Source: Lachnospiraceae bacterium | Lineage (GTDB): Bacteria > Bacillota > Clostridia > Lachnospirales > Lachnospiraceae | Direction: 5' to 3' | Assembly (NCBI GenBank): GCA_028692395.1 | Contig: JAQUXP010000016.1 | Span: forward strand, 5,600-69,599 | Length of the DNA: 64,000 bases | Shown here: in pieces, positions 1 through 64,000 of the stretch | Numbering within the stretch: position 1 is the first letter of the stretch | How the letters are laid out: the number at the start of each line of letters is the position of its first letter | Program-made: the position numbers and the translations under genes | The notes under the pieces: generated by a model | What the model saw: only the letters and a program-made list of their open reading frames with translations | What the model was told of the DNA's origin: nothing | Database searches by the model: none

Positions 1-51
1 GGGATTCTTGTCCTGCTGATGCTGATTCCGATTTGTAAAGGTGTAAAATAA
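1..51 (+). CDS. C-terminal fragment of an upstream CDS (hydrophobic tail GILVLLMLIPICKGVK*), product unknown
   Basis: The frame is open from base 1 to TAA at 49-51. The peptide is hydrophobic. The fragment is too short to identify. Confidence 0.25.
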   Translation, partial: GILVLLMLIPICKGVK

Positions 52-346
52 CAATACAGGGATACTCACATCGTTTTATTGTTTTAAACCGGGATCCACT
101 CACGAACCACAAATCTGATTGGCATTTTCCGCCACTGTTTCCACCAGTTCACAAAAATTGTGTTTCTCCAGATCAGATAGATTGTCGGTTATAACTATGG
201 AGCAGGAAAATTTGACCGGATGAAGCGAAATACTATGATCTGACCTTTGATACCAGCAAAACCGGTATAGATGGAGCTGTTCAGTTAATAATTGACTATA
301 TAAATCTTATGTAGCAAAGAATTCAGTGAAAGCAATGGAGGACATC

Positions 347-1528
347 ATGTTAAGAGTAGAAGAAATAGCGGAAGAAAAAGCGATGGTCAAATTTCTTGAG
401 AGGTTCGACGAATATCCATTTTCCATAAAATGCAAGGATCATCAGTATCAGGTGGGGGAAGGGCAGCCGGCGTTTACCGTCAGATTAGAGAAAGCAATCC
501 CCATGGCTGAGCTTCTGAAAAGTACGTCATTAGCACTGGGAGAAGCATACATGTGTGGAGATCTGGACATTGAAGGAAATCTTTATGAGGCACTGAATCA
601 TTTCCTGGGACAGATGGGAAAATTTTCTACAGATCAGAATGCCTTGAAAAAGCTGATATTTCCTTCCTCTTCCAAAAAGAATCAAAAGCAGGAGGTAACC
701 AGTCACTACGATATCGGAAATGATTTCTACAGGCTGTGGCTGGATGAGACAATGAGCTACTCCTGCGGCTATTTCCGAAAGGAGGAAGATTCTCTTTATC
801 AGGCACAGTTAAATAAAATTGATCATACGCTGAAAAAGCTGTATCTCAAAGAGGGAATGTCGCTCCTTGATATCGGCTGTGGCTGGGGCTGTCTGCTGAT
901 TGAAGCGGCAAAGAAATATAAAATCCACGGAACAGGAATCACACTCAGTGAGGAACAGTATAAAGAATTCCAAAGGCGGATTGTGGAAGAAGGGCTGCAG
1001 GAGTATCTGACCGTTGAACGGATGGATTACAGGGATTTACCGGGATATGGACGGCAGTTTGACCGTATTGTGAGCATTGGAATGTTAGAACATGTTGGAA
1101 GTGAGAATTATGAACTCTATATGAAGTGTGCCAGTCAGGTTTTAAAATCGGGCGGAATCTTCCTGCTGCATTTTATCAGTGCGCTCAAGGAGCATCCCGG
1201 TGATCCCTGGATCAAGAAATACATCTTTCCAGGCGGGGTGGTGCCAAGTCTGCGGGAGATGATATCCTGTATGGGAGATTATGATTTTCATACACTGGAC
1301 ATTGAAAATCTGCGGCCCCATTACAATCGGACGCTCTTAAAATGGCTGGAAAATTTTGAGGAAAACCTGAAAGAAATCGGTAAAATGTTTGATGAACCCT
1401 TTCTTCGTATGTGGAGACTGTATCTGAGTGCTTGCGCAGCAACTTTTCACAATGGAATCATAGATATTCATCAGATTGTGATGACAAAAGGGATTAATAA
1501 TGATCTTCCGCCAGTTCGATGGTATTAA
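347..1528 (+). CDS. cfa: cyclopropane-fatty-acyl-phospholipid synthase family SAM-dependent methyltransferase
   Basis: The ORF 326..1528 carries the SAM-binding motif LLDIGCGWGCLLIEAAKKY and a CFA-synthase-like C-terminal region. I moved the start to ATG 347, which has GGAGGA 5 nt upstream. GTG 326 and ATG 335 remain possible. Confidence 0.85.
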   Translation: MLRVEEIAEEKAMVKFLERFDEYPFSIKCKDHQYQVGEGQPAFTVRLEKAIPMAELLKSTSLALGEAYMCGDLDIEGNLYEALNHFLGQMGKFSTDQNALKKLIFPSSSKKNQKQEVTSHYDIGNDFYRLWLDETMSYSCGYFRKEEDSLYQAQLNKIDHTLKKLYLKEGMSLLDIGCGWGCLLIEAAKKYKIHGTGITLSEEQYKEFQRRIVEEGLQEYLTVERMDYRDLPGYGRQFDRIVSIGMLEHVGSENYELYMKCASQVLKSGGIFLLHFISALKEHPGDPWIKKYIFPGGVVPSLREMISCMGDYDFHTLDIENLRPHYNRTLLKWLENFEENLKEIGKMFDEPFLRMWRLYLSACAATFHNGIIDIHQIVMTKGINNDLPPVRWY

Positions 1529-1674
1529 GCAGGAAGATTTTACCGTAAGTTTTTGGGAAAAGATCAACAACTTTGCAAAACAGGACGTTGAAACATCAGC
1601 CGTAGCGTGGTAAATTTATTACAGATGAGATGGAGATGGAAGATCCATCGCAAAAGGATAAAGGGAGGGCAGCT

Positions 1675-2487
1675 ATGAGTGTGATTAAAATTGAAGATCT
1701 TACCCGGGATTATGGTGAAAAAAAAGGTATTTTCCATGTGTCTTTTGAGGTGGAGCAGGGGGAGGTCTTTGGGTTCCTTGGCCCTAATGGTGCCGGTAAA
1801 ACAACCACAATACGGCATCTGATGGGATTTTTAAGAGCAAAATCCGGTCGATGCACGATTGATGGGCTGGACTGCTGGAAAGACAGTGACAGGATTCAGA
1901 AAAGGCTGGGATATATTCCGGGGGAAATCAGCTTCTTTGATGACATGACAGGCACAGAACTTCTGCAGTTTCTCGGAAAATATCGGAAGAGTCCTTCCGA
2001 CACCCGTAAAAATCATCTGATGGAATGCTTTGAACTGAATCCTCATGTAAAAATTAAGAAGATGAGTAAGGGCATGAAGCAGAAGCTTGGAATTGTTGCC
2101 GCATTTATGCATGATCCTGATATTTTGATTCTGGATGAGCCAACCAGCGGACTTGATCCATTGATGCAGAACCGCTTTATTGAACTGGTGGAGGAAGAGA
2201 AAAAAAGAGGGAAAACAATCCTGATGTCCAGTCATATGTTTGAGGAGGTGGAACGCACCTGCCAGCGGGTAGGTATGATTCGTGAGGGAAAAATAGTGGC
2301 TCTGGACTCGGTGGAAAAACTCAGGGAACAGTATGTACGTCCTTACACGGTTACCCTTGCTACACCGGAACTGGCGCAGGATTTTGCAAAGGACTTTGGC
2401 GGCGTCAGCAGCGGGCTGCGTGTTACTGTTACGACGAAGCAGAGTCTGGAGGATATTTTTATGCATTACTACGGAGGTGAAAAATGA
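1675..2487 (+). CDS. ABC transporter ATP-binding protein (ABC-2 type)
   Basis: Walker A GPNGAGKTTT, signature MSKGMKQKL and Walker B ILILDEPTSGLD are present. The start is ATG 1675, preceded by AAGGGAGGG. The stop overlaps the next gene (ATGA). Confidence 0.85.
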   Translation: MSVIKIEDLTRDYGEKKGIFHVSFEVEQGEVFGFLGPNGAGKTTTIRHLMGFLRAKSGRCTIDGLDCWKDSDRIQKRLGYIPGEISFFDDMTGTELLQFLGKYRKSPSDTRKNHLMECFELNPHVKIKKMSKGMKQKLGIVAAFMHDPDILILDEPTSGLDPLMQNRFIELVEEEKKRGKTILMSSHMFEEVERTCQRVGMIREGKIVALDSVEKLREQYVRPYTVTLATPELAQDFAKDFGGVSSGLRVTVTTKQSLEDIFMHYYGGEK

Positions 2488-3284
2488 TGAACTGGACCTT
2501 ATATAAGCATGAAATGAAAGGAAGCATCCGGCTGCTGGTGATCTTTCTGGCAGTTATCACACTATATGTTTCAGTTATCATCCGTATGTATGATCCCGAA
2601 TTGATAAAAACTCTGGACGGCTTCGTGGAGGCTATGCCGGAAATTATGGCAGCAGTCGGTATGAGTGCCGGCGCAGCAAGCCTGATGGGGTTTATGATTT
2701 CCTATCTTTACGGATTCATTCTGCTGGTGTTTCCCATGATTTTTTACATTCTCCGAGGGAATGGACTGATTGCAAAATATGTGGATAAAGGTTCTATGGT
2801 CTCACTGGTGGCAGCACCGGTAAAACGCCGCACGATTGCTTTCACACAGATGGCAGTGCTTTGCAGTGGTGGACTGATTCTTCTGATCTATGCCACTGGG
2901 CTGGAGCTTGTGGTTGCACAGAGCAGTTTTCCGGGAGAGCTTGTGGTGGGCGATCTTTTGAGAGTAAATGCTGGATTGCTATGTCTTCACCTGTTTATAG
3001 CTGCAATCTGCTTTCTTTCCTCCTGCCTTTTTTCCGATACGAAGTACAGTATTGCTTTTGGTGCAGGAATTCCGACACTCATGTACATACTGCAAATGCT
3101 GGCAAATGTCGGAGGCGCAGCAGAAAAAGCAAAATACTTTACGGTATTTACGCTGTTTGATCCCCAGGGAATCGTGGAAGGCACAGCCAGCTCCATCGCA
3201 GGCGCAGGAATCCTGCTTGGAGGAGCAGTTCTGCTTTTTCTGGCAGCTGTTCTTATCTTCCAAAAGAAAGATCTGTGGATCTAG
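2484..3284 (+). CDS. ABC-2 family transporter permease
   Basis: This polytopic hydrophobic protein is translationally coupled to the upstream ATPase. Confidence 0.7.
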   Translation: MMNWTLYKHEMKGSIRLLVIFLAVITLYVSVIIRMYDPELIKTLDGFVEAMPEIMAAVGMSAGAASLMGFMISYLYGFILLVFPMIFYILRGNGLIAKYVDKGSMVSLVAAPVKRRTIAFTQMAVLCSGGLILLIYATGLELVVAQSSFPGELVVGDLLRVNAGLLCLHLFIAAICFLSSCLFSDTKYSIAFGAGIPTLMYILQMLANVGGAAEKAKYFTVFTLFDPQGIVEGTASSIAGAGILLGGAVLLFLAAVLIFQKKDLWI

Positions 3285-3365
3285 TACAGCGTACCGCAAA
3301 TAACTGCCCAGAAAGAGCAGGATAGATTTTCGAGAGTAACAGTCAAAAAACGCAAGCGTAGCGGG

Positions 3366-3827
3366 TTACGTTGAGGCTTTCATAATATCCTGGCTGTCCA
3401 GCCAGATGGTAAAAGGTCCGTCATTGACCAGTGCAACCTTCATATCCGCACCAAATTGGCCGGTTGCGACTGGTCCGTATTCACGCTGACAAAGAGAGAT
3501 CATATATTCATAAAGTCTGTTTGCATGGTCCGGGGCACCAGCATTTATAAAGCTGGGCCTGTTGCCATGCTGACAATCTGCATAGAGGGTAAACTGAGAG
3601 ATCAGAAGAAGCTGACCATGCACATCCTTCAAGGAGAGATTGGTCTTTCCGTTCTCATCCTCAAAGATTCGAAGTCCCAGCAGCTTTCTTACCATTTTCT
3701 CTACGATGACAGTAGTGTCATCATTTTCTATTCCAATAAAAACCACAAATCCCTTTTTGATGGAGCCGGATACCGTCCCATCAATTGTAACAGAGCCTTC
3801 AGTTACTCGCTGAATCAGTAATCTCAT
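3366..3827 (-). CDS. dtd: D-aminoacyl-tRNA deacylase
   Basis: The N-terminus MRLLIQRV and the motifs SQFTL, RPSF and [11 protein letters not shown] are typical of Dtd, and the length is right. GGGAGA RBS. Confidence 0.9.
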
Positions 3828-3860
3828 ATCATTTCTCCCGAATTTTTTTATATGAATGGC

Positions 3861-3882
3861 AGCAGGAATCTCCTGCTTTTTT
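3861..3882 (+). terminator. plus-strand rho-independent terminator-like hairpin (AGCAGGA-atc-TCCTGCT followed by a T run) upstream of, and antisense to, dtd
   Basis: A perfect 7-bp stem and 3-nt loop are followed by TTTTT on the plus strand only. Confidence 0.4.
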
Positions 3883-4107
3883 ATCCATCGTTTAACAAGT
3901 GAAAACAGTATGATCTATTCTATAACAGAAATAGCGTTTCCGCAATACATTTGCACAGGCAAATGCTGTACAATACTTTTCGGTAAATGTTGCGTAATCA
4001 CAGGGGTGTTGTTATACTGAGGGGTAGATGCCGCCAGCAAACCATATAGGTGGGCTTATGCGGCGCCGAAGATACGGAGAAAAGGACAGGATAGAAAGGA
4101 ACATAAT

Positions 4108-4899
4108 ATGGTAAAGATCGATATAGAAAGATGTGTTGGATGTGGGAAGTGCGCAGAGGATTGCATTGCACACAATATAGAGGTTACGGACAGGAAGGCA
4201 AGTATTAAAAAAGACTGTCTTCAGTGTGGACATTGCGTTGCAGTCTGTCCGGCGGGAGCGGTGTCGATACCGGAGTACGAGATGGAGGATGTGGAGGAAT
4301 ATGATGCAGCAGGCTTCAGCCTGGAACCGGAACAGGTACTTCACAGCATGAAGTTTCGACGAAGTATCCGAAACTATAAGCCGGAAAAGGTGAAAAAGAG
4401 TGACCTGGAGCTGCTGCTTCAGGCAGGAAGATATACAGCTACCGCAAAGAATAATCAGGACTGCTGTTTCATCTTTGTACAGGAGGAGCTGGAGCAGCTA
4501 CGATCCATCGTCTGGAAGTTTATCGATGACATGGAGAAAAAGGACGGCCATCACATCCAACGGGACCTGCTTCCTTATGTGGCCTTCAACCGGCGCAGGA
4601 AGGCGAATCCGCAGGATGACTATCTCTTTCGAAATGCTCCGGTGGTGCTTTTCATCACTTCAGACTGGCCGCTGGATGCAGGGCTGGCGGCTGCGAACAT
4701 AGAAACGATGGCGTGCTCTCTGGGTATGGGGGTATTGTATGATGGATATCTGGACAGAATTTCCGATGCCAATGTGGAACTGAAGCGATGGCTTGGTATC
4801 GAGGGAAAGAGCATTAAGGCCTGTATGCTTCTGGGATATCCAGCCATAAAGTATACCCGGACGGCACCAAGAAGAGCGGCAAATGTAATTTGGAGATAA
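4108..4899 (+). CDS. nitroreductase family protein with N-terminal 2x[4Fe-4S] ferredoxin domain
   Basis: Two cluster motifs, CVGCGKCAEDC and CLQCGHCVAVCP, are followed by a nitroreductase-like region (RRSIRNY). Confidence 0.8.
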   Translation: MVKIDIERCVGCGKCAEDCIAHNIEVTDRKASIKKDCLQCGHCVAVCPAGAVSIPEYEMEDVEEYDAAGFSLEPEQVLHSMKFRRSIRNYKPEKVKKSDLELLLQAGRYTATAKNNQDCCFIFVQEELEQLRSIVWKFIDDMEKKDGHHIQRDLLPYVAFNRRRKANPQDDYLFRNAPVVLFITSDWPLDAGLAAANIETMACSLGMGVLYDGYLDRISDANVELKRWLGIEGKSIKACMLLGYPAIKYTRTAPRRAANVIWR

Positions 4900-4927
4900 C
4901 GATTCAGGAAAGAACAGAGGAGAATGG

Positions 4928-6127
4928 ATGAGCACAATAGTAACATTAAAAAAAGGTGAAGGAAGAACAATAAAAGCGGGAGGAATGTGGATATTTGACA
5001 ACGAAATCGAAACTGTTGTGGGTAACTTTGAAAATGGCGACATTGTAATGATACATGATTTTGATGGTTATCCCATGGGAAAAGGTTTTATCAATGAGCA
5101 CTCCAAGATCCGTGTCAGAATGCTGACCAGGCAGGCTGACAGGGAGATTGATGCAGCATTTATCCGGGAGCGTGTGAAGGATGCCTGGGAGTACCGGAAA
5201 AAGGTGGTAGATACCTCCAGCTGCCGTCTGATCTTCGGCGAGGCGGATTTTCTTCCGGGACTGGTTGTGGATAAGTTTTCCGATGTACTGGTTGTGCAGT
5301 CACTGGCCCTTGGAATTGACCGGTTAAAAGAAGAGATCCTTCAGGATCTGAAGGAGATTCTCGCAGAGGATGGCATCTGTATCCGGGGAGTCTATGAGAG
5401 AAGCGATGCCAAGGTTCGCAGTCAGGAAGGGATGGAGCGCATAAAAGGCTTTATCGGACCGGAATTTGATACGAATGTGGAGATTGTGGAAAATGGTGTG
5501 AAGTACATCGTGGATGTAAAGGAGGGACAGAAAACCGGATTTTTCCTGGATCAGAAGTATAACCGGCAGTCCATCCAGAAGCTTTGCAGAGGGGCAAAAG
5601 TTCTGGACTGCTTTACACATACCGGCTCTTTTGCTCTGAATGCAGGCATCGCAGGAGCCGCAGAGGTTACCGGTGTGGACGCCTCACAGCTGGCCGTGGA
5701 TCAGGCCACGGAAAATGCTGCTTTAAATGGTCTTTCCGATACCGTGAAGTTTCAGTGCTGTGATGTGTTTGACCTTCTCCCAAGGCTGGAAGAACAGGGG
5801 GAAAAGTATGATCTGGTGATCCTGGATCCCCCTGCATTTACAAAATCCAGAAATTCCGTGAAGAATGCCACCAAAGGATACCGGGAGATTAATCTGAGGG
5901 GAATGAAGCTGGTGAAGGATGGTGGTTATCTGGCCACCTGTTCCTGTTCACACTTCATGTCCTATGAGCTGTTCACCAAGACGATTAATCAGGCGGCACA
6001 TCATGTACACAAACGTCTGCGCCAGGTGGAATTCAGAACCCAGGCACCGGATCACCCGATTCTGTGGGCGGCAGATGAGTCTTATTATCTGAAGTTTTAT
6101 ATCTTTCAGGTAGTGGATGAAAAATGA
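4928..6127 (+). CDS. class I SAM-dependent rRNA methyltransferase (RlmI/COG1092-like, PUA-like N-terminus)
   Basis: The motifs GFFLDQKYNR, VLDCFTHTGSFAL and DLVILDPPAF are present, and the 399-aa length is typical. Confidence 0.8.
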   Translation: MSTIVTLKKGEGRTIKAGGMWIFDNEIETVVGNFENGDIVMIHDFDGYPMGKGFINEHSKIRVRMLTRQADREIDAAFIRERVKDAWEYRKKVVDTSSCRLIFGEADFLPGLVVDKFSDVLVVQSLALGIDRLKEEILQDLKEILAEDGICIRGVYERSDAKVRSQEGMERIKGFIGPEFDTNVEIVENGVKYIVDVKEGQKTGFFLDQKYNRQSIQKLCRGAKVLDCFTHTGSFALNAGIAGAAEVTGVDASQLAVDQATENAALNGLSDTVKFQCCDVFDLLPRLEEQGEKYDLVILDPPAFTKSRNSVKNATKGYREINLRGMKLVKDGGYLATCSCSHFMSYELFTKTINQAAHHVHKRLRQVEFRTQAPDHPILWAADESYYLKFYIFQVVDEK

Positions 6128-6202
6128 TTTGCATCTAAAGTGGACTTTAGGATTAGAATATAAGCGAGTGTTAACAAAGAAAAGTTACATAAGGAGGTTT
6201 TT

Positions 6203-7318
6203 ATGAGCAGCAAAAAATTGGGATTTGGACTTATGCGTCTGCCGCTTCTGAATCAGGATGATCAGGGGTCGATTGATATGGAGCAGATGAAACAGATGGT
6301 GGATTATTTTCTGGAGCAGGGCTTTACCTACTTCGATACAGCCTGGATGTACTGCGCTTTCAAGAGTGAAACCGCAATCAGGGAGGCACTGGTGGAGCGT
6401 CATCCAAGGGACAGCTTTACGCTGACCACAAAGCTTCACGCATCATTTCTTAAGACAAAAGAGGACAGAGATCGCATCTTTGAGGAACAGCGCCAGAAAA
6501 CCGGAGTAGAATACTTTGATTATTATCTGCTGCATGATGTGAGAGAAGAGCATTACAAGATCTACACAGAGCTGGATTGTTTTCAGTGGCTGTCTGAGAA
6601 AAAGGCCCAGGGTCTGGTAAAACATATGGGATTTTCCTATCACGATGATGCAGAACTGCTGGATCGTGTACTGACAGAGCATCCCGAGATGGAGTTTGTA
6701 CAGCTGCAGCTGAATTATCTGGATTGGAACAGCAGTAGTGTACAGTCCGGAAAATGTTACGAGGTAGCGAAGAAGCATGGTGTTCCGGTGATCGTTATGG
6801 AGCCGGTGAAGGGTGGAACCCTTGCTAATGTACCGGAGACGGTGGAGCAGCTTTTCAAGAATGAGAAACCGGATATGTCGATTCCTTCCTGGGCAATCCG
6901 CTTTGCCGCAAGCCTGGACAATGTGATGATGGTACTTTCCGGCATGAGCAACATGGAACAGATGAAGGATAATACTGCATATATGAAGGAGTTCCAGCCA
7001 CTCTCAGAGAGAGAGCATGAGCTTGTGATGCAGGCAGCAGATATTATAGAGGGAAGGATTACGATTCCATGTACCGGATGCGCCTACTGCGTGGATGGAT
7101 GCCCGGGAAGTATTGCAATTCCCAAGTATTTTACTCTTTATAATACGAAAAAGCAGGATCAGGATTCCATGCTGGCAGATGAAGAGTATGCACGTCTGAC
7201 AGAAACCTTCGGCAAGGCAAGTGACTGTGTTGCCTGTGGACAGTGTGAAGAAGTCTGTCCGCAGCATCTGCCGATTGTGGAAAATTTGAAAAAGGTTGCC
7301 GCACAATTTGAGAAATAA
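6203..7318 (+). CDS. aldo/keto reductase with C-terminal 4Fe-4S dicluster domain
   Basis: The N-terminus is AKR-like (LGFGLMRLP, GFTYFDTAWMY). The C-terminus carries CTGCAYCVDGCP and CVACGQCEEVCP. Confidence 0.85.
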   Translation: MSSKKLGFGLMRLPLLNQDDQGSIDMEQMKQMVDYFLEQGFTYFDTAWMYCAFKSETAIREALVERHPRDSFTLTTKLHASFLKTKEDRDRIFEEQRQKTGVEYFDYYLLHDVREEHYKIYTELDCFQWLSEKKAQGLVKHMGFSYHDDAELLDRVLTEHPEMEFVQLQLNYLDWNSSSVQSGKCYEVAKKHGVPVIVMEPVKGGTLANVPETVEQLFKNEKPDMSIPSWAIRFAASLDNVMMVLSGMSNMEQMKDNTAYMKEFQPLSEREHELVMQAADIIEGRITIPCTGCAYCVDGCPGSIAIPKYFTLYNTKKQDQDSMLADEEYARLTETFGKASDCVACGQCEEVCPQHLPIVENLKKVAAQFEK

Positions 7319-7347
7319 GTGAAAGGTGCTGCAATTGAGGTGAAGAG

Positions 7348-8196
7348 ATGAGAAACACGCTATATTTGGAATGCTACACGGGAATCAGCGGCGATATGAC
7401 GGTTGCTGCGCTTCTTGATCTGGGTGCAGATCAGGCTTTGATGGAACAGGCGATAAAAAGCCTGCCATTACAGGGATTTGAAATCGCAGTCACACGGGTG
7501 AAAAAATCAGGAATTGATGCCTGCGATTTCGATGTGATCCTGGATCGGCAGCATGAAAACCATGATCACGACATGGAATATCTCCATGGACACAGCCATG
7601 ACCATACCCATGACCATGGTCATACCCATACCCATGATGAGGGCTGTGATCACAAACATCATTCCCATGTACAGCATGAGCATCGGGGACTAAAGGAAAT
7701 CAAAGAGATTATTCGGCAGGCAAAACTGACACCGGGGGCATGTGCCCTTGCCTGTAAAATCTTTGATATTCTTGCCCGGTCAGAGGCGAAAGCCCACTGT
7801 GTTCCCATAGATCAGGTGCATTTCCATGAGGTAGGTGCAGTGGATTCTATCGTGGATATTGTGGCAGCAGCAGTGTGCTTTGATAATCTTGGAATCTCGG
7901 AGGTAATTGTCCCAGGACTCTATGAGGGAAAGGGAACGGTTCGCTGTCAGCACGGCGTTCTGCCGATTCCGGTTCCGGCAGTTTCCAACATTTTGCAGGA
8001 GCATCATCTTCCGGTACACTTTATGGATACCCCGGGAGAGTTTATCACTCCGACAGGAGCCGCTATCGCAGCCGCAATACAGACTACAGACCACCTTCCG
8101 AAGCAATTTACCATAGAAAAGATTGGAATTGGCGCAGGAAAGAGAACCTATGACTGCCCCAGCATGCTCAGAGCAATGCTGATCAGCGAAGTGTGA
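7348..8196 (+). CDS. larC: LarC-family (DUF111) nickel-insertion protein, N-terminal (LarC1-like) portion only
   Basis: The protein has LYLECYTGISGDM, a His-rich nickel-binding tract, and HFHEVGAVDSIVDIV. It ends at LRAMLISEV*, where full-length LarC proteins continue into a C-terminal domain of about 120-140 aa. Confidence 0.8.
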   Translation: MRNTLYLECYTGISGDMTVAALLDLGADQALMEQAIKSLPLQGFEIAVTRVKKSGIDACDFDVILDRQHENHDHDMEYLHGHSHDHTHDHGHTHTHDEGCDHKHHSHVQHEHRGLKEIKEIIRQAKLTPGACALACKIFDILARSEAKAHCVPIDQVHFHEVGAVDSIVDIVAAAVCFDNLGISEVIVPGLYEGKGTVRCQHGVLPIPVPAVSNILQEHHLPVHFMDTPGEFITPTGAAIAAAIQTTDHLPKQFTIEKIGIGAGKRTYDCPSMLRAMLISEV

Positions 8197-8235
8197 AAAT
8201 CAGAGCAATTTAGAGATTATTGAAAAACGGACGCA

Positions 8236-8486
8236 GAAAAAGGCTGTCGCACGATGCCGTCCCAGGACAGGAGACTGCTGCCAGACACTGTTTCGGAATC
8301 CAAGAGTATACAAAAAAGAATAGATTTTGCTAAACACGTAAGTATGCAGCACAAACTCGTTTCACTCAAACAGTGTGCTGCATACTTACAACGCAAATTC
8401 TATTCTTTTTGTATACTTAGGATTCCTGCAAATGTGTCTGGCCGCAGTCTCCTGTCCTGGGACGGCATCGTGCGACAGCCTTTTTC
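8236..8486 (+). repeat. long-hairpin repeat family, copy 1 (complete, forward orientation, subfamily A)
   Basis: This 251-bp imperfect palindrome is centred near 8361. Its arms 8236-8288 and 8434-8486 are complementary with one mismatch. It has the conserved junction motifs and apical loop, flanked by an A run and a T run. Confidence 0.9.
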
Positions 8487-8525
8487 GCTGAAATATTTAA
8501 AAATTCCGTGGTGTCTGGGACAAGG

Positions 8526-9104
8526 TTATGCTTCCTCGGAGTCTTCAGGGGTTTCCATGACGCCTTTTTGGTGTTCAGATACATGGAGGATGATGGCATC
8601 CGCCGGGGTTACCAGTTCGATATCTTTGTCTTTGGCGATGGCAAGATCGCTGACGAGATAGCTGGTATTAACCGGGATTTTGGATACATCAATCTCAATT
8701 TTTTCTACCAGTGCGGAAGGAAATGCCTTGTAGGTTACTTCCATCAGACTGTGTGTCAAAAATCCTCGTGCTTCCTCTGTGCCCAGAAGGACAATCGGGA
8801 CGGTAGTAGTTACTTTTTCGTCTGCTACAAGAAGCTGAAAGTCGATATTATCATACTGATGCTTCATTGGTTCGTAGGAAACATTCTTTATCAGTACATT
8901 GTACTTTTTGTCACCGAGGTCGATGATTAACTGGCTACCTTCTGTATGCTCTTTCAGAAAACGTCCTGCACTTACTCCGTCCAGCTGGATAGAGATCGCT
9001 TCCGGAAGATCCTTACCTGAAATATTGCCAGTGATTTTGCCCTGACGTCTCAGTGCTTTTGCTTTGGTTTTCATGTCTCTTTTTTCTGCGTTTAATGTTA
9101 TCAT
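8526..9104 (-). CDS. rplY: 50S ribosomal protein L25 / general stress protein Ctc
   Basis: The N-terminus (LNAEKR...KALRRQGKI) is typical of L25/Ctc, and the protein has an acidic C-terminal tail. Confidence 0.85.
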   Translation of the reverse strand: MITLNAEKRDMKTKAKALRRQGKITGNISGKDLPEAISIQLDGVSAGRFLKEHTEGSQLIIDLGDKKYNVLIKNVSYEPMKHQYDNIDFQLLVADEKVTTTVPIVLLGTEEARGFLTHSLMEVTYKAFPSALVEKIEIDVSKIPVNTSYLVSDLAIAKDKDIELVTPADAIILHVSEHQKGVMETPEDSEEA

Positions 9105-9241
9105 AATGATTTGCCTCTTTTCCGTGCATGTTACTACAGTGTCATGTTCTTAAATTGTTGCACGCCTGTTGGCTAAAAAGTAGACAGGTTCTGTAACACA
9201 ATCATTATACCACTTTCTGTCAAGTTTGTGAAATCTGAGGG

Positions 9242-9895
9242 TTACTCGAAGCGGTTTCCACTCTTTTCCAGATCTTTTTCCACTTCATCCGGTATGTATT
9301 TGCGGAAGATCATAATGAAGATATTGGAAGTAAAGTAAGCGGTAATTCCGGCTCCGCAGATCAGCATCACCCCCATGAAGGGCTGAAAGAAAAGCCCAAG
9401 AAACACAATTGTTCCTATAATAAGAATCAGTAAAAGTGAGAACAGGATGTGCCGCAGGGACATCAGCAGCGCCAGCTTTACATTTTCAAAGATGGTATTT
9501 TCAAACTTTGCCTGTATGGGAAAGATATAAAGGCTGACCAGGAGAAAGGGGATCAGGAATACGGAGCATCCGATGATCATAACCTTACCAGCAGTATTAT
9601 GAAGGAAGAGTCCATAGCGGATATCGGTGACAAACAGAAATCCAGCCAGAAGCATGACAAGCCAGAGAATGGTGGACTGCTTCAGATTTTCCCGGAAGGA
9701 TTTTCGGAAATTCTGATACAGATAACCCTCTCCGGTTCGTATCAGCTTCATGGTAGTGTAGTAGAGGGCTGTGGTGGAAGCGCCGATCGTGACAAGCGGG
9801 ATGCTGTATAACAGCCATAAAAAATGTAGAATGACAATGTTCGCCACCATATTAAGACCGCGCATCAGGATGCTGTCCGGTGAAAAAAGTCCCAT
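9242..9895 (-). CDS. YesL/DUF624 family membrane protein
   Basis: The start MGLFSPDS, the motif NIVILHFLWLLYSIPLVTIGASTTALYY and several TM helices fit the family. I moved the start to ATG 9895 (GTGAGG RBS) from the ORF start at 9940. Confidence 0.7.
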   Translation of the reverse strand: MGLFSPDSILMRGLNMVANIVILHFLWLLYSIPLVTIGASTTALYYTTMKLIRTGEGYLYQNFRKSFRENLKQSTILWLVMLLAGFLFVTDIRYGLFLHNTAGKVMIIGCSVFLIPFLLVSLYIFPIQAKFENTIFENVKLALLMSLRHILFSLLLILIIGTIVFLGLFFQPFMGVMLICGAGITAYFTSNIFIMIFRKYIPDEVEKDLEKSGNRFE

Positions 9896-10336
9896 AGAAA
9901 ACCTCACTTTCTTTTTAGAAAAGAGTTGTTGTACTTGCATGTCCAGGATCTAGCCATGGTCTTTGGACACAACAGTGTAACGGCTCTATTATTTTACAGA
10001 TAGTTAAAAGTATACGTTCTTTTGGAAAGGATGTCGATAGGAGAACTGCAAAAATACTACACAAAAATACACATAAAAAACTGTAATAATTTAACGAAAA
10101 CTAAAATAAAGAGCATTTCACCCTGGATAAAAGCAAAAAACAAAGAAAATAATCGTATATTTAGATAAAACTAAAATAAATTTGAAAATAGTAAAATGCA
10201 ATAAATTTCACATATAAAAACTGTTAGATTGTCACAAACTTGTGCATAATGGAAATAAAACACTAAAATAATATTGAAAAATCTAAATAATGGTGCTATC
10301 CTAACAGCAAGTTCAACTAAAAGGAGGAAATATCAT

Positions 10337-11728
10337 ATGAAACTGAAAAAGGTGATTGCACTGGCAACGGTTACAGCATTGACGGCAGCCATGTTTACAG
10401 GATGTGGAGGCTCAGGTAAGAGTGCCTCAACGGATGGAAAGGCAAATCTTTCCGTATTTATTTTCGCAAATGACCATGAGTCTGAGATTTACAACAAGAT
10501 GTTTGAAGAGTACAAGAATACACATGCCGATACGATTAATAAAATTGATGTTCAGATTACCACCCAGGATGAGTACAGTACAACTCTGACTGGTATGATG
10601 ACAGCAGGAGATCTGCCGGACATCTTCTATGTGGGACCGGAATCTGTAAAGGAGTTTGTGGACGAAGGATATATCGAGGATCTGCAGCCGATTCTGGACA
10701 AGGCAGGCATTACAACAGACGGACTTTCCGCACAGGAGGCGTTGAACAGTTATCGCTATGACGGAACAGAGACAGGAAGCGGAGATCTCTACGCACTGCC
10801 AAAGGATGCATCTGTATTCTCCTATGCTTATAATAAGGATCTTTTCGATGAAGCAGGTCTGGCATATCCGGATCCGGAAAACCCATATACCTATGATGAG
10901 TTTGTTGAGGTCTGCAAGCAGCTTACCAAAGACACCGACGGCGATGGCGAGATCGATCAGTGGGGATGTGGTACCGCAGATACCTTTATGATGTATCAGT
11001 ACATCTGGTCAAATGGAGCTTCCTTCTTAAGTGATGATCACAAGACAGTCACCATCGATACCCCTGAGTTTATCGATGCAGTTCAAAAATATGTAGATCT
11101 TACTTTAGTTCATCAGGTAACTCCTACCGTGGAGCAGGACACTTCTCTTGGTGTATATCAGAGATGGCTTGCAGGACAGGAAGCATTCTATGCATGTGGA
11201 ACCTGGGATGTTGCAGCATTTGAAGATGAGGAGACCTTCCCGTTCAACTGGGATTTGTGTGGTTATCCTACCATGTCAAGCGGCGTTTCCACAACATGGC
11301 TTGGAACAGTAGGCTTCTGTGTATCTGCTAAGAGTGAAAATAAGGATATCGCAGCTGACCTGGTATCTTATGTAAGTACAAATGAAGACGGACAGAAGGA
11401 GCTTTCCGGAATCACTACTGGCGAATCCATCCAGCTTCCGAATATCACATCTCTTGCAGAGGGTGAATTCAAAGAAAGTATCGCCTCCGGTGATCTTGCA
11501 TTCCCGCTTAATGTAGATGTATTCTTCAACTACCTTGGCGGCACAGACAAATACGAAGGAAGATTCATGGAGAGTACTTATACGCCAAATGCAGAGTGGC
11601 TGGATCTGTTCTTTGAGGGCTTCGCTAATGTGAAAAACGGCAGTGAGACAGTAGCAGATTATATTGCAAAGGTACAGCCTCAGATGCAGGATTCTCTGGA
11701 TACTGCATGGGCAAACGCAAGTAAATAA
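10337..11728 (+). CDS. carbohydrate ABC transporter substrate-binding lipoprotein (family 1 SBP)
   Basis: A lipoprotein signal (LTAAMFTGCGG) is present and AAGGAGG lies upstream of ATG 10337. Two MalF/MalG-type permease genes follow. Confidence 0.85.
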   Translation: MKLKKVIALATVTALTAAMFTGCGGSGKSASTDGKANLSVFIFANDHESEIYNKMFEEYKNTHADTINKIDVQITTQDEYSTTLTGMMTAGDLPDIFYVGPESVKEFVDEGYIEDLQPILDKAGITTDGLSAQEALNSYRYDGTETGSGDLYALPKDASVFSYAYNKDLFDEAGLAYPDPENPYTYDEFVEVCKQLTKDTDGDGEIDQWGCGTADTFMMYQYIWSNGASFLSDDHKTVTIDTPEFIDAVQKYVDLTLVHQVTPTVEQDTSLGVYQRWLAGQEAFYACGTWDVAAFEDEETFPFNWDLCGYPTMSSGVSTTWLGTVGFCVSAKSENKDIAADLVSYVSTNEDGQKELSGITTGESIQLPNITSLAEGEFKESIASGDLAFPLNVDVFFNYLGGTDKYEGRFMESTYTPNAEWLDLFFEGFANVKNGSETVADYIAKVQPQMQDSLDTAWANASK

Positions 11729-11761
11729 GTAACACGAGATATCCTGAAAGGCGGTGTAACG

Positions 11762-12685
11762 ATGGCTACAGCAAAGAGGGAAACCAAGAAGAGGATGAGC
11801 AAAGCAGCGCTTCGGGAGGAGCGCTGGGGGCGACTGTTTGTCGCCTCCCCATTCGTTGGCTTCTTATGTTTTATGGCATTTCCGATTGTGTTTGCATTCA
11901 TTGCAAGTATGTCAACCTGGAATGGTATCAACAGTATCACTGATAATTTTGTAGGACTTCAGAACTATATCGATCTGCTCACAGATGCGAAGTTTTGGAA
12001 GGTAATTGGCAATACCCTTATCTACATGATAGGGATTCCCATCGGTATGATTCTTGCACTGATCCTTGCCGTAGGAATGAACCGTAAGATGAAGGGTGTC
12101 AAGATTCTTCGTACAATCTACTACATTCCGGTTGTATCCTCGCTTGTTGCGGTTGCTATCGTATGGATGTGGGTATTCAATTACGATTATGGTCTTTTGA
12201 ACACAGCAATCAAGGCAATCACAGGACAGCATGGTCCCAACTGGCTGGGTGACGAGTTCTGGGTGAAGATTGCCATTATCATCTTTATGGTCTGGAAGGG
12301 GCTTGGTACCTCGATTATCCTGTACCTGTCCGGACTGCAGAGTATCCCAAGAGATTACTATGAAGCGGCAAGAATTGACGGTGCAAACGGACTCTCCCTG
12401 TTCCGCCATATTACCATTCCACTGGTATCTCCGGTAACCTTCTACTTATTAATTATGGGACTCATCGGTGGCTTTCAGGTATTCGTAGAAATCATGGTTA
12501 TGGTTCCAAAGGGTGGTACGAATTACAGTGCAGCAACAATCGTGTTCTACTTGTACGATAAAGCATTCAGCAATCGGCAGATGGGTTATGGTTCAGCCAT
12601 GGCATTCCTGCTTTGTATCCTTATCTTCATCGTGACGTTAATTAACTTCACTATGCAGGATAAGTGGGTTAAAACAATCGATTAA
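11762..12685 (+). CDS. carbohydrate ABC transporter permease (MalF-like)
   Basis: The protein has the EAA-type loop (YYEAARIDGANGLSLFRHITIPL) and six TM segments. Confidence 0.85.
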   Translation: MATAKRETKKRMSKAALREERWGRLFVASPFVGFLCFMAFPIVFAFIASMSTWNGINSITDNFVGLQNYIDLLTDAKFWKVIGNTLIYMIGIPIGMILALILAVGMNRKMKGVKILRTIYYIPVVSSLVAVAIVWMWVFNYDYGLLNTAIKAITGQHGPNWLGDEFWVKIAIIIFMVWKGLGTSIILYLSGLQSIPRDYYEAARIDGANGLSLFRHITIPLVSPVTFYLLIMGLIGGFQVFVEIMVMVPKGGTNYSAATIVFYLYDKAFSNRQMGYGSAMAFLLCILIFIVTLINFTMQDKWVKTID

Positions 12686-12702
12686 GGAGGTGGGAAGACA
12701 AG

Positions 12703-13572
12703 ATGGCTAGAAAAGACGAACAAAGTTCGGAGTTAAAATCAACAAAAAGTAAAGTGATAGACGCAATCGTGTTTCTGCTGATCGCTATCGGTGCTGTTGC
12801 TATGATTTTCCCACTGATTTACATGGTACTAAGTTCTTTTATGACAAAGAACCAGATTCTTTCTGCTAATTTCTCGATTATTCCGGATCCATGGAAATTC
12901 GGAAAATACAGCGAGGTATTTCAGAAAGGAGAGTTTCTGCGGGGTATTCGTAATACCCTGACAGTAGCTCTTCCGGTATTGATCGGTGGTGGATTTACTT
13001 CCTCTCTGGCAGCATTTTCATTCAGCAAGCTGAACTTCAGAGGAAAAAATTGTATCTTTATGGCGCTGCTGGCTACCATGATGATCCCATTTGCGGTAGT
13101 TATGATTCCGCAGTATGTAATGTTTACAAAGATGGGCTGGACCAACAGTCTGCTTCCTCTGATTATTCCGGGATTATTCGGAAATGTCAGCATTATCTTC
13201 TTCCTGCGTCAGAATCTGACCAGCATCTCAACCTCAATTGCTGAGGCAGCGAAGATTGACGGCTGCGGATACTTTAAGATGTACTACAGTATCTTCCTGC
13301 CGCTGATGAAGGGCCCCCTTTTGACACAGCTGATTCTGTGGTTCATGGGTATCTGGAATGATTATCTTGCACCAACCATCTTTATTCAAAATGATGAGTG
13401 GTTTACATTGCAGGTAGTTATCCGTTCCTTTAACTCAACCTACGCCGTAAACAGCGATTATCCGCTTATTATGGCTGCATCCGTAATATCAATTATTCCA
13501 ACACTGCTCTTATTCTTCTTCTTCCAGCGATTCATCATTGAATCCATGGCGGTTTCAGGAGTAAAGGGCTAA
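12703..13572 (+). CDS. carbohydrate ABC transporter permease (MalG-like)
   Basis: The protein has the EAA loop (IAEAAKIDGCGYFKMYYSIFLPL). AGGAGG RBS. Confidence 0.85.
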   Translation: MARKDEQSSELKSTKSKVIDAIVFLLIAIGAVAMIFPLIYMVLSSFMTKNQILSANFSIIPDPWKFGKYSEVFQKGEFLRGIRNTLTVALPVLIGGGFTSSLAAFSFSKLNFRGKNCIFMALLATMMIPFAVVMIPQYVMFTKMGWTNSLLPLIIPGLFGNVSIIFFLRQNLTSISTSIAEAAKIDGCGYFKMYYSIFLPLMKGPLLTQLILWFMGIWNDYLAPTIFIQNDEWFTLQVVIRSFNSTYAVNSDYPLIMAASVISIIPTLLLFFFFQRFIIESMAVSGVKG

Positions 13573-13596
13573 ATATGAAAGGCAGCAGGTGAAAGA

Positions 13597-14523
13597 ATGC
13601 TTCACATTAAAAATCTTGATGAGGGGCTGGCAGTGTTCACTGCTCTTGGTTCAAAGATTCGGATTGAGATTGTGAAGACGCTGATTGAAAATCGGGCGAT
13701 GAATATGAATGAGCTGGCAGCCAGTCTTGGAATTACGAACGGCGCACTGACCAGCCACATCAAAAGGCTGGAGGAAAGCGGTATTGTAAAGGTGGTCACT
13801 GAACACGGTGGTCATGGAAACCAGAAGATCTGTACTGTCAATGTGGATAAGCTGCTGGTGGATATCGATACTGTGGAGGATGAAGATGCTGCAAATATCT
13901 ACACCACAGAGCTTCAGGTGGGATATTATTCGGATTATGAGGTCTTTCCGACCTGTGGAATCGCTTCCGGTGAGGCACTGATCGGTGAGGTGGATGATCC
14001 CCGGTATTTTGCTCATCCAGATCGGATGAATGCACAGATTCTGTGGTTTACCAGAGGCTATGTGGAGTATATTATCCCAAATCTTTTGCCCAATGCTACC
14101 AGAATCGATCAGCTTACGCTGTCACTGGAGCTTAGTTCCGAGGCACCTGGAGTCAACAGTGACTGGCCCTCCGATATTTCATTTTTACTTAATGACGTGG
14201 TGATCGGAACCTGGACAAGTCCTGGAGATTTTGGAGATGTACAGGGCATCTTTACACCGGACTGGTGGTTCCCCAACTGGAATCAGTATGGTCTTTTAAA
14301 GATGCTTGTGATCAACAGGCGCGGTACCTTTATCGATGGGCTGAAGATATCAGATGTCTCCATAAAGCAGTTTCATCTGGATTACAGAAGCACGATACGC
14401 TTCAAGTTCCAGATTGCAGATCAGGCAAAAAACGTAGGTGGAATGACAATTTTCGGAAGCTCTTTCGGAAATTACAATCAGGACATCAAGGTCAGAATTT
14501 CCTATAGTCCCATGCAGGACTGA
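13597..14523 (+). CDS. ArsR-type winged-helix regulator fused to a C-terminal domain of about 200 aa with unknown function
   Basis: The N-terminal HTH reads FTALGSKIRIEIVKTL...MNELAASLGITNGALTSHIKRLEESGIV. The remainder has no motif I recognise. Confidence 0.65.
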   Translation: MLHIKNLDEGLAVFTALGSKIRIEIVKTLIENRAMNMNELAASLGITNGALTSHIKRLEESGIVKVVTEHGGHGNQKICTVNVDKLLVDIDTVEDEDAANIYTTELQVGYYSDYEVFPTCGIASGEALIGEVDDPRYFAHPDRMNAQILWFTRGYVEYIIPNLLPNATRIDQLTLSLELSSEAPGVNSDWPSDISFLLNDVVIGTWTSPGDFGDVQGIFTPDWWFPNWNQYGLLKMLVINRRGTFIDGLKISDVSIKQFHLDYRSTIRFKFQIADQAKNVGGMTIFGSSFGNYNQDIKVRISYSPMQD

Positions 14524-14599
14524 AAAAATAAGGCTTAGAGGGCTGCAGAATCCTGTGGTCATCTGAGCTTTTTGTAAATGAAAAGGATGGAGGTTTGCT

Positions 14600-16069
14600 A
14601 TGAAAAAGAAACAGATGGTGTTGACATTTTTGGCAGCAGCAGGGAGTGCCCTTGCATTAGGGGGCTGCCAAAAGAAAGAAAATCTGAAAAGCAGTTTACC
14701 GGTGGAGAAGACGTTTGAGGAGGTGTCGGTACATGATCCCTCCGTGGTGCAGGGAGAGGATGGATCCTATTATATCTTCGGTTCTCATCTTGCAGTGGCA
14801 AAGACGGATGACCTTATGAATTGGACTTATGTAAATCAGGGAGTCAAGAACAGTAACACTGTGATTCCTGATGTGCTTACTGCTATGAAAGAGGCATTTG
14901 ACTGGTCTCACAGTAACACCTTCTGGGCACCGGATGTGGTGCAGCTAGAGGATGGAAGCTACAAGCTGTATTACTGTAACTGTGAGGGAAGTTCACCCTT
15001 GTCCTGTCTTGGAACTGCTGTCTCAGATTCCATTGCAGGTCCTTACACAAATGAGGGGCTGATGCTGAAATCCGGTATGGATGCCAGTGAAGCAGATGAA
15101 GACGGAAACCTGTATCAGGCCACCACCGATCCGAATGTGGTGGATCCCAACACCTTCTATGACAAGGATGGACGCCTCTGGATGGTGTACGGTTCTTATT
15201 CCGGAGGTATCTTTATCAAGGAAATGGATCCAGGGACAGGAGATCCCCTGGAAAGTGGTTATGGTAAGAAGCTGCTGGGCGGGAATCATCTGAGAATTGA
15301 AGGACCCTACATCATTTACAATCCGGATACGGATTATTATTATCTGTTCTTATCTTTTGGAGGACTGGACTCGGATGGGGGCTACAATATCCGGGTATGC
15401 CGTTCGAAAACTCCGGATGGCCCCTATGAGGATTCCCTTGGAAATGAAATGACAGACTGTAAGGGCCCTTCAGGAACAACCTTCAGTGATGCCACAGCAG
15501 AACAGTATGGCACAAAGCTTATGGGCAATTATAAGTTTCTCTGGCAGGAAGGCGAGGAAGGGGAAAACCGTAAGGGGTATCTCTCATCGGGACATAATTC
15601 CTGCCTGTATCAGGAGGATACCGGCAAATACTTTATCATTTACCATACACGCTTTGAAAGCATGGGGGAGGAGCATCAGGTGCGGGTGCATCAGATGTTT
15701 TTTAATGAGGAGGGCTGGCCGGTGATTGCGCCTTACCGCTACACAGAGGAATCGCTGGAAAAGGTGGAAAAAAGCGATGTGGCTACCACCTATAAGCTTA
15801 TTAATCATGGCAGGGCAATCTCTGCCGAGATCAATGAATCCCAGAATATTCAGCTGAAGTCCGGTGGTCAGGTGACCGGGGCAGTGGATGGAACCTGGGA
15901 ACTGAAGGGGGATAATGAGATCTCGCTGACGATTGAGGGGGATACCTATGATGGATATTTCCTGAAGCAGTGGGATGAGGATGGCCTGAAGAATGTTATG
16001 ACATTTACGGCACTGTGTGAGGAGACGGGAGTCGCAGTGTGGGGAAGTGGGGTGTATGCGGTGGAGTAG
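14600..16069 (+). CDS. glycoside hydrolase family 43 lipoprotein (arabinanase/arabinofuranosidase-like)
   Basis: A lipobox (LALGGCQ) is followed by the GH43 N-terminal motif VHDPSVV...DGSYYIFGSH and the later WAPDV and EGPYI motifs. Confidence 0.8.
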   Translation: MKKKQMVLTFLAAAGSALALGGCQKKENLKSSLPVEKTFEEVSVHDPSVVQGEDGSYYIFGSHLAVAKTDDLMNWTYVNQGVKNSNTVIPDVLTAMKEAFDWSHSNTFWAPDVVQLEDGSYKLYYCNCEGSSPLSCLGTAVSDSIAGPYTNEGLMLKSGMDASEADEDGNLYQATTDPNVVDPNTFYDKDGRLWMVYGSYSGGIFIKEMDPGTGDPLESGYGKKLLGGNHLRIEGPYIIYNPDTDYYYLFLSFGGLDSDGGYNIRVCRSKTPDGPYEDSLGNEMTDCKGPSGTTFSDATAEQYGTKLMGNYKFLWQEGEEGENRKGYLSSGHNSCLYQEDTGKYFIIYHTRFESMGEEHQVRVHQMFFNEEGWPVIAPYRYTEESLEKVEKSDVATTYKLINHGRAISAEINESQNIQLKSGGQVTGAVDGTWELKGDNEISLTIEGDTYDGYFLKQWDEDGLKNVMTFTALCEETGVAVWGSGVYAVE

Positions 16070-16086
16070 GTGATGGAAAAACGGAC

Positions 16087-16335
16087 GGGAAGCGCTCGCT
16101 CGCCAAAATGGAGCCCCCCGGGGCGGTTGGCAGAGGACACGGTTTCGGAATCCAAGAGCATCCACAGTGGATTTGATTTTGCGATAGGCGTAAGCGGTCA
16201 GCACAAACTCGCTTCGCTCAGACAGTGTGCTGTCTGCTTACATCGCAAATTCTATTCCACTGGGATGCTTAGGATTCCTGCAAATGTGTCTTCTGCCAAC
16301 CGCCCCGGGGCTCTATTTGGCGAGCGAGCGCTTCC
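16087..16335 (+). repeat. long-hairpin repeat family, copy 2 (complete, forward orientation, distinct outer arms)
   Basis: In this 249-bp imperfect palindrome, GGGAAGCGCTCGCTCGCC pairs with GGCGAGCGAGCGCTTCCC. The junction motifs and apical loop are the same as in the other copies. Confidence 0.9.
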
Positions 16336-16349
16336 CTGGGGTTGGGGAC

Positions 16350-16535
16350 GGTTGGGGGCTGCTCCCTGGCGGGAGGACGCCACCCGCTATATAGGGGAGT
16401 TTGTGGTAGGCGGTTGGGGGGTGCTCCCTGGGGGAGGACGCCTGCTCGGTATATAAGGGAGTTTGTGGTGGGCGCTTGGGGGGTGCTTCCTGGGGGGAGG
16501 ACGCTTGCTCGGTATATAAGGGGGTTAGTGGCAGG
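16350..16535. repeat. tandem repeat, three units of about 62 bp (16350-16411, 16412-16473, 16474-about 16535)
   Basis: Units 1 and 2 are near-identical. Unit 3 contains the stop codon and last codons of the minus-strand CDS 16525..17238. The plus strand is G-rich and the minus strand C-rich. Confidence 0.85.
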
Positions 16536-17238
16536 TGTGGGTGGCGCAGGTGTGGTCGGATCCGTGGTGGTGGGTGCAGGTGGTGTTGGGGTCGTACTGG
16601 AGTTTGCCCTGGAGGAAGGATTCTACCTGGGCGTCGGCGTTTCCGGAGGCACCAGGGTAGAGTTCGATTCCGGCTTCAGCCAGGGCATTTCTTGCGCCGC
16701 CGCCGATTCCGCCGCAGATCAGGATTGAGATTCCGCCGCCGAGGAGGAAGCCTGCGAGGGCGCCGTGTCCCTGTCCGTTTGTGTCTATGATTTCGGAGGA
16801 GAGGATTTTTCCGTCTTCGACTTCGTATACTTTGAATTGTTCTGTGTGACCAAAATGCTGAAATACCTGACCATTTTCGTAAGTTACTGCAATTTTCATC
16901 TTTTTTTCTCCTTTTTTAACTGGTTTTGATTGACAACTGGAAGCCTTGGAACATAGTTCGTAGCTTCCGCCTCCAAGTTTCAGGCAGGTTCCCTCTACCA
17001 GAAAACGCGCTATTTTTTTTCGGGCTTCGGTATAGAGAGCCTGGATGGTGGTGCGGGAAACACACATCTGTCCGGCAGCTTCCTGCTGGGTTTTTCCTTC
17101 GTAATCCATAAGACGGATGACTTCGTACTCCTCGATAGAAAGCAGGATTTCGATGGGATTTTCCTGTCGGTCTGCCGGGGCAAAATGAAGGCAGCCCGGC
17201 ATGCGGCAGACGAAACGTTGTTTTCCTGGTCTTGCCAT
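16525..17238 (-). CDS. DUF134 (UPF0251, sigma-70 region-4-like HTH) fused in frame to a NifB/NifX-family cofactor-binding domain, with a Cys/His-rich tail
   Basis: The DUF134 part reads MARPGKQRFVCRMPG...EEYEVIRLMDYEGKTQQEAAGQMCVSRTTIQ. The NifX-like part reads MKIAVTYENGQVFQHFGHTEQF...ICGGIGGGA. The tail is CTHHHGSDHTCATHTCH. The start is ATG 17238 with an AGGAGG RBS. Confidence 0.7.
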   Translation of the reverse strand: MARPGKQRFVCRMPGCLHFAPADRQENPIEILLSIEEYEVIRLMDYEGKTQQEAAGQMCVSRTTIQALYTEARKKIARFLVEGTCLKLGGGSYELCSKASSCQSKPVKKGEKKMKIAVTYENGQVFQHFGHTEQFKVYEVEDGKILSSEIIDTNGQGHGALAGFLLGGGISILICGGIGGGARNALAEAGIELYPGASGNADAQVESFLQGKLQYDPNTTCTHHHGSDHTCATHTCH

Positions 17239-17333
17239 AGAATGCACCTCCTGAATAATAGGATTATAAGAGCACAAAGTGGGTAATAATCCATAGATAG
17301 TAAGGGTCAAAAAGCGTTCGATCCTTATTACAC

Positions 17334-17364
17334 AGTATAAAATAGTTATTGACATATGTCAATA
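17334..17364 (-). promoter_or_regulatory. candidate sigma-70 promoter for the DUF134-NifX gene, embedded in a perfect 18-bp palindrome TATTGACATATGTCAATA (17347-17364)
   Basis: On the minus strand, TTGACA (17362-17357) is followed by a 17-nt spacer and TATACT (17339-17334). Confidence 0.5.
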
Positions 17365-17577
17365 AAAACAAGAAAATTGTATCTGAATTTACTTTGTTTT
17401 ATTTTTCTGTGGCGGGAATGGAAAAGAGATGACGGAACAGATTCTTCTATGTTATACTTACAAAGAATGCTGTCATGTGGAAGATGATTGCTGCAGACAA
17501 CGGTCCCGGGGGGGAGCGGAGGCAGCATGGTATTCATTTTGTTATAAGAAAAAATAAAAAGTCAGGAGAAGGTGGCT

Positions 17578-18975
17578 ATGGGGAACAGTAGTGAGAATCA
17601 GAAGACAGAGAAGCAGGGAAAGGAGAGGGTGACTTTTTCCGGAAATATTGGTTATGTTCTTGCAGTCGCAGGATCAGCGGTAGGATTGGGAAATATATGG
17701 AGATTTCCTTATCTTGCGGCGAAGTATGGCGGGGGTATGTTTTTGCTGGTGTATCTGATCCTGATGTTGACATTTGGATATGCACTGATTGTGGCAGAGA
17801 CATCTCTGGGGCGTATGTCGGGCAAAAGTCCGCTGGGGGCGTTTCGGCGATTTACCAGGAAAAAATCCATCCGTGTGGGTGGCTGGTTTAATGCGATTAT
17901 CCCTATGCTGATTGTGCCATATTACTGTGTAATCGGTGGATGGGTTACGAAATATCTGTTTGAATATCTGCGGGGCAGCTCCAGTGCATTGGCGAAGGAA
18001 GGATATTTTAACGGTTTTGTATCCAATTCGGTTTCTGCTGAATTCTGGTTCCTTGTATTTGCGGTAGCTGTCTTTGTTGTTATTCTGGCAGGTGTGGAAA
18101 ATGGGGTGGAGAAGGTATCCAAGATTATGATGCCGATTCTGATCGTTTTGGCAGTCATTATCGCCGTGTATTCTGTTACCCGCCCGGGAGCGATAGAGGG
18201 TGTGAAGTACCTTCTGATTCCCAACATGGATAATTTTTCAATTATGACGGTGGTGGCCGCTATGGGGCAGATGTTTTATTCCCTGTCCATAGCCATGGGA
18301 ATTCTGTATACCTATGGGTCTTATCTGAAAAAAGATATTGATGTAGAAAAATCGACTTCCCAGCTGGAGCTTTTCGATACGGCAATTGCACTTTTGGCGG
18401 GACTTATGATTATACCGGCAGTATTCGCTTTTTCCGGCGGTACACCGGAGAATCTGCAGGCGGGACCGTCTCTGATGTTTATCACGATTCCCAAGGTGTT
18501 TGACAGTATGGGAGCCGGAAATATTGTGGGATTCATCTTCTTTTTGATGGTGCTTTTTGCAGCTCTGACCAGTGCAATCTCTCTGATGGAGACAGGAGTT
18601 TCCACTTTGATGGATGAACTGGGCGGTTCAAGATGGAAGAACAGTATCCTGATGTTTCTCATCATGGTGGTCCTGGGCTCTGCCAGTGCGCTGGGATTTG
18701 GTGTATGGGATTTTGTGAAAATATTTGGAATGTCTATCCTGGACTTTTTCGATTTCCTGACAAATTCTATTATGATGCCGATTGCAGCACTGTTTACCTG
18801 TATTCTGGTTGTGTATGTGGTAGGCTTCAAAAATATTGCAAAGGAAGTGAAGCAATCCTCTGCATTTCGCCGACAGAAGCTCTTTGAGATTATGATAAAA
18901 TATATCGTTCCGGTCTGTCTTTTGATTATTCTGATCAGTTCCGTAGCAAACGTGCTGGGATGGATTGAACTGTAG
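17578..18975 (+). CDS. sodium-dependent transporter (SNF / neurotransmitter:sodium symporter family)
   Basis: GLGNIWRFPYLAAKYGGG and about 11-12 TM helices are present. ATG 17578 lies 9 nt after AGGAG, and GTG 17572 lies too close to the RBS. Confidence 0.9.
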   Translation: MGNSSENQKTEKQGKERVTFSGNIGYVLAVAGSAVGLGNIWRFPYLAAKYGGGMFLLVYLILMLTFGYALIVAETSLGRMSGKSPLGAFRRFTRKKSIRVGGWFNAIIPMLIVPYYCVIGGWVTKYLFEYLRGSSSALAKEGYFNGFVSNSVSAEFWFLVFAVAVFVVILAGVENGVEKVSKIMMPILIVLAVIIAVYSVTRPGAIEGVKYLLIPNMDNFSIMTVVAAMGQMFYSLSIAMGILYTYGSYLKKDIDVEKSTSQLELFDTAIALLAGLMIIPAVFAFSGGTPENLQAGPSLMFITIPKVFDSMGAGNIVGFIFFLMVLFAALTSAISLMETGVSTLMDELGGSRWKNSILMFLIMVVLGSASALGFGVWDFVKIFGMSILDFFDFLTNSIMMPIAALFTCILVVYVVGFKNIAKEVKQSSAFRRQKLFEIMIKYIVPVCLLIILISSVANVLGWIEL

Positions 18976-18986
18976 TAATATAGATC

Positions 18987-19037
18987 ACTATTCAGCAGAT
19001 CGGTGCATATACTGCACAGACCGTGAGGAAGTGATAT
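18987..19037 (+). repeat. short repeat B, copy 1 (about 50 nt, contains hairpin GTGCA-tatac-TGCAC)
   Basis: About 39 of 51 positions are identical to 59264-59313, including an identical 15-mer TACTGCACAGACCGT. Confidence 0.6.
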
Positions 19038-19053
19038 AAGAGTGGGGCATATC

Positions 19054-19264
19054 AGTGACCGGAAATCCCTTATGAGGGCGGAACACATTTGCAGAAGTCC
19101 TAAGTATACCAAAACAACCGATTTTGCGTTATAAAAAATCAGCATACTGTCTGAGCACAGCGAGTTTATGTTGATTTTTTATGCTTTTAGCAAAATCGGT
19201 TGTTTTGTGTATACTCTTGGACTTCGAAACCGTGTTCCGCCCTCATAAGGGATTTCCGGTCACT
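19054..19264 (-). repeat. long-hairpin repeat family, copy 3 (complete, reverse orientation, subfamily B)
   Basis: In this 211-bp imperfect palindrome, AGTGACCGGAAATCCCTTATGAGGGCGGAACAC pairs with its complement at 19232-19264. The core motifs are present as reverse complements. Confidence 0.9.
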
Positions 19265-19276
19265 CAGGTGCGACTA

Positions 19277-21142
19277 TTATAGGTTTTTGGTTGCCAGAGC
19301 TCGTGTTGCGTTAATTACGGCGATGACCATAACACCAACATCGGCGAAGATCGCAACCCACATATTTGCAATACCCAGAGCACCCAGCAGCAGGCAGAGA
19401 AACTTGACTGCCAAAGCGAAGATGATATTCTCGTAGACGATACGCAGGGTTTTGCGGGATATCTTCATAGCAAGGGCGATCTTGGAAGGATCATCGTCCA
19501 TCAAAACGATATCTGCCGCTTCGATTGCGGCATCTGATCCCATGGCACCCATGGCGATTCCGATATCGGCACGGGAGAGAACAGGAGCATCATTGATTCC
19601 GTCACCGACGAAAGCCAGCTTTTCTTTTTCTGGTTTTTCAGCCAGTATTTTCTCGATCTGGTTTACCTTATCAGCAGGAAGCAGTTCACTGTGAACTTCA
19701 TCCAGCCCCAGCGTTTTTGCCACGCTGTCAGCTACCTTTTTGGAATCTCCGGTTAACATGATGGTCTTTCTGACACCAGCCGCCTTTAGATCACGGATGG
19801 CATCAGCAGCATGTTCCTTGATGACATCGGAGATGAGCAGATAGCCAACGTAGCTTTGATCTACCGCTATATGAATGACGGTTCCCACGCCATCGGGAGT
19901 GGAAGGCGTAATGTTATTTTCCTTCATCAGTTTTTCATTTCCGGCAAGGATGGTATGACCTTCTACCAGGGCACTTACGCCGTGTCCGCTGAATTCTTTC
20001 ACATCTGCCACAAGCGTTGTATCGATGGACTGACCGTAAGCCTCTTTCAGACTTTTACTGATGGGGTGAGTGGAGTAGCTTTCAGCGTAGGCTGCGTAGC
20101 GAAGCAGTGTATCCTTGTCTGTATGCTCCGGGTGAATCTCGGTTACCTTGAAAACACCCTTCGTCAATGTTCCGGTTTTGTCAAATACCACATAACCGGA
20201 CTGAGAAAGAATCTCCAGATAATTGGAGCCTTTGATCAGGATACCCCGGGCAGAAGCACCACCGATTCCACCAAAGAAGCTCAAAGGAATGGAGATTACC
20301 AGTGCACAGGGACAGCTGATTACAAGGAAGGTCAGTGCACGGCTGATCCATTCGCCAAAGTTTGAAGCATTTCCCATCAAAAGATTTATAATCGGTGGGA
20401 GCAGTGCCAGTGCCAGTGCTGCATAACAGACAAAGGGGGTATAGTACCGGGCAAAGCGCGTGATAAAATTCTCGGACCTGGATTTCTTCATGCTGGAGTT
20501 TTCTACCAGATCAAGGATCTTGGAAACCGTGGATTCCTCGAAGGCTTTTGTGGTCTTTACCTTGATCATACCGGACAGATTCACACATCCGCTGATAATC
20601 TCATCGCCACTGTTAATGTCCCGGGGAACACTTTCACCGGTGAGCGCACTGGTATTTAAGGTGGAAGAACCCTCTACGACAATTCCGTCCAGAGGAACCT
20701 TTTCACCGGGCTGTACGATGATAATGCTGCCGGGTGTTACCTCATCAGGATCTACTTTTTCAAGTTTTCCGTTGACTTCCATATTGGCATAGTCAGGACG
20801 GATATCCATCAGTGCGGTAATATTTTTCCGGCTCTTTCCTACGGCATAGCTCTGGAAGAGTTCACCAATCTGGTAGAAGAGCATAACTGCAACACCCTCC
20901 AGATACTCGCCCAGACACATGGCACCTACGGTCGCCACTGCCATCAGGAAATTCTCATCAAATACTTCACCGTGAATAATGCCAAGAATTGCTTTCTTCA
21001 GGATGTCGTATCCAATTACAAGATACGGAATCAGGAACAGGACAGCTCTGATCCACCCTTTCAGGGGCAGCAGCGAGATCAGTACAATCAATACTGCTGC
21101 CAGGATAATACGGTATAATACCTTCTTTTGCTTTCTGGTCAT
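19277..21142 (-). CDS. heavy-metal (Cd/Zn/Co-type) translocating P-type ATPase lacking an N-terminal metal-binding domain
   Basis: CPCALVIS, DKTGTLT, the HP locus (STHPISKS) and GDGINDAP are present. The start is ATG 21142 (AAGGGA RBS) or TTG 21163. Confidence 0.9.
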   Translation of the reverse strand: MTRKQKKVLYRIILAAVLIVLISLLPLKGWIRAVLFLIPYLVIGYDILKKAILGIIHGEVFDENFLMAVATVGAMCLGEYLEGVAVMLFYQIGELFQSYAVGKSRKNITALMDIRPDYANMEVNGKLEKVDPDEVTPGSIIIVQPGEKVPLDGIVVEGSSTLNTSALTGESVPRDINSGDEIISGCVNLSGMIKVKTTKAFEESTVSKILDLVENSSMKKSRSENFITRFARYYTPFVCYAALALALLPPIINLLMGNASNFGEWISRALTFLVISCPCALVISIPLSFFGGIGGASARGILIKGSNYLEILSQSGYVVFDKTGTLTKGVFKVTEIHPEHTDKDTLLRYAAYAESYSTHPISKSLKEAYGQSIDTTLVADVKEFSGHGVSALVEGHTILAGNEKLMKENNITPSTPDGVGTVIHIAVDQSYVGYLLISDVIKEHAADAIRDLKAAGVRKTIMLTGDSKKVADSVAKTLGLDEVHSELLPADKVNQIEKILAEKPEKEKLAFVGDGINDAPVLSRADIGIAMGAMGSDAAIEAADIVLMDDDPSKIALAMKISRKTLRIVYENIIFALAVKFLCLLLGALGIANMWVAIFADVGVMVIAVINATRALATKNL

Positions 21143-21174
21143 AATATGTTCCCTTCGTGTCAATAATGGATGAT

Positions 21175-21396
21175 TTAGATAAAAATTTCGCAGTCAGGTT
21201 CTACCTTGCGGCAGGCTTTTAATACGGCACTCATAACACCAGACTCATCAGCACTTTCCTCAAAATCAATCTTCATTTTCTGAGTCATAAAGCTAACAGT
21301 TGCATCAGCAATACCGGTAACTTTTTTAGCAGCATCTTCCATTTTCTGTGCACATGCAGCGCAGTCTACTTCGATTTTATAAGTTTTTTTCATCAT
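21175..21396 (-). CDS. stand-alone heavy-metal-associated (HMA) domain protein
   Basis: The 73-aa protein has the CxxC motif DCAACAQKMEDAAKKV. It resembles the N-terminal domain normally fused to CadA-type ATPases. Confidence 0.75.
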   Translation of the reverse strand: MMKKTYKIEVDCAACAQKMEDAAKKVTGIADATVSFMTQKMKIDFEESADESGVMSAVLKACRKVEPDCEIFI

Positions 21397-21476
21397 TTTT
21401 CCTGGTTCATCGCAGAGCAGATGAAATGATCCGGATGAACATTCCCTTTCTTTGTTGTTGTGTTATATTCTGTTTT

Positions 21477-21833
21477 TTATTCCTCTACATGTTCCATCCC
21501 CATGTTGATGATATTTCTTACATGATCATCATCCAGAGAATAGAAGATGATTTTTCCATCCCGTCGAAAACGTACCAGCTTGGAATTTTTCAGGATACGA
21601 AGCTGGTGACTGACGGAAGACTGGCTCAGGTTCAGGATCTGTGCGATATCACCGACACAGAGTTCCCCTTCCGAAAGCGCATACAGAATCTTAATTCTGG
21701 TGGAATCGCCAAATACCTTAAAGAGCTCTGCAAGATCATAGAGCACTTCATCATCCGGCTGACATTCCAGTACCTTCTGGACAACTTCGTCGTGCGCCGC
21801 CAGCATATCGGTGGTTTTATCTGCCATAGTCAT
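21477..21833 (-). CDS. ArsR/SmtB family metalloregulator
   Basis: The motifs LFKVFGDSTRIKILYAL, ELCVGDIAQILNLSQSSVSHQLRILK and a DDDH alpha-5-type site are present. Confidence 0.85.
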   Translation of the reverse strand: MTMADKTTDMLAAHDEVVQKVLECQPDDEVLYDLAELFKVFGDSTRIKILYALSEGELCVGDIAQILNLSQSSVSHQLRILKNSKLVRFRRDGKIIFYSLDDDHVRNIINMGMEHVEE

Positions 21834-21873
21834 AGTTCCTTTCTGTTCATTCTATTTAAAACATATGAGCACT

Positions 21874-21915
21874 TGTTCATATGAACATAATACTATGAAC
21901 ATCCACGAATGTCAA
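21874..21915 (-). promoter_or_regulatory. candidate promoter and operator of the metal operon
   Basis: On the minus strand, TTGACA (21915-21910) is followed by a 17-nt spacer and TATTAT (21892-21887). A perfect 14-bp palindrome TGTTCATATGAACA (21874-21887) follows immediately. Extra TGTTCAT/ATGAACA half-sites lie nearby. Confidence 0.55.
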
Positions 21916-21935
21916 TACAAAAATCTCATAGATCG

Positions 21936-21970
21936 AAAAAAACAGGATGTCGGCACACGCCGGCATCCTG
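21936..21970 (-). terminator. rho-independent terminator of the ROK regulator gene
   Basis: On the minus strand, CAGGATGCCGGCGTGTGCCGACATCCTG is followed by TTTTTTT. Confidence 0.7.
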
Positions 21971-21997
21971 CTCTGCTCTATCATAAGAAAATGGAGG

Positions 21998-23125
21998 TTA
22001 CTGCCCGATTTCGTTTAGAAAGTCTTTGATGAAGGGGATCGCTGCTCCGATGGATACGGAGTCCGTGCGGCATCTTCCGGGAATAATATAAGAAGTGTCA
22101 TCCTGGAAGGTGGAGCGCCTGGATACCTGCTGTCTTACAAGCTCGATATCTTCATTGGTAAAGTACGGGGTGACATGGCCGCCAAGCACAATCGTGCACT
22201 CTAAAACCATGTGAAGGTTATTGATCAGAATAGAGAGATGATCCAGATATTCCTCCCATCTTTTTTGACAGGAAGGATCACCCTGATCTTTGGCGGCGAA
22301 AAAGTCCTCCAGCTCCTGAGAAGAATCCAGCAGGGAGTTGGCGGAGCAGTAGCATTCGGCGCAGCCTTTCTTTCCGCAGTAGCAGGTGATACCATCCGGA
22401 ACCAGTGTCATGTGTTCAAAGGTGCCGGATTTTCCTGTTGGGCCGCTTTGCAGCTCGCCGTTGATAATAATAGCACCGCCAAGATGATAACCCAGAGAAA
22501 TGTAGATGGCATCCTTTAACTCCGGATTTTCCCAGAGCTCGATGTTGGAGGCACATTCGGAATCATGGAGGAACTTGCAGGGAGTCGAGAAAGCATCCGA
22601 AAAATCATGGATGGAAAGACCGGTGGAGTTTGAGATTGCTCCATAAGTGATCTGAGTACCATCCGGTGAAGTCAGCCCCTGTATTCCAAGACCAATTCCC
22701 AGAAGCTGTTCTTCCTTATATCCATGTTTTTGCAGAAAGTCTTTTACGATGTTTCCAAGCTTCTTAAAGTAAGCTGTTTCCGGCTGAAAGGTTACCTCAT
22801 ATTGTTCTTTTATTTCTTTCTTTCCATAAAGATTTAGCGCAACGATATAGATACTGCGAGGCAGGATCTCAATTCCTATGGAAAGTCGTGCGGTAGCGAG
22901 AATCTGATATGCCACAGCACGGCGGCCTACAGTAGAAGTCAGCTGTCCGCACTTTTCAATCAGCTCTTCGGATAACAGCGTGCTAAGATGCTGGGAGACC
23001 GTTGGCAGACTCATGGTAAGTGCCGTAGCTATCGCCTGTTTTGAGCATCCGGGATTGGAATAAATATAGTGATAAACGTCTGATAAATTTTTTTTCTTAA
23101 TATCTGTAAGGGAAAAAGTATCCAT
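21998..23125 (-). CDS. ROK family transcriptional regulator
   Basis: An N-terminal wHTH (CSKQAIATALTMSLPTVSQHLSTL) is followed by a ROK sugar-kinase-like fold with a Cys motif (CYCGKKGCAECYCS). I moved the start to ATG 23125 (AAGGAGA RBS). Confidence 0.8.
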   Translation of the reverse strand: MDTFSLTDIKKKNLSDVYHYIYSNPGCSKQAIATALTMSLPTVSQHLSTLLSEELIEKCGQLTSTVGRRAVAYQILATARLSIGIEILPRSIYIVALNLYGKKEIKEQYEVTFQPETAYFKKLGNIVKDFLQKHGYKEEQLLGIGLGIQGLTSPDGTQITYGAISNSTGLSIHDFSDAFSTPCKFLHDSECASNIELWENPELKDAIYISLGYHLGGAIIINGELQSGPTGKSGTFEHMTLVPDGITCYCGKKGCAECYCSANSLLDSSQELEDFFAAKDQGDPSCQKRWEEYLDHLSILINNLHMVLECTIVLGGHVTPYFTNEDIELVRQQVSRRSTFQDDTSYIIPGRCRTDSVSIGAAIPFIKDFLNEIGQ

Positions 23126-23337
23126 ATGCGTCTCCTTCAATTGTTTCAAATAATGGCGGCTGTCTGGAAAATGTCCCTGGCGTCCAATAAACCATTTTAT
23201 AAAATTATACAACGTAATGAGAAAAAAGGAAAGCCAATAGGTTCTGTGAAAAGTGCATAAATTCCAGGCTCAATATTTGGATATATTAGCATATTGCATA
23301 AATGAAAAAAATGTTATATTATGTAAATGCATTAAAC

Positions 23338-23375
23338 AAAATCATTTTACAAAATAGAAGAGCAAAAATGATTTT
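23338..23375. promoter_or_regulatory. 11-bp perfect inverted repeat AAAATCATTTT-(16 nt)-AAAATGATTTT immediately upstream of the SDR gene RBS
   Basis: The repeat was read directly from the sequence. It lies in the divergent ROK/SDR intergenic region. It could be an operator or a leader hairpin. Confidence 0.35.
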
Positions 23376-23395
23376 CAAAAAGAAAGGTGGATATT

Positions 23396-24172
23396 ATGGG
23401 AATTATTGAGAAGATGAAACTGGACGGAAAAAAAGGTTTTGTAACAGGCGCAGCAAGAGGAATCGGAAAATGTACTGCAACAGCATTTGCAGAAGCAGGG
23501 GCTGACGTAGCTATCGTTGATCTTGATTTTGAAGAGGCACAGAAGACCGCACAGGAAATTGCAGAGGCGACCGGAAGAAAAGTAATTGCCATCAAGACAG
23601 ACTGCACCAGCAAGGAGCAGGTGGATGCCATGGTACAGCAGGTAGTAGAGGAGCTGGGCGGACTTGACTTCTGCCATAACAATGCAGGAATCTGTATCAA
23701 TGCTCCGGCAGAGGAGATGACTTACGAGCAGTGGAATAAGGTCATCAACATCAATTTAAATGGTATCTTCCTCACAGATATCGCAGCCGGAAAGTATATG
23801 CTGGCAAATGGTGGCGGTTCCATCATTAATACAGCTTCCATGTCTGCACATATTGTAAATGTACCTCAGCCACAGTGTGCATACAATGCCTCCAAGGCAG
23901 GTGTTATCCAGCTGACCAAGTCACTGGCCATCGAGTGGGCAAAACGTGGTGTGCGTGTAAACTGCATCAGCCCGGGATACATCGGAACAGAACTGACTTT
24001 GAACTCACCTACTTTGATTCCTTTGATTGAGCAGTGGAATCAGATGGCACCACTTGGAAGAATGGGAAAACCGGAGGAACTGGAATCCATCTGTGTATAC
24101 CTGGCAGGAGATACAAGCTCCTTCACCACCGGATCTGACTTCACCATCGACGGAGCATTTACCTGCTTCTAA
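23396..24172 (+). CDS. SDR family oxidoreductase
   Basis: TGAARGIG, NNAG and the YNASK catalytic motif are present. ATG 23396 follows AAAGGTGG. Confidence 0.85.
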   Translation: MGIIEKMKLDGKKGFVTGAARGIGKCTATAFAEAGADVAIVDLDFEEAQKTAQEIAEATGRKVIAIKTDCTSKEQVDAMVQQVVEELGGLDFCHNNAGICINAPAEEMTYEQWNKVININLNGIFLTDIAAGKYMLANGGGSIINTASMSAHIVNVPQPQCAYNASKAGVIQLTKSLAIEWAKRGVRVNCISPGYIGTELTLNSPTLIPLIEQWNQMAPLGRMGKPEELESICVYLAGDTSSFTTGSDFTIDGAFTCF

Positions 24173-24224
24173 ATTATAGAAAGGGAAGGGATTGCCGTAT
24201 CTTTTTGGGCGGCAGTCCCATGGG

Positions 24225-25832
24225 ATGAAGAAATACATGAATGCAAAAGAATGTATCATACAAGGAAAAACTGCTCTGGGAATCGAGCTTGGCTCCACCA
24301 GAATCAAAGCGGTTCTGATTGATCTTTCCGGCAACGTTCTGGCCGTGGGAATTCACGACTGGGAGAATTCACTGGTGAACAATATCTGGACCTATGGTCT
24401 GGAGGAGATTCATCAGGGGATACGAAGCTGCTATGCCTCTCTTAGAGCGGAAGTCTGGGATACTTATGGTATTACACTGAAGACGGTAGGTGCCATGGGT
24501 GTCAGTGCTATGATGCATGGATATATGGCACTGAATAAAGATGGAGCGCAGATTGCACCCTTCCAGACATGGAGAAATACCAACACACAGGAAGCGGCCG
24601 ATGAGCTGACAGAGCTTTTGGGCTTTAATATTCCACTGAGATGGACGGCAGCGCATCTGTATCAGCGAATCCTGGATGGGGAAGCTCATGTAAAGGAAAT
24701 CGCTTATGTCTCCACCTTAAGTGCTTATATTCACTGGAAATTAACCGGTCAGAAGGTGATCGGTATCGGTGATGCTGCAGGCATGTTTCCTATTGATTCC
24801 GAGAAGCTTGATTACGATGCAGACAGATGCAGAAAGTTTCAGGCACTTCTTGAAAAACATGGATTTTCCCAGAAACTGGAGGATATCTTCCCGAAAGTGC
24901 TGACAGCAGGAGAAGAGGCAGGACGACTGACAAAAGAGGGCGCAGCATTTCTGGACGATACAGGAGAGCTGCAGGAGGGGATTCCCTTATGCCCACCGGA
25001 GGGAGATGCGGGAACCGGTATGACCGCCACCAATTCTGTTGCCCCAAGGACCGGAAATGTCTCTGCAGGAACCAGCACATTTGCGATGATTGTTCTGGAG
25101 AAGCAGCTGAAAAAGGTTTACCGTGAAATCGATATGGTGACAACACCCACAGGCTTCCCCTGTGCCATGTCTCATGCGAACAATGGAACCTCAGATCTGA
25201 ATGCCTGGGTGAATCTTTTTGGAGAATTTGCAGCACTGATGGGTGTTTCCACAGATATGGGAACTCTGTTCCGAAAGCTGTATACAAAATCTCTGGAGGG
25301 TGATCCGGACTGCGGCGGACTTTTGGCCTATGGCTATTATTCCGGTGAAAATATTACGATGTTAAATGAAGGACGTCTGGCCTTCCTTCGAACAGCAGAC
25401 AGCAGGTTTAACCTTGCCAATTTTATGAAAGTAAATCTTTACACTTCTTTAGGTGCAGTCAAGCTGGGACTGGATATCCTTATGGAGGATGAGAAAGTAA
25501 AGGTTGACCGTATTATGGGACACGGTGGCTTTTTCAAGACAAAAGGTGTGGGACAGAGATATCTGGCAGCTGCAGTGCAGGCACCGGTAACAGTTATGGA
25601 TACAGCCAGTGAGGGTGGTGCCTGGGGAATCGCCCTCCTTGCCGCATATCTCATCGATGGAAAGAAAGAGGAAAAGCTGGAAGACTATCTGAACAACAGA
25701 ATCTTTGCAGAGCTTTCAGGAGAAACCATCACACCTTCCAAAGAGGAAATAGAAGGATTTCAGGTATTTATGGAACATTACAAATCAGGACTCGCAGTGG
25801 AGAAATGTGCGATTGAGTCGATAAACTGGTAG
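24225..25832 (+). CDS. FGGY-family carbohydrate kinase (xylulokinase-like)
   Basis: The N-terminal motif GIELGSTRIKAVL and the roughly 535-aa size fit the family. The start is uncertain (TTG 24192, ATG 24225 or ATG 24237). Confidence 0.8.
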   Translation: MKKYMNAKECIIQGKTALGIELGSTRIKAVLIDLSGNVLAVGIHDWENSLVNNIWTYGLEEIHQGIRSCYASLRAEVWDTYGITLKTVGAMGVSAMMHGYMALNKDGAQIAPFQTWRNTNTQEAADELTELLGFNIPLRWTAAHLYQRILDGEAHVKEIAYVSTLSAYIHWKLTGQKVIGIGDAAGMFPIDSEKLDYDADRCRKFQALLEKHGFSQKLEDIFPKVLTAGEEAGRLTKEGAAFLDDTGELQEGIPLCPPEGDAGTGMTATNSVAPRTGNVSAGTSTFAMIVLEKQLKKVYREIDMVTTPTGFPCAMSHANNGTSDLNAWVNLFGEFAALMGVSTDMGTLFRKLYTKSLEGDPDCGGLLAYGYYSGENITMLNEGRLAFLRTADSRFNLANFMKVNLYTSLGAVKLGLDILMEDEKVKVDRIMGHGGFFKTKGVGQRYLAAAVQAPVTVMDTASEGGAWGIALLAAYLIDGKKEEKLEDYLNNRIFAELSGETITPSKEEIEGFQVFMEHYKSGLAVEKCAIESINW

Positions 25833-25848
25833 ATGAGAGGAACTTTTT

Positions 25849-27177
25849 ATGGGAAAATGGGGAAAACGTGTAGGCTATGGGATAGGTGATCTGGGATGTA
25901 ACCTGGTTTTCAGTACTATGGCTTCCTACCTTATGGTTTTTTACACAGATGTATTTGGCATATCTGCCGCAGCAGCCGGCACGATGATGCTTGTCACAAA
26001 ATTCATAGATGCAATCACAGATACGGGAATGGGTCTGATTGTAGACCGCACCCACTCCAAATGGGGGCAGGGTAGACCATATTTTCTGTTTGGAGCAGTA
26101 CCTTTTGCATTATTTACCTGCTTAACTTTCGTTATTCCGAACTTTGGAAGCGGTGGAAAGCTGATCTGGGCCTATGTCACCTATTGTCTTCTGTGCACAG
26201 CGTATACCGTGGTTAATATCCCGCTGAATACAATCGTGCCAAGACTTACCTCAGACGTTCACGAAAGAGATGTCCTGGTATCCACGAGAATGGTCTGTGC
26301 GATGGCTGGAACGGCAATTGTAATGACCATCACCTCACCACTGGTCAAATTTTTCGGACAGGGAAATGAAGCAAAGGGTTATCTGATTACGATGACCATC
26401 TACGGCATTGTTGCCATGTTCATCTTCTTTGTGACATTTGCCAGCACCAAGGAAGTGGTGCCTCCCACAGTTCAGCAGAAGCATTCTTCACTGCTGGAGG
26501 ACTTTAAGGGGCTTACAGGACAGGCATGGATTCTGTTCCTGCTGAATCTGTTTTATTTCTCACTGTATGTTGTCAGAAGCACTACTGTCATCTATTATTT
26601 CAAGTATAATCTTGGTAGATCAGAATGGCTGTCTCTGGTAGGAATACTGGGAATCCTGTCCGGACTTCCCATGCTGCTGCTGTTGCCATCACTGGAACGA
26701 AGATTCAGCAAGAAGAATCTGATGTTCTTCAGCATCCTGTTATATGTAGCAGGAGATATGCTTATATTTATAGGAAGAAACTCCGCAGCCTGTCTTTTGA
26801 TTGGACTGGTGATCACTGGTCTTGGCATCTATGGTATTTTCGGAATTACCTTTGCCATGCAGCCGGATGTTATCGACTACTCCGAGTACAAGAAGAACGC
26901 CAGTGTTGCAGGACTTATCGCAGCATTCCAGGGCTTCTTCGTAAAAGGCGGCATGGGCCTGACCAGCTTCGTCATCGGTGTTTTTTTGAAAAATGGCGGT
27001 TATGTGGCGAATGCGGCACAGAGTACAAAAGCACTTTCTTACATAGAGATCTGCTTTATCTGGATTCCGATTATCCTGTGCGTAATGATCGCAGTGCTGA
27101 CCCACTTCTACAAGCTGGATGGTGTCAGAGGCGAGATGACCAAGGAACTGGAGGCCCGGAGAAAGTCAATGCAGTAA
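25849..27177 (+). CDS. MFS transporter, glycoside-pentoside-hexuronide (GPH) cation symporter family
   Basis: The protein has 12 TM helices and the GPH-like N-terminus GYGIGDLGCNLVF...YLMVFYTDVFGIS...DAITD. Confidence 0.8.
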   Translation: MGKWGKRVGYGIGDLGCNLVFSTMASYLMVFYTDVFGISAAAAGTMMLVTKFIDAITDTGMGLIVDRTHSKWGQGRPYFLFGAVPFALFTCLTFVIPNFGSGGKLIWAYVTYCLLCTAYTVVNIPLNTIVPRLTSDVHERDVLVSTRMVCAMAGTAIVMTITSPLVKFFGQGNEAKGYLITMTIYGIVAMFIFFVTFASTKEVVPPTVQQKHSSLLEDFKGLTGQAWILFLLNLFYFSLYVVRSTTVIYYFKYNLGRSEWLSLVGILGILSGLPMLLLLPSLERRFSKKNLMFFSILLYVAGDMLIFIGRNSAACLLIGLVITGLGIYGIFGITFAMQPDVIDYSEYKKNASVAGLIAAFQGFFVKGGMGLTSFVIGVFLKNGGYVANAAQSTKALSYIEICFIWIPIILCVMIAVLTHFYKLDGVRGEMTKELEARRKSMQ

Positions 27178-27201
27178 ATGCACGAACCTATTATTGAATA
27201 G

Positions 27202-27374
27202 TTATCACAAACCAACCGATTTTGCTAAAATCATAAGAAATCAACATAAACTCTCTGTGCTCAGACAGTATGCTGATTTCTTATAACGCAAAACCGGTTG
27301 TTTTGGTATACTTAGGACTTCTGCAAAGGTGTTCCGCCCGCATAAGGGATTCCCCACCACCAAAGTGGGACAGC
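27202..27374 (+). repeat. long-hairpin repeat family, copy 4 (5-prime-truncated, forward orientation, subfamily B)
   Basis: The inner and middle stems, the apical loop and the complete right arm are present. The left junction motif and left outer arm are missing. Confidence 0.85.
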
Positions 27375-27475
27375 TTTATTTTCAATTGTTATTTCTGCGC
27401 TTTATCCATTGTAAAATCATAAATAGTTTGTTACTATTTAACAAGACGGAACCAAACAGCCATAAGGGAGGGTTT

Positions 27476-28351
27476 ATGATAAAGGAATTGTGTTTTAAAC
27501 GTCAGGAACTGCAGATCTACGGAAAGATTTATCTGCCGGGAGATGGTACGGGAGTTTATCCAACGGTGATCTTTGGACATGGCTTCGGATCGAATCATAC
27601 CTTCAAGAAGAATTATGCACAGATGTTTGCAGATGCCGGCATCGCCTGCTATATTTTCGATTTTTGCGGCGGTGGACGGGAAAGTAAAAGTGACGGTGAG
27701 ATGCTGCAGATGTCTGTGGAGACAGAAAAAGAAGATATGGCAGCGGTGCTGGATGGCATGTTGACCCAGGACTTTGTGGACAAGAGATATGTGTACCTTA
27801 TGGGGGCCAGTCAGGGAGGGTTCGTGGCTGCGACACTGGCCCCGGAGCGCCAGAACCAGATTCGGGGGTTGATTTTGCTGTATCCGGCTTTTATCATTCC
27901 AGATGATGCAAGAAAACGTTTTCCTCGGGGCACGGAGGTGCCGGAAAGCTATAGTGTCATGGGAAACAGGATCGGGCGACGGTATCAGGAGGATGCGGAG
28001 AGGCTGGAGATCTATGAGATTATCAGGGAATATACGGGGAATGTTCTGATTATCCATGGGGATTGCGATGAGATTGTTCCCTTGTCTTATTCCGAACGGG
28101 CTAAGGAGGTATATCATCACGCACAGCTTATTACCCTGCAGGGAGCAGGACATGGATTTTCTGGTGCAGATGAGCAGACTGCCGGAAAGGAAGCAGTGCT
28201 CTTTGTCCAGCGATATTCCAAATCCAGCCATGGAGCGTCAGAGGAGGTGGAAGTAGCCCAGTCTGAAGAGATTTTGATGGATGTGACCAGGGATCTGGAA
28301 AACCTGAAAATTGTTATGGAGCACGCAAAAGAATATATTAAGAAGCGATAG
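27476..28351 (+). CDS. alpha/beta hydrolase
   Basis: The nucleophile elbow GASQGG, the motif IIHGDCDEIVP and GAGHGF are present. ATG 27476 follows AAGGGAGGG. The 5-prime extension of the ORF back to 27329 lies inside repeat copy 4. Confidence 0.75.
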   Translation: MIKELCFKRQELQIYGKIYLPGDGTGVYPTVIFGHGFGSNHTFKKNYAQMFADAGIACYIFDFCGGGRESKSDGEMLQMSVETEKEDMAAVLDGMLTQDFVDKRYVYLMGASQGGFVAATLAPERQNQIRGLILLYPAFIIPDDARKRFPRGTEVPESYSVMGNRIGRRYQEDAERLEIYEIIREYTGNVLIIHGDCDEIVPLSYSERAKEVYHHAQLITLQGAGHGFSGADEQTAGKEAVLFVQRYSKSSHGASEEVEVAQSEEILMDVTRDLENLKIVMEHAKEYIKKR

Positions 28352-28368
28352 GAGAGGAGTGGTAGTTC

Positions 28369-29670
28369 ATGAATACCAGAATCTACAATGCCAGAATACT
28401 GACTATGGAGCCCGGACAGGAGATCTTTGAAGGTGAGGTACAGATCAGGGGCGACCGTATCGCTTATGTAGGACCTGCGGTGATACAGAATCTGACCCGC
28501 AAAGAGACGATCCGTAATTCCTCAATCTGGGATCGGGAGATTGATGCTCAGAAAAATCTGGTGATGCCCGGGTTTAAGAATGCCCACACCCATTCTGCTA
28601 TGGTGTTTTTAAGATCTTTTGCGGATGATCTGCCGCTGGACAGGTGGCTGAATCAAAAAGTATTTCCCATGGAGAAGAAGCTCACCGGAGATGATATCTA
28701 TCAGCTGAGCATGCTCGCAATCATGGAATATCTGACCAGCGGAATCACGGCAAATTTTGATATGTATCTGGATCCGGATCAGGTGGCCCAGGCATCCCTG
28801 GATGCAGGATTTCGCACGGTGATCTGCGGTGCGATGAATGATTTTACCCATTCGCCCAAGCAGCAGGAGCAGTGGTATCTGAAATATCGGGATTCCAAAA
28901 GCCTGGTGACCTATCAGCTGGGATTTCATGCAGAATATACTACTTCCCGGGAAAAACTGGAACAGATTGCAGCACTGTCCCACAAGTATCATGCACCGGT
29001 ATTTACCCACAGCTCTGAGACCCGGGGGGAAGTAAAGGGCTGCATCGAGAGATATGGATGTACGCCTACCGGTCTTTTTGAAAAACTGGGCCTTCTGGAA
29101 TATGGCGGCGGCTGTTTTCACTGTGTACACATGACGGAGGAAGATCTCGCAATCATGCAGAGAAGGAAGATCGCTGCGATTACCTGCCCGGCATCCAATC
29201 TGAAGCTGGCCAGTGGAATTGCAGATGTGAGACAGCTGCTGAATCATAGGATTTGTGTGGGAATCGGTACCGATGGTGCGGCGAGTAATAACTGCCTGGA
29301 TATGTTCCGGGAGATGTTTCTGGTGAGCGGACTTGCCAAGATAAAGGCTGAGGATGCAGTGGCGGTGGATGCACAGGAGGTTCTTCGGATGGCAACCTGT
29401 CAGGGAGCTCATGTCATGCAGCTTTTTGACGCAGATGTTCTGGCAGAACAGAAGAAAGCTGATCTGATTCTGATCGACCTGCAGCAGCCCAACATGCAGC
29501 CGATTCATAACATTTCCAAAAATCTTGTCTATAGTGGAAGCAAGTCGGATGTAAAGCTTACCATGGTGGACGGAAAGATTCTCTATGAGGATGGTGTGTT
29601 TGATATCGGTGTATCAAAAGAAGAAGTATATGAGAATGTCCAAAGGGTTGTCCAAAGATTACAGCAGTAA
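28369..29670 (+). CDS. mtaD: amidohydrolase, 5-methylthioadenosine/S-adenosylhomocysteine deaminase-like
   Basis: PGFKNAHTHSAMVFLRSFADDLPLDRWL and later metal-ligand regions (HSSE, GTDG) are typical of the MtaD/SsnA group. Confidence 0.7.
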   Translation: MNTRIYNARILTMEPGQEIFEGEVQIRGDRIAYVGPAVIQNLTRKETIRNSSIWDREIDAQKNLVMPGFKNAHTHSAMVFLRSFADDLPLDRWLNQKVFPMEKKLTGDDIYQLSMLAIMEYLTSGITANFDMYLDPDQVAQASLDAGFRTVICGAMNDFTHSPKQQEQWYLKYRDSKSLVTYQLGFHAEYTTSREKLEQIAALSHKYHAPVFTHSSETRGEVKGCIERYGCTPTGLFEKLGLLEYGGGCFHCVHMTEEDLAIMQRRKIAAITCPASNLKLASGIADVRQLLNHRICVGIGTDGAASNNCLDMFREMFLVSGLAKIKAEDAVAVDAQEVLRMATCQGAHVMQLFDADVLAEQKKADLILIDLQQPNMQPIHNISKNLVYSGSKSDVKLTMVDGKILYEDGVFDIGVSKEEVYENVQRVVQRLQQ

Positions 29671-29698
29671 AACGGGAACCTGGAGAAAATTTTAAGGC

Positions 29699-29724
29699 AA
29701 AACCTGTCGAAAGGCAGGTTTTTT
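29699..29724 (+). terminator. rho-independent terminator after the mtaD-like gene
   Basis: AAAACCTGTC-GAAA-GGCAGGTTTT is followed by extra T residues. It is a GNRA-type tetraloop hairpin. Confidence 0.75.
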
Positions 29725-29725
29725 C

Positions 29726-29754
29726 TTGACTTCATTCGTTTAAAGCGGTATAGT
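29726..29754 (+). promoter_or_regulatory. candidate sigma-70 promoter of the COG2984-type ABC operon
   Basis: TTGACT (29726-29731) is followed by a 17-nt spacer and TATAGT (29749-29754). Confidence 0.55.
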
Positions 29755-29812
29755 TTATTCATCTATCGTTGCGCAGCACGATTGAAATGAATGAGCAAAA
29801 GGGGAAGTTACT

Positions 29813-30859
29813 ATGAAAAAGAAAAAAGTATTATCTGTAGTTTTAGCAGGTGCCCTGACGGTATCCTCCGCCATTGGAATGATGGCATGTGGAAACAGTA
29901 ACAGCAAAGCAGCAAGTAACAGCGCAGCATCAAGTACCAGTACAAGTGCAGCAGGAAGCAAGGCAGCAGGAGATGGAACCTACACCATCGGTATCTGTCA
30001 GCTGGTACAGCATGACGCACTGGACGCTGCTACGGCAGGCTTCAAGGAAGCAGTAGAAAAAGGTCTTGGCGCTGAGAGTGTCACCTTTGACGAGCAGAAT
30101 GCAGCAGGAGATTCCGCTACCTGTGCAACAATCGTAAATCAATTCGTATCTGACGGAGATGATCTGATTATGGCAAATGCAACTCCGGCTTTACAGGCAG
30201 CTGTATCCGCAACAGCAGAGATTCCCATCGTGGCAACCTCCGTTACAGATTATGCAACCGCACTTGATATCTCTGACTGGACAGGTAAGACAGGGGTTAA
30301 TGTTACCGGTACCGCTGATCTTGCACCGTTGGAGGATCAGGCTAACATGCTGAAAGAACTGGTTCCGGATGCAAAGACCGTCGGAATCCTGTACTGTTCC
30401 GCAGAGGCAAACTCCAAGTATCAGGCAGAGACCATCGAGGGATATCTCGACAAGATGGGCCTGACCTACAAAGAGTATACCTGTGCAGATACCAACGACG
30501 TATCACCGGTTGTACAGACTGCATGTGCAGAGAGTGATGTTCTTTATATCCCGACAGACAACACGATGGCATCCAGCGCAGAACTGGTGAATAACATCGC
30601 TGAGCCTGCTGGAATCCCGATTATAGCCGGCGAGGAAGGAATCTGCAAAGGCTGTGGTATCGGTACATTGTCCATCAGCTACCATGATATCGGCTACAAA
30701 GCAGGTGAGATGGCTGTCAAGATCTTAAAGGATGGAGAGAATCCGGCAGACATGGATATCGAATTCGCAGCAGACCTGACAAAAGAATATGTTGCAGATC
30801 GCTGCGATAAGCTTGGAATCAAGGTTCCCAGTGACTATACAGCAATCGAAGCGGAATAA
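29813..30859 (+). CDS. ABC transporter substrate-binding lipoprotein (COG2984 / ABC_sub_bind type)
   Basis: A lipobox (IGMMACGN) and a Ser/Ala-rich linker are present. The motif IGICQLVQHDALD fits this family, and the protein sits in an operon with matching permease and ATPase genes. Confidence 0.75.
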   Translation: MKKKKVLSVVLAGALTVSSAIGMMACGNSNSKAASNSAASSTSTSAAGSKAAGDGTYTIGICQLVQHDALDAATAGFKEAVEKGLGAESVTFDEQNAAGDSATCATIVNQFVSDGDDLIMANATPALQAAVSATAEIPIVATSVTDYATALDISDWTGKTGVNVTGTADLAPLEDQANMLKELVPDAKTVGILYCSAEANSKYQAETIEGYLDKMGLTYKEYTCADTNDVSPVVQTACAESDVLYIPTDNTMASSAELVNNIAEPAGIPIIAGEEGICKGCGIGTLSISYHDIGYKAGEMAVKILKDGENPADMDIEFAADLTKEYVADRCDKLGIKVPSDYTAIEAE

Positions 30860-30914
30860 GCAGACGGTTCCCGGCAGAACTGCTGCGTAGAATAACAGAA
30901 AGGTAAATGAAGTT

Positions 30915-31817
30915 ATGTTATCATTTATGAACTCTCTGCCCGGTGCGGTGGCACAGGGTATTATATGGGGTATTATGGCAATCGGTGTATATCTGACCTT
31001 TAAGATTCTGGATGTTGCCGATCTGACCGTAGATGGATCCTTCGGTACCGGAGGTGCCGTACTGGTCATCTGTGTAACCGGAGGGGTTCCGGTTGGTCTT
31101 GCAGTCCTTTTTGCATTTGCAGCAGGATGCCTTGCAGGTCTGATTACAGGTGTGCTGCATACAAAGTTTGGAATTCCTGCTATTTTAGCAGGTATTCTGA
31201 CGCAGCTGTCCCTGTACTCAATCAACTTAAGAATTATGGGAGGCTCTGCCAATGCACCCTTGAACGTTACAAAGTATACTGTTTTAGTATCCTCCAGAAA
31301 TGTAATCAGTGCGCTGCTGGTAGGTCTGATCTTTTCCGTGGTTATTATCATTGCTCTGTACTGGTTCTTTGGAACCGAGCTGGGACATTCCCTGCGGGCT
31401 ACAGGCTGTAATGAATCCATGGCCCGTGCAAATGGTATCAATACCAACAGCAACAAGATTATCGGTATTGTAATCTCTAACGGCATCGTGGCACTGTCCG
31501 GAGCACTGATGGCACAGTATCAGGGCTTTGCAGATATCAACATGGGACGTGGTGCCATCGTAATCGGCCTTGCTGCCGTTATTATCGGTGAGGTAATCTT
31601 CGGCAAAATATTCAAAAACTTTGCCCTGCGGCTGTTCGCAGCTGTCTGTGGCGGCATCATTTACTATGTAGTAATTACACTGGTACTGAAGCTGGGACTC
31701 AATGCAAATGATCTGAAGATGTTCTCTGCCATCGTAGTTGCCATCTTCCTTGCAATTCCATTCTGGAAGAGAAAGATAGACGACCGGAAGATTAAGCCGG
31801 TTGTGGAGGAGGTTTAA
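30915..31817 (+). CDS. ABC transporter permease (COG4120 type)
   Basis: The protein is polytopic and its N-terminus (GAVAQGIIWGIMAIGVYLTFKILDVADLTVDGSF) is typical of this family. Confidence 0.75.
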   Translation: MLSFMNSLPGAVAQGIIWGIMAIGVYLTFKILDVADLTVDGSFGTGGAVLVICVTGGVPVGLAVLFAFAAGCLAGLITGVLHTKFGIPAILAGILTQLSLYSINLRIMGGSANAPLNVTKYTVLVSSRNVISALLVGLIFSVVIIIALYWFFGTELGHSLRATGCNESMARANGINTNSNKIIGIVISNGIVALSGALMAQYQGFADINMGRGAIVIGLAAVIIGEVIFGKIFKNFALRLFAAVCGGIIYYVVITLVLKLGLNANDLKMFSAIVVAIFLAIPFWKRKIDDRKIKPVVEEV

Positions 31818-31818
31818 T

Positions 31819-32616
31819 ATGCTGGAGATAAAAAATGTATACAAAACCTTCAACGCAGGTACCATCAATGAAAAGAAGGCTTTGAACGGATTGAATCTGA
31901 CCTTAAATGACGGTGATTTTGTGACTGTGATTGGAGGAAACGGGGCAGGAAAGTCTACCATGCTGAATATGATTGCCGGTGTTTATCCGGTGGACAGCGG
32001 AAGTATTATGATCGATGGTGTGGATGTGACCCGCATGTCGGAGCACAAACGTGCCAAATATCTGGGACGGGTGTTCCAGGATCCGATGATGGGAACTGCC
32101 GCAGATATGTGGATTGAAGAAAATCTTGCCCTTGCCGGAAGACGGGGACAGAGCAGAACCCTGCGCTGGGCAATCAGCAAGGGGGAGCGTGCAGATTTCA
32201 GAGAGAGACTCTCTGAGCTGGACCTGGGCCTGGAAGACCGTATGTCTACGAAGGTAGGTCTTCTGTCCGGCGGACAGCGTCAGGCGCTGACACTTCTGAT
32301 GGCTACGCTGAAGAAACCGAAGCTTCTGCTTCTGGACGAGCACACCGCTGCACTGGATCCAAAGACTGCAGCAAATGTACTTCGTCTTTCGGATAAGTTT
32401 ATCGAGGAAGAGCATCTGACAGCGCTGATGGTAACCCATAACATGAAGGATGCCATCACCCATGGAAACCGCCTGATTATGATGAATGACGGAAAAGTCA
32501 TCCTTGATATCAGCGGTGAAGAAAAGAAGAAGCTGACAGTGGAAGATCTGCTGCAGGCATTCAACCGGATCAGCGGTGACGAATTCGCCAATGACCGGGT
32601 ACTACTTTCCAAATAA
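31819..32616 (+). CDS. ABC transporter ATP-binding protein (COG1101 type)
   Basis: Walker A GGNGAGKST, signature LSGGQRQ and Walker B LLLLDEHTAALD are present. The start ATG 31819 lies right after the permease stop. Confidence 0.85.
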   Translation: MLEIKNVYKTFNAGTINEKKALNGLNLTLNDGDFVTVIGGNGAGKSTMLNMIAGVYPVDSGSIMIDGVDVTRMSEHKRAKYLGRVFQDPMMGTAADMWIEENLALAGRRGQSRTLRWAISKGERADFRERLSELDLGLEDRMSTKVGLLSGGQRQALTLLMATLKKPKLLLLDEHTAALDPKTAANVLRLSDKFIEEEHLTALMVTHNMKDAITHGNRLIMMNDGKVILDISGEEKKKLTVEDLLQAFNRISGDEFANDRVLLSK

Positions 32617-32629
32617 TGACGTCACACTT

Positions 32630-32912
32630 AGGAGGGCTGTCCCACTTCGGAGGCTGTCCCGCAATGCTGCTCCCGGATGGGAGACTGCTGCCAGACACTG
32701 TTTCGGAGTCCAAGAGCATATAAAAAAGAATAGATTTTGCTAAAAACGTAAGTATACAGCACAAACTCGTTTCACTCAAACAGTGTGCTGCATACTTACA
32801 ACGCAAATTCTATTCTTTTTCTATGCTTAGGACTCCTGCAAATGTGTCTGGCAGCAGTCTCCCATCCGGGAGCGGCATCGTGGGACAGCCGCCGAAGTGG
32901 GACAGCCCTCCT
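32630..32912 (+). repeat. long-hairpin repeat family, copy 5 (complete and the longest copy, forward orientation, subfamily A)
   Basis: This 283-bp imperfect palindrome is centred near 32771. It fills the whole gap between convergent genes, starting 13 nt after one stop and ending 3 nt before the other. The right arm runs into TTTTTT. Confidence 0.9.
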
Positions 32913-32915
32913 TTT

Positions 32916-33758
32916 TTATTCGTTATTGCGGTATGCAGCGGGGGTCATTCCTACATTTTTCTTAAAGGAAGTGCAAAATACGCTTTCGTTGGAGAAGCCG
33001 CAGTTATAACAGATATTTTTTACGGAATCCCTGGTGGTTTTCAGCATATATTTGGCGGTGTTCAGACGAATATTGATGAGGTATTCGTGAGGGGTAAACC
33101 CGGTTTCTTCTTTGAAGATCCGGATAAAGTGATAGGGGCTCAGCATGGCCTGGCGGGCCAGGGTGTTGACGGAAAGCTCCTCTACAAAGTGCTCGTTGAT
33201 ATAGGATACGGTCTCTTCGATCAGACTGCTGTGATTCCCCGTATTGGTCTGACTGGGCGTGTAAAGAATCATATCTGTAAGAATATCGGTGAGGTATTTG
33301 GAAAGCAGAGGTTCCCGGATGGGCTGATTTTGGTCGAAGGTGTGATAGAGCTTTCGCAATTTGCCGATGATGGAACTGGAATCTGCCAGGGTGAAGATAG
33401 ATCCCAGATGGGAGCGGACAAGCTCATAGTATCTGCCTGCCATAGGCCCGTCAAAATGACACCACAGACTTTCCAGACTGGCGGTGGTGTAATACTCGTG
33501 GGGCTTATAGCAATCCAACAGAACAAACTGATTGGCCGTGGCAGTTTTTGTCATACCTTCATACTGCACGGTAAGTTCTCCGGACTGAATATACATCACA
33601 AGAAAGCTGTCATAAGAGCTCCGCTTCTGGTGATATCCCGGCTCATAGAAAAAATGTCCGACACAGACCGGGTAGAAGAAGCTCTCTTTGGCTGTGAGAC
33701 TGGGAGAGTAGACAAAGTAGTCTGAGGAGGGAGCAACATACTGTTCGCAGGATTTCAT
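32916..33758 (-). CDS. AraC family transcriptional regulator
   Basis: A cupin-like N-terminus is followed by a C-terminal double HTH (LARQAMLSPYHFIRIFKEETGFTPHEYL...GFSNESVFCTSFKKNVGMTPAAYR). Confidence 0.85.
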   Translation of the reverse strand: MKSCEQYVAPSSDYFVYSPSLTAKESFFYPVCVGHFFYEPGYHQKRSSYDSFLVMYIQSGELTVQYEGMTKTATANQFVLLDCYKPHEYYTTASLESLWCHFDGPMAGRYYELVRSHLGSIFTLADSSSIIGKLRKLYHTFDQNQPIREPLLSKYLTDILTDMILYTPSQTNTGNHSSLIEETVSYINEHFVEELSVNTLARQAMLSPYHFIRIFKEETGFTPHEYLINIRLNTAKYMLKTTRDSVKNICYNCGFSNESVFCTSFKKNVGMTPAAYRNNE

Positions 33759-33946
33759 AATAAGATCGACCTTTCCTATGCAAAATAATGGTATTTGTTT
33801 ATATTCTACTATGAGAATTGAAAGAGTACAATAGCAATTTTTCTAAATAAAGAAGCAAATATCCATAATGTAAATTCGGAAAAAGAGTGTAATATATAGG
33901 ATAATGATTTCGAAAATTCATATAAACATTCAGGAGGTCAAGAACT

Positions 33947-36900
33947 ATGAGCGAAGTTAAAATCTGGGAGGAATCCATCGTGCTCCCAACCTATGAGGTG
34001 GGAAAACCGGATAAAAACCCCATGTTTCTGGAAAAGAGAGTATATCAGGGAAGCACCGGGAAGATCTATCCCTACCCTGCAACCCAGGACATCTGCCAAA
34101 CGAAGAAGGATGTGCCCTGGAAGGCCGTAATGCTGGAAAATGAATATCTGAAAATCATGGTTCTTCCGGAGCTTGGAGGCAGAATCCAGAGAGCCTATGA
34201 TAAGACAAACGGATATGATTTTGTATACTACAATCATGTCATTAAGCCGGCACTGGTGGGACTCTTAGGACCCTGGATCTCAGGGGGAATCGAGTTTAAC
34301 TGGCCGCAGCATCACCGCCCCACAACCTATATGGCAGTGGATTATAAGATTCGTGAAAACAAGGACGGAAGTAAGTCCCTTCTTCTGGGGGACACGGACC
34401 AGATCAACGGAACCAAGGTGATCACCACCATTACCATCTATCCGGGCAGGGCTTATATTGAGATTCGGGGACAATTATACAACAGAACTCCTCTGCCTCA
34501 GACCTTCCTGTGGTGGGCGAATCCGGCAGTCCCGGTAAATGATTATACCCAGTCTATCTTTCCACCGGATGTACATTCTGTCTATGACCACGGAAAGAGA
34601 GCGGTATCCCGCTTCCCCATAGCTACAGGAGAGTATTACAAGCACGATTACAGTCAGGGAGTAGACATTTCCCGCTATAAGAATATTCCGGTGCCCACTT
34701 CCTATATGGCAGAAAGCTCTCAGTATAATTTTGTGGGCGGATATGACTACCAGAAGAAAGCCGGACTTCTCCATGTGGCAGATCATCATATATCTCCCGG
34801 AAAGAAACAGTGGACCTGGGGCTGCGGCGATTTTGGAAAAGCATGGGATCGGAATCTGACAGATGAGGATGGACCGTATATTGAGCTGATGACAGGCATG
34901 TACTGTGACAACCAGCCTGATTTTACCTGGCTTAAGCCCTATGAGGAGAAAGTATTTTATCAGTACTTTATGCCTTATAAGGAAGTCGGACAGGTGAAAA
35001 ATGCCAGCACAAAGGCGGTGCTTGGAACAGAATTTAGAAAAGAAGGACTCTATATCTGCGCCTATGGAACAGAAGTTTATGAGGATGCAAGGATTGTGGT
35101 CTATGATCAGGGCAGGAAGGTATATGAAGAAGCTGTCCGACTTTCCCCTGTGGATATTTATGAAAAGACCCTCGCCCTTAACCTTACTGACCGATACAAA
35201 GTAAAGGTAGCGGTGGAAGCGGGCCAAAGAGAGCTGATATCCTACCAGGAAGTAGATCAGGGAATTCCAAAGCTGGCAGAACCGGCACAGGCAATCGGTG
35301 ACCCGGAAAAGATTATGACAAATGATGAGCTTTTGATGGCTGGACAGCACATCGAGCAGTATCGCCATGCAACCTATCTGCCGGATCCCTATTATCTGGA
35401 GGGATTAAAGCGTGACAAGGGGGATGTGCGGATCAATAATGCCTATGGACTTTTACTGCTGCGAAGAGGTGACTTTGAGAGGGCTGAAAACTATTTCCGA
35501 AAAGCATTGGAGCGTCTGACAAAGCTGCATCCGAATCCATCGGACAGCGAGCCCTATTACAACCTGGGTCTGTCTCTGTTCTATCAGGAGCAGTATGACG
35601 ATGCTTTTGATGCATTTTACAAGGCAATCTGGTCCAGCGAGCAGCAGGAGATGGGATACTATTATCTGGGTGCCATCGCCTGCCGAAAAGGGGAATATGA
35701 GGAAGCACTGGAGCTTTTGGACAAGGGACTTGTAAAAAACTGGCATAATACCAAGGCCAGGGGATTAAAGGCTGCGATTCTTGCCCGCATGGGACGAAGA
35801 GAGGAATTACAGCAGCTTGTTATGGAGAACCTGCAGCTGGATCAGTTTGATTATGTAACAAGATTTGTAGATGCATTCTGCAGCCAGGATAAGGAACAGG
35901 TGGCTGCAATCCGTCAGCTATGCCGGGATTCCAAAGATACCATACTGTCTGCGGCCAGAGACTTTATGGAGAGTGGTTTATATGAGGAGGCACTGAAGAC
36001 ACTTGAGGTCTATGAGGGAACCTTCCCTATGATTTCCTACTATAGGGCTGCCTGCCTGGAGAAGCTTGAGGATCCGGCTGCAGTCAGCGCTGTACAGGAA
36101 GGAGAGGCAGCAGATCCATATATCTGCTTCCCGAATAAGCTCGAGGATATCGCCGTACTGAGAACCGCCATGCGACTGGAAAAACATGCTGCAAAAGCAC
36201 CATATTATCTGGGCTGCCTGTATTATGATAAGCTTGATTTTGGTCAGGCAGTTGCACTGTGGGAGCAGTCCGAGACCTGTGATAATCAGTTCCCTACGGT
36301 ACTTAGAAACCTTTCCATCGCCTACTATAACAAGAAAAAGGAACCACAAAAAGCACTGGATCATCTGGAAAGAGCATTTCAGCTGGATCAAAGCGATGCC
36401 AGAATCTTCCTGGAGCTGGATCAGCTCCACAAGAAGATGGGATACTCCTTCCAGAGAAGAATCGATGACTTTAAGGCCCATGCAGAGCTGATTACGCAGC
36501 GGGACGATCTGTATCTGGAATATGTTACCGTGCTGAATCAGGCAGGATACTTCCAGGAGGCTCACCAGGCTGTTACTGCTCATAACTTCCAGACCTGGGA
36601 GGGTGCAGAAGGAAAGATTACTGCACAGTTTAAGATCTCACTTGCGGAGCTGGCAAAACAGAAGCTGGCGGCAGCTGCATATTCAGAAGCGGAGCAACTG
36701 ATTCGGGAGGCACTTTCCTACCCGGAAAGTCTGGGAGAAGGACGTCTGGAAGGAACGAAGGATAACGATCTGTATTATCTTCTGGGAGAAAGTCTGGAAA
36801 AACAGGGAAAAGAAGAGGAGGCCGGGATCTGCCATCAGAAGGCAACCCTTGGCGTCATGGAACCGGCAGGCATGATGTATTACTACGATCAGCCTGCAGA

Positions 36901-37225
36901 CATGATCTATTATCAGGGAAAGGCCAAGGAAAAACTGGGAAGCCAGGCAGAGGCCAATGCCAGATATTACAAGTTAATCGATTATGGTGAAAAACATCTC
37001 AGGGATACATTTGTTATGGATTATTTTGCAGTTTCCATGCCGGACTTCCTCATCTTCGAAGAGGATATGGACCAGAAGAATCAGGTACACTGTTACTATC
37101 TGATGGGACTTGGAAAACTGGGACTTGGGAAAAAGCAGGAGGCGGCAGAAGCTTTCCAAAAAGCACTGGATTTGGATCACAATCATCAAAATGCCGCCAT
37201 TTATCTGCGTATGTGCAACGCCTAA
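33947..37225 (+). CDS. DUF5107-like N-terminal domain protein with a long TPR-repeat C-terminal region (1092 aa, no signal peptide)
   Basis: The N-terminus MSEVKIWEESIVLPTYEVGKPDKNPMF...GGIEFNWPQHHRP matches my memory of DUF5107. The C-terminal 600 aa contains repeated TPR-like A/Y/L patterns. Confidence 0.65.
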   Translation: MSEVKIWEESIVLPTYEVGKPDKNPMFLEKRVYQGSTGKIYPYPATQDICQTKKDVPWKAVMLENEYLKIMVLPELGGRIQRAYDKTNGYDFVYYNHVIKPALVGLLGPWISGGIEFNWPQHHRPTTYMAVDYKIRENKDGSKSLLLGDTDQINGTKVITTITIYPGRAYIEIRGQLYNRTPLPQTFLWWANPAVPVNDYTQSIFPPDVHSVYDHGKRAVSRFPIATGEYYKHDYSQGVDISRYKNIPVPTSYMAESSQYNFVGGYDYQKKAGLLHVADHHISPGKKQWTWGCGDFGKAWDRNLTDEDGPYIELMTGMYCDNQPDFTWLKPYEEKVFYQYFMPYKEVGQVKNASTKAVLGTEFRKEGLYICAYGTEVYEDARIVVYDQGRKVYEEAVRLSPVDIYEKTLALNLTDRYKVKVAVEAGQRELISYQEVDQGIPKLAEPAQAIGDPEKIMTNDELLMAGQHIEQYRHATYLPDPYYLEGLKRDKGDVRINNAYGLLLLRRGDFERAENYFRKALERLTKLHPNPSDSEPYYNLGLSLFYQEQYDDAFDAFYKAIWSSEQQEMGYYYLGAIACRKGEYEEALELLDKGLVKNWHNTKARGLKAAILARMGRREELQQLVMENLQLDQFDYVTRFVDAFCSQDKEQVAAIRQLCRDSKDTILSAARDFMESGLYEEALKTLEVYEGTFPMISYYRAACLEKLEDPAAVSAVQEGEAADPYICFPNKLEDIAVLRTAMRLEKHAAKAPYYLGCLYYDKLDFGQAVALWEQSETCDNQFPTVLRNLSIAYYNKKKEPQKALDHLERAFQLDQSDARIFLELDQLHKKMGYSFQRRIDDFKAHAELITQRDDLYLEYVTVLNQAGYFQEAHQAVTAHNFQTWEGAEGKITAQFKISLAELAKQKLAAAAYSEAEQLIREALSYPESLGEGRLEGTKDNDLYYLLGESLEKQGKEEEAGICHQKATLGVMEPAGMMYYYDQPADMIYYQGKAKEKLGSQAEANARYYKLIDYGEKHLRDTFVMDYFAVSMPDFLIFEEDMDQKNQVHCYYLMGLGKLGLGKKQEAAEAFQKALDLDHNHQNAAIYLRMCNA

Positions 37226-37239
37226 ACAGGGGAGGGTGT

Positions 37240-38067
37240 CTATTTTTTGGAATTGCGGTATTCGGAGGGACTCATGCCCATGACGGACTTGAACTGCTTG
37301 GTGAAATGTGACTGATACTCAAAGTCCATCCACTCGGCGATTTCCTTGACGGAGAGGTCCGTCTTCTCCAGAAGCTCGCAGGCTTCCTGGATTCGCATCT
37401 CACAGATGTATTTCTGCGGTGATTTTCCGGTTCTTTTCTTGAAAATCCGGTAGATCTGTGAGGTGTCCAGCCGCATGCAGTTGGCGAGATCCACCACAGA
37501 GATCTGGGAACGGACATTGCGGCGCAGATAGTTCAGCGCCTCATCGAAGCGGGAATAGCTGCTATTCGAAGAACTCGCGCCGTGGTTCTGGTTTGCACGG
37601 ATCAGACAACCGATAAAGAGATAAAAATATCCGGTGATCAAAGCGATGTTTCTGGAATCACGGGTCTCATTGTAGATGTTCATAATCAGGTTTTCCAGCT
37701 CATTGTCAACTTCATAGTGAAAGATCAGATGATTTTCGTCAAGTCCGGCCTCCTCCAGGAGGGACCGGACTTTTTTGCCGTTAAATGCTACCCAGATCAG
37801 ATCCCAGGGATCTACCTTATCCGCCGTATGCACAATCGTAGTGTCAGGGGTGATCAAAAAGCCATCATTTTTGCTCAGCGAATAATTCGTTTTTCCCACC
37901 GAGTAGACTCCCTTTCCACTTGTGATAAAGTGAATCAGATAGTAATCCCGGGTGTCTTTTCCATAGCTGTAATTTGGTATGGTAGAACAGAAGCCGGAAT
38001 GAAGCACGATGACATCATCGTCACAGTCCGGGGTAGAGGTGTGAATATATTGATCATATACCAGCAT
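37240..38067 (-). CDS. AraC family transcriptional regulator
   Basis: A cupin-like N-terminus is followed by a C-terminal HTH pair (VVDLANCMRLDTSQIYRIFKKRTGKSPQKY...FEYQSHFTKQFKSVMGMSPSEYR). Confidence 0.85.
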   Translation of the reverse strand: MLVYDQYIHTSTPDCDDDVIVLHSGFCSTIPNYSYGKDTRDYYLIHFITSGKGVYSVGKTNYSLSKNDGFLITPDTTIVHTADKVDPWDLIWVAFNGKKVRSLLEEAGLDENHLIFHYEVDNELENLIMNIYNETRDSRNIALITGYFYLFIGCLIRANQNHGASSSNSSYSRFDEALNYLRRNVRSQISVVDLANCMRLDTSQIYRIFKKRTGKSPQKYICEMRIQEACELLEKTDLSVKEIAEWMDFEYQSHFTKQFKSVMGMSPSEYRNSKK

Positions 38068-38309
38068 GATTTTCTCCTTTTTCGGTGTTGGAATATCACA
38101 AGTATAAGATAAAAAAATAAAAGATGCAAGATTTATATAAAAACACGCATGTAATAATTATATCATTGACGTTCGTCGATATGTATAATAAAAACATGAA
38201 CTGAGTGAGTTGTTTAGAAAAAATACCGGTATTTCGTAAAAAATAGCTGATTCATAGCAACTAATCCATGTTGAATTATAGTGGAAAAAGTAAAAGGAGA
38301 AAAGAGAAT

Positions 38310-39614
38310 ATGAAAATGTATAAGAAAGTAATTGCTGCCTTGATGACAGGAACTATGGCGGTATCTCTTGCAGCATGCGGAGGCACAGGAAATACAGGAA
38401 GCACCAGCGCAGCAAGTGCGAGTTCTTCCAAAGCATCAGCTTCTGACAAATCCAGCGGTGAAAAAGCCAATCTGAAGATGATCTTCTGGGACAGCAATCA
38501 GGAACCAGGACTCGTAGCTATGGCAGAAGGATTTATGAAGCAGAATCCGGATATTAATGTTTCCGTTGAGACGATTCCATGGGATGAGTACTGGACAAAG
38601 CTGCAGGCAGCAGCAACCGGAGGTGATATGCCGGACGTCGTAGTGATGCATCCGGATCAGGTAAAGAACTATGCAGAGGGCAACATGCTTATGGATCTGT
38701 CAGACGTTCTGGCGGGAGACACGGCAAATGCTTCTCATTTCCCGGACTATGTGGTCAATGATTTCACAATTGACGGCAAACAGTATGGTGTTCCGAAGGA
38801 TCTGGGAATCATCGGACTGTTTTACAACAAGGATCTGTTTGACAAGGCAGGCGTTGCCTACCCGACCAATGACTGGACCTGGGATGATCTGATGAGTGCA
38901 GCAGAAAAGCTGACGAACAAAGATAACGATGTATACGGATTCGCAGCACCGAATGAGGGACAGAACTTCTACTGGAATCTGATCTGGCAGAATGGCGGAG
39001 ATGTATTCAACAAAGATAAGAGTGTGTGCACCTTTGATTCACCGGAGACAATCGAGGCTATGAAGTATGCAGTATCCTTCGTGGAAAAAGGATATTCTCC
39101 TACACCTGCAGACTTTGCAAACCTGACACAGGATGAGTACTTTGAATCTGGAAAATGCGCTATGATCACAACAGGTTCCTGGATGCTGACAGAGTATCTT
39201 GCAGTAGAGGGACTGAACTTTGATATTGCCGAGATGCCGATGCAAAAGGTAAAAGCAACCGAGTGCAGTGGTATGGCATTCTCTGTAGCAGCGAACACAA
39301 AATACCCGGAAGCAGCGAAAAAGCTGGTGGAGTATCTGGGATCCGAAGAGGCTCAGCTGATCGAAGCAAAATCCGGTGTTGCAATTCCGGCTTATGAAAA
39401 CACAGCACAGCCATGGGTTGATTCCTTTACCACAATTAATGCGGCTCCACTTGTAGCAGGCGCTGAGTATGGACATACAAGCCCGGGACTTACCACTTCC
39501 AATGAGGCATCTGCAATTCTGGATGACATTATGCCACAGGTATTCTCACTGGAAATGCCGGTTGAGGAAGGCTGTAAAGCAATTGCAGAAGGCGTAAATG
39601 CTTTGATTCAGTAA
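38310..39614 (+). CDS. carbohydrate ABC transporter substrate-binding lipoprotein
   Basis: A lipobox (VSLAACGG) and a Ser-rich linker are present. ATG 38310 follows AAAGGAGAAAAG. Confidence 0.85.
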   Translation: MKMYKKVIAALMTGTMAVSLAACGGTGNTGSTSAASASSSKASASDKSSGEKANLKMIFWDSNQEPGLVAMAEGFMKQNPDINVSVETIPWDEYWTKLQAAATGGDMPDVVVMHPDQVKNYAEGNMLMDLSDVLAGDTANASHFPDYVVNDFTIDGKQYGVPKDLGIIGLFYNKDLFDKAGVAYPTNDWTWDDLMSAAEKLTNKDNDVYGFAAPNEGQNFYWNLIWQNGGDVFNKDKSVCTFDSPETIEAMKYAVSFVEKGYSPTPADFANLTQDEYFESGKCAMITTGSWMLTEYLAVEGLNFDIAEMPMQKVKATECSGMAFSVAANTKYPEAAKKLVEYLGSEEAQLIEAKSGVAIPAYENTAQPWVDSFTTINAAPLVAGAEYGHTSPGLTTSNEASAILDDIMPQVFSLEMPVEEGCKAIAEGVNALIQ

Positions 39615-39639
39615 ATTCAAGATGTAACAGATCAGGATA

Positions 39640-39682
39640 ACTCTGTGATTGGCGGCAGCGTTCGCTGTCACAGAGTTTTTTT
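39640..39682 (+). terminator. intra-operon terminator-like hairpin between the SBP and permease genes
   Basis: ACTCTGTGA (39640-39648) pairs with TCACAGAGT (39668-39676), followed by TTTTTT. Confidence 0.6.
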
Positions 39683-39697
39683 ATAGGAGGATTTTAC

Positions 39698-40612
39698 GTG
39701 GAAACAGCAAAGAAAAAAGTTAAAATCGGAAAGCGGAAAAGAACGACCTATCTTTATGGCTATCTGTTTATTGCCCCGACGGTGATCGGTGTTATGGTGC
39801 TGAATCTGTGGTCTGTAATACAGTCTTTTTATTACAGCTTCAATGAAGTAAAAGGATTTGCAGCTCCAAAGTTTATCGGGCTTGCCAACTATGCAAGACT
39901 CTTTGGAGATGCAGAGATCTGGCGTTCCATCGGAAACACCTTTTTGTATTCTCTGATTACGGTACCCCTGGGCGTATTGCTTTCGCTGGTAGTTGCAGTT
40001 CTTCTAAATGCAAAGATCAAAGGAAAAGGAGTCTTTCGATGCATCTATTTCCTTCCGGTCGTATCTGCTCCCGCAGCTGTTGCCCTTGTATGGAAATGGC
40101 TCTATAACAAGGACTATGGTTTGATTAATGAGATGCTAAGCGCTATCGGCATTGGGCGCATCGACTGGCTTGGAAAGCCATCCATGGCACTGATCTCTGT
40201 AGCGATTGTAGGAATCTGGACTATGGTAGGTTATAACATGGTAATTCTGATTGCAGGTCTGCAGGACATTCCCAAAGGACTGTACGAAGCAGCGGAGATT
40301 GACGGCGCAGGACCATTTGCAAAGTTTTTTAAGATTACCCTGCCTATGGTATCCCCAACTCTGTTTTTTGTCAGTGTGACTACCATCATCAGTTCTCTGC
40401 AGGTATTTGATCTGATTTACATGATGATGAAACCCAGCAGTCCGGCCTTTAAGAGCGTAGAATCTATTGTATATCTGTTCTACCGCTACACATTTACCAG
40501 TTATAACAAGGGTTATGGATCTGCAATTGTTGTTCTGCTGTTTGTCATTATCCTGTTTATTACATTTATTCAGATGAAGCTGCAGAAAAAATGGGTTCAC
40601 TATAACGACTGA
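39698..40612 (+). CDS. carbohydrate ABC transporter permease (MalF-like)
   Basis: The GTG start lies 8 nt after AGGAGG. The EAA loop reads YEAAEIDGAGPFAKFFKITLPM. Confidence 0.85.
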   Translation: METAKKKVKIGKRKRTTYLYGYLFIAPTVIGVMVLNLWSVIQSFYYSFNEVKGFAAPKFIGLANYARLFGDAEIWRSIGNTFLYSLITVPLGVLLSLVVAVLLNAKIKGKGVFRCIYFLPVVSAPAAVALVWKWLYNKDYGLINEMLSAIGIGRIDWLGKPSMALISVAIVGIWTMVGYNMVILIAGLQDIPKGLYEAAEIDGAGPFAKFFKITLPMVSPTLFFVSVTTIISSLQVFDLIYMMMKPSSPAFKSVESIVYLFYRYTFTSYNKGYGSAIVVLLFVIILFITFIQMKLQKKWVHYND

Positions 40613-40626
40613 GAAGGGAGAAGAAA

Positions 40627-41451
40627 ATGAAGACAAAGAAAAAACAGAATATCATCATCTATATTATACTGGTTGTTATGGCATTTGTCATGGTTCTCCC
40701 GTTCATATGGACAGTCCTGACAGCATTTAAAACCCAGGCAGAGGCTCTGAAGGTACCACCTCAGATCCTGCCGTCCTCCTGGAGCTTTATCAATTATGTG
40801 AAAGTAAGCGAGGTGCTGCCCTTTGCGGCATTCTTCCTGAATACCTTCCTGATGGTAATTGCCCGCGTGGTGTGTGCGATTTTCTTCAGTGCACTTGCGG
40901 GTTATGCTTTTGCCAGAATTGAGTTTCCGGGAAAAAACATTTTATTTACCTTAGTTTTGATGCAGATGATGCTGCCGTCTCAGATCTTTATTCTGCCCCA
41001 GTATCTGATTGTCAGTAAGCTTGGGTGGCTGAATACAGTGAAAGCCCTGGTGGTTCCGGGAGTTGTAAGTACCTTTGGTACCTTTTTGCTGAGACAGTTC
41101 TTTATGGGAATTCCAAAGGATCTGGAAGAGGCATCCGTGCTGGATGGCTGCAGTATCTGGAAAACCTTCTGGAAGATTATGCTTCCGCTGGCAAAATCAG
41201 GACTGGTATCCCTTGGAATCTTCACAGCACTTTTTGCATGGAAGGATCTGATGTGGCCGCTGATCGTTAATATGTCCATCGAGAAGATGACATTATCTTC
41301 CGGACTGGTTACACTGATGGGACAGTATTCTGTGGATTATCCACAGCTGATGGCAGGTTCTGTCATCGCAATTTTACCTATGATCATCCTGTTTTTGATC
41401 TTCCAGAAGCAGTTTGTAGAAGGAATCGCAACAACCGGAACAAAAGGATAA
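40627..41451 (+). CDS. carbohydrate ABC transporter permease (MalG-like)
   Basis: The EAA loop reads LEEASVLDGCSIWKTFWKIMLPL. Confidence 0.85.
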   Translation: MKTKKKQNIIIYIILVVMAFVMVLPFIWTVLTAFKTQAEALKVPPQILPSSWSFINYVKVSEVLPFAAFFLNTFLMVIARVVCAIFFSALAGYAFARIEFPGKNILFTLVLMQMMLPSQIFILPQYLIVSKLGWLNTVKALVVPGVVSTFGTFLLRQFFMGIPKDLEEASVLDGCSIWKTFWKIMLPLAKSGLVSLGIFTALFAWKDLMWPLIVNMSIEKMTLSSGLVTLMGQYSVDYPQLMAGSVIAILPMIILFLIFQKQFVEGIATTGTKG

Positions 41452-41475
41452 GTATAAGAATAAGGAGAAGAAGAC

Positions 41476-43572
41476 ATGTCGATAGAAGTATATCAGGAGC
41501 GGCTTTTTACATTACAGACAGCGCATACCTCTTATGTGTTTTGTATCAATGAACAGGGAATTGCAGAAAACCTGTATTGGGGAAAAAAGATACAGAGGAC
41601 GGAGGATTTTGCCGATGTCTCTACACAGCATGTATTCGTAAATGTGAATGGGCCTCAGAGCATTCAGGAAGAGTGCTCCTCCTACGGCAGTATGCGTTAC
41701 AAAGAAACATCCCTGCGGCTTCAGTTTTTCGATGGAGTGGACGATTTCCGTTATCGGGGATGTGAATATAAGATTGATGGAAATGTTTTGGAGATTGTGC
41801 TGAAGGATATCTTTTATTCCTTTTCCGTACACCTTTTCTATCAGGTGTTTGAGGAAGAGGATATCATCAAAAAGTGGAGAGTTGCCGAGAATACAGGGAA
41901 GGAACCGGTGATACTGGATCGCATCTATTCCGGAGAATTCGGACTTTTTGGAAGCGGCTATCGTGCCATAAACTATAATGGCAGATGGGGCGCAGAATTC
42001 CTGAGAGAAGAAGATTCCATCACCTACGGAAAAAAGGTATATGAGAGTCTGTATGGGCTTTCCGGCCATACGGTTAATCCGGCGTTTATCGTCCATCGGG
42101 ATGGAACCGAGACAACAGGAGAGGTGTATTATGGCGTGCTGGAGTATTCCGGTGATTTTAAGACCGTGATAGAGGCGGTAAACTGCGGCTATCTGAATAT
42201 CCTCATCGGCATCAATGATACTGATTTTCAGTGGAAGCTTGCAGGCGGGGAGTCATTTACCACCCCGGCTGTATACGGAGGCTACAGCGATCAGGGCTTT
42301 CAGGAGATGACACACTGTCTGACCCGACTTTCGAGAAACTATCTGATGCCGAAAAAGAAGGCAAATCAGGTGCTTCCGGTGCTCTATAATTCCTGGTATG
42401 CGACACTCTTTGATGTGAAATGTGACGAGCAGATCGCTCTCGCCAGGAAGGCAGCCGATACAGGCGTGGAGCTTTTTGTGATCGATGATGGATGGTTTAC
42501 AGGACGAAAGAACGACAAGGCGGGACTTGGAGACTGGTTTGTTGACAGAGAGAAGTTTCCCCAGGGTCTGGAGCCGCTGATTCGGGTGGTGAATGAGCTT
42601 GGTATGAAATTTGGCGTCTGGATTGAGCCGGAGATGGTGAATCCCGACAGTGATCTCTACCGGGAGCATCCGGAGTGGATCTATTGCTACAAGAACCGCG
42701 AGGTGCTGATGGGACGCAATCAATATATGCTGGATATGACCAACGGAGAGGTGATCGATTATCTGACGCAGATATTCCATAAGCTGCTGTCCGAGAACAA
42801 AATTGACTATATCAAGTGGGATATGAACCGCTATGCGGCAGAGCGTGGGAGTGCAAGCCTGCCAAAGGAAGAATGGCAGACGATTGCCTGGAGAAACACC
42901 CAGGGAGTGTATACGCTGATTGAACGGCTTCGCAGCCGCCATCCGGAGGTGGAATTCGAAGCCTGTGCCTCAGGCGGAGCCCGGGTGGATTATGGGGCTA
43001 TGCGCTACTTTGATGAATACTGGCCAAGTGATAATACCGATCCGCTGGATCGCCTGATGATTCAGGAAAGCTACAGCTATCTGTACCCGGTAAAATATAT
43101 GCGGGCATGGCTTACCGACGACTTCGGGATGAATCGGAGGAAGATTCCACTTGCTTTCTCCATGCACAGTGCCATGTGCGGAAGTTTGGGAATCGGAGTA
43201 AATCTGAATCAGATCTCGGAGGAAGACAAAGAGCAGATTGCGGACTATGTGCAGCAGTACAAGGAGGTACGTGCTACTATTCAGATGGGCGAGCTTTATC
43301 GGCTCCAGTCCCTGCAGGATGGAGATCTGCAGGCGCTCTGCTACAATGACGAAGACAGAAGCGTGCTCTTCGTATTCCTGGATCACCAGCGTTATGGTGC
43401 AACCTGCCACGAAGTGAAGCTGCGTGGATTGTGCGAGGATGCCCTTTATCGCTATAAAATAGAAGAAACAGAGGCTGTAAAATCAGGAGCCTATCTGATG
43501 CAGCAGGGAATTCTGCTGAAATTGCAGGGTGACTACGACAGCCGGATGATCATATTGGAAAAACAAAAGTAA
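41476..43572 (+). CDS. alpha-galactosidase, glycoside hydrolase family 36
   Basis: FVIDDGWF and the nucleophile region IDYIKWDMNR are present, along with CASGGARVD. The length is about 700 aa. Confidence 0.85.
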   Translation: MSIEVYQERLFTLQTAHTSYVFCINEQGIAENLYWGKKIQRTEDFADVSTQHVFVNVNGPQSIQEECSSYGSMRYKETSLRLQFFDGVDDFRYRGCEYKIDGNVLEIVLKDIFYSFSVHLFYQVFEEEDIIKKWRVAENTGKEPVILDRIYSGEFGLFGSGYRAINYNGRWGAEFLREEDSITYGKKVYESLYGLSGHTVNPAFIVHRDGTETTGEVYYGVLEYSGDFKTVIEAVNCGYLNILIGINDTDFQWKLAGGESFTTPAVYGGYSDQGFQEMTHCLTRLSRNYLMPKKKANQVLPVLYNSWYATLFDVKCDEQIALARKAADTGVELFVIDDGWFTGRKNDKAGLGDWFVDREKFPQGLEPLIRVVNELGMKFGVWIEPEMVNPDSDLYREHPEWIYCYKNREVLMGRNQYMLDMTNGEVIDYLTQIFHKLLSENKIDYIKWDMNRYAAERGSASLPKEEWQTIAWRNTQGVYTLIERLRSRHPEVEFEACASGGARVDYGAMRYFDEYWPSDNTDPLDRLMIQESYSYLYPVKYMRAWLTDDFGMNRRKIPLAFSMHSAMCGSLGIGVNLNQISEEDKEQIADYVQQYKEVRATIQMGELYRLQSLQDGDLQALCYNDEDRSVLFVFLDHQRYGATCHEVKLRGLCEDALYRYKIEETEAVKSGAYLMQQGILLKLQGDYDSRMIILEKQK

Positions 43573-43628
43573 CAATAGTAAATGATGAGCGTGCAGCGAC
43601 ATGTCGTCGCAGGAAGGGGGAGACTGCC

Positions 43629-44567
43629 TTGAAGAAAAAGCTGGAAATCCGGAAGGAATACTGGAAGGAAAAACCGGTAATCGTCCTGGAAAATGATGTG
43701 CTTCGGGTGAAGGTCCGCCCCAATCCGGGAGCCAGGCTGGTGTCGGTGTATCATAAGGGAAAAGCGTTTGAGCTTGCCGCCCAGCCTTCCGGGAGAAGTC
43801 AGGGAACCTTACAGGGAGATTCGCCCTCCTTTGCGGACTTTGACCCTTCCGGCATGGATGATGCATTTCCAAATATCGATCCGGAGCAGGTAATGGCAGC
43901 AGGGCGAAAGCTGCAGTATCCGGATCATGGAGAGGTATGGAGTCATCCTTTTTCCAGCAGGCAGGAAGACGAACAGGTATCTCTTGTTTTTGAAAGCGGT
44001 GTGTTTGCCTACCGTTATCAAAAGGATATTGCGCTGGAGGGGGATTCACTAATCCTGCATTATCAGATCAGCAATCAGGGAAGAGAATCTCTGCCCTGTA
44101 TCTGGACCTTTCATGGATTGCTGCGTTACGAAGAAGATATGGAATTGTTCTTTGATACTTCTGTCAGGGGATTTGTGAATGTCTTTGAAAATGCAGCTCT
44201 TGGAGCAGTTGGCACCAGATATGCGGTGGAGGATGACAGATATTCCTTCTGTCGGGTTCCGGCCCCTGACACATGCAGTATGACCAAGTATTATGCGGAT
44301 GGTCCCCTTCAGGTGGGACACTGCGGTGTCTATTATCCATCGGCAGGCGTTCGTGCTACCCTTTCCTATGATGCAAAAACACTCCCTTATCTGGGAGTGT
44401 GGATCACAGCGGGTGGATTCCAGGGAGATTATAATTGCGCCCTGGAACCATCCAATGGTTATTATGACAGTATTTCCTGTGCAAAAAAACATAACAGTCT
44501 TTATGAACTTCCGCCCGGGGAGAGCCTTACATTTACGATTCGGCTTCGCTTGGATGCAAAAGCTTGA
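43629..44567 (+). CDS. putative aldose-1-epimerase/mutarotase-like fold protein
   Basis: The TTG start follows GGGGGAG. The call rests on weak motif resemblance only ([12 protein letters not shown]) and on position after the GH36 gene. Confidence 0.4.
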
Positions 44568-45195
44568 TGATTCTGCTGGTACCCAGACGATCGGCACCAA
44601 GTGCCAGAAACTGTTCGGCATCCTCCAGAGAGGTAATTCCTCCTGCCGCTTTTATGCGGACATGCGGCCCTACGTGAGCGGCGAACAGGCGGATATCATC
44701 AAAGGTGGCACCGGCGGTGGAAAATCCAGTGGAGGTTTTGATAAAATCAGCCCCGGAAGCGGTAACAATTTCACACATCTTTTTCTTTTCTTTGTCTGTC
44801 AGCAGGCAGGTTTCGATGATAACCTTCAGAATCCGGGAACCGCAGATCTCTTTTAAGGTCTGTATTTCCTGCAGCAGCAGATCATATCTTTCTTCCTTCA
44901 GCCAGCCAAGATTGATTACCATGTCAATCTCATCGGCACCCTGTTCCAGTGCGTCTGCGGTTTCGCAGGCTTTTACTTTTGTTGTCTGGTAGCCATTCGG
45001 AAAACCGATGACGGTGCAGACTGCCATCTGATCCTTCACATACTCCTTTGCCTGTTGCACGAAAGAGGGCGGGATGCAGACAGAAGCTGTGTGATAAGTC
45101 ATGGCGTCATCACAGATCTGGCGGATCTGCGGCCAGGTTGCCGTCTGGGCAAGTAAGGTGTGGTCAACATGTTTCAAGATTTCTTCTGAATTCAT
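44533..45195 (-). CDS. deoC: deoxyribose-phosphate aldolase
   Basis: VDHTLL, ASVCIPP, the active-site Lys region FIKTSTGF and IKAAGGI are present. Confidence 0.9.
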
Positions 45196-45225
45196 AGATG
45201 TTTCCTTTCCTGGGTTTTAAGAGAA

Positions 45226-46002
45226 TTAATTCTGATCCAGCCGGATCAGATTTCGAAGGGCTTCTACGGCGGTGCGGATGGCAAGATCTGTGTCATGGAC
45301 AATTGGATTTTCCAGACCTTTTTTGGCCCGTTCCTGATTGGCCATCACAAGCATAACAGATCCGGCACGGACGTGCAGGGCGTTTGCTACGATAAAAAGT
45401 GCTGCCGATTCCATCTCGGAAGCCTTACAGCCCATGGCAAGCCAGGCATTCCACTTGTTCAAAAGCTCATAGCTGACCGGCTTGGTTTCCGGGGAATGCT
45501 GTCCGTAGAAAGAATCCTTACATTCTACAACGCCTACATGAAAGGCGGCATTCAGCTGTCTGGCAGCGCTTACCAGTGCAGTGGTTACGGTAAAGTCCGG
45601 CACTGCAGGGAATTCGATCGGGGCATATTCCCGGCTGGTTCCCTCCATACGGATCGCTCCGTTGGCGATGACTACATCACCGCTTTTTACGTCAAGTGCC
45701 ATACCACCGCAGGTACCAATCCGGATAAAGGTATCTGCGCCGGCCGCAGTGAGTTCTTCCACGGCGATAGAGGCGGAGGGTCCGCCGATTCCGGTGGAGG
45801 TCACGCTGACCGAAACACCATCCAGAGTTCCGGTGTAGGTGACAAATTCCCTGCTGTCAGCAATCAGCACAGGATGATCAAAATACTGTGCAATCAGCTT
45901 ACAGCGCTTCGGATCACCCGGCAGGATGACATATCGCCCAACCTCTCCCTTGGCTACCTGAATATGATAAAGCTTTTCTGTGTTTTCTGAATAATTAATC
46001 AA
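45226..46002 (-). CDS. udp: uridine phosphorylase (PNP/UDP family 1)
   Basis: ILPGDPKRC...[34 protein letters not shown] closely parallels Udp. The likely start is TTG 46002 after GGAGGAGG, and the ORF extends to 46065. Confidence 0.8.
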
Positions 46003-46236
46003 TACAACCTCCTCCTGAAGCAGCAGCTTCCTTTGATGAGTGCGCTCACGCCAGATACATAACAACTATCACTATCTTAGATTTTAGCATGAGAAAAAAT
46101 CCTTTGCAATACGTGAAAACTGCGGAAACTCAAATAATTATCTTCTTGACAATTTGATTTTCAGGGAAGACAATTACTATATGAAATGATATAAGAGTAA
46201 AACGCACATATATTGTAGTAGAAGAGGAGGTTTTAC

Positions 46237-46659
46237 ATGGATTCGGCTTTACAGACTGCAGCATTAATCGTGCAGGCAATGCAGGCCATGAAACAGGCCT
46301 ATGCACCCTATTCCCACTTTAGCGTGGGAGCGGCACTTATGACGACGGAGGGAAAGATATACTGCGGCTGCAACATCGAAAATGCAGCATATACTCCTAC
46401 AAACTGTGCGGAACGCACAGCATTTTTCAAGGCAGTCAGCGAAGGGGAGCGTTCCTTCCGGGCCATCTGTATCGTAGGTGGAAAGGATGGGATACTGACG
46501 GATTACACTGCACCCTGTGGCGTATGCCGGCAGGTAATGATGGAATTCTGCAATCCTGACACCTTCAGGATTATTCTGGCAGTTGATCAGAAGCAATATA
46601 AAACATTTACGCTGAGAGAGCTTTTCCCCCTTGGCTTTGGACCTGATAACCTATTATAA
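46237..46659 (+). CDS. cdd: cytidine deaminase
   Basis: The zinc motifs CAERTA and PCGVCRQ are present and the protein is 140 aa. Confidence 0.9.
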   Translation: MDSALQTAALIVQAMQAMKQAYAPYSHFSVGAALMTTEGKIYCGCNIENAAYTPTNCAERTAFFKAVSEGERSFRAICIVGGKDGILTDYTAPCGVCRQVMMEFCNPDTFRIILAVDQKQYKTFTLRELFPLGFGPDNLL

Positions 46660-46731
46660 TGATGTAAAATGTAAAAATGCCTGATATATTTGCCCGCGGC
46701 AGATATGGCGCATAGAAAGAAGAGGTGTGTT

Positions 46732-47937
46732 TTGGAAAAATATAAGCGAATATTTGTCATCGTAGTGGATTCTTTTGGTGTTGGGGGTGCGAAGGATGCG
46801 GCCGATTATGATGATGCCGGAGCAGATACGCTTGGTTCAATCTCCAGGAGCGTAGAACACTTTGCGATTCCCAATCTTTGCCGTCTGGGGCTGGCTAATC
46901 TCCATCCCATCCGGCAGGTACCGCCGGTGGCCCACCCTCTGGCACGTTATACCCGGTTAAATGAAGTCAGCAGGGGAAAGGATACCATGACAGGACACTG
47001 GGAGATGATGGGGCTTAAGACGACCACTCCATTCATCACCTTCAGTGAGCATGGATTCCCACCGGAATTGATTCGGGAGCTGGAAGCACGTACCGGTCAT
47101 AAGGTTATTGGCAACAAAAGCGCCAGCGGAACAGAGATTCTGGAAGAGCTGGGGGAGGAAGAGATCGCTACCGGTCACATGATTGTATATACCTCCACAG
47201 ATTCTGTGCTGCAGATCTGCGGAAATGAAGAAACTTTTGATCTTGCGGAGCTGTATCGCTGCTGTGAGATTGCCCGGGAGCTTACCATGAGGGAGGAGTG
47301 GAAGGTAGGACGCGTAATCGCACGACCCTATGTGGGAAAGAAAAAGGGTGAGTTCAAGCGCACCAGCAACCGACATGATTATGCAGTGAAGCCTTTTGGA
47401 AAGACAGTGCTGGATGCGTTGTCTGAGCATGGACTGGATGTAATCGCTGTTGGAAAAATCAATGATATCTTTGCGGGAGAGGGAATTACCAGATCTTACC
47501 GCTCCCGGAGTTCTGTCCATGGCATGGAGCAGACCATCGAGACAGCAAGGCAGGATGATTTTCATGGACTGTGCTTTGTGAATCTGGTGGATTTTGATGC
47601 TTTGTGGGGACATCGAAGGGATCCGGTGGGCTATGCAGCGGAACTGGAAAAGTTCGATAAAAATCTTGGAGTGCTGATGGATTCCCTAAAGCCGGAAGAC
47701 CTTTTGATCATTACGGCAGATCACGGAAATGATCCAACTTATAAGGGGACGGATCACACACGGGAGCAGGTGCCATTTCTGGCGTGGTCACTGTCTATGG
47801 AGGAAGGACATGAAATACCGGAAGGAGACAGCTTTGCACTGATCGGTGCAACCATCGCAGATAATTTTGGCGTATCCATGCCGGAGGGAACCATAGGAAA
47901 TTCCATTATGGAAAGGATGACATACAAGTATGAGTGA
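46732..47937 (+). CDS. deoB: phosphopentomutase
   Basis: The protein reads (M)[18 protein letters not shown] and carries [11 protein letters not shown] 46732 is chosen by similarity to the family N-terminus, and ATG 46705 is possible. Confidence 0.85.
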
Positions 47938-48910
47938 ATTACTAAAGGAGATACCAATCACCGACATCGAGCATATTAAGATCGGTCATGCGCAGGATTA
48001 TGAGGGTGCTACCGGATGCACCGTCATTATTTCAGAGCAGGGTGCTGTGACTGGAGTGGATATCCGGGGCGGCGGACCTGCCTCCAGAGAGTGTGCTCTT
48101 TTAAACCCGCTGGCAGCCAATGACGGGGTACATGCGATTCTTCTAAGCGGCGGAAGTGCTTTTGGACTGGATGCGGCAGGGGGCGTTGCAAAATACCTGG
48201 AGGAACGCAATATCGGATTCCCGGTGGGTGTGACGAAGGTCCCTATCGTGTGTGCTTCCAGTCTTTTTGATCTTCAGCTGGTGAGTCATCAGGTGCGCCC
48301 GGATGGGGCGATGGGGTATCAGGCCTGCAAAAATGCAGAGAAGAATCAGCCGCTCCAGGGCAATGTGGGTGCAGGAACCGGTGCAACAGTAGGAAAAGCC
48401 CGGGGAACAGAAGGGATGATGAAGTCGGGACTTGGTATCTATGGAGTGCAGCTGGGAGAACTGAAGGTTGGAGCTATCGTGGCAGTCAATGCCTTGGGAG
48501 ATGTCTACGACTATAAGACCCAGAAGAAGCTGGCAGGCCTTCTGGATTATCAGACAGGTGAATTCCAGGACACAGAGGAGGTGTTTTTCTCCCAGTATGC
48601 GGGCATGAAAAACCTGTTCACCGGCAACACCACAATCGGAGCAATCCTCACCAACGCAGCATTTACCAAGACAGAGATGACGAAAATCGCCGGAATGGCT
48701 CATAATGGCTATGCCCGGGCGATTCGTCCTGTTCACACCACAGCAGACGGAGACAGCATCTATTGCATGGGAACGGGGGAAGTAAAGGCTGATTTAAATG
48801 TAACCGGAATGCTGGCAGCCAGGGTTATGGCCCAGGCGATCCGTAATGCAGTGTGGGAGAGCGAAGGCATGTATGGCCTGAAGGCAGCCAGGGATATCGT
48901 AAACACATGA
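47930..48910 (+). CDS. P1/S58 (DmpA-like) family aminopeptidase
   Basis: GATGCTVII...[14 protein letters not shown] and the GNTTIG autoprocessing region are present. The gene overlaps deoB by 8 nt. Confidence 0.8.
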
Positions 48911-49018
48911 GGAAAAGAGGAGAGAAAGCATTCCGGAGCGCATTGATTTTTTTCCTTCTTAGGGTATAATAAGTAGTAATGGAGTGTGTAAAATACAGAT
49001 CAAAGGGGAATAAAAACT

Positions 49019-51844
49019 ATGCAAATGAATACCGGATATTTGCATTTTAAGCAGAAGGCCGTCGGTTTTTCAGCCAGACGGCTTCTTTGTATTGCAATCA
49101 TGATGCTGATACTGCTGTCTGTTATGCCTGTTTTCTGTTATGGGGAGTCGGATACACAGACCGTGCGTGTGGCAGTGGTCGATTATCCCAATTATATCGA
49201 GATGAATAAAGACGGAACCGTCAGTGGCTATGCCTATGATTACCTGCAGGATATCAGAAAGTATACGGGATGGAGATATGAATTCCAGGAGATGAGCTTT
49301 GCAGAGGCGGTAAGGGCGCTTGAAAGTGGAAATATCGACCTGCTGGCGGGGAATCAGTATACGAAAGAACGTGCAGAGCTCTTTGACTATTCCGCACAGG
49401 ATATGGGAAACGGCGGTTCGGTTTTGTGTGTACGTCTGGATGATATGCGGTATTGTTACAATGACTATGCTTCCTATGACGGGATGAAAATTGCGGTACT
49501 GGCCGGATCTGTGCGTATGGAGCAGGCCAGGAAGATCCTGACCCGGTTTGGAGCGGAGGTAGATTTTATCGCATATGATACGGATCAGGAATCAAAGACG
49601 GCGCTGGAAAAAGGCGAGGTGGATGCGGTGCTGATGAGTACCATACGCTGTGAGGCAAAGTACAAAATTCTTGCCAGACTCAGCACGGATCCCTTATATT
49701 TCTGTCTGAACAAACAGCGTCCCCAGTTGAAAACCCAGCTGGATGATGCCATGATAAAGCTCCATCTGGATTCCCCTTACTATGAGGAGAAGCTCGATGA
49801 AAAGTGTTATGGAAATGTTCCTGTGCAGCTGGCGTTCACCCAGGCAGAGAAGCGCTATATTGCCAGGGCGGATACGATCACCGTGGCAGTTTCTGATGAT
49901 CTGATTCCGCTGGAATATTACAGTGAGAAGGAAGACAGCTATAAGGGCGTGACACTGGATTCCCTGGATCTGATCGCCCAATACTCCGGACTAAAGTTTC
50001 AGTTTGTGACGAGAAGTGATACGGACACCCTTAAGAACCAGCTAAGGACAGGAAAAGTGCAGCTGGTTGCCTCTGTTGCCGAACAGTCAAGTCCTGCAGA
50101 GCAGTGGGGCGTTGAACTGACGAATGCTTATCGTGATAACAGTATCTCACTGGTGATCAATGACAGTGTCAGCGATTACAAGAATACAGCGTGCCAGCTG
50201 GTACTGCGGCAGGGCTATCCCTATCTGGAACAGATGGCAAAGGAGGAGGGATACACCAATATTGTTTATGCGGACAGCTACGAGGAATGTGTCCGTATGG
50301 TGTCAAAAAAGACAGCGGATCTGGCGATGATTCCTACGAATTGTGCAGACAGTCTCATCCATATGTATTCTTACGATGATTTGAGTACCTATCTGCTTCC
50401 GGATTCCGACGTAAATTTTTGCATCGGGGTTTCTCCGATATCCAGTCCGATGCTGCTGTCGATTCTGAATAAATCAATTGCAACGATTACAAAGGAACAG
50501 CGGACGGAGATGCTTGTGCAGAATCTGTCAGCCGTTAACGAAACATTTACCATGCAGCATTATATTACCTCCCATCGGGTTACCATACTGATTGCCGCTC
50601 TTGGTGTCTCTGTGCTTTTTGTTATGGGTGCCTGTTACTTTGCTGTCAGCCGCCAGCGCACAAACAGGCAGCTTGCCATCGCCTTAAAGGAGGCGGACAG
50701 TGCCAACGCTGCAAAATCAGATTTTCTGGCACGGATGAGCCATGATATTCGAACACCGATGAATGCAATTATCGGTCTGACACATCTGGCAAAAGAGGAA
50801 GAGAATATCAGGGTGGTGCATCAGTATCTGAGAAACATCGCTGCGTCCAGTGATTTTCTTCTGGGACTGATCAATGATATCCTTGATATGAGTAAGATTG
50901 AAAGCGGGGATCTGGAGTTAAAGCTGGAGCCTTATGAATTAGCAGAGTTTGAAAAAGCAGTAAATACGGTAATTAAACCACTGATGGATGAAAAGAAGAT
51001 AGAATTCGTATTGCAGATGAAGAGCACCGCACAGTGTGTGCTCACGGATTGTCTGCGGTTTAACCAGATCTTTTTCAATCTGTTGTCAAATGCAGCAAAA
51101 TTCACCCAAAGAGGTGGAAAGGTGGAATTTTTGTCCAGGGATATCCCGCCCAAAGAAGGCGTTTACGGAGTGCGTTACACGGTACGGGATAACGGTATTG
51201 GCATGAGTAAGGAATTCCTTCCTCATATATTCGAATCATTTTCCCAGGAGGTTCGGGATGAAAATGTAAAAGAGATCGGAACCGGTCTTGGGCTTCCCAT
51301 CGTAAAAAGTCTGGTGGATGCCATGGGCGGGACGATTCTTGTCAAAAGTGAACTGGGACAGGGAACAGAATATACCATCGATCTGTATACGCCGCTGACC
51401 AGTAAGGGACAGAGCCGCACAGAGATCAAACAGGAGAAGAGCTGTCTTGCAGGCGCAGAACTGCTGCTGGTGGAGGATAACGACATGAACATCCTGGTGG
51501 CACAGCGTCTTCTGGAAAAGGAGGGGGCTCATGTTACTGTCGCCCACAACGGAAAAGAAGCAGTGATCCGCTTCGAGATGGAAGAAAAGAATCACTTTGA
51601 TGCGATTCTTATGGATATCCGGATGCCGGTGATGGACGGAATTACGGCTGCGAAGAAGATCCGGCAGGCAGACCGGGAAGATGCCCGCCTTGTGCCGATT
51701 ATAGCAATGACGGCAGATGCATTTACCGAGGAACAGCAAAAAACACTGGAAGCAGGGATGAATGCTCATCTGACCAAACCGATTGATCCCACAAGTCTAT
51801 ATCAGACATTACTGTGGCTGATGGAGAAGAATAAAGGAAAGTAA
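49019..51844 (+). CDS. hybrid sensor histidine kinase/response regulator with two extracytoplasmic SBP_bac_3-like domains
   Basis: The domain order is signal/TM, two periplasmic-binding-protein-like repeats, a TM segment, the H-box SHDIRTPMNAIIG, the N/G boxes, and a receiver (LLVEDNDMN...DIRMPVMDG...TKP). Confidence 0.85.
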   Translation: MQMNTGYLHFKQKAVGFSARRLLCIAIMMLILLSVMPVFCYGESDTQTVRVAVVDYPNYIEMNKDGTVSGYAYDYLQDIRKYTGWRYEFQEMSFAEAVRALESGNIDLLAGNQYTKERAELFDYSAQDMGNGGSVLCVRLDDMRYCYNDYASYDGMKIAVLAGSVRMEQARKILTRFGAEVDFIAYDTDQESKTALEKGEVDAVLMSTIRCEAKYKILARLSTDPLYFCLNKQRPQLKTQLDDAMIKLHLDSPYYEEKLDEKCYGNVPVQLAFTQAEKRYIARADTITVAVSDDLIPLEYYSEKEDSYKGVTLDSLDLIAQYSGLKFQFVTRSDTDTLKNQLRTGKVQLVASVAEQSSPAEQWGVELTNAYRDNSISLVINDSVSDYKNTACQLVLRQGYPYLEQMAKEEGYTNIVYADSYEECVRMVSKKTADLAMIPTNCADSLIHMYSYDDLSTYLLPDSDVNFCIGVSPISSPMLLSILNKSIATITKEQRTEMLVQNLSAVNETFTMQHYITSHRVTILIAALGVSVLFVMGACYFAVSRQRTNRQLAIALKEADSANAAKSDFLARMSHDIRTPMNAIIGLTHLAKEEENIRVVHQYLRNIAASSDFLLGLINDILDMSKIESGDLELKLEPYELAEFEKAVNTVIKPLMDEKKIEFVLQMKSTAQCVLTDCLRFNQIFFNLLSNAAKFTQRGGKVEFLSRDIPPKEGVYGVRYTVRDNGIGMSKEFLPHIFESFSQEVRDENVKEIGTGLGLPIVKSLVDAMGGTILVKSELGQGTEYTIDLYTPLTSKGQSRTEIKQEKSCLAGAELLLVEDNDMNILVAQRLLEKEGAHVTVAHNGKEAVIRFEMEEKNHFDAILMDIRMPVMDGITAAKKIRQADREDARLVPIIAMTADAFTEEQQKTLEAGMNAHLTKPIDPTSLYQTLLWLMEKNKGK

Positions 51845-51846
51845 TT

Positions 51847-52509
51847 ATGAGATATAAAAAGACAATACAGGGCAGTTTTGTTGACCGGCCCAATCGGTTT
51901 ATCGCCCATGTTATGATAGAGGGACAACTGGAGAGTGTTCATGTGAAAAATACAGGACGGTGTAAAGAGCTTTTACTGCCGGATGCGGCTGTAATCCTGG
52001 AGGTGGCGGAGAACCCTGCCCGCAGGACAAAGTATGATCTGATTGCTGTCTATAAGAAGGATTTCGGGTGGGTTAATATGGATTCCCAGGCCCCCAATAA
52101 GGTGGTGGCAGAGTGGCTGTCCACCCAGGGATATGATTATGTAAAGGCGGAATACAGGTATGGAGATTCCCGTCTGGACTTTTACATGGAACGGGGAGAA
52201 GAGCAGTTTCTCATGGAGGTAAAGGGATGCACCCTGGAGCATGAGGGAATCGGATATTTTCCGGATGCGCCCACAAAACGGGGAGTGAAGCATCTTCGGG
52301 AGCTGACCCGGGCCAGGTCAAAGGGCTATCAGTGTATGGTAGTTTTTGTGATACAGATGGAAGGAATCAGCGAAGTGAGAGCCAATGTGGAAACACATCG
52401 GGAATTTGGAACTGCCCTGGAGGAAGCCAGGGCAGCAGGAGTACGGATCTTGTGTCTGAGCTGCCGGGTGACGGAAGACGAATTAACGGCGGTTCAGGTG
52501 TTTGAATAA
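51847..52509 (+). CDS. sfsA: sugar fermentation stimulation protein SfsA
   Basis: GSFVDRPNRFIAHV and the later VKNTGRC and EVK motifs are present. The length is about 220 aa. Confidence 0.85.
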   Translation: MRYKKTIQGSFVDRPNRFIAHVMIEGQLESVHVKNTGRCKELLLPDAAVILEVAENPARRTKYDLIAVYKKDFGWVNMDSQAPNKVVAEWLSTQGYDYVKAEYRYGDSRLDFYMERGEEQFLMEVKGCTLEHEGIGYFPDAPTKRGVKHLRELTRARSKGYQCMVVFVIQMEGISEVRANVETHREFGTALEEARAAGVRILCLSCRVTEDELTAVQVFE

Positions 52510-52529
52510 TCTGCCTGTGACCCCAGAGG

Positions 52530-53588
52530 TCACTCTGGCTGTGGGATACAGCTTTTTCGCACGACCAGATTCACCGGAGGGTTGAAGGCGATAGGAAAGC
52601 TTCGTCCATTGATCTGAGAGATCAGTGCCAGGGCGGTTGTCTCTCCCATATAGGGAAGATTTAAGGAAATAGAGGTAAGAGGCGGATTTAAAAAGCCGCA
52701 GTAGGGCATATTGTCAATACTGATAATGGACAGATCTTTTCCGATCTGGATATCATATTCCTGAAATGCCTTATATGCACCTAAAGACAGCTCGTCAGAA
52801 CCGAAGAGCAGTGCTTCAGGAAGCTTGCCGCCTGTTATAATTTCTTTTGTAATCGCATAACCATCTTCAGGGGTAAAGGAATCCGTATTCCAGATATGAT
52901 CTGTGGGATTTATCTTATTCTGCAAACAGTATTCATAAAAGGCATTCTGGCGGAACTCGGGAATTTTAGTCCGCTTATATTCGGCAAATTGTGTAATATA
53001 ATCAAAGCCGCCAACATAGCAGATGTTCGTCAGTCCCAGAGAATGAAAGTAATCAACCGCTGTTTGGATGACATCCGTAAAGTTGACACGGACGGAGTCA
53101 AAGGCACCCTGGGGTGCAATATAATCAACGATGACCTTGTACTTGATGTTGGCTACGGTGGGATGGTAAGGATTCAGATGCAGTTTTCCAACCACGATAA
53201 GTCCGTCCAGATCATTCAGCTCTTCATAGGAATCCTTAAAGATGTATCGAAACTCAAAATCATAGGGACAGGTCATATCCTTTAAAGCGGTGATAATACT
53301 GGAAATCAGTTTACTGTAAAAATCATCTGTATTTTGATTAATCGTAAAACTGTAATTCAAAATACCAATACGCAGAACAGTACTTGCTTTGGCAGAGGAG
53401 TTTTTTCCCTCTGCCTTTTTTCGTGTTTTCCGCTGTTTATTCATATCGTAATTCAAGGAAGTGGCAGCAGAGATAATCTGTTCCCTTGTTTTCTCAGCCA
53501 CAGAAAAATCAGGATCATTATTCAGCACTCTTGATATGGTGGATTTTGATACATGACACATTTTTGCAATATCAGTTAAAGTTGCCAT
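52530..53588 (-). CDS. LacI family transcriptional regulator
   Basis: The N-terminal HTH MATLTDIAKMCHVSKSTISRVLNN is followed by a periplasmic-binding-like core. Confidence 0.85.
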   Translation of the reverse strand: MATLTDIAKMCHVSKSTISRVLNNDPDFSVAEKTREQIISAATSLNYDMNKQRKTRKKAEGKNSSAKASTVLRIGILNYSFTINQNTDDFYSKLISSIITALKDMTCPYDFEFRYIFKDSYEELNDLDGLIVVGKLHLNPYHPTVANIKYKVIVDYIAPQGAFDSVRVNFTDVIQTAVDYFHSLGLTNICYVGGFDYITQFAEYKRTKIPEFRQNAFYEYCLQNKINPTDHIWNTDSFTPEDGYAITKEIITGGKLPEALLFGSDELSLGAYKAFQEYDIQIGKDLSIISIDNMPYCGFLNPPLTSISLNLPYMGETTALALISQINGRSFPIAFNPPVNLVVRKSCIPQPE

Positions 53589-53626
53589 AGGTTTTTGCCT
53601 TTCGTTTAGTAAAAAGTATTATGTTT

Positions 53627-53656
53627 ACTATACCATAAAAGTAAAAGAAAATGCAA
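53627..53656 (-). promoter_or_regulatory. candidate promoter of the LacI-family gene
   Basis: On the minus strand, TTGCAT (53656-53651) is followed by an 18-nt spacer and TATAGT (53632-53627). It overlaps a GTTTACT motif. Confidence 0.4.
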
Positions 53657-53666
53657 TAAGAAAAAA

Positions 53667-53909
53667 GGGAGTGCCGCACCTGGGGCCTGCAAGGTCCTGC
53701 TCAGCGTCTGCTCACATTTGCAGAAGTCCTAAGAATCCCGGAAGCATCCATTTTGTGTTGTAAGCATCCAGCATACTGTCTGAGCACAGCGAGTTTATGC
53801 TGGATGCTTACGTCTTTAGCAAAATTGATGGTTTCGTGGATTCTCTTGGGCTTCGAAACCGTGAGCAGACGCCAAGCAGGACCTTGCAGGCCCCAGGTGC
53901 GGCACTTCC
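53667..53909 (-). repeat. long-hairpin repeat family, copy 6 (complete, reverse orientation, distinct outer arms)
   Basis: In this 243-bp imperfect palindrome, GGGAGTGCCGCACCTGGGGCCTGCAAGGTCCTGC pairs with its complement at 53876-53909. It is flanked by an A run and a T run, and the core motifs are present as reverse complements. Confidence 0.9.
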
Positions 53910-53916
53910 TTTTTCT

Positions 53917-55695
53917 TTATAAAGCTTTCGTGATGGTGGTCATTCCGCCTACAGGGACAGGGAAGCTGTGAATTCCCGGTGTGATGGTGATACAGCTGTG
54001 TTCTAAAAGAGTTCCGGTGCACTGCCAGGTGCGCAGTTGTACTTTTGTTTCCCTGGAACAGGAGAGGTACAGGGAGGAACCGGAAGAGCCATTTAGGAAG
54101 ATACAGGTTTCCTTCTCTGACAGCGGAAGGACCAGGTTCCTGTCATAATAGGCTGTGATGCAGATCTTCTCATCCTGTGACTGAATGACCGGATAGGAGG
54201 AGAGCGGGGAATAAGCGGTAAATTCTCCGGACTGCAGTGTATCTTTATACTGAATAGAAAAGTCCAGATAATGCTGCAAAACCTGCTGCTGTGCAGGCAG
54301 AAGATCGGCAAGCCTTACGGAAATCTGCAGGGTTGCAAAGATACAGTTGATCAATTGAACTGCAACATTTTCCGGCGTTTCCTCCGGATGCCACATCAGC
54401 ATGTCCGAGTGAACGGCGGAATTGCCGCTGAGCAGACGCAGATCGGTAATTCCGACACGGTTTGTAACCGGAGAAAGGGGACAGTCACCTACACGGAAGA
54501 TATTTCCGAAGCGGCGCATCTGGGGTCCGATATAGTTTTGACGGAATTCGATCATCAGATCCTTGCGGATTCGGTGCAGGTGATGAGAAATATCCAGCAT
54601 AAGATGATACACTGCTTCCTGGATCTCAGCATAATCCATCTTGTCATTCTGCGGCGGCGTATCGGGATAATTGCGGAAGGAATCGATAAAATCCAGCTTA
54701 AATCCATCCAGATCCCAGTCTGTGGCACTTTTCTCGTAGACGGATATCAGATAGCTTCGCACCTGTGGATAGCGGGGATCCAGAATTCCTGCATTTAAAA
54801 CATCATCATAATGAAGAAGCATATTCTGAAAATCAGACCAGATGCCGGAATACTTTCCAACGAAGGGAACACTGTACCAGACGATACATCTTATCCCCAG
54901 AGAATGAAGCTCATCTATATATCCTCTAAAATCCGGAAATTTACTTTTTTCTGCATTCCAGTCCCCACAGTAGCCATATCCCCGATTGTTATCCGCAGTC
55001 TGCCAGCCATCATCAAGAAGGATTGTCTTCATCCCCAGGGAAGAAGCGATCACGCCCTCTTTCAGCAGTGACTTTTCGGCTACCTCCTGATGGTACGAGT
55101 ACCAGGTAGAGTACATGGGAAGACGGGCATCCTCAGGTGAGGGCAAAGGACGTTCCGGCAGAAGGGAATCCCACCAGGAAGAAACACTTTGGATGGCCTT
55201 GCAAAATGAAAACTGCTGCCGGTCGATACGGACAGACAGAGAATAACGGTTTACAGATTCACAGAGGTAGATCAGTGCGTCCAGATAGATCTCGCCGGTC
55301 TCCTCGTGAACCCCTGCAAGCAAAGAGATATCCCGGTTTAACTCACTGAGCGCAAAGGTGAGAACATTATTACTGCCGGAGTCGAAAAAGCAGACAATGG
55401 GACCGGAATGACTGATATTGATCTGCTTTGCGTTGCTCCAGTCACCTGTAAGATTTTTCTCAAAGCCGGCGTCCGGTCTCCATATACCTGCAATCCCCAG
55501 ATCCTTAAAAGCATAATGAATATGGATAAAAGGCCGGTCCTCGAAGGGAAGCTGGGCAATTGTGTGCAGATTGGCATGGACTGTTTCGTCAGAGAAGAGG
55601 GTATAGTGATATATTGGAATATCAGCGGTTTCCTGGTAATTAGTACTTTCTAATTTTAGTTTATTCAGTTTTACGATAAGTTCAGTGTTTTCCAT
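53917..55695 (-). CDS. glycoside hydrolase family 36-like protein (alpha-galactosidase superfamily)
   Basis: ILLDDGWQ, GFKLDFID and CIVWYS are TIM-barrel motifs reminiscent of GH36/GH27. ATG 55695 follows GGAGG. The specificity is unknown. Confidence 0.6.
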   Translation of the reverse strand: MENTELIVKLNKLKLESTNYQETADIPIYHYTLFSDETVHANLHTIAQLPFEDRPFIHIHYAFKDLGIAGIWRPDAGFEKNLTGDWSNAKQINISHSGPIVCFFDSGSNNVLTFALSELNRDISLLAGVHEETGEIYLDALIYLCESVNRYSLSVRIDRQQFSFCKAIQSVSSWWDSLLPERPLPSPEDARLPMYSTWYSYHQEVAEKSLLKEGVIASSLGMKTILLDDGWQTADNNRGYGYCGDWNAEKSKFPDFRGYIDELHSLGIRCIVWYSVPFVGKYSGIWSDFQNMLLHYDDVLNAGILDPRYPQVRSYLISVYEKSATDWDLDGFKLDFIDSFRNYPDTPPQNDKMDYAEIQEAVYHLMLDISHHLHRIRKDLMIEFRQNYIGPQMRRFGNIFRVGDCPLSPVTNRVGITDLRLLSGNSAVHSDMLMWHPEETPENVAVQLINCIFATLQISVRLADLLPAQQQVLQHYLDFSIQYKDTLQSGEFTAYSPLSSYPVIQSQDEKICITAYYDRNLVLPLSEKETCIFLNGSSGSSLYLSCSRETKVQLRTWQCTGTLLEHSCITITPGIHSFPVPVGGMTTITKAL

Positions 55696-55925
55696 ATTAT
55701 CCTCCAAATTGGTTTACTTGCATTTACTAAATTAACATATATAAAAGAAAATATCAATAGAGTTTACTAAAATAATCAAAGAAAATTGGAAGAAAGTATG
55801 TATAAATGACGAAAAAATGAAAAATATGATTGACGTGACTGTATAATTATGCTACTATAAGTTTACGAAACAAGAAGTAATGATTACTAAACACGAAAAA
55901 GTTTACTAAAAGAGAGGGATGCCAA

Positions 55926-57266
55926 ATGAAAAAGAAATTAGTAATGACAATGACGAGTATCATGACAAGTGCAGTTATTCTCGGTGGCTGTGGTGCAGCA
56001 GGAGGAGCAGGCAGCACTTCCAAAGCGGAAGATACAAAGTCTTCCTCAGAAGCAGTGAAAGGAAATTCCGGTGATGTGGTAGAGGTCAGTTACACATCCA
56101 GAGGTAATGCAGATGAAATAAAGGTTTACCAGCAGGCTGTGGATGCATTTAATGAATCTCAGGATAAGATTCACGTAACCTTCGAGGCAGCCCCGGGAGA
56201 TGGATATAATCAGCAGATGATTACACAGCTGGCAGGTGGAACTGCATCGGATGTCATCTTCGTGGAGGATACCTCTATCAGCCAGCTGATAAAAAATGGA
56301 ACCATATCTAATATGAAAGACTTTTTAGCATCGGACGCTTCCTATGTAAAAGAGGATGAATTCGATAATGGTGTATGGGGTGCTTCAAAAACAGAGGATG
56401 GCATCTATGGACTGTCTGTAGACTGTAATCCGGTCGTTATGTATTATTCTCCCAAAATGTTAAAGGATCTCGGAATGGAAGACCCACAGGAGCTTTTCGA
56501 AAAGGGAGAGTGGACCTGGGACAAGTTTGATGAGATCTGTGCTGCCTTAAAGGCAGATGGAAAGAGTGGTATGATTCAATCCGGTGATAATACACGCCTG
56601 TACAACTGGGTATTCGCAAATGGCGGATCCGTATGGGATGGTGACACCTATAAGTTTGATGATAAAGCAAAAGAAGCTCTTACCTATGTATGTGATCGTC
56701 TAAAGGATGGCAGATTTGTATACGGTGGCACCCTTCCGGATGGACAGGGAGAGGATGCGATGTTCATGTCCGGTCAGACAGGATTTATCGTTGCAGGCCG
56801 CTGGCTGACAAAAACATTTAACGAAGAAGGAATTGATTTTGACTATATTCCTTATCCAACCAAGGACGGAAGTAAATATACACCTGCTCAGGTCTGCTGT
56901 GGTTATCTCTGTGTAAATGCTAATTCCAAGCATCTGGAAGAAGCAATGGAGTTTGCATCCTTCTACTGTGGAGCAAAAGGACAGGAAGCAAGAATCCAGG
57001 GAGTTGGTACTTCTGTTCCCTCTGTCAATACCATCGACAATCTGCTGCTGGATTCCAAGGTACCGGAGCATGTAGAGCATATTCTGCAGGTGCGTGCAAG
57101 CGGATGGGCAAGCGGAAGTGATCTGGTAAAGGATGCCCTGTATCCGGGATTCGCAGATGCAGTGAAGTCTGTATTTGAAGAGGCCTATATCACCGGAGCA
57201 GATGCGGAGGATGTACTTGTCAAAGCAGAAGAAAAAGGTGCAGAAATCATAGCTGAAAATAAATAA
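55926..57266 (+). CDS. carbohydrate ABC transporter substrate-binding lipoprotein
   Basis: A lipobox (VILGGCGA) is present and the protein is SBP family 1-like. Confidence 0.85.
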   Translation: MKKKLVMTMTSIMTSAVILGGCGAAGGAGSTSKAEDTKSSSEAVKGNSGDVVEVSYTSRGNADEIKVYQQAVDAFNESQDKIHVTFEAAPGDGYNQQMITQLAGGTASDVIFVEDTSISQLIKNGTISNMKDFLASDASYVKEDEFDNGVWGASKTEDGIYGLSVDCNPVVMYYSPKMLKDLGMEDPQELFEKGEWTWDKFDEICAALKADGKSGMIQSGDNTRLYNWVFANGGSVWDGDTYKFDDKAKEALTYVCDRLKDGRFVYGGTLPDGQGEDAMFMSGQTGFIVAGRWLTKTFNEEGIDFDYIPYPTKDGSKYTPAQVCCGYLCVNANSKHLEEAMEFASFYCGAKGQEARIQGVGTSVPSVNTIDNLLLDSKVPEHVEHILQVRASGWASGSDLVKDALYPGFADAVKSVFEEAYITGADAEDVLVKAEEKGAEIIAENK

Positions 57267-57292
57267 CGAGTTTTATATAAGGGAGAAAAGCA

Positions 57293-58165
57293 ATGCAGAA
57301 AAAGCGTAGAATGTGGGGTTGGGCATTTGTGATGCCACAGCTGATAGGACTAATTATATTTGCACTGATTCCATTGGGCATGAGTTTTTTTATCAGCTTC
57401 CATTCCTGGGACGGTATCGCTGCTTCCATGGGATTTGTAGGAATCAAGAATTATATCAACCAGTTTTTTGATGCAGACTTTGTAAAGGCACTGATCAATA
57501 CCTTGCTGTATTCGGTAATGTATATCCCGATTAATATGGTATTTGCACTTTTGCTGGCACTGGCTGTTCAAAAAATAAAAGGAAAAACCCTGTATCGTCT
57601 GTTTTACTTTATGCCGGTAGTAACAGGTTCTGTTTCTGTAGGCGTGATCTGGACCTGGATCCTGAACGGAGACTTTGGACTGATGAATTCCATCCTGTCT
57701 TTCTTCGGTATCAATGGTCCAAAGTGGCTGACGGATCCATCCATGGTTCTGACCTCCATAGTCATTGTTTCTGTGTGGTGGAATGTGGGTTACAATATGG
57801 TACTTCTGCTTGCCGGGTTACAGAATATCCCGGAAGTGTATTATGAGGCAGCCCAGATTGACGGAGCAAATAAGTGGAATACATTTCGCCATATTACATT
57901 GCCGATGCTTTCTCCTACGTTGTTCTTTGTATTAATTAATACCATCATCAGCTCCTTCCAGGTATTTGATCAGGCATTTGTAATGACGCATGGCGGGCCG
58001 ATGAAGGCGAGCTATACGCTGGTTTATCATATCTACCAGAATGCATTTATCGACTTTAAGATGGGTCGTGCCTGTGCTTCTTCGATGATATTATTTGCAA
58101 TTGTTTTGATTATTACTTTAGCTCAGATGTATGGATCAAAAAGGTGGGTGAATTATGAACAGTAA
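57293..58165 (+). CDS. carbohydrate ABC transporter permease (MalF-like)
   Basis: The EAA loop reads YYEAAQIDGANKWNTFRHITLPM. Confidence 0.85.
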   Translation: MQKKRRMWGWAFVMPQLIGLIIFALIPLGMSFFISFHSWDGIAASMGFVGIKNYINQFFDADFVKALINTLLYSVMYIPINMVFALLLALAVQKIKGKTLYRLFYFMPVVTGSVSVGVIWTWILNGDFGLMNSILSFFGINGPKWLTDPSMVLTSIVIVSVWWNVGYNMVLLLAGLQNIPEVYYEAAQIDGANKWNTFRHITLPMLSPTLFFVLINTIISSFQVFDQAFVMTHGGPMKASYTLVYHIYQNAFIDFKMGRACASSMILFAIVLIITLAQMYGSKRWVNYEQ

Positions 58166-58997
58166 AAGAAAGAAAAAGATAAGCACTGGAAGAATCTTAT
58201 TGTACATCGTGTTAAGTCTTGGAGCTGTTCTGATGGTAATGCCTTTCGCATGGACCGTGTTAAGCTCTCTGAAGAATATGGGACAGACGTTTGCCATTCC
58301 CATGAAGATACTGCCGGATCCCTTCGTATGGAAGAATTATCCGGAATCCCTGGCAGCACTGCCCTTTGGACGGGCTTACTTTAACAGCTTTTACATAGCC
58401 TTTGTGGTGGTTGCCATACAGCTGATCACAGCGTCTATGGCGGGGTATGCATTTGGAAAATTAAAATTCCGTGGACATAATGTGCTGTTTATCCTCTTTT
58501 TGGCAACCATGATGATTCCTTCTCAGGTCACCATGATTCCACTGTTTATTATTATGAAGAATCTGGGATTATTAGGAACGCATATGTCCCTGATTTTACC
58601 TGCATCGCTGTTCAATGCGTTCGGAGTCTTCCTGATGCGGCAGTTTATCGCCGCACTGCCGGATGAACTGGAGGAAGCAGCAATTATAGACGGAGCCAGT
58701 ATTCCACAGATTTTCATAAAGATTATTCTGCCGCTGATCAAACCGTCTATGGCAGCATTTGGTATCTTCGTATTCCTGGGACAGTGGAACAGCTTCCTTT
58801 ATCCATTGATCTTCCTGAATAAGACAGAATCCTTTACGGTGCCGCTGCTGCTTAACTTCTTCAAGGGAACCTATGCCACAGATTATCCTCTGTTGATGGC
58901 AGGAACTGTTATTTCCATAGTGCCGGTACTGTTAGTTTATCTGTTTTTCCAAAAGCAGATCATCCAGGGTATCGCCATCACCGGTATGAAAAATTAA
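58155..58997 (+). CDS. carbohydrate ABC transporter permease (MalG-like)
   Basis: The EAA loop reads LEEAAIIDGASIPQIFIKIILPL. The gene overlaps the upstream permease by 11 nt. Confidence 0.85.
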   Translation: MNSKRKKKISTGRILLYIVLSLGAVLMVMPFAWTVLSSLKNMGQTFAIPMKILPDPFVWKNYPESLAALPFGRAYFNSFYIAFVVVAIQLITASMAGYAFGKLKFRGHNVLFILFLATMMIPSQVTMIPLFIIMKNLGLLGTHMSLILPASLFNAFGVFLMRQFIAALPDELEEAAIIDGASIPQIFIKIILPLIKPSMAAFGIFVFLGQWNSFLYPLIFLNKTESFTVPLLLNFFKGTYATDYPLLMAGTVISIVPVLLVYLFFQKQIIQGIAITGMKN

Positions 58998-59006
58998 AAA
59001 AATTAG

Positions 59007-59146
59007 ATAAAAAAGAATAGAATTTGCTAAAAACGTAAGTATACAGCACAAACTCGTTTCACTCAGACAGTGTGCTGCATACTTACAACACAAATTCTAT
59101 TCTTTTTCGTATGCTTAGGACTCCTGCAAATGTGTCTGGCAGCAGT
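59007..59146 (+). repeat. long-hairpin repeat family, copy 7 (5-prime-truncated, forward orientation, subfamily A)
   Basis: The copy starts 9 nt after the permease stop. It has the inner stems, apical loop and right junction motif, but lacks the left junction and both outer arms. Confidence 0.85.
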
Positions 59147-59263
59147 GGGAAAAGAAGTTCGCTCTTGCTGAAACAGGAAGAAACCGATACAATAGATACA
59201 GGTGATTTTAAATAGTGTTTCGAATGTAACTGGTCAGGTACTGAACAGTTAAGTTGGCAGGTA

Positions 59264-59313
59264 ACTATTCGGCGGGTTCGTGCATTTACTGCACAGACCG
59301 TAAGAAAGGATAT
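59264..59313 (+). repeat. short repeat B, copy 2 (runs into the RBS and start of the AraC gene)
   Basis: It is homologous to 18987-19037. See the matching finding. Confidence 0.6.
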
Positions 59314-60484
59314 GCTTATGTATGATCAGAACACGCTGAAAACCATATATGGACTGAGCCGTATTCCCATGGCTGTCTATACGAAGGACTGGAAGCTCCG
59401 GGAGGTTTACGCAGCGGGACAGCGCCAGGCCAGCTCCTATGAAGCCCGTCTTATGGTGCGTTTAAAAGAAGAACTGGATACACAGGTGTTTTGCTTTCTG
59501 CCCTATGAGGAGTCTGTTCCCATCGCTCTGTGTGGCTACAGGAATGGCGAAGCATATTATGTGCTTGGACCCTTTGCTTACGGCAGAACTGATAACTTTG
59601 CATGCAGGAGCTTTATACACAAAAATAAGATTGCAGAGTGCCCGCCCTGTCAGCTGGACAGCATTATCACGATTGTGCGGTTTCTGGCAGGTGAGGAGCT
59701 GTCAGAGGAACAGGATAAGGATATTCTGGATATGGTGTTACATTCCACCACCAGCGGGGAAACCCAGGACTGGATTACCAAGGAAGAACTGCGGCAGTTT
59801 GATTCCTTTCAGAAAAATCACACCTATAAGGAAGAGCAGGCTCTCTTTGCCCATATTGAAAGAGGTGAGACAGAGTATCTGCGCAGCAGGTCCAGGGAGC
59901 TGTTGCCCTCTCATCCTGTGCTTATCGAGGATCTTAAGAAGAATGAAGAATATATGGCAGTTATCAGTATCTCGCTGGCCGCAAGAGCAGCCATAGAAGG
60001 CGGTCTAGGTTCGGGGGAAGGCTTTATCAATAATGACATTTTCCTAAAGAAGCTGTCTTTATGCAAAACAGTGCTGGAGATTCAGCAGCTGGAAAAAGAA
60101 AGCATGATATATTTTGCAGAGCTGGTTGCCAGACACCGGAAAAGCAGTGCAGTCAATCAGCATGTGGAGGAATGCAAGAGGAGTATTCTTGCCAAGCGCT
60201 TTGAACCGATCTCAATTCGGGAAATTGCCGGCGAGCTCAACATTTCCCAGGAATACCTGCAAAAGCTGTTCAAAAAATACGAGGGGATCTCCATCACAGA
60301 GTACGCTGCCAACACGAAGATAGAAGCCGCCTGCAACATGCTGCGCTATTCGGACCGGAAGATACAGGAGATTGCGGAATATCTGCACTATGGAAGTGTC
60401 AGCCACTTTAGCACCGCATTTCGAAAGAGGATGAAGCAATCCCCCAGGGCATATCGGGATGAACATAAACAGACGATTTTTTGA
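59312..60484 (+). CDS. AraC family transcriptional regulator (390 aa, N-terminal domain of unknown type)
   Basis: The C-terminal HTH pair reads IREIAGELNISQEYLQKLFKKYEGISITEY...YGSVSHFSTAFRKRMKQSPRAYR. Confidence 0.8.
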   Translation: MLMYDQNTLKTIYGLSRIPMAVYTKDWKLREVYAAGQRQASSYEARLMVRLKEELDTQVFCFLPYEESVPIALCGYRNGEAYYVLGPFAYGRTDNFACRSFIHKNKIAECPPCQLDSIITIVRFLAGEELSEEQDKDILDMVLHSTTSGETQDWITKEELRQFDSFQKNHTYKEEQALFAHIERGETEYLRSRSRELLPSHPVLIEDLKKNEEYMAVISISLAARAAIEGGLGSGEGFINNDIFLKKLSLCKTVLEIQQLEKESMIYFAELVARHRKSSAVNQHVEECKRSILAKRFEPISIREIAGELNISQEYLQKLFKKYEGISITEYAANTKIEAACNMLRYSDRKIQEIAEYLHYGSVSHFSTAFRKRMKQSPRAYRDEHKQTIF

Positions 60485-60613
60485 AAATTATATCCTGATA
60501 TATAAAAGAAATATCCAGAATCATAAAAACTTTATTTTCCGGCAGCATTTACAATAAGCCTATACAGAGGACGCTGCACAGCGCAGCACAAAACCATACA
60601 GGAGGATGATAGT

Positions 60614-62656
60614 ATGAACATCTATGTAAATGCGAAAGCCGGCCGTCAGGGAAACGGCAGCAAAGAGATGCCATTTAAGCATATCAATGATGCAGCCCGG
60701 GTTGCCAAGCCGGGAGATGAAGTCTTAGTGGCACCGGGTATTTATCGTGAGTATGTCAATCCCATCTATGCCGGAACGGAAGAGGCACGTATCACCTATC
60801 GCTCCACAGAGCCGCTGGGTGCAGTGATTACCGGTGCCGAAGAGGCAAAGAACTGGACGAAGTATGAAGGGAATACCTGGGTAACACGGATTGATAATGG
60901 AATATTCGGAAATTACAATCCATATGTGGAAATTGTAGAGGGCGACTGGTATTTTTCCCCGAAGGATCCGAAGACGGGAAAATTTGTGGACATGCACAGA
61001 GGTGCGGTGTATCTGAATGATCAGATGCTCTATGAGACTACAACCCTTGCGGAATGTATCAAAGGCGAGGTATTTGCTGATTCCTGGCAGCCCGAATACT
61101 CCGTGTACAAGTGGTATAGCGAGCAGGACGGCAAGGATACCGTGATCTATGCCAACTTCCAGGGAAAAGATCCTAACGTGGAGAAGGTAGAGATTAACGT
61201 GCGCCGCAACTGCTTTATGCCAGATAAAAAAGGTGTGGGTTATATCACGCTCAGTGGATTTCAGGTAAATAAAGCAGCCACGAACTGGGCACCACCTGCA
61301 GCCTATCAGGATGGAATGATCGGTGCGCACTGGAGCAAGGGCTGGATTATCGAGGACTGCGATATTTCCAACAGTAAATGCTGTGGAATCTCCCTTGGAA
61401 ACTATCATCAGACAGAAAAAGAAAATGACAATTATTTTACAAACAAGCATGTAAAAAGCCCTACACAGATGGAGCGCGATGCGGTCTGCATCGCTCAGTA
61501 TGATGGATGGACCAAAGAAACTGTGGGTTCCCATATCGTGCGCCGCTGCCATATCCATGACTGCGGACAGACTGGTATTGTAGGACGTATGGGCTGTGTT
61601 TTCTCAATTATTGAGGACAATCACATCCATCATATCAACAACATGCAGCAGCTGACAGGGGCTGAGGTAGCCGGTATTAAGTTCCATGCGGCTATTGACG
61701 TAATCTTCCGCCGCAACCATATTCATCATTGTACCATGGGAATCTGGACAGACTGGCAGGCACAGGGAACCCGTATCACCCAGAACCTGCTTCACGACAA
61801 CTTTATCCCCGACTCCCTGCCACTGAAGGAAGGCGGCATGGGCTTTGGTATGGACCTTTTCATCGAGGTCGGGCATGGACCGATTCTGGTAGACAACAAC
61901 CTGCTGCTTTCCAGAACTGCAATCCGCTGGGCAACCCAGGGAGTGGCACTGGTACACAATCTGATTCTCGGTTCCTTCTCAGCAGTGGGCGTCGGTACAG
62001 ATATGACGGCAAATGGAAAGAACCAGCCCCGTTACACGCCTTATCATATCCCGCACCGCACAGAGGTGGCAGGCTTTATGACGATTCTCCACGGGGACAA
62101 CAGAGTTTATAATAATATCTTTGTTCAAAAATGGGATCCAAAGGAGAAGGTAACAGCGCAGCTTCAGATTCCGGAGGACGAAAAGCTGGAAGTTGGAAAC
62201 TTTGTATTTGACGATTATCCTACCTATGAAGAATGGATTCCAAAGTTCAAATTAGGAGAACGTGCAGATATGAATACCATGCACGAATTGATGAATGCAC
62301 ATTTTGACAGTCTTCCGGTATGGATCGACGGAAATGCATACTTCAATGGTGCAGCCCCATGGAAAAAAGAAAAATCGAAACTGGTAGACACGACCAATCA
62401 GGTGTCTGTGGAGCTGGTGGAAGAAGATGGAAAATACAAGGTGAAGACCAATGTATACGATTTCCTGGGAGAGTTCAGGGATGGAATGCTCTACACCGAT
62501 ATGCTGGGACTGGCGTTTGAGCCGGAAGAGCGTTACGAGAATCCGGATGGAACTGACATTATCTTTAATGAAGACTACTTCGGAAATCACCGGGGCGCAT
62601 CTGTCATTCCAGGACCTGTTGCCTGCGGCAAAGAGCTGGAGGAATACGTCTGGTAA
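60614..62656 (+). CDS. right-handed parallel beta-helix repeat protein, cytoplasmic (possibly GH120-like glycosidase)
   Basis: No signal peptide is present. The N-terminus PFKHINDAARVAKPGDEVLVAPGIYRE is typical of beta-helix/pectate-lyase-fold proteins, and repeated H-x-N/HD coil motifs follow (IIEDNHIHHINN, FRRNHIHHCTMG). The GH120 suggestion comes from architecture and context only. Confidence 0.6.
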   Translation: MNIYVNAKAGRQGNGSKEMPFKHINDAARVAKPGDEVLVAPGIYREYVNPIYAGTEEARITYRSTEPLGAVITGAEEAKNWTKYEGNTWVTRIDNGIFGNYNPYVEIVEGDWYFSPKDPKTGKFVDMHRGAVYLNDQMLYETTTLAECIKGEVFADSWQPEYSVYKWYSEQDGKDTVIYANFQGKDPNVEKVEINVRRNCFMPDKKGVGYITLSGFQVNKAATNWAPPAAYQDGMIGAHWSKGWIIEDCDISNSKCCGISLGNYHQTEKENDNYFTNKHVKSPTQMERDAVCIAQYDGWTKETVGSHIVRRCHIHDCGQTGIVGRMGCVFSIIEDNHIHHINNMQQLTGAEVAGIKFHAAIDVIFRRNHIHHCTMGIWTDWQAQGTRITQNLLHDNFIPDSLPLKEGGMGFGMDLFIEVGHGPILVDNNLLLSRTAIRWATQGVALVHNLILGSFSAVGVGTDMTANGKNQPRYTPYHIPHRTEVAGFMTILHGDNRVYNNIFVQKWDPKEKVTAQLQIPEDEKLEVGNFVFDDYPTYEEWIPKFKLGERADMNTMHELMNAHFDSLPVWIDGNAYFNGAAPWKKEKSKLVDTTNQVSVELVEEDGKYKVKTNVYDFLGEFRDGMLYTDMLGLAFEPEERYENPDGTDIIFNEDYFGNHRGASVIPGPVACGKELEEYVW

Positions 62657-62688
62657 ACAACATAACATAAACACAACATAATAACAAA

Positions 62689-62732
62689 GCATCCTGTGGC
62701 TGCCGTATTCCGGCGGGGCAGGGTGCTTTTTT
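62689..62732 (+). terminator. rho-independent terminator after the beta-helix gene
   Basis: GCATCCTGTGGCTGCCG-tattc-CGGCGGGGCAGGGTGC is followed by TTTTTT. The stem is imperfect and includes G-U pairs. Confidence 0.65.
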
Positions 62733-62852
62733 GTACCTGCCATTTCCCGGAGTGAAAATATGTAACTTTGATTGACAAAGGAAGTTTGTAGGGATTATGA
62801 TGGATGAGTGAAAATAGTCACTGCGTTTTATATGGATTCGGGAGGCATAAGC

Positions 62853-63575
62853 ATGTTTTTTTCTTGTAATGATGCAAGCATTTATTATGAAGAATATGGC
62901 AGGGAAAACACACAGACTATGATTCTGCTGCATGGAAACAGTGAGGATCACACGTACTTTAGATATCAGATTGCACATTTTCAGGAGCACTATCATGTGT
63001 ATGCGCTGGATACCAGGGGACACGGAAGAAGCACACCGGGAAAGCGGGGCTTGGATTTTGATCTGCTGGCAGACGACCTGCATGAGTTCCTGGTGAAAAA
63101 GCAGCCTGGGAAGGTGATTCTTCTGGGATTTTCTGACGGTGGAAATATCGCTATCACATATGCACTGAAGTATCCCCGGCAGGTAGAAATTATGATTCTA
63201 AATGGCGCCAATCTATGGCCCCAGGGGATGGAACCCTACGCATATCGCTCAACCATACATGGCTATCGTGTGCTGAGTGCACTGGCACCACACTGGAAAC
63301 AGGCGCAGCAAAGGCGTGAGATCTTTGGACTTATGGTGCATCATCCCCACTTTTCCACGGAGGAACTTAAAGTTCTTCGGATGCCGATTCTGGTCATCGC
63401 CGGAGAGCATGACATGATACGAAGAGAGCATACCCAGGCGATTGCAAAGGCACTGCCCAATAGCCGTCTGGTTATTATGAAAAAGGCAGATCATTTTTGT
63501 GCACGAAGATGTCCCGTTCGATTTAACAGGATTGTGGACCAGTTTTTAAAGAAGGTGAGGAAAGAAGATGAATGA
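62853..63575 (+). CDS. alpha/beta hydrolase
   Basis: LLHGNSEDH, the nucleophile elbow GFSDGG and a late DH are present. I moved the start to ATG 62853 (MFFSCNDASIYYEEYG). Confidence 0.75.
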   Translation: MFFSCNDASIYYEEYGRENTQTMILLHGNSEDHTYFRYQIAHFQEHYHVYALDTRGHGRSTPGKRGLDFDLLADDLHEFLVKKQPGKVILLGFSDGGNIAITYALKYPRQVEIMILNGANLWPQGMEPYAYRSTIHGYRVLSALAPHWKQAQQRREIFGLMVHHPHFSTEELKVLRMPILVIAGEHDMIRREHTQAIAKALPNSRLVIMKKADHFCARRCPVRFNRIVDQFLKKVRKEDE

Positions 63576-64000
63576 AGATTACAGATTAACACCCAAAAGG
63601 CGGATTATCGAAAATATTGCAATTGCAGGGCTTATTGTGCTTTCTGCCTGTGCAGTGATAGCTGCCGTATTTCACTTTGCAGGAATGGAGATCTTTATGT
63701 ATGGACCACTGGAGATCAATCACACGATACAGATCCTGCTGGCGATCGTTATGATTGTGATCAGCTGGCGGGTTTATCTGCGGCACCGCTGGGCATGGGC
63801 AGCCAGCCTGGTTATTCTGATTGCAGGTATTGTACTAGATTTTATGGCAATCCAGCATCCTTTACATATCGTGCTGCTGGTGGCAGAAGCCGTGGCGTTT
63901 GTGGTACTTCTGGTATGCCATCAGGATTTCTGCAGAAGTGCTTCCAGGGGAAGCGTGCGCACGCTGACAGCAGAGGAGAAGGATCGGGTGCGCAAACTGG
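63568..64000 (+). CDS. integral membrane protein, 5-prime partial (runs off the window)
   Basis: ATG 63568 overlaps the upstream stop (ATGAATGA). I translated 144 codons without a stop and found three to four hydrophobic helices. This ORF is not in the supplied track because it has no stop in the window. The family is not identified. Confidence 0.5.
   Translation, partial: MNEDYRLTPKRRIIENIAIAGLIVLSACAVIAAVFHFAGMEIFMYGPLEINHTIQILLAIVMIVISWRVYLRHRWAWAASLVILIAGIVLDFMAIQHPLHIVLLVAEAVAFVVLLVCHQDFCRSASRGSVRTLTAEEKDRVRKL

Follow-up and report, generated by a model that had tools for sequence, protein, structure and literature searches.

How does a long hairpin stay paired while its sequence changes? 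The question arises from a palindromic repeat at positions 8236-8486 of a 64,000-nucleotide stretch of Lachnospiraceae DNA (the window, by which we mean the whole stretch analyzed). An earlier note, based on a manual alignment of two copies of this repeat, reported six substitutions in the outer stems in which both partners had changed and pairing was kept. It suggested as the cause either selection on a folded molecule or repair of one arm of the palindrome from the other. Here, we ask whether the paired changes are real, what kind of element carries them, and how far each of the two causes accounts for them.

Paired changes between copies 1 and 5

The arms compared are 47 nt each and lie at 8242-8288 and 8434-8480 in copy 1 and at 32652-32698 and 32844-32890 in copy 5. 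In this register, 46 of 47 positions pair in each of the two hairpins. Position-by-position scoring recovered all six compensatory doubles as they had been described: from copy 1 to copy 5, G-C became C-G at 8249/8473, T-A became C-G at 8260/8462, C-G became T-A at both 8261/8461 and 8268/8454, A-T became C-G at 8264/8458, and A-T became G-C at 8269/8453. Neighboring pairs were altered jointly at 8260-8261 and again at 8268-8269. Also present are the differences that completed the original tally: two G-T wobbles on the forward strand, at 8251/8471 and 8258/8464, and one A-C mismatch, at 8253/8469. All nine of the differing stem positions listed there stand, but the total is ten, as 8279/8443, a T-C mismatch in copy 1 and a T-A pair in copy 5, had been missed. 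The extra outer module ascribed to both arms of copy 5 is also real, with GGGCTGTCCCAC at approximately 32635-32646 and its mirror, GTGGGACAGCC(C), at 32897-32908.

Over the whole element, copies 1 and 5 differ by eight compensated pairs, one uncompensated double, and five single changes; of the 29 unpaired sites, only one differs. When these 23 stem substitutions were placed at random, compensated pairs averaged 0.46 and reached 5 at most, and eight or more were obtained in none of 200,000 trials (P<5e-6). Misregistration was checked in a core alignment of ten copies, in which 89% of cells were paired as opposed to 35-48% when the partners were slid by one to three columns. Given the 46/47 pairing, the outcome of the random trials, and the collapse of pairing in slid registers, it is exceedingly improbable that the pattern is an artifact of a misregistered alignment or of chance.

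Anatomy of the family

The two copies belong to a family of dispersed giant imperfect palindromes in gut Lachnospiraceae that is absent from the catalogues searched. Full members are 210 to 285 nt long, and their stems total at least 100 bp per element. The family sample is small (about 11 distinct copies), and ten of these were used to build the core alignment and a consensus fold. The conserved core, of approximately 160 nt, comprises helices P2, P3, and P4, fixed mismatches, bulges, a 7/3-nt loop, and an apical loop of approximately 20 nt (AAACTCG..TCARACA, 8354-8373 in copy 1), and it is closed by an outer stem, P1, of 27 to 65 bp.

Two motifs delimit the interior of the core. The left motif, CACKGTTTCGRARYCCAAGAG (8286-8306, plus strand), is conserved across the copy alignment and contains the 5' halves of internal loop 1, of the 7-bp P2, and of loop 2; it has five exact matches in the window where 0.01 would be expected. 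The right motif, CTTAGGAYTYCTGCAAAKGTG (8416-8436, plus strand), has seven exact matches in the window against an expectation of 0.00. Together they form the 7-bp helix P2, flanked by fixed mismatches and bulges, and a T-C mismatch and an A-A mismatch were present in all eight full copies scored. The intervening segment (8307-8415, plus strand) was assigned by the alignment and consensus fold to the variable helices P3 (approximately 24 bp) and P4 (approximately 16 bp), the 7/3-nt asymmetric loop, and the apical loop; the spacing between the motifs was 109 nt in each of the five full window copies.

Compensatory double changes were found in 31 of the 48 core pairs of the ten-copy alignment, a level of covariation reached by none of 500 shuffles, and cells changed on both sides numbered 87 versus approximately 11 changed on one side. 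The asymmetric loops, as aligned, were conserved in every copy from all genomes. A covariance model scored the copies at 114 to 182 bits in the forward direction and at less than 50 bits in reverse, so the asymmetry of the element has a fixed polarity. P1 is built differently: its sequence is wholly different between subfamilies, and in every copy the left arm almost matches the reverse-complemented right arm. The outer stem is thus constrained in its pairing only, its sequence being free to change.

None of 4,227 Rfam models matched the 64-kb window at gathering thresholds, and a permissive search returned only subthreshold miRNA-like hairpins (best score of 29 bits against a threshold of 57). 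The family also had no sequence match in phage, plasmid, viral-contig, and E. coli collections. Several candidate features of the element were rejected. A conserved small open reading frame failed because copy 5 has ATA where copy 1 has its ATG. Copies 1 and 3 both contain TTAGCA-17-TATACT, which resembles a promoter, on their reverse strand, but this sequence falls within the covarying P3 and is not conserved in copies 2 and 6. Comparison of the conserved loops with known RNA motifs (the k-turn, the 11-nt tetraloop receptor, and the sarcin-ricin motif) gave nothing convincing.

Copies in the window

Seven copies, five full length and two truncated at the 5' end, occur in the window. Copy 1 (8236-8486, plus strand; 182 bits) consists of an A-run (8237-8241), P1 with the core inside it (8242-8288 / 8434-8480), and a T-run (8481-8485), and its predicted folding energy is -179 kcal/mol as RNA (z=-28) and -113 kcal/mol as DNA (z=-24). 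Copy 5 (32630-32912, plus strand; 179 bits), of the same subfamily, A, equals copy 1 with the extra mirrored outer module and a T-run. The outer stem of copy 2 (16087-16336, plus strand; 169 bits) is unrelated in sequence to that of copy 1, although the 5' tail GAAAAACGGAC is common to both. This outer stem carries asymmetric bulges of 1 to 2 nt; their being tolerated indicates that perfecting of the outer stem is not absolute. Copy 3 (19054-19264, minus strand; 180 bits) represents subfamily B and has a 33-bp outer stem, and copy 6 (53661-53915, minus strand; 167 bits) has an outer stem of its own with A-run and T-run flanks.

Both truncated copies have close full-length kin. Copy 4 (27197-27385, plus strand; 123 bits) begins where P3 begins, shares 92% identity with copy 3 across 158 nt, and retains the right outer arm, the GTGGGACAGC module (27365-27375), and the T-run, with no left partner for any of them. 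Copy 7 (58999-59146, plus strand; 121 bits) belongs to the subfamily of copy 5 and abuts a stop codon at 58997. Although they come from different subfamilies, the two are truncated at nearly the same position, to within a few bases: P3 starts there, just after a conserved CCAAGAG. No orphan left halves were found in the window. This common point may be a preferred breakpoint or a cleavage site, as judged from two cases only. Identities within subfamilies (92% for copies 3 and 4, 92-95% for copies 5 and 7, and 90% for copies 1 and 5) show that units reaching into the outer stem have been copied recently.

Wherever the 11-nt module GTGGGACAGCC or its complement occurs in the window, it forms the outermost layer of a copy: copy 1, copy 5 (where it appears twice), or copy 4. 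The positions are 8242-8252, 8470-8480, 32635-32662, 32880-32907, and 27365-27375. The module spans two subfamilies with different inner stems and always adjoins a T-run, and no free-standing copy exists in the window.

Other repeats were observed in the neighborhood of the hairpins. Directly after copy 2, between convergent genes, are three tandem copies of a 62-nt G-rich unit, CGGTTGGGGGGTGCTCCCTGGGGGAGGACGCCTGCTCGGTATATAAGGGAGTTTGTGGTAGG (16349-16535), for which Rfam gave no match. A second repeat of approximately 50 nt occurs at 18982-19031 and 59259-59308, with a partial inverted copy near 27177-27196; it contains a small hairpin, GTGCAtaTACTGCAC, followed by AGACCGT, and lies within about 110 nt of copies 3, 7, and 4 in inconsistent relative orientation. 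In addition, four copies from three genomes have an unpaired 5' tail, with ACGGAC in it, ahead of the hairpin, at 8223-8234 and 16075-16086 (GAAAAACGGACG, copies 1 and 2) and, in two loci introduced below, at L003 3517-3526 and approximately L042 3075-3084 (CTGACGGACAG). This tail may be part of the element or a preferred target.

Copies in other genomes

Exact-motif scans of genomes and metagenomes located copies elsewhere. Two (L001 and L002) were found in a single Lachnospiraceae metagenome-assembled genome (MAG), and one further locus was recovered 14 times from human-gut metagenomes (L003 to L016), with an orthologous copy (L042; 148 bits) at the same place in a sister species of that carrying L003. 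No window copy has the 150-nt 3' tail seen in the L003 copy. The right motif alone yielded only two short copies among 185,579 species representatives and no autonomous parent element. Approximately 100 kb from the three closest sampled relatives of the source organism contained no copy of the family. The source organism is a poorly sampled member of the Lachnospiraceae: the closest L25 proteins to its own are 67-72% identical, and the only other contig found with one of its proteins, assembled from the short reads of SRR22315505, breaks at the repeat. A separate observation from a related Lachnospiraceae MAG (L025 3379-3628) is an array, of 53-nt period, of a 38-nt unit, TACGTATCAAAATGACAAATCTTGCTTTTTGATACGTA, that has a score of approximately 79% against its own reverse complement and is unrelated to the giant-hairpin family.

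The proposal that pairing is maintained while the sequence drifts was upheld in these other genomes. L001 and L002 differ by three compensated pairs where 0.16 would be expected (P=2e-4), and the adjacent pairs at positions 26-27 changed together. Within the 29- to 30-bp outer stem of L003 and L042, each of five substitutions and a 1-nt indel in one arm has its mirror image in the other, and a single G-T is left over. This last pair is the most informative, since the copies are orthologous. The compensatory pattern is therefore replicated in three independent pairs.

Genomic context

The window is ordinary chromosome, with sugar-utilization operons, the gene for ribosomal protein L25, transporters, and regulators, and none of the open reading frames scanned in its 64 kb encodes a transposase, integrase, recombinase, or reverse transcriptase. 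Each of the seven window copies directly follows a stop codon. Copies 1, 2, 3, and 5 are placed between convergent genes, and copies 4, 6, and 7 are in tandem contexts and co-oriented with the genes. An A-run and a T-run bracket copies 1, 5, and 6 (three of the five full window copies), a T-run follows the terminal module of copy 4, and no clear T-run follows the GC-rich stem of copies 2 and 3 or of the L003/L042 copy.

At the junction in one of the three closest sampled relatives (L021) that is syntenic with the L25/LarC junction, a plain bidirectional terminator stands instead of the element. The L003 copy lies between pepT and an operon for an ECF sigma factor and an anti-sigma factor, and the 3' end of pepT in more distant relatives (L029 and L031) likewise carries plain bidirectional terminators. 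Since the elements are found where relatives have bidirectional terminators, our best guess is that the hairpin is functional at a terminator position, acting in transcript 3'-end formation, as a terminator, or as an insulator. Clostridial operons are known to contain large stem-loops that govern processing and stability (PMC10311766). We also observed an unusually long terminator hairpin after the L25 gene of another relative (L018 7685-7765), with 35-nt arms that are 94% complementary; its sequence includes GGGACAGG, which recalls the GGGACAGCC module present in copies 1, 4, and 5, possibly by coincidence.

The L003 locus is also variable. Strains of one Lachnospiraceae species common in the human gut differ in whether they have a 2.3-kb segment (L003 3517-5825 versus L032 2730-2747) that holds the hairpin, the ECF sigma factor, and a 453-amino-acid protein without a Pfam match, which is probably the anti-sigma factor. 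The breakpoints on the hairpin side fall in an 8-nt direct repeat, AGGGTTGT. The L032-type strains were considered as an empty insertion site, a reading rejected on the grounds that 12 nt of the sigma-operon leader and roughly the final 10 nt of the anti-sigma gene are still present in them; they are better read as deletion derivatives. The repeat itself is compatible with slipped-strand deletion or with excision at an old target duplication.

Polymorphism and conservation

Among the 14 metagenomic samples of the L003 species, the 224-nt element carries one single-nucleotide polymorphism, in the apical loop. By comparison, the same samples have 25 in 270 nt of the adjacent pepT coding sequence (p=2e-6 versus the element) and 11 in 267 nt of the 3'-flanking intergenic DNA (p=0.015 versus the element). 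Between L003 and L042, the core is approximately 96% identical by a count from the alignment, as against 65% for neighboring intergenic DNA and 87-88% for the flanking genes, and the outer stem has diverged by approximately 20%, more than half the intergenic rate, while still paired. On these sequence comparisons, the orthologous copy is clearly under purifying selection in two species. The low polymorphism, the conservation between species, and the conservation of the loops are together unlike what a decaying selfish insert would show.

Conservation of the loops also bears on how the two causes might be told apart. It had been suggested that gene conversion between the arms would erase the conserved asymmetric loops and that selection on structure would spare them. 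This test is uninformative, because the loops are clearly under selection of their own, and it cannot separate the two causes. As for the choice that the earlier note had left open between selection on a fold and templating of the arms, the evidence gathered here suggests that both act.

Probable arm-to-arm templating

Judging from the sequence patterns, pairing seems to be kept by selection helped by copying from arm to arm. The double changes probably arise in single steps by intrapalindrome template switching, a view read from the form that the changes take. Isolated G-T pairs on the element strand do not exceed A-C pairs (8 versus 12), and neither strand folds consistently better, with six of eight copies folding slightly better on the opposite strand. 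Mirrored indels or modules occur in copy 5, in L002, and in L003/L042, and these would not readily result from independent mutations filtered by selection on RNA. The joint change of adjacent pairs, the rarity of one-sided changes in the core, and the divergence of an outer stem that nonetheless stays paired are further signs of a DNA-level source. Template switching is an established process that perfects quasipalindromes and creates multibase compensatory changes; it has been documented in bacteria, and compensatory changes in RNA stems have been traced to it (PMC8794818, PMC7202029).

Other reasons for parts of this pattern can be given. The missing G-U excess might instead reflect a need for hairpins between convergent genes to fold on both transcripts, and selection alone could fix compensated pairs where populations are large and linkage is tight. 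An apparent bias of G-T pairs toward the leading (plus) strand (9 versus 2, p=0.065), in a window with a GC skew of +0.12 throughout, was set aside, as the count becomes 9 versus 4 when the tandem G-T pair of copy 6 is included.

Discussion

The explanation that we favor, with about as much doubt as confidence, is that of a terminator-position hairpin whose core is a recognition module, whose helix is selected, and whose double changes come from template switching. The hairpin would form the 3' ends of transcripts or terminate them, often serving two convergent genes at once, and the conserved asymmetric core would be the module recognized by some factor. Selection would keep the helix uninterrupted, and the doubles, together with the mirrored indels and modules, would be single mutational steps in which one arm was copied from the other during replication. 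A bolder version, which we regard as distinctly unlikely, would make the family a new class of structured nucleic acid, a self-propagating, self-perfecting mobile terminator that is selected by the host once installed. The 160-nt core would then be a folded recognition module for undiscovered protein or RNA machinery, and the element would seed itself at operon ends, act there as a terminator-like insulator, and lengthen or renew its own closing helix by arm-to-arm templating.

Three further readings account for part of the evidence. A purely RNA-level element (a structured noncoding RNA or an element of the 3' untranslated region, such as a protein-binding RNA or a small RNA derived from that region), compensated in two steps and with no templating at the DNA level, draws on the strong covariation throughout, the loop nucleotides conserved on both sides, the fixed polarity of the covariance-model scores, and the strong conservation of the orthologous copy. 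Orientation is in keeping with it as well: of the tandem-gene contexts that allow a judgment, copies 4, 6, and 7, L003/L042, and probably L002 point the same way as the gene upstream, and only L001 does not, but this 5-to-1 count is not significant. We nevertheless consider the reading unlikely: G-U pairs are not enriched over A-C pairs, most copies fold slightly better as the opposite strand, Rfam holds no match, mirrored 1-nt indels and modules of 11 to 20 nt are very improbable products of independent mutations, and the outer-stem divergence of approximately 20% is fast for a route through deleterious intermediates. The conservation of the ortholog weighs differently on the proposal that the family is a selfish, nonautonomous mobile element moving as a folded single strand, in the manner of REPIN/RAYT, IS200/IS605 ends, or attC. 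In that case, the core would be a recognition site for a transposase or recombinase and the terminator positions would be tolerated insertion sites. Seven copies in 64 kb, the young subfamilies, the lack of copies in the sampled DNA of the closest relatives (with a plain terminator at the syntenic site), and the presence or absence of the element among strains of one species, with the 8-nt repeat at the breakpoints, are what such an element would leave behind. Its truncated copies have lost only the 5' side, both at the same point, its conserved mismatches and bulges are like the features by which folded-DNA recombination sites are recognized, and compensatory changes are likewise seen in REPINs (PMC3116915). 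However, an orthologous copy far better conserved than neutral DNA, with a single copy per species as sampled, is unexpected for a decaying selfish insert, and the 8-nt repeat is equally explained by slipped-strand deletion. The 64 kb contain no transposase, recombinase, or reverse transcriptase gene, the termini are not conserved, the window copies lack target-site duplications, the architecture, with its conserved center and variable ends, is the reverse of that of a REPIN or MITE, and the phage, plasmid, and viral collections have no matches. On balance, we think it unlikely that mobility of this kind explains the family.

The outer stems could also owe their complementarity to an earlier existence as hairpins and not to maintained pairing, if the core inserts at the apex of existing hairpins and is later copied with part of the old stem. 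The layering of P1 invites this idea: in every pair open to comparison (1/5, 3/4, 5/7, and L001/L002), the inner P1 is shared and the outer P1 is different yet palindromic, the outermost layers of copies 1, 5, 6, and L002 resemble split terminators (A-run, GC stem, and T-run), and terminators occupy these sites in relatives, with arms of 35 nt in one case (L018). Such capture leaves unexplained, however, the mirrored changes inside segments common to the copies and those that arose in place at the orthologous L003/L042 locus. Outside the elements, the window has no long simple hairpins, its ordinary terminator-like hairpins being short, and the module GTGGGACAGCC was confined to elements and never seen as an empty copy. 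We therefore hold capture to be improbable. Like intrinsic terminators and clostridial stem-loops (PMC10311766), the elements lie directly after stop codons and between convergent genes, and at orthologous sites they replace ordinary terminators; in contrast, intrinsic terminators have stems of 5 to 15 bp, against at least 100 bp in total here, and intrinsic termination does not need a conserved internal core. One-step, multibase mirrored changes that perfect an imperfect inverted repeat are produced by template switching in quasipalindromes (PMC7202029, PMC8794818) and fit the adjacent doubles, the mirrored indel, and the mirrored modules, but as a mutational process template switching leaves the conserved asymmetric loops and the dispersal of the copies unexplained.

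Among cataloged repeats, the nearest kind is the hairpin-forming extragenic repeats, and the family is not a member of any named family; it is filed outside them because it lacks the defining features of REPINs and of MITEs. REPINs (REP-BIMEs), which are mobilized by RAYT in Proteobacteria, resemble it as dispersed noncoding hairpin repeats, often at the 3' ends of genes, with lineage-specific expansion. Some REPINs have been co-opted for transcript 3'-end functions. The two nonetheless differ in host, the present family being from Firmicutes, and in plan: REPINs are approximately 70 to 110 nt long, with conserved REP units at both ends and a variable spacer, whereas the family is 210 to 285 nt long with a conserved center. 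A hairpin with compensatory changes, reported for REPINs (PMC3116915), is indeed found here, but two conserved inverted terminal REP units are not, as the ends differ completely between subfamilies. No gene for RAYT (a Y1 transposase) is among the window open reading frames scanned. E. coli genomes carry REP/BIME and ERIC repeats, and a search of E. coli genomes for the family gave no match.

ERIC/IRU, Correia, and BOX/RUP repeats are, like the family, multicopy intergenic imperfect palindromes predicted to fold; stem-loop repeat families of this sort have been surveyed and may act at the RNA level (PMC2267715). The present elements are short, noncoding, multicopy, and variably present, as MITEs are. 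Unlike the ERIC, Correia, BOX, and MITE-like families, they have no conserved terminal inverted repeats, their termini being the least conserved part, and no target-site duplication, with no direct repeat above shuffle expectation at the borders of the window copies; they do have a fixed polarity, strongly conserved loops, and an ortholog clearly under purifying selection in two species. Integron attC sites are similar in that structure is conserved while stem sequence varies and in that extrahelical bases and mismatches give polarity. These sites are 57 to 141 nt long, with conserved terminal core sites (R''/R', GTTRRRY) and a variable center, and adjoin cassettes in an integron. The family, in comparison, has a conserved center, variable ends, a length of 210 to 285 nt, and ordinary chromosomal neighbors.

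In sum, the family is an unusually clean natural case of long helices that stay perfectly paired during sequence turnover, and it combines in one element a core constrained in sequence with a stem constrained in pairing only. The mirrored changes, together with the orthologous pair and the natural polymorphism, make selection and template switching separable experimentally. The case also carries a warning: palindrome dynamics at the DNA level can create or inflate covariation, which by itself is usually taken as proof that an RNA helix is functional. For the Lachnospiraceae, an important and poorly annotated family of the gut, these hairpins add an uncataloged class of repeats and structured elements.

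Follow-up and report, generated by a model that had tools for sequence, protein, structure and literature searches.

Several classes of bacterial DNA repeat fold into hairpins and can be compared with the family described here. The defining features of a MITE are terminal inverted repeats that are conserved, duplication of the target site and a transposase partner whose element has the same termini. Correia/NEMIS, ERIC, RUP and BOX elements are short, non-coding, multi-copy hairpins located near gene ends and often co-transcribed. Bacterial MITEs and palindromic repeats can act as terminators or RNase targets, and their copy number varies widely between related species. Intergenic hairpins are also the targets of IS1397/ISKpn1 and of group IIC introns, which encode their own enzyme and have defined ends. 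REPINs are REP doublets that form hairpins and are mobilized by RAYT transposases (Bertels and Rainey, 2011; PMC3116915); fixed spacing and compensatory changes have been documented for these mobile DNA hairpins (PMC3116915). Most descriptions of REPINs concern Proteobacteria and cyanobacteria. A REP unit spans about 20-35 nt and forms an imperfect palindrome by itself, usually with a GTAG head, and the repeats flank a single-copy RAYT (Y1 HUH) gene. The single-strand origin (sso) of rolling-circle plasmids works only as a folded single strand. In the ssoA type, the stem contains an RSB motif (TTATGCCGAGAAAATTT-like) and the terminal loop contains CS-6 (TAGCGT) (PMC4598088). In the attC sites of integrons the base of the hairpin is conserved (R''/L''...L'/R', GTTRRRY) and the middle varies.

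The repeat analyzed here, which occurs in a window of 64 kb (the whole stretch of DNA studied), resembles each of these systems in part. Like Correia/NEMIS, ERIC, RUP and BOX it is short, non-coding, multi-copy, hairpin-forming and adjoins gene ends. Its position, at or in pre-existing intergenic hairpins downstream of genes, recalls IS1397/ISKpn1 and group IIC introns, but, unlike them, it encodes nothing. In contrast to a MITE, its termini are its most variable part and no duplication is visible. With REPINs it shares (i) two invariant inverted motifs at a fixed distance, the intervening sequence being free as long as it is paired, with compensatory changes, (ii) an intergenic, high-copy, clustered or nested distribution with subfamilies within one genome, and (iii) a 5' tail outside the hairpin, corresponding to the leader of copies c1, c2 and c4. 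It differs from REPINs in that (i) it is 2-3 times longer, (ii) its conserved parts are internal loops and an apical loop instead of a 16-mer REP with GTAG, (iii) its variable stems reach beyond the conserved motifs, and (iv) no RAYT was seen. The sso likewise combines a long imperfect hairpin with conserved terminal-loop and stem motifs and otherwise variable sequence, whereas the present element is dispersed over the chromosome in multiple copies and has no rep gene in its vicinity. It is similar to attC in being an imperfect palindrome of variable length and sequence, whose conserved asymmetric (extrahelical) features could mark one strand. An integron attC site (RYYYAAC ... GTTRRRY) was nevertheless rejected: the conserved and variable parts are swapped, the GTTTCGG of junction J1 (see below) misfits GTTRRRY, neither an integrase nor a cassette array is present, and the neighboring genes converge and are ordinary chromosomal ones. 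Terminal motifs of the IS6, Tn3 or RSS type were likewise rejected, the resemblance being weak.

We favor, at a probability of roughly 0.55, the reading that this is a non-autonomous hairpin mobile element, MITE/REPIN-like but without conserved termini, which has spread recently in this uncultured Lachnospiraceae lineage and represents a branch of an uncatalogued, multi-phylum family.

Architecture of the repeat family

Five full and two left-arm-deleted copies, with hairpins of 210-283 bp, were distinguished in the window (Table 1). The initial annotation had placed seven copies; their coordinates and orientations were confirmed, apart from the start of c7, whose homology begins near 58999 and not at 59007. 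A search of the 64-kb window with a covariance model of the cores revealed no further copy. The four-layer architecture proposed earlier (outer stem, junction J1, middle stem, junction J2, inner stem and a loop of ~21 nt) is correct, and all of the conserved motifs named with it are present, with 5-7 occurrences against 0.01-0.07 in shuffled sequence: the left junction GTTTCGRARYCCAAGAG occurs five times (0.07 expected) and the right junction CTTAGGRYTYCTGCAAATGTG seven times (0.01 expected). The elements are non-coding, as had been stated.

Table 1. Coordinates of the repeat copies and of their components within the window.
Feature	Position	Strand	Description
c1	8236..8486	+	full hairpin, converging larC-like/L25 genes; A-run left and T-run right of outer stem
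c1 5' leader, outside hairpin	8217..8235	+	ATTATTGAAAAACGGAC...
c2	16087..16335	+	full hairpin, 18 nt past GH43 stop; leader GGAAAAACGGAC before
c3	19054..19264	-	full hairpin, converging SNF symporter/P-type ATPase genes; 33-bp outer stem perfect
c4 (c3 subfamily)	27190..27374	+	without left outer arm, J1L and part of middle stem
c5 (flagged copy)	32630..32912	+	full hairpin, then TTTTTT
c5 left outer arm	32630..32698	+	GGCTGTCCCRC unit twice, 17-nt period; mirrored in right arm 32847-32912
c5 J1 left	32700..32716	+	GTTTCGGAGTCCAAGAG; pairs with J1 right 32826-32846 (CTTAGGACTCCTGCAAATGTG)
c5 J2 left	32734..32752	+	ATTTTGC TAAAAAC GTAAG
c5 apical loop	32763..32783	+	AAACTCGTTTCACTCAAACAG; motif also in hairpins of other phyla
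c5 J2 right	32795-32808	+	CTTAC AAC GCAAAT; with J2 left forms asymmetric 7x3 internal loop
c6	53667..53909	-	full hairpin, 8 nt past glycosidase stop, upstream of lacI-type gene; A-run/T-run flanks
c7 (c1/c5 subfamily)	58999..59146	+	without left arm and J1L; right outer arm cut after CTGGCAGCAGT

Every full copy folds as one long hairpin (dG of -130 to -214 kcal/mol), and the fold of c5 has a z-score of -24 relative to shuffles. No gap is needed to align the 171-nt cores of the five full copies, and in all five the left and right parts of J1 (J1L and J1R) are invariant and equally spaced. These parts lie 33-69 nt inward from the element ends, and the outer stems beyond them vary between subfamilies. 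The stems had been described as completely different between subfamilies; the subfamilies do differ, but the arms of c1, c5 and c7 are homologous to each other, as are those of c3 and c4, and the GTGGGACAGC motif of c1 and c5 also occurs in the distal arm of c4. The possibility that the outer stems form a separate repeat family was rejected, as no solo outer stems are found in the window.

J1 and J2 represent variants of a single bipartite module (ATTTGC-Nx-TAAG / CTTA-Nx-GCAAAT), which is present four times per element, as nested inverted pairs. Conserved bulges interrupt the J1 helix of c5, which also has two conserved G·T pairs. Neither J1L nor J1R is able to form a hairpin by itself (GGANTCC leaves a 1-nt loop), and GTAG is absent from both, so they do not qualify as REP units.

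The 5' leader is fullest in c1 (ATTATTGAAAAACGGAC); it is partly shared with c2 (16075-16086), to which the GAAAAACGGAC portion is common, and its start is shared with c4 (27190-27198). Besides this leader start, the latter copy retains J2, the apical loop, J1R and a right arm, which terminates in GTGGGACAGC and a T-run. It is an internal deletion and not a 5' truncation, because the first 9 nt of the leader (ATTATTGAA), which lies outside the hairpin, are still there.

Covariation of the stems

The stems of the window copies covary strongly. Changes on both sides were found in 29 of 64 stem pairs, compared with 13.4±2.4 in shuffles (0 of 500 shuffles reached 29) and with 3-7 pairs in slid controls. 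Where one arm has an indel or the 17-nt duplication, the other arm has its mirror image. Conserved structure with free-running stems had been taken as the signature of a structured RNA or a folded single-stranded DNA site. Its premise, strong covariation, stands, but covariation does not single out RNA: strong covariation in a long inverted repeat is, alone, no evidence for a functional RNA, and such a pattern is also reported for the mobile DNA hairpins of REPINs (PMC3116915). On the forward strand of the window copies, G·U (G·T) mismatches are as common as A·C ones, so the covariation is not strand-specific. The loop-spanning G·U pairs of these copies number 22 on the forward strand and 27 on the reverse; in the wider set the counts are 24 and 49, respectively, favoring the reverse strand if anything.

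These counts bear on the possibility of a structured RNA, either a cis-acting 3'-UTR element or a small RNA gene family, in which the copies would be multiple functional genes and not selfish DNA, with a protein binding to their conserved apical and internal loops, or with these loops building a fold of catalytic or regulatory function. We regard this as unlikely. It would accommodate the strong covariation with conserved unpaired motifs, the exactly fixed core length and, in the relatives described below, a covarying pseudoknot and unpaired motifs conserved across phyla, as well as a 44-nt stretch that is 97.7% identical between Parabacteroides and Ilyobacter. The copies are also probably transcribed, because they lie 2-40 nt past a same-strand or converging gene. 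However, G·U does not outnumber A·C on either strand of the window copies, two copies persist although one of their arms is deleted, and the element is dispensable, since sister species lack it and its presence varies among Ralstonia strains. Its orientation to neighboring genes is mixed (in co-directional contexts ~5 are sense and ~4 antisense, and inverted pairs also occur), and the impression that the element is always oriented like the upstream gene does not hold at m1 or in the wider family. No conserved promoter was seen in the copies: a promoter-like match on the reverse strand of c1 and c3 (TTAGCA-N17-TATACT) is not kept in c2, c5 and c6, which differ at the -10 position. Furthermore, the Rfam check suggested earlier gave no match at gathering thresholds for the whole window; at E<=10 only spurious miRNA-precursor hairpins, far below threshold, were reported for c5, and at E<=1 no Rfam 15 family matched relatives L021-L037.

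Hairpins with the same loop in other phyla

The apical loop AACTCGCTnnGCTCArACAG (~20 nt) also crowns hairpins of Ralstonia, Variovorax, Butyrivibrio, Ilyobacter, Fusobacterium, Parabacteroides, Chondrinema and IMG/VR contigs. These hairpins are intergenic, have unrelated neighbors and occur in at least four phyla; the motif (AACTCGCT..GCTCArACAG) forms the apex of stems that are unrelated in sequence. Eight of the nine exact loop matches in IMG/VR are hairpin apices, against ~1 chance match expected from a rough estimate of the collection size, and 148 PLSDB records match the loop motif. Structures were checked for the Ralstonia, Butyrivibrio, Fusobacterium, Chondrinema, Parabacteroides and Variovorax members and for one Ilyobacter copy (L037); in the other Ilyobacter copy (L032) the automated fold leaves the loop unclosed.

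Some distant members appear to share further blocks of the family, corresponding to J2 (GCTAAA / CTTAACGC) and J1 (AATCCAAG / CTWAGGATT). Of 19 members, 6 have TTAACG on the right side of the loop, at a distance of 11 or 34-35 nt (0.28 expected), and 4 have GCTAA on its left side (1.3 expected); one relative (L023) matches the window model across J2-loop-J2 with 54.6 bits. Ilyobacter has a J1-like helix, but placed inside J2, and the Ralstonia and Variovorax members are devoid of the J2 and J1 blocks. Homology between the window copies and the distant members rests on the 20-nt loop and short blocks, the distant members having been found by searching with the loop.

In the relatives a TCAAG block pairs with the loop of a 5' hairpin instead of with the 3' arm, forming a pseudoknot that covaries in four variants (CTTGAA:TTCAAG, CTTGAT:ATCAAG, CTTGATT:AATCAAG and CTTGAC:GTCAAG). 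The helix is preserved in the wider relatives while its strands are connected differently, in agreement with a folded single strand.

Such a strand could be DNA. The elements might be single-stranded DNA sites derived from rolling-circle or conjugative elements (an sso-like priming hairpin or an HUH substrate), now relics or the cis-part of a rolling-circle or single-stranded DNA transposon, although we consider this distinctly improbable. The small 5' hairpin has a CTTGAT or CTTGAA loop in several relatives, resembling the CTTGATA nick site of pC194/phiX174-type Rep proteins; the window copies, however, do not have it. G·T and A·C are both tolerated, as expected if no single strand acts as RNA. 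A long imperfect hairpin with terminal-loop and stem motifs is the architecture of an sso (PMC8860593), but both ssoA signatures, RSB and CS-6, are absent, and the reverse strand of the loop offers only AAGCGA, a 4/6 match. No Rep, relaxase or HUH gene adjoins any copy examined, and seven copies in 64 kb of ordinary chromosome are unlike the distribution of an origin.

The J1R 21-mer is present in one other genome among 185,579 species representatives. In this second carrier species the J1 sequence is identical, the interior is different and the flanking genes are unrelated; tblastn of its loci against the window found no shared genes. No match to the core was obtained by blastn in the PLSDB plasmids and INPHARED phages, and none to J1R and J1L in IMG/VR; two J1R matches in JGI metagenomes were dismissed as chance, being without a hairpin. 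Scanning IMG/VR for hairpin A/block B returned only L029, which was already known. Literature searches by motif strings and for Lachnospiraceae MITE hairpins gave no description matching the element, and none was found on REPIN/RAYT in Firmicutes.

Genomic context and amplification

The seven copies begin shortly after stop codons, and five of them lie between convergent genes. The flagged copy, c5, sits 14 nt past the stop codon of an ABC ATPase gene and 4 nt from that of an AraC gene, and c7 begins 2-10 nt past an ABC permease stop codon. According to a manual gene map drawn from the ORF list, the copies occupy 5 of ~10 convergent spacers, 2 of ~30 co-directional spacers and none of the divergent ones. 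Copies c1, c4, c5 and c6 (4/7) end in a terminator-like T-run, with a matching left A-run in c1 and c6, and c2, c3 and c7 have no such ending. No tRNA or tmRNA genes were found in the window.

Pairwise identity reaches 90-95% for c1/c5, c5/c7 and c3/c4, while the stems of the subfamilies differ by ~50%, which indicates repeated and recent amplification. In ~75 kb of syntenic or related DNA of the nearest relatives (67-72% identity for L25) the element is absent; the larC-L25 spacer, which measures 329 nt in the window, is 141 nt long in a relative and contains a plain terminator.

A related element is polymorphic in Ralstonia: strain GMI1000 carries it at the glgB-glgX site, where MAFF241647 and PSI07 have only a plain hairpin. 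In the filled allele the element is inside that hairpin, with the target hairpin on both sides in inverted orientation. The polymorphism could be due to deletion rather than insertion. In R. wenshanensis, 18 places match the 1.9-kb query.

The initial annotation had reported no transposase or integrase in the window, no shared terminal inverted repeats and no target-site duplications, and had concluded that the repeat is not a standard MITE. The observations hold: no transposase was identified by Pfam among 20 window proteins (the products of the genes flanking all seven copies and six others), nor among the neighboring genes of the relatives examined; the element ends differ between subfamilies; and no duplication is present in the 70-nt flanks of nine copies, where nothing is shared except the 5' leader of c1, c2 and c4. 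Given these results, the mobility of the window copies is only putative. The element is indeed non-standard, but the view that it is not mobile is wrong, because it is absent from the syntenic sites of sister species and its Ralstonia site is filled or empty depending on the strain; the copies behave as recently amplified, dispensable insertions. The element is thus best described as a non-standard, MITE-like repeat and not evidently as a cellular RNA gene.

The same context might instead be that of an immobile host DNA site, such as an array to which a nucleoid or regulatory protein binds, or of enlarged bidirectional terminators spread by gene conversion. The enrichment between convergent genes, the T-run endings (two of the four with a matching left A-run) and the fourfold bipartite module of J1 and J2 are in line with it, and yet we judge it very improbable. 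Sister species have plain short terminators at the same sites, the second species combines an identical J1 with unrelated flanking genes and a different interior, a double-stranded site would hardly account for the permuted connectivity that the J1 helix has in relatives, and gene conversion between unlinked terminators would not create the family initially.

Although the window derives from a metagenome-assembled genome (MAG) and palindromes do break short-read assemblies, false palindromes produced by assembly are a negligible explanation, given seven diverged copies with intact genes on both sides. Two MAGs of the second species, assembled independently, contain the same element without internal differences, Logan contigs of two different samples include the beginning of the outer stem, and relatives are present in finished genomes (e.g., Ralstonia GMI1000). 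The Logan contigs that encode window proteins derive from run SRR22315505.

Proposed mode of spread and its consequences

If the repeat is a non-autonomous mobile hairpin, as we favor, the elements would lodge in intergenic hairpins, and their spread would require the element to be folded as a single strand, of either RNA or DNA. A putative trans-acting protein would read the conserved unpaired motifs, and presumably only well-paired copies would propagate; as a consequence, differences between subfamilies would be compensated, and resident copies would decay by random transitions. Templated copying between the arms probably also keeps them alike. As a side effect, the copies would constitute very long 3' hairpins or terminators for the flanking genes.

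A more specific proposal, which we put forward tentatively and hold to be rather unlikely, is that of an uncatalogued, cross-phylum class of structured mobile elements, defined by a folded strand (RNA or single-stranded DNA) with an invariant 20-nt loop and modular internal loops. Such elements would be the substrate of a dedicated enzyme, or self-processing, and would home into the apices of intergenic hairpins, unlike DDE MITEs and REP/RAYT.

Should the favored reading be true, gut Lachnospiraceae and several other phyla carry small hairpin parasites that are in none of the RNA or repeat catalogues searched, and a density of ~1 copy per 9 kb would shape the 3' ends, terminators and mRNA stability of many genes. 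The invariant loop and the permuted J1 helix provide a handle for finding the protein that recognizes the element, and the strain polymorphism of Ralstonia solanacearum offers a culturable system in which to watch it move. The element also breaks short-read assemblies, which was seen directly in Logan contigs, where the break falls 31 nt into the palindrome.

Structure and variability of the hairpin copies

The reading that we favor, with a probability of about 0.55, is that the copies in the window belong to an uncatalogued family of non-autonomous hairpin elements that spans several phyla and lives in intergenic hairpins, and that they form a branch of it amplified in this lineage. "Uncatalogued" refers here to Rfam and to the literature searched for exact motifs; ISfinder, Dfam or a subscription paper may list the element.

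All seven copies (c1–c7) described in the initial annotation were recovered with their positions and orientations, with two corrections: the start of c7 was refined, and c4 is an internal deletion, as the first 9 nt of its 5′ leader outside the hairpin are retained, which rules out a 5′ truncation. The motif on the left side of the first junction (J1-left) occurs 5 times in the window (0.07 expected from shuffles) and that on the right side (J1-right) 7 times (0.01 expected). Each of the five full copies (c1, c2, c3, c5 and c6) forms one single hairpin of 210–283 nt (dG −130 to −214 kcal/mol); the folding z-score of c5 is −24 for the plus and −26 for the minus strand. The cores of these copies, defined as J1-left, J1-right and everything between them plus 10 nt on either side, align over 171 columns with zero gaps, in which the J1 and inner (J2) junctions and the apical loop are invariant and the middle and inner stems differ at up to approximately half of the positions. 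A covariance model built from this alignment retrieves all seven copies and no other in the window.

The outer stems, initially considered unrelated between subfamilies, have a mosaic make-up, with the groups c1/c5/c7, c3/c4, c2 and c6. Part of the leader (GAAAAACGGAC) is common to c1 and c2 despite the unrelated outer stems of these two copies, and the shared leader may mark either where the element really starts on its 5′ side or a target that it prefers. A promoter-like match in c1 and c3 is made up of J2-left together with the beginning of the middle stem; c2, c5 and c6 have other sequence at its −10 position.

Coordinates of features in the window and at related loci
Feature	Location	Strand	Remarks
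c7, start	window, near 58999
c1, leader outside hairpin	window 8217-8235		fuller form, ATTATTGAAAAACGGAC
c2, leader outside hairpin	window 16075-16086		GAAAAACGGAC, in common with c1
c4, leader outside hairpin	window 27190-27198		start ATTATTGAA, common to c1 and c4
Promoter-like TTAGCA-N17-TATACT, c1	window 8305-8333	-	reverse strand of copy
Promoter-like TTAGCA-N17-TATACT, c3	window 19187-19215	+	reverse strand of copy
G-rich tandem units	window 16349-16531		three copies of ~62 nt, CGGTTGGGGGCTGCTCCCTGGCGGGAGGACGCC...TATATAGGGGAGTTTGTGG
Sugar ABC-transporter permease genes	window 12401-12432, 40286-40412, 57845-57971		paralogous; stretches 66-90% identical (repeat families D6, D8, D11)
m2 (STD2_98) with bracketing inverted pair	L002 7425-7445, 7690-7715; same as L019 8750-9040		upstream of feoA/feoB and fur
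Tail-to-tail units, Parabacteroides distasonis NZ_OY725754.1	L035 1405-1640, 1790-1950		around 24-aa 'smalltalk protein' ORF (NF033879)
Partial repeat of hairpin A	L035 1950-2000		extra
Member in type I-D CRISPR-Cas operon	L029 2597-2690	-	between csc2 and next cas gene, antisense to cas
Type II hammerhead ribozyme	L026 3881-3947	-	71.9 bits (gathering 37); ~9.6 kb from loop-motif hairpin, same IMG/VR contig
Lysine riboswitch, Ilyobacter	L037 4511-4695	+	upstream of lysA
tRNA gene	L025 10888-10961	-	~160 nt downstream of hairpin's loop motif

Genomic context

The window lies on a 73-kb contig from an NCBI MAG that carries the label Lachnospiraceae bacterium. When compared with 15 billion sequences at 90% identity, most of the proteins encoded there remain singletons, and the lineage is therefore poorly sampled. 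All seven copies are intergenic and start 2–40 nt past a stop codon. According to an approximate gene map read manually from the ORF list, they occupy 5 of about 10 spacers between convergent genes, 2 of about 30 between co-directional genes and none between divergent genes. The copies are flanked by ordinary genes (larC-like, L25, GH43, SNF symporter, P-type ATPase, MFS, ABC, AraC, LacI and glycosidases). In agreement with the initial annotation, neither a transposase nor an integrase, nor a reverse transcriptase, was found among 20 window proteins scanned, including those encoded next to all seven copies. Four of the seven copies (c1, c4, c5 and c6) end with a T-run, and c1 and c6 also carry the matching A-run, a pairing like that of bidirectional terminators. 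The G-rich tandem units (Table) lie directly 3′ of c2, between this copy and the end of a DUF134/NifB-like gene. The permease repeats are ordinary paralogy, separate from the hairpin family.

Distribution of the element

A search of 185,579 species representatives for the J1-right 21-mer gave a single further genome, Lachnospiraceae MAG STD2_98, which carries two copies (m1 and m2). No true copy was found in JGI metagenomes (two matches are due to chance), and IMG/VR gave no match to this 21-mer. Both m1 and m2 have a J1 identical to that of the window copies and a different interior; the CTCAGACA motif recurs in an internal loop. Two MAG assemblies made independently agree throughout the m2 element; their two differences over the 460 nt compared fall in the 3′ flank. 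The m2 copy stands between the arms of an additional inverted pair, TTATCATTCAC...GTGAATGATAA, which resembles a Fur box and raises the question of whether the element may have split or duplicated an operator.

The nearest relatives by L25 (72, 68 and 67% identity) show synteny to the window, having the order GH43...SBP-DUF624-L25-larC in common. No hairpin copy was found in about 75 kb of their sequence, and their larC-L25 spacer is 141 nt long and holds a plain bidirectional terminator, compared with 329 nt in the window. The amplification of the hairpin element appears recent and lineage-restricted. In two samples, Logan contigs stop after the first 31 nt of the c1 outer stem: since they reach this stem, both samples contain the element, and their ending there explains why short-read assemblies break at it.

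Covariation and comparison with known element classes

RNAalifold predicted 64 pairs in the five-copy core, of which 29 show both-sided changes and only 2 one-sided (wobble) changes. The former number exceeds both column shuffles (13.4±2.4; 0 of 500 reach 29) and slid partners (3–7), so pairing is maintained, as the proposal of a selected structure had anticipated. Such covariation could also be attributed to selection on one RNA strand, i.e., to a structured RNA rather than a mobile element. This part of the initial interpretation is not supported, although the folded single-strand element itself is a reasonable one: (i) A·C stem mismatches are about as frequent as G·T; (ii) with both strands folded alike, the forward strand has 22 G·U pairs that span the loop and the reverse strand 27 in the window type, with 24 and 49, respectively, in the wider family; (iii) two indels between c1 and c5 are mirrored in both arms, and c5 has two GGCTGTCCCRC units at a spacing of 17 nt in each of its arms; (iv) m1 and m2 show the same pattern, with three differences compensated and one uncompensated; and (v) the same signature is described for mobile DNA hairpins (REPINs), in which inverted motifs stay invariant and keep a constant spacing while the sequence between them changes in a compensatory manner (PMC3116915). 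If propagation requires pairing, subfamily founders would be well paired and resident copies would then decay through random transitions, possibly with templated correction from arm to arm. The folded strand may be RNA or ssDNA.

The kind to which the element belongs, hairpin-forming interspersed repeats, is already known, and the window element is a variant thereof. It shares the hairpin, fixed spacing and compensation of REPINs but lacks a REP unit. The nearest structural analogue of a hairpin formed by the single strand only is the ssoA single-strand origin, whose RSB and CS-6 are both absent. In comparison with integron attC sites, the conserved and variable parts are reversed. Neither the conserved termini nor the target-site duplications of a classical MITE were found, consistent with the initial observation. 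Searches of Rfam with the window, c5 and wider-family relatives, a check suggested at the outset, matched no family, and the exact motifs were not found in the literature. Less probably, the element represents a mobile element of a new class, one that depends on structure and has either a dedicated enzyme or self-processing activity.

The wider loop-motif family

The members of the wider family were found by searching with the loop motif, and their homology beyond the loop is partial. Of nine IMG/VR matches, eight lie at the apex of hairpins with unrelated stems, in AT-rich and GC-rich contigs alike; the ninth is coding and looks like chance. A 34-nt blastn query matched 148 PLSDB records: 128 of Ralstonia megaplasmids (2–6 places each), Butyrivibrio fibrisolvens of the Lachnospiraceae (a 223-nt near-perfect hairpin), and Variovorax, Ilyobacter, Fusobacterium, Chondrinema and Parabacteroides; E. 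coli gave no match. The neighboring genes are unrelated between cases (phage tail, type I-D cas, katG/ubiA, ECF/panE, Ada/AlkB and amidase/HU).

A subset of members has GCTAAA left and CTTAACGC right of the loop, corresponding to J2, and one locus (L023) scores 54.6 bits against the window model through J2-loop-J2. Six of 19 members (0.28 expected) carry TTAACG, and its distances from the loop are fixed. In Ilyobacter, AAATCCAAG / CTAAGGATTT correspond to J1, placed inside J2; homology beyond the loop is absent in the Ralstonia and Variovorax group. In many members, a small hairpin (A) comes first, and its loop pairs with the next block (ACCAAAAGTTCAAGGCTG) in a pseudoknot that covaries in four variants. 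Window J1-left resembles this block, its partner coming from the 3′ arm rather than from a 5′ hairpin. Because the J1 helix is kept while the connectivity is permuted, the arrangement suggests that what is conserved is a folded single strand. The members from Firmicutes form long, symmetric hairpins, and those of Bacteroidota, Fusobacteriota and betaproteobacteria carry the 5′ module. Parabacteroides and Ilyobacter share a 44-nt module at 97.7% identity, and two units stand tail to tail at the Ralstonia (L030), Parabacteroides and Variovorax (L036) loci.

Filled and empty sites in Ralstonia

The glgB-glgX spacer of strain GMI1000 contains two inverted units (about 450 bp together). In MAFF241647 and PSI07, this place is taken up only by a hairpin of about 75 nt, composed of TTTGGTCTTGGTGGTGCATC arms and an apical GC-rich hairpin. 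In the filled allele, this apical hairpin flanks the insert on either side as inverted copies. These alleles indicate that the wider family is polymorphic between strains and lodged in pre-existing intergenic hairpins, matching the terminator-like outermost stems of the window copies; the strain difference may be a gain or a loss, by insertion or excision. In R. wenshanensis, 18 places match a 1.9-kb query. At the empty site (L038/L039, compared with L030), the apical hairpin is inverted between PSI07 and MAFF241647 within constant 20-bp inverted arms, as would be expected from recombination between the arms.

What the first reader, a model, noticed from the sequence alone, without database searches (positions are those of the whole stretch)
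53667..53909. The hairpin elements are asymmetric and appear to be oriented with transcription of the upstream gene (3-prime UTR placement)
The two arms are not simple complements of each other, and the irregularities are conserved across copies:
- a 1 x 3 internal loop (C opposite TGC) inside the first junction;
- a bulged A in AAGAG opposite CTTAG;
- a 7 x 3 internal loop (TAAANNC opposite AAC) in the second junction.

Two conserved G-T appositions would be G-U wobbles if the forward strand is the RNA, and A-C mismatches on the other strand. One apical A-C mismatch in copies 3 and 4 argues the other way, so the strand evidence is suggestive only.

Every copy starts or ends within 3-80 nt of a stop codon. 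Three copies sit between co-directional genes: copy 4 after the GPH transporter, copy 6 after the GH36-like gene on the minus strand, and copy 7 after the permease. All three lie in the forward orientation relative to the upstream gene. The four copies between convergent genes are uninformative, but each is compatible with one of its neighbours. Copies 1, 5 and 6 are flanked by A runs and/or T runs, as in uni- or bidirectional intrinsic terminators. Possible roles are giant terminator/insulator hairpins, RNase III or dsRNA-binding-protein targets that control 3-prime-end stability, sources of 3-prime-UTR-derived sRNA, or folded-ssDNA recombination sites in the manner of integron attC sites. 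All of these roles are inference.
Basis: partly seen in the sequence, partly recalled or inferred. Interest (0 to 1): 0.65.

Follow-up and report, generated by a model that had tools for sequence, protein, structure and literature searches.

The report
Dispersed giant-hairpin repeat at gene ends
The 250-base hairpin is one of roughly 50-100 copies of a lineage-restricted palindromic repeat that sits at the ends of transcription units in an uncultured Lachnospiraceae bacterium; its lopsided internal loops are real and conserved, but the claim that it always points the same way as the upstream gene is not established.

Summary
Window 53656-53920 (minus strand is "forward") is a 265-nt imperfect hairpin, z about -19. 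It is one of exactly 7 copies in the window: 5 full-length and 2 lacking the 5' arm. Logan contig depth indicates about 50-100 copies per genome.

The stems vary between copies with strong compensation: 19 of 54 core pairs change on both sides. The asymmetric junctions, by contrast, are invariant. These are the N bulge, C opposite TGC, AA opposite A, two G.T appositions, a bulged A, and a second junction with 4 extra bases on the 5' arm. The same features occur in the only relatives found, two copies in the Lachnospiraceae MAG STD2_98.

All 7 copies abut stop codons. They occupy 4 of 9 convergent, 3 of 32 co-directional and 0 of 9 divergent junctions.

The orientation claim is weak. It holds for 3 of 3 informative copies in the window. 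One relative (L001) lies cleanly antisense between two co-directional genes, giving 4 of 5 (p=0.19). Sporadic arm mismatches favour the reverse strand, and the reverse strand folds better in 6 of 7 copies. No RNA data exist.

Best reading: a new family of ERIC/REPIN/MITE-like palindromic repeats with a terminator-like A-run/T-run frame. Selection acts on a folded single strand. The mobilising or recognising partner is unknown.

The parts
53656..53920 (-). Copy c6, the finding: a full-length 265-nt hairpin element. Its forward strand is the minus strand.
53864..53920 (-). c6 outer 5' arm. It includes the A-run (read as T5 at 53910-53914 on the plus strand) and overlaps the GH36-like gene's stop codon at 53917-53919.
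53843..53863 (-). c6 junction 1, 5' half: CACGGTTTCGAAGCCCAAGAG.
   Evidence: The half-site is present in all 5 full copies, and in L001 and L002.
53837..53837 (-). Bulged A at core column 27, invariant in all copies.
53812..53818 (-). c6 junction 2, 5' side: the 7-nt loop TAAAGAC.
53775..53796 (-). Conserved 22-nt apical loop AAACTCGCTGTGCTCAGACAGT, flanked by the 15-bp apical stem at 53760-53774 and 53797-53811.
53757..53759 (-). c6 junction 2, 3' side: the 3-nt loop AAC.
53713..53733 (-). c6 junction 1, 3' half: CTTAGGACTTCTGCAAATGTG.
   Evidence: All 7 window copies match the pattern with no mismatches.
53656..53712 (-). c6 outer 3' arm, ending in T6 (read as A6 at 53661-53666 on the plus strand). 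This gives an intrinsic-terminator-like end for the GH36-like transcript.
8236..8486 (+). Copy c1, 251 nt, with an A5 and T5 frame. It lies between convergent larC-like and L25 genes.
   Evidence: The multi-copy depth zone 8241-8487 matches the hairpin limits.
16089..16336 (+). Copy c2, a divergent copy without a T-run. It lies between convergent GH43 and DUF134/NifB-like genes.
   Evidence: Independent Logan contigs assemble through it.
19047..19271 (-). Copy c3, lying 5 nt after the stop codon of the P-type ATPase gene (-). That gene is convergent with an SNF symporter gene.
27197..27375 (+). Copy c4. The 5' arm and the left half of junction 1 are missing. The 3' arm is full length and carries the terminal motif GTGGGACAGCT. 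It follows the MFS_2 transporter gene.
32630..32912 (+). Copy c5, 283 nt, with a doubled GGCTGTCCCAC terminal motif and a T6 run. It lies between convergent ABC ATPase and AraC genes.
58999..59146 (+). Copy c7. Both outer arms and the left half of junction 1 are missing. It starts 2 nt after the permease gene's stop codon.

Best explanation
c6 is one copy of a non-coding, lineage-restricted family of 210-285-nt imperfect palindromes. The family has dispersed to many unrelated loci, with roughly 50-100 copies per genome. It survives almost only at the 3' ends of transcription units. It belongs to the same kind as ERIC, REPIN, Correia and other stem-loop MITE-like repeats.

The unit is a single long hairpin built as follows:
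- an outer stem of about 45-66 bp, often framed by an A-run and a T-run;
- the invariant asymmetric junction 1;
- a helix of about 24 bp carrying one bulged A;
- junction 2, where the 5' arm has 4 extra bases;
- a 13-15-bp apical stem with a loop that carries AACTCG...GCTCAGACA. This apical part appears dispensable, since shorter variants lacking it exist.

Shown:
- The stems evolve by compensatory change while the junctions stay fixed. A folded single strand is therefore under selection, and the junctions are read sequence-specifically.

Inferred:
- The junctions are the recognition site of a protein encoded elsewhere in the genome, either one that once mobilised the element or one that binds it.
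- When the upstream gene is transcribed into the element, the RNA forms a hairpin of about 120 bp.
- In copies with a T-run (c1, c5, c6, and partly c4) this hairpin acts as an intrinsic terminator and a barrier to 3' exonucleases. It works in both directions where both an A-run and a T-run are present.
- The link between orientation and transcription is not demonstrated.
For: **Dispersed repeat.**
- There are 7 copies in 64 kb, with unrelated flanks and clear subfamilies. c1 and c5 are 90% identical over 240 nt. c5 and c7 are 95% identical over a 43-nt stretch. c3 and c4 are 92% identical over 158 nt.
- The summed contig depth over the core is 50-100 times single-copy depth in four independent metagenomes. 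The multi-copy zone coincides with the hairpin limits.
- Truncated copies (c4, c7) and internally deleted copies exist. The deletions appear as joints skipping 48, 75 and 94 nt.

**Lineage restriction.**
- The right half of junction 1 matches exactly in only one other genome among 185,579 species representatives.
- There is no true match in 241 million metagenome records, in IMG/VR, or in plasmids and phages.
- No Rfam family matches.

**Structure under selection.**
- 94.2% of pair cells are standard pairs. 19 of 54 pairs (39 cells) change on both sides. None of 500 shuffles reaches these values, and slid controls give 32-51%.
- RNAalifold finds the same helices independently.
- The junction geometry, the bulged A and the 24-bp spacing are kept in L002, although its interior sequence differs.

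**Placement.**
- Copies occupy 4 of 9 convergent, 3 of 32 co-directional and 0 of 9 divergent junctions.

**Terminator-like frame.**
- c1, c5 and c6 have terminal A-runs and/or T-runs.
- Flanks of other copies seen as loose ends are also A-rich at the 5' end and T-rich at the 3' end.

**Ordinary chromosomal context.**
- About 50 window genes were checked. None is a transposase, integrase or reverse transcriptase.
Against: - No target-site duplication was found, and no cognate transposase was found (Pfam calls).
- No empty site was seen. c1-c6 are all present in a strain about 1.4% diverged, so there is no sign of recent mobility.
- c2, c3, c7, L001 and L002 lack a T-run at the hairpin base, so termination cannot be the general role.
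- Transcription of any copy is unverified, because no RNA run holds this organism.
- Invariant junctions across two lineages could instead reflect a host-selected function rather than a requirement for mobilisation.
Confidence: 0.55

Rival explanations
1. Dedicated, oriented 3'-UTR RNA module. The forward-strand RNA is the functional form. Its two G.U pairs and asymmetric loops are recognised by an RNA-binding protein or RNase III. This sets the 3'-end stability of the upstream mRNA or releases a 3'-UTR-derived sRNA.
For: - All 3 informative window copies, plus L002, are co-oriented with the upstream gene.
- The two G.T appositions are invariant and would be mismatches on the other strand.
- The hairpin base lies 0-20 nt from the co-oriented stop codon in c2, c3, c4, c5, c6 and c7.
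- Stems covary while loops stay fixed, as in functional RNAs.
Against: - L001 lies antisense between two co-directional genes.
- The overall orientation count is 4 of 5, p=0.19.
- Sporadic mismatches are more often A.C than G.T on the forward strand: 9 against 3 cells in the core, and 18 against 11 over whole arms.
- The reverse strand has the lower MFE in 6 of 7 copies.
- The family is confined to two lineages, with subfamily bursts and truncated copies. This pattern is typical of selfish dispersal.
- No RNA evidence is available.
Confidence: 0.2
2. Folded-ssDNA site. One DNA strand folds during replication or transfer. The asymmetric junctions mark the strand for a structure-specific enzyme, such as a Y1/HUH transposase as in REP/REPIN-RAYT and IS200/IS605 systems, or a tyrosine recombinase as at attC sites. 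That enzyme copies or recombines the element.
For: - A conserved structure with variable stem sequence and invariant extrahelical or asymmetric bases is the signature of attC sites and of IS200/IS605 and REP hairpins (established knowledge).
- The covariation and fixed bulges are shown.
- G.T appositions are also tolerated in ssDNA.
- Dispersal, copy number and lineage restriction fit a REPIN-like population.
Against: - No Y1/HUH, integrase or recombinase gene is in the window or in L001/L002.
- There is no GTAG motif and no attC R'/R'' box.
- At 211-283 nt the element is well above attC and REP sizes.
- The window lies on one replichore, with GC skew of +0.09 to +0.17 throughout. Copies nevertheless point both ways (5 plus, 2 minus), unlike strictly lagging-strand-targeted ssDNA elements.
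- The genes between copies form ordinary operons, not cassettes.
Confidence: 0.2
3. Assembly artefact or chance palindrome.
For: Metagenome assemblers can create palindromic chimeras, and Logan contigs break inside most copies.
Against: - c2 is assembled through identically in independent runs.
- The arms carry conserved asymmetries that chimeric fold-backs cannot produce.
- Seven copies and two relatives in another MAG share the architecture.
- z is about -19.
Confidence: 0.01

Closest known systems
ERIC / IRU (enterobacterial repetitive intergenic consensus, 127-bp imperfect palindromes)
   Same: Both are a single long imperfect hairpin found in intergenic regions next to genes and present in dozens to hundreds of copies. 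Both are stable at their loci between strains. Both have larger and smaller variants that differ by internal segments. ERIC is listed among stem-loop repeat families in PMC2267715. Its compensatory evolution and orientation-dependent effects on mRNA come from my own knowledge of the ERIC literature (Wilson & Sharp 2006; De Gregorio et al. 2005) and were not checked here.
   Different: This element is about twice as long (211-283 nt). It shows no sequence similarity to ERIC and occurs in Clostridia. Its conserved parts are internal asymmetric junctions rather than the ends. No TA target duplication was seen.
REPIN / REP-RAYT systems
   Same: Both are hairpin-forming inverted repeats with conserved bulges. 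Both are lineage-specific, present in tens to hundreds of copies, and enriched between convergent genes. In REPINs the structure is kept by compensatory change (established knowledge). The observed pattern matches.
   Different: There is no GTAG motif. The element is not a doublet of short REPs. No RAYT gene is in the sequence available. Its size is more than twice that of typical REPINs.
Stem-loop MITEs of Firmicutes and Neisseria (bcr1, RUP, BOX, Efa-1, Correia/NEMIS)
   Same: All are small, non-coding, dispersed intergenic repeats predicted to fold. They are often co-transcribed and act as terminators or RNase III targets. The families are catalogued in PMC2267715.
   Different: Those elements are 60-170 nt. 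Many have defined terminal inverted repeats, target-site duplications and a known cognate IS. Here no duplication and no partner were found, and the termini are the least conserved part of the element.
Integron attC sites
   Same: Both have a conserved fold with variable sequence, strand-marking asymmetric or extrahelical bases, and a position right after the stop codon of the upstream gene.
   Different: There are no R'/R'' boxes and no IntI gene. The size is 211-283 nt, against 57-141 nt for attC. The intervening genes form multi-gene operons on both strands and include housekeeping genes.
Bidirectional intrinsic terminators
   Same: c1 and c6 consist of an A-run, a GC-rich stem base and a T-run. 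They lie directly after stop codons and often between convergent genes.
   Different: The stem is about 120 bp with structured internal loops, rather than 5-15 bp. Five of the 9 copies examined lack the T-run.

Membership tests
Intergenic stem-loop repeat family (the general kind: ERIC, BOX, RUP, bcr1, Efa-1; PMC2267715) | Multiple dispersed copies with shared sequence at unrelated loci | tested here: met
   There are 7 copies in the window. Contig depth indicates about 50-100 copies per genome.
Intergenic stem-loop repeat family (the general kind) | Shared, conserved secondary structure | tested here: met
   94.2% of pair cells are standard pairs, and 19 of 54 pairs covary.
Intergenic stem-loop repeat family (the general kind) | Intergenic location and no coding capacity | tested here: met
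   All copies lie between Pfam-supported genes. The variable stems exclude a conserved ORF.
MITE | Terminal inverted repeats | tested here: met
   The arms are complementary over their whole length. A weak terminal motif, GGCTGTCSCAC/GTGSGACAGCC, occurs in c1, c4 and c5.
MITE | Target-site duplication flanking each copy | tested here: not met
   No direct repeat flanks any of the 7 full copies examined.
MITE | Cognate autonomous IS with the same ends | not testable with these tools
   None is present in the window, in L001/L002, or in plasmids and phages.
MITE | Insertion polymorphism (empty sites) between strains | tested here: not met
   c1-c6 are all present in strains about 1.4% diverged, and no joint skips an element.
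REP / REPIN-RAYT | Conserved GTAG next to the palindrome | tested here: not met
   Neither GTAG nor CTAC occurs anywhere in the 7 full copies.
REP / REPIN-RAYT | Single-copy RAYT (Y1 transposase) gene in the genome | not testable with these tools
   No Y1_Tnp gene is in the window or the loci (Pfam calls). The whole genome is unavailable.
Integron attC | R''(RYYYAAC) and R'(GTTRRRY) boxes at the ends | tested here: not met
   One search found none on either strand of the 5 full copies.
Integron attC | Adjacent intI gene and an array of single-gene cassettes | tested here: not met
   No integrase is present. The intervals between copies hold multi-gene operons on both strands, including L25 and a P-type ATPase.
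Intrinsic (rho-independent) terminator | GC-rich stem base directly followed by a T-run | tested here: inconclusive
   Met in c1, c5 and c6, and partly in c4. Absent in c2, c3, c7, L001 and L002.
Intrinsic (rho-independent) terminator | Transcript 3' ends map to the T-run | not testable with these tools
   No RNA run holds this organism.
Any Rfam RNA family | Covariance-model match at the gathering score | tested here: not met
   Searches returned only sub-threshold miRNA-hairpin look-alikes.

The most novel reading that the evidence does not exclude
The two invariant asymmetric junctions are held at a fixed spacing of about 24 bp on an otherwise freely covarying 120-bp helix. They could be the docking platform of a dedicated, still unidentified structure-specific protein acting on a folded single strand. 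On that reading this would be a Clostridial counterpart of REPIN-RAYT or attC-IntI biology, with a new recognition architecture. Alternatively it could be a strictly oriented 3'-UTR RNA module.
Probability: 0.2. Interest if true: 0.65.

Novelty: new member of a known kind. Interest (0 to 1): 0.35.

Why it matters
Families of palindromic intergenic repeats shape operon boundaries, mRNA stability and genome assembly. They have hardly been described in gut and environmental Clostridia.

This family is unusually long. Its conserved features are internal asymmetric junctions rather than its ends, which points to a specific partner protein worth finding.

In practice, these repeats break short-read assemblies of this organism at every copy. 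Copies that sit 0-15 nt from a stop codon may also affect expression of the upstream gene.

Tried and rejected
- **Rfam.** Searches at gathering and E-value thresholds found nothing real.
- **Exact-pattern scans.**
  - The genome-contig scan gave 2 true relatives and 2 chance hits.
  - The metagenome-contig scan gave 8 chance hits with no left junction.
  - The three viral-contig scans gave 0, 18 chance hits and 0.
- **BLAST.** Searches against plasmids and phages found no match.
- **RNA runs.** None is available, so transcription could not be tested.
- **More of this genome.** Attempts through the look-up of encoding contigs returned only short Logan contigs that end at the elements.
- **Organism identity.** The window protein's next homolog is 57% identical, so the organism has no close sequenced relative.
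- **Target-site duplication, GTAG motif and attC boxes.** All absent.
- **K-turn reading of junction 1.** Rejected by inspection: no tandem G.A pairs follow the 3-nt loop.
- **tRNA T-arm resemblance of GGTTTCGAAGTCC.** ARAGORN finds no tRNA, so this is treated as coincidence.
- **Apparent strain-specific loss of 32939-33800 next to c5.** This was an artefact. The region is covered in the same run when a longer stretch is laid.
- **The 12-mer GAAAAACGGACG 5' of c1 and c2 as part of the element.** Rejected: depth there is single-copy.
- **Literature searches.** No description of this family was found.

Full report
**What is at the coordinates.** Window 53656-53920 is a long imperfect inverted repeat. 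Its arms are 53656-53754 and 53822-53920, with a perfect 16-bp apical stem. Either strand folds into one hairpin, at -175.6 and -186.1 kcal/mol. These values lie 19-20 standard deviations below dinucleotide shuffles. I call the minus strand "forward", meaning the left junction CACNGTTTCGRARYCCAAGAG comes first. The stated coordinates 53667-53909 fall inside the element.

**Copies in the window.** Repeat and pattern searches find exactly seven copies and none by chance.
- Five are full length: c1 8236-8486 (+), c2 16089-16336 (+), c3 19047-19271 (-), c5 32630-32912 (+) and c6 53656-53920 (-).
- Two lack the 5' arm and the left half of junction 1: c4 about 27197-27375 (+) and c7 about 58999-59146 (+).
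- c4 still has a full 3' arm. Its terminal motif GTGGGACAGCT sits 34 nt beyond the junction, the same offset as in c1.

**Structure and asymmetry.** The 151-nt cores of the five full copies align without gaps.
- On my hand-drawn structure, 94.2% of 344 pair cells are standard pairs.
- 19 of 54 pairs (39 cells) changed on both sides.
- None of 500 shuffles reaches these values, and sliding the partner by 1-3 columns gives 32-51% pairing.
- RNAalifold finds the same helices on its own.
- The outer stems (45-66 bp) differ almost completely between subfamilies, yet each is self-complementary.

Against this variable background the irregularities are fixed:
- a bulged N after CAC;
- G.T at columns 5/149;
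- C opposite TGC;
- AA opposite A;
- G.T at columns 19/134;
- a bulged A at column 27;
- junction 2, which gives the 5' arm 4 extra bases. This is a 7x3 loop in six copies and a 4-nt bulge in c2.

**Relatives.** The right half of junction 1 was scanned against 185,579 species genomes. The only true matches are two copies in one Lachnospiraceae MAG, STD2_98 (L001 and L002). Both keep the following features, although their interior sequence is different:
- junction 1 exactly;
- the bulged A;
- the 24-bp spacing to a second junction, which is again 7x3 in L002 (TCAGACA opposite ATC);
- in L002, the loop motif AACTCGC...GCTCAGACA.

Other searches found nothing:
- The metagenome and viral scans gave only chance hits that lack the left junction.
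- Plasmids, phages and Rfam gave nothing.
- The window's GH36-like protein has no relative above 57% identity. The nearest named hits are Lachnospiraceae (Anaerocolumna, Blautia, Acetatifactor).

**Copy number and stability.** Only a handful of metagenomes (landfill, gut, aquatic, mixed culture) hold the locus or the element.
- In four of them, summed contig depth over the core is 50-100 times the single-copy depth. It rises and falls exactly at the hairpin limits, 8241-8487 for c1.
- Short-read contigs break inside c1, c3, c4, c5 and c6 in every run.
- A strain about 1.4% diverged (153 differences in 10.6 kb) has all six copies I could test, and no joint skips an element. There is thus no sign of recent movement.
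- c2 is assembled through in independent runs, which excludes an assembly artefact. Between strains it differs by one substitution in junction 2, plus a GG insertion that repairs a CC bulge.
- Joints that skip 48, 75 or 94 nt of the apical part show that shorter family members exist. L001 likewise has a short apical loop.

**Genomic context.** About 50 window genes have ordinary Pfam assignments:
- sugar ABC transporters;
- GH43, GH36 and GH120 glycoside hydrolases;
- L25, LarC, a P-type ATPase and regulators.

None is a transposase, integrase or reverse transcriptase. Every copy abuts a stop codon. By junction class, copies occupy 4 of 9 convergent, 3 of 32 co-directional and 0 of 9 divergent junctions. 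The Fisher test for convergent against the rest gives p=0.0145. The three co-directional sites (c4, c6, c7) precede a gene that likely has its own promoter. c6 lies between the GH36-like stop codon and the lacI-type gene, c7 lies before an AraC-type gene, and c4 precedes an alpha/beta hydrolase gene. The copies therefore mark the ends of transcription units.

**Orientation and strand.**
- In the window, the three informative copies are forward relative to the upstream gene (p=0.125).
- L002 agrees. A minus-strand ORF running off the locus end stops at 7720, then comes the element, then the feoAB promoter.
- L001 does not agree. The element is on the minus strand between DUF3786 (+, ending at 4966 inside the element's outer arm) and a signal-peptide protein gene (+, starting near 5243). 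The overlapping minus-strand ORF is clearly spurious.
- The total is 4 of 5, p=0.19.
- The wobble argument does not survive a full count. Apart from the two invariant G.T columns, the core has 3 forward G.T cells against 9 forward A.C cells.
- Over whole arms, a pairwise arm alignment gives 11 G.T against 18 A.C. Three of those 11 are the junction wobble.
- The reverse strand has the lower MFE in 6 of 7 full copies.
- GC skew is positive throughout, so the window lies on one replichore. Copies point both ways there (5 plus, 2 minus), which also argues against strict replication-strand targeting.
- No RNA run holds this organism.

**Interpretation.** The following features place the element among the dispersed stem-loop repeat families of bacteria (ERIC, REPIN, Correia, bcr1, RUP, Efa-1; PMC2267715):
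- dispersal to unrelated loci;
- subfamilies;
- truncated and internally deleted copies;
- high copy number;
- extreme lineage restriction;
- absence of coding capacity.

Two things stand out. The first is its size, a single hairpin of 211-283 nt. The second is that the most conserved parts are two internal asymmetric junctions at fixed spacing, while the termini are the least conserved. Covarying stems combined with fixed asymmetric junctions mean that a folded single strand is selected and that the junctions are read sequence-specifically, most likely by a protein. Whether that strand is RNA or DNA cannot be decided from sequence.

c1, c5 and c6 carry a terminal A-run and/or T-run, and the flanks of many other copies seen as loose ends look the same. 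Those copies resemble portable terminators, bidirectional where both runs are present. This fits their enrichment between convergent genes and makes orientation less critical. Five of the nine copies examined lack the T-run, so termination is at most a frequent by-function.

Membership tests that failed:
- target-site duplication, GTAG motif and attC boxes;
- any Rfam family.

**Verdict.** This is a new family of a known kind, of moderate interest. The decisive tests are a genome-wide orientation census, a search for the partner protein and transcript 3'-end mapping.

Noticed in passing
window 16349-16535: A 62-nt unit is repeated three times in tandem directly 3' of c2. It is single-copy in the genome and not unusually structured (z -0.4). 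It is hypervariable between strains, with about 12 substitutions and 5 indels in about 180 nt against a background of about 1.4%.
   Followed up: partly
window 8222-8233 and 16076-16087: The same 12-mer, GAAAAACGGACG, lies 2-3 nt 5' of the hairpin base of both c1 and c2. AAACGGAC also appears in the consensus of flanks of other copies. Depth there is single-copy, so it is not part of the general element. It could be a preferred target or a coincidence.
   Followed up: partly
L001 4948-4966: In the MAG relative, the last 6 codons and the stop codon of the DUF3786 gene lie inside the element's outer arm. The element therefore supplies the end of the gene. Similarly, the stop codon of the GH36-like gene (53917-53919) lies in the base of c6.
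   Followed up: partly
window 32630-32662 and 32880-32912: c5 carries the terminal motif GGCTGTCCCAC twice on each arm, separated by CTTCGG. Loose ends show that many other copies share GGGGCTGTCGCACTTCGGTGGCTGGGAGCT. The doubled end may therefore be the family norm and c1 a shorter form.
   Followed up: partly
window 8327-8376, 32727-32822, 32740-32816, 19126-19209, 27239-27277 (joints in Logan contigs): Other genomic copies lack 37-94 nt of the apical part. One has GTTG in its place and another has GATAGT. The apical stem and loop are therefore dispensable for persistence.
   Followed up: no
window 1-64000: GC skew is strongly positive in every 8-kb bin (+0.09 to +0.17), and about 80% of genes are on the plus strand. 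The whole window lies on the leading strand of one replichore.
   Followed up: yes
window 21348-21884: A 178-aa ORF between the P-type ATPase gene and the ROK regulator gene has no Pfam match.
   Followed up: no
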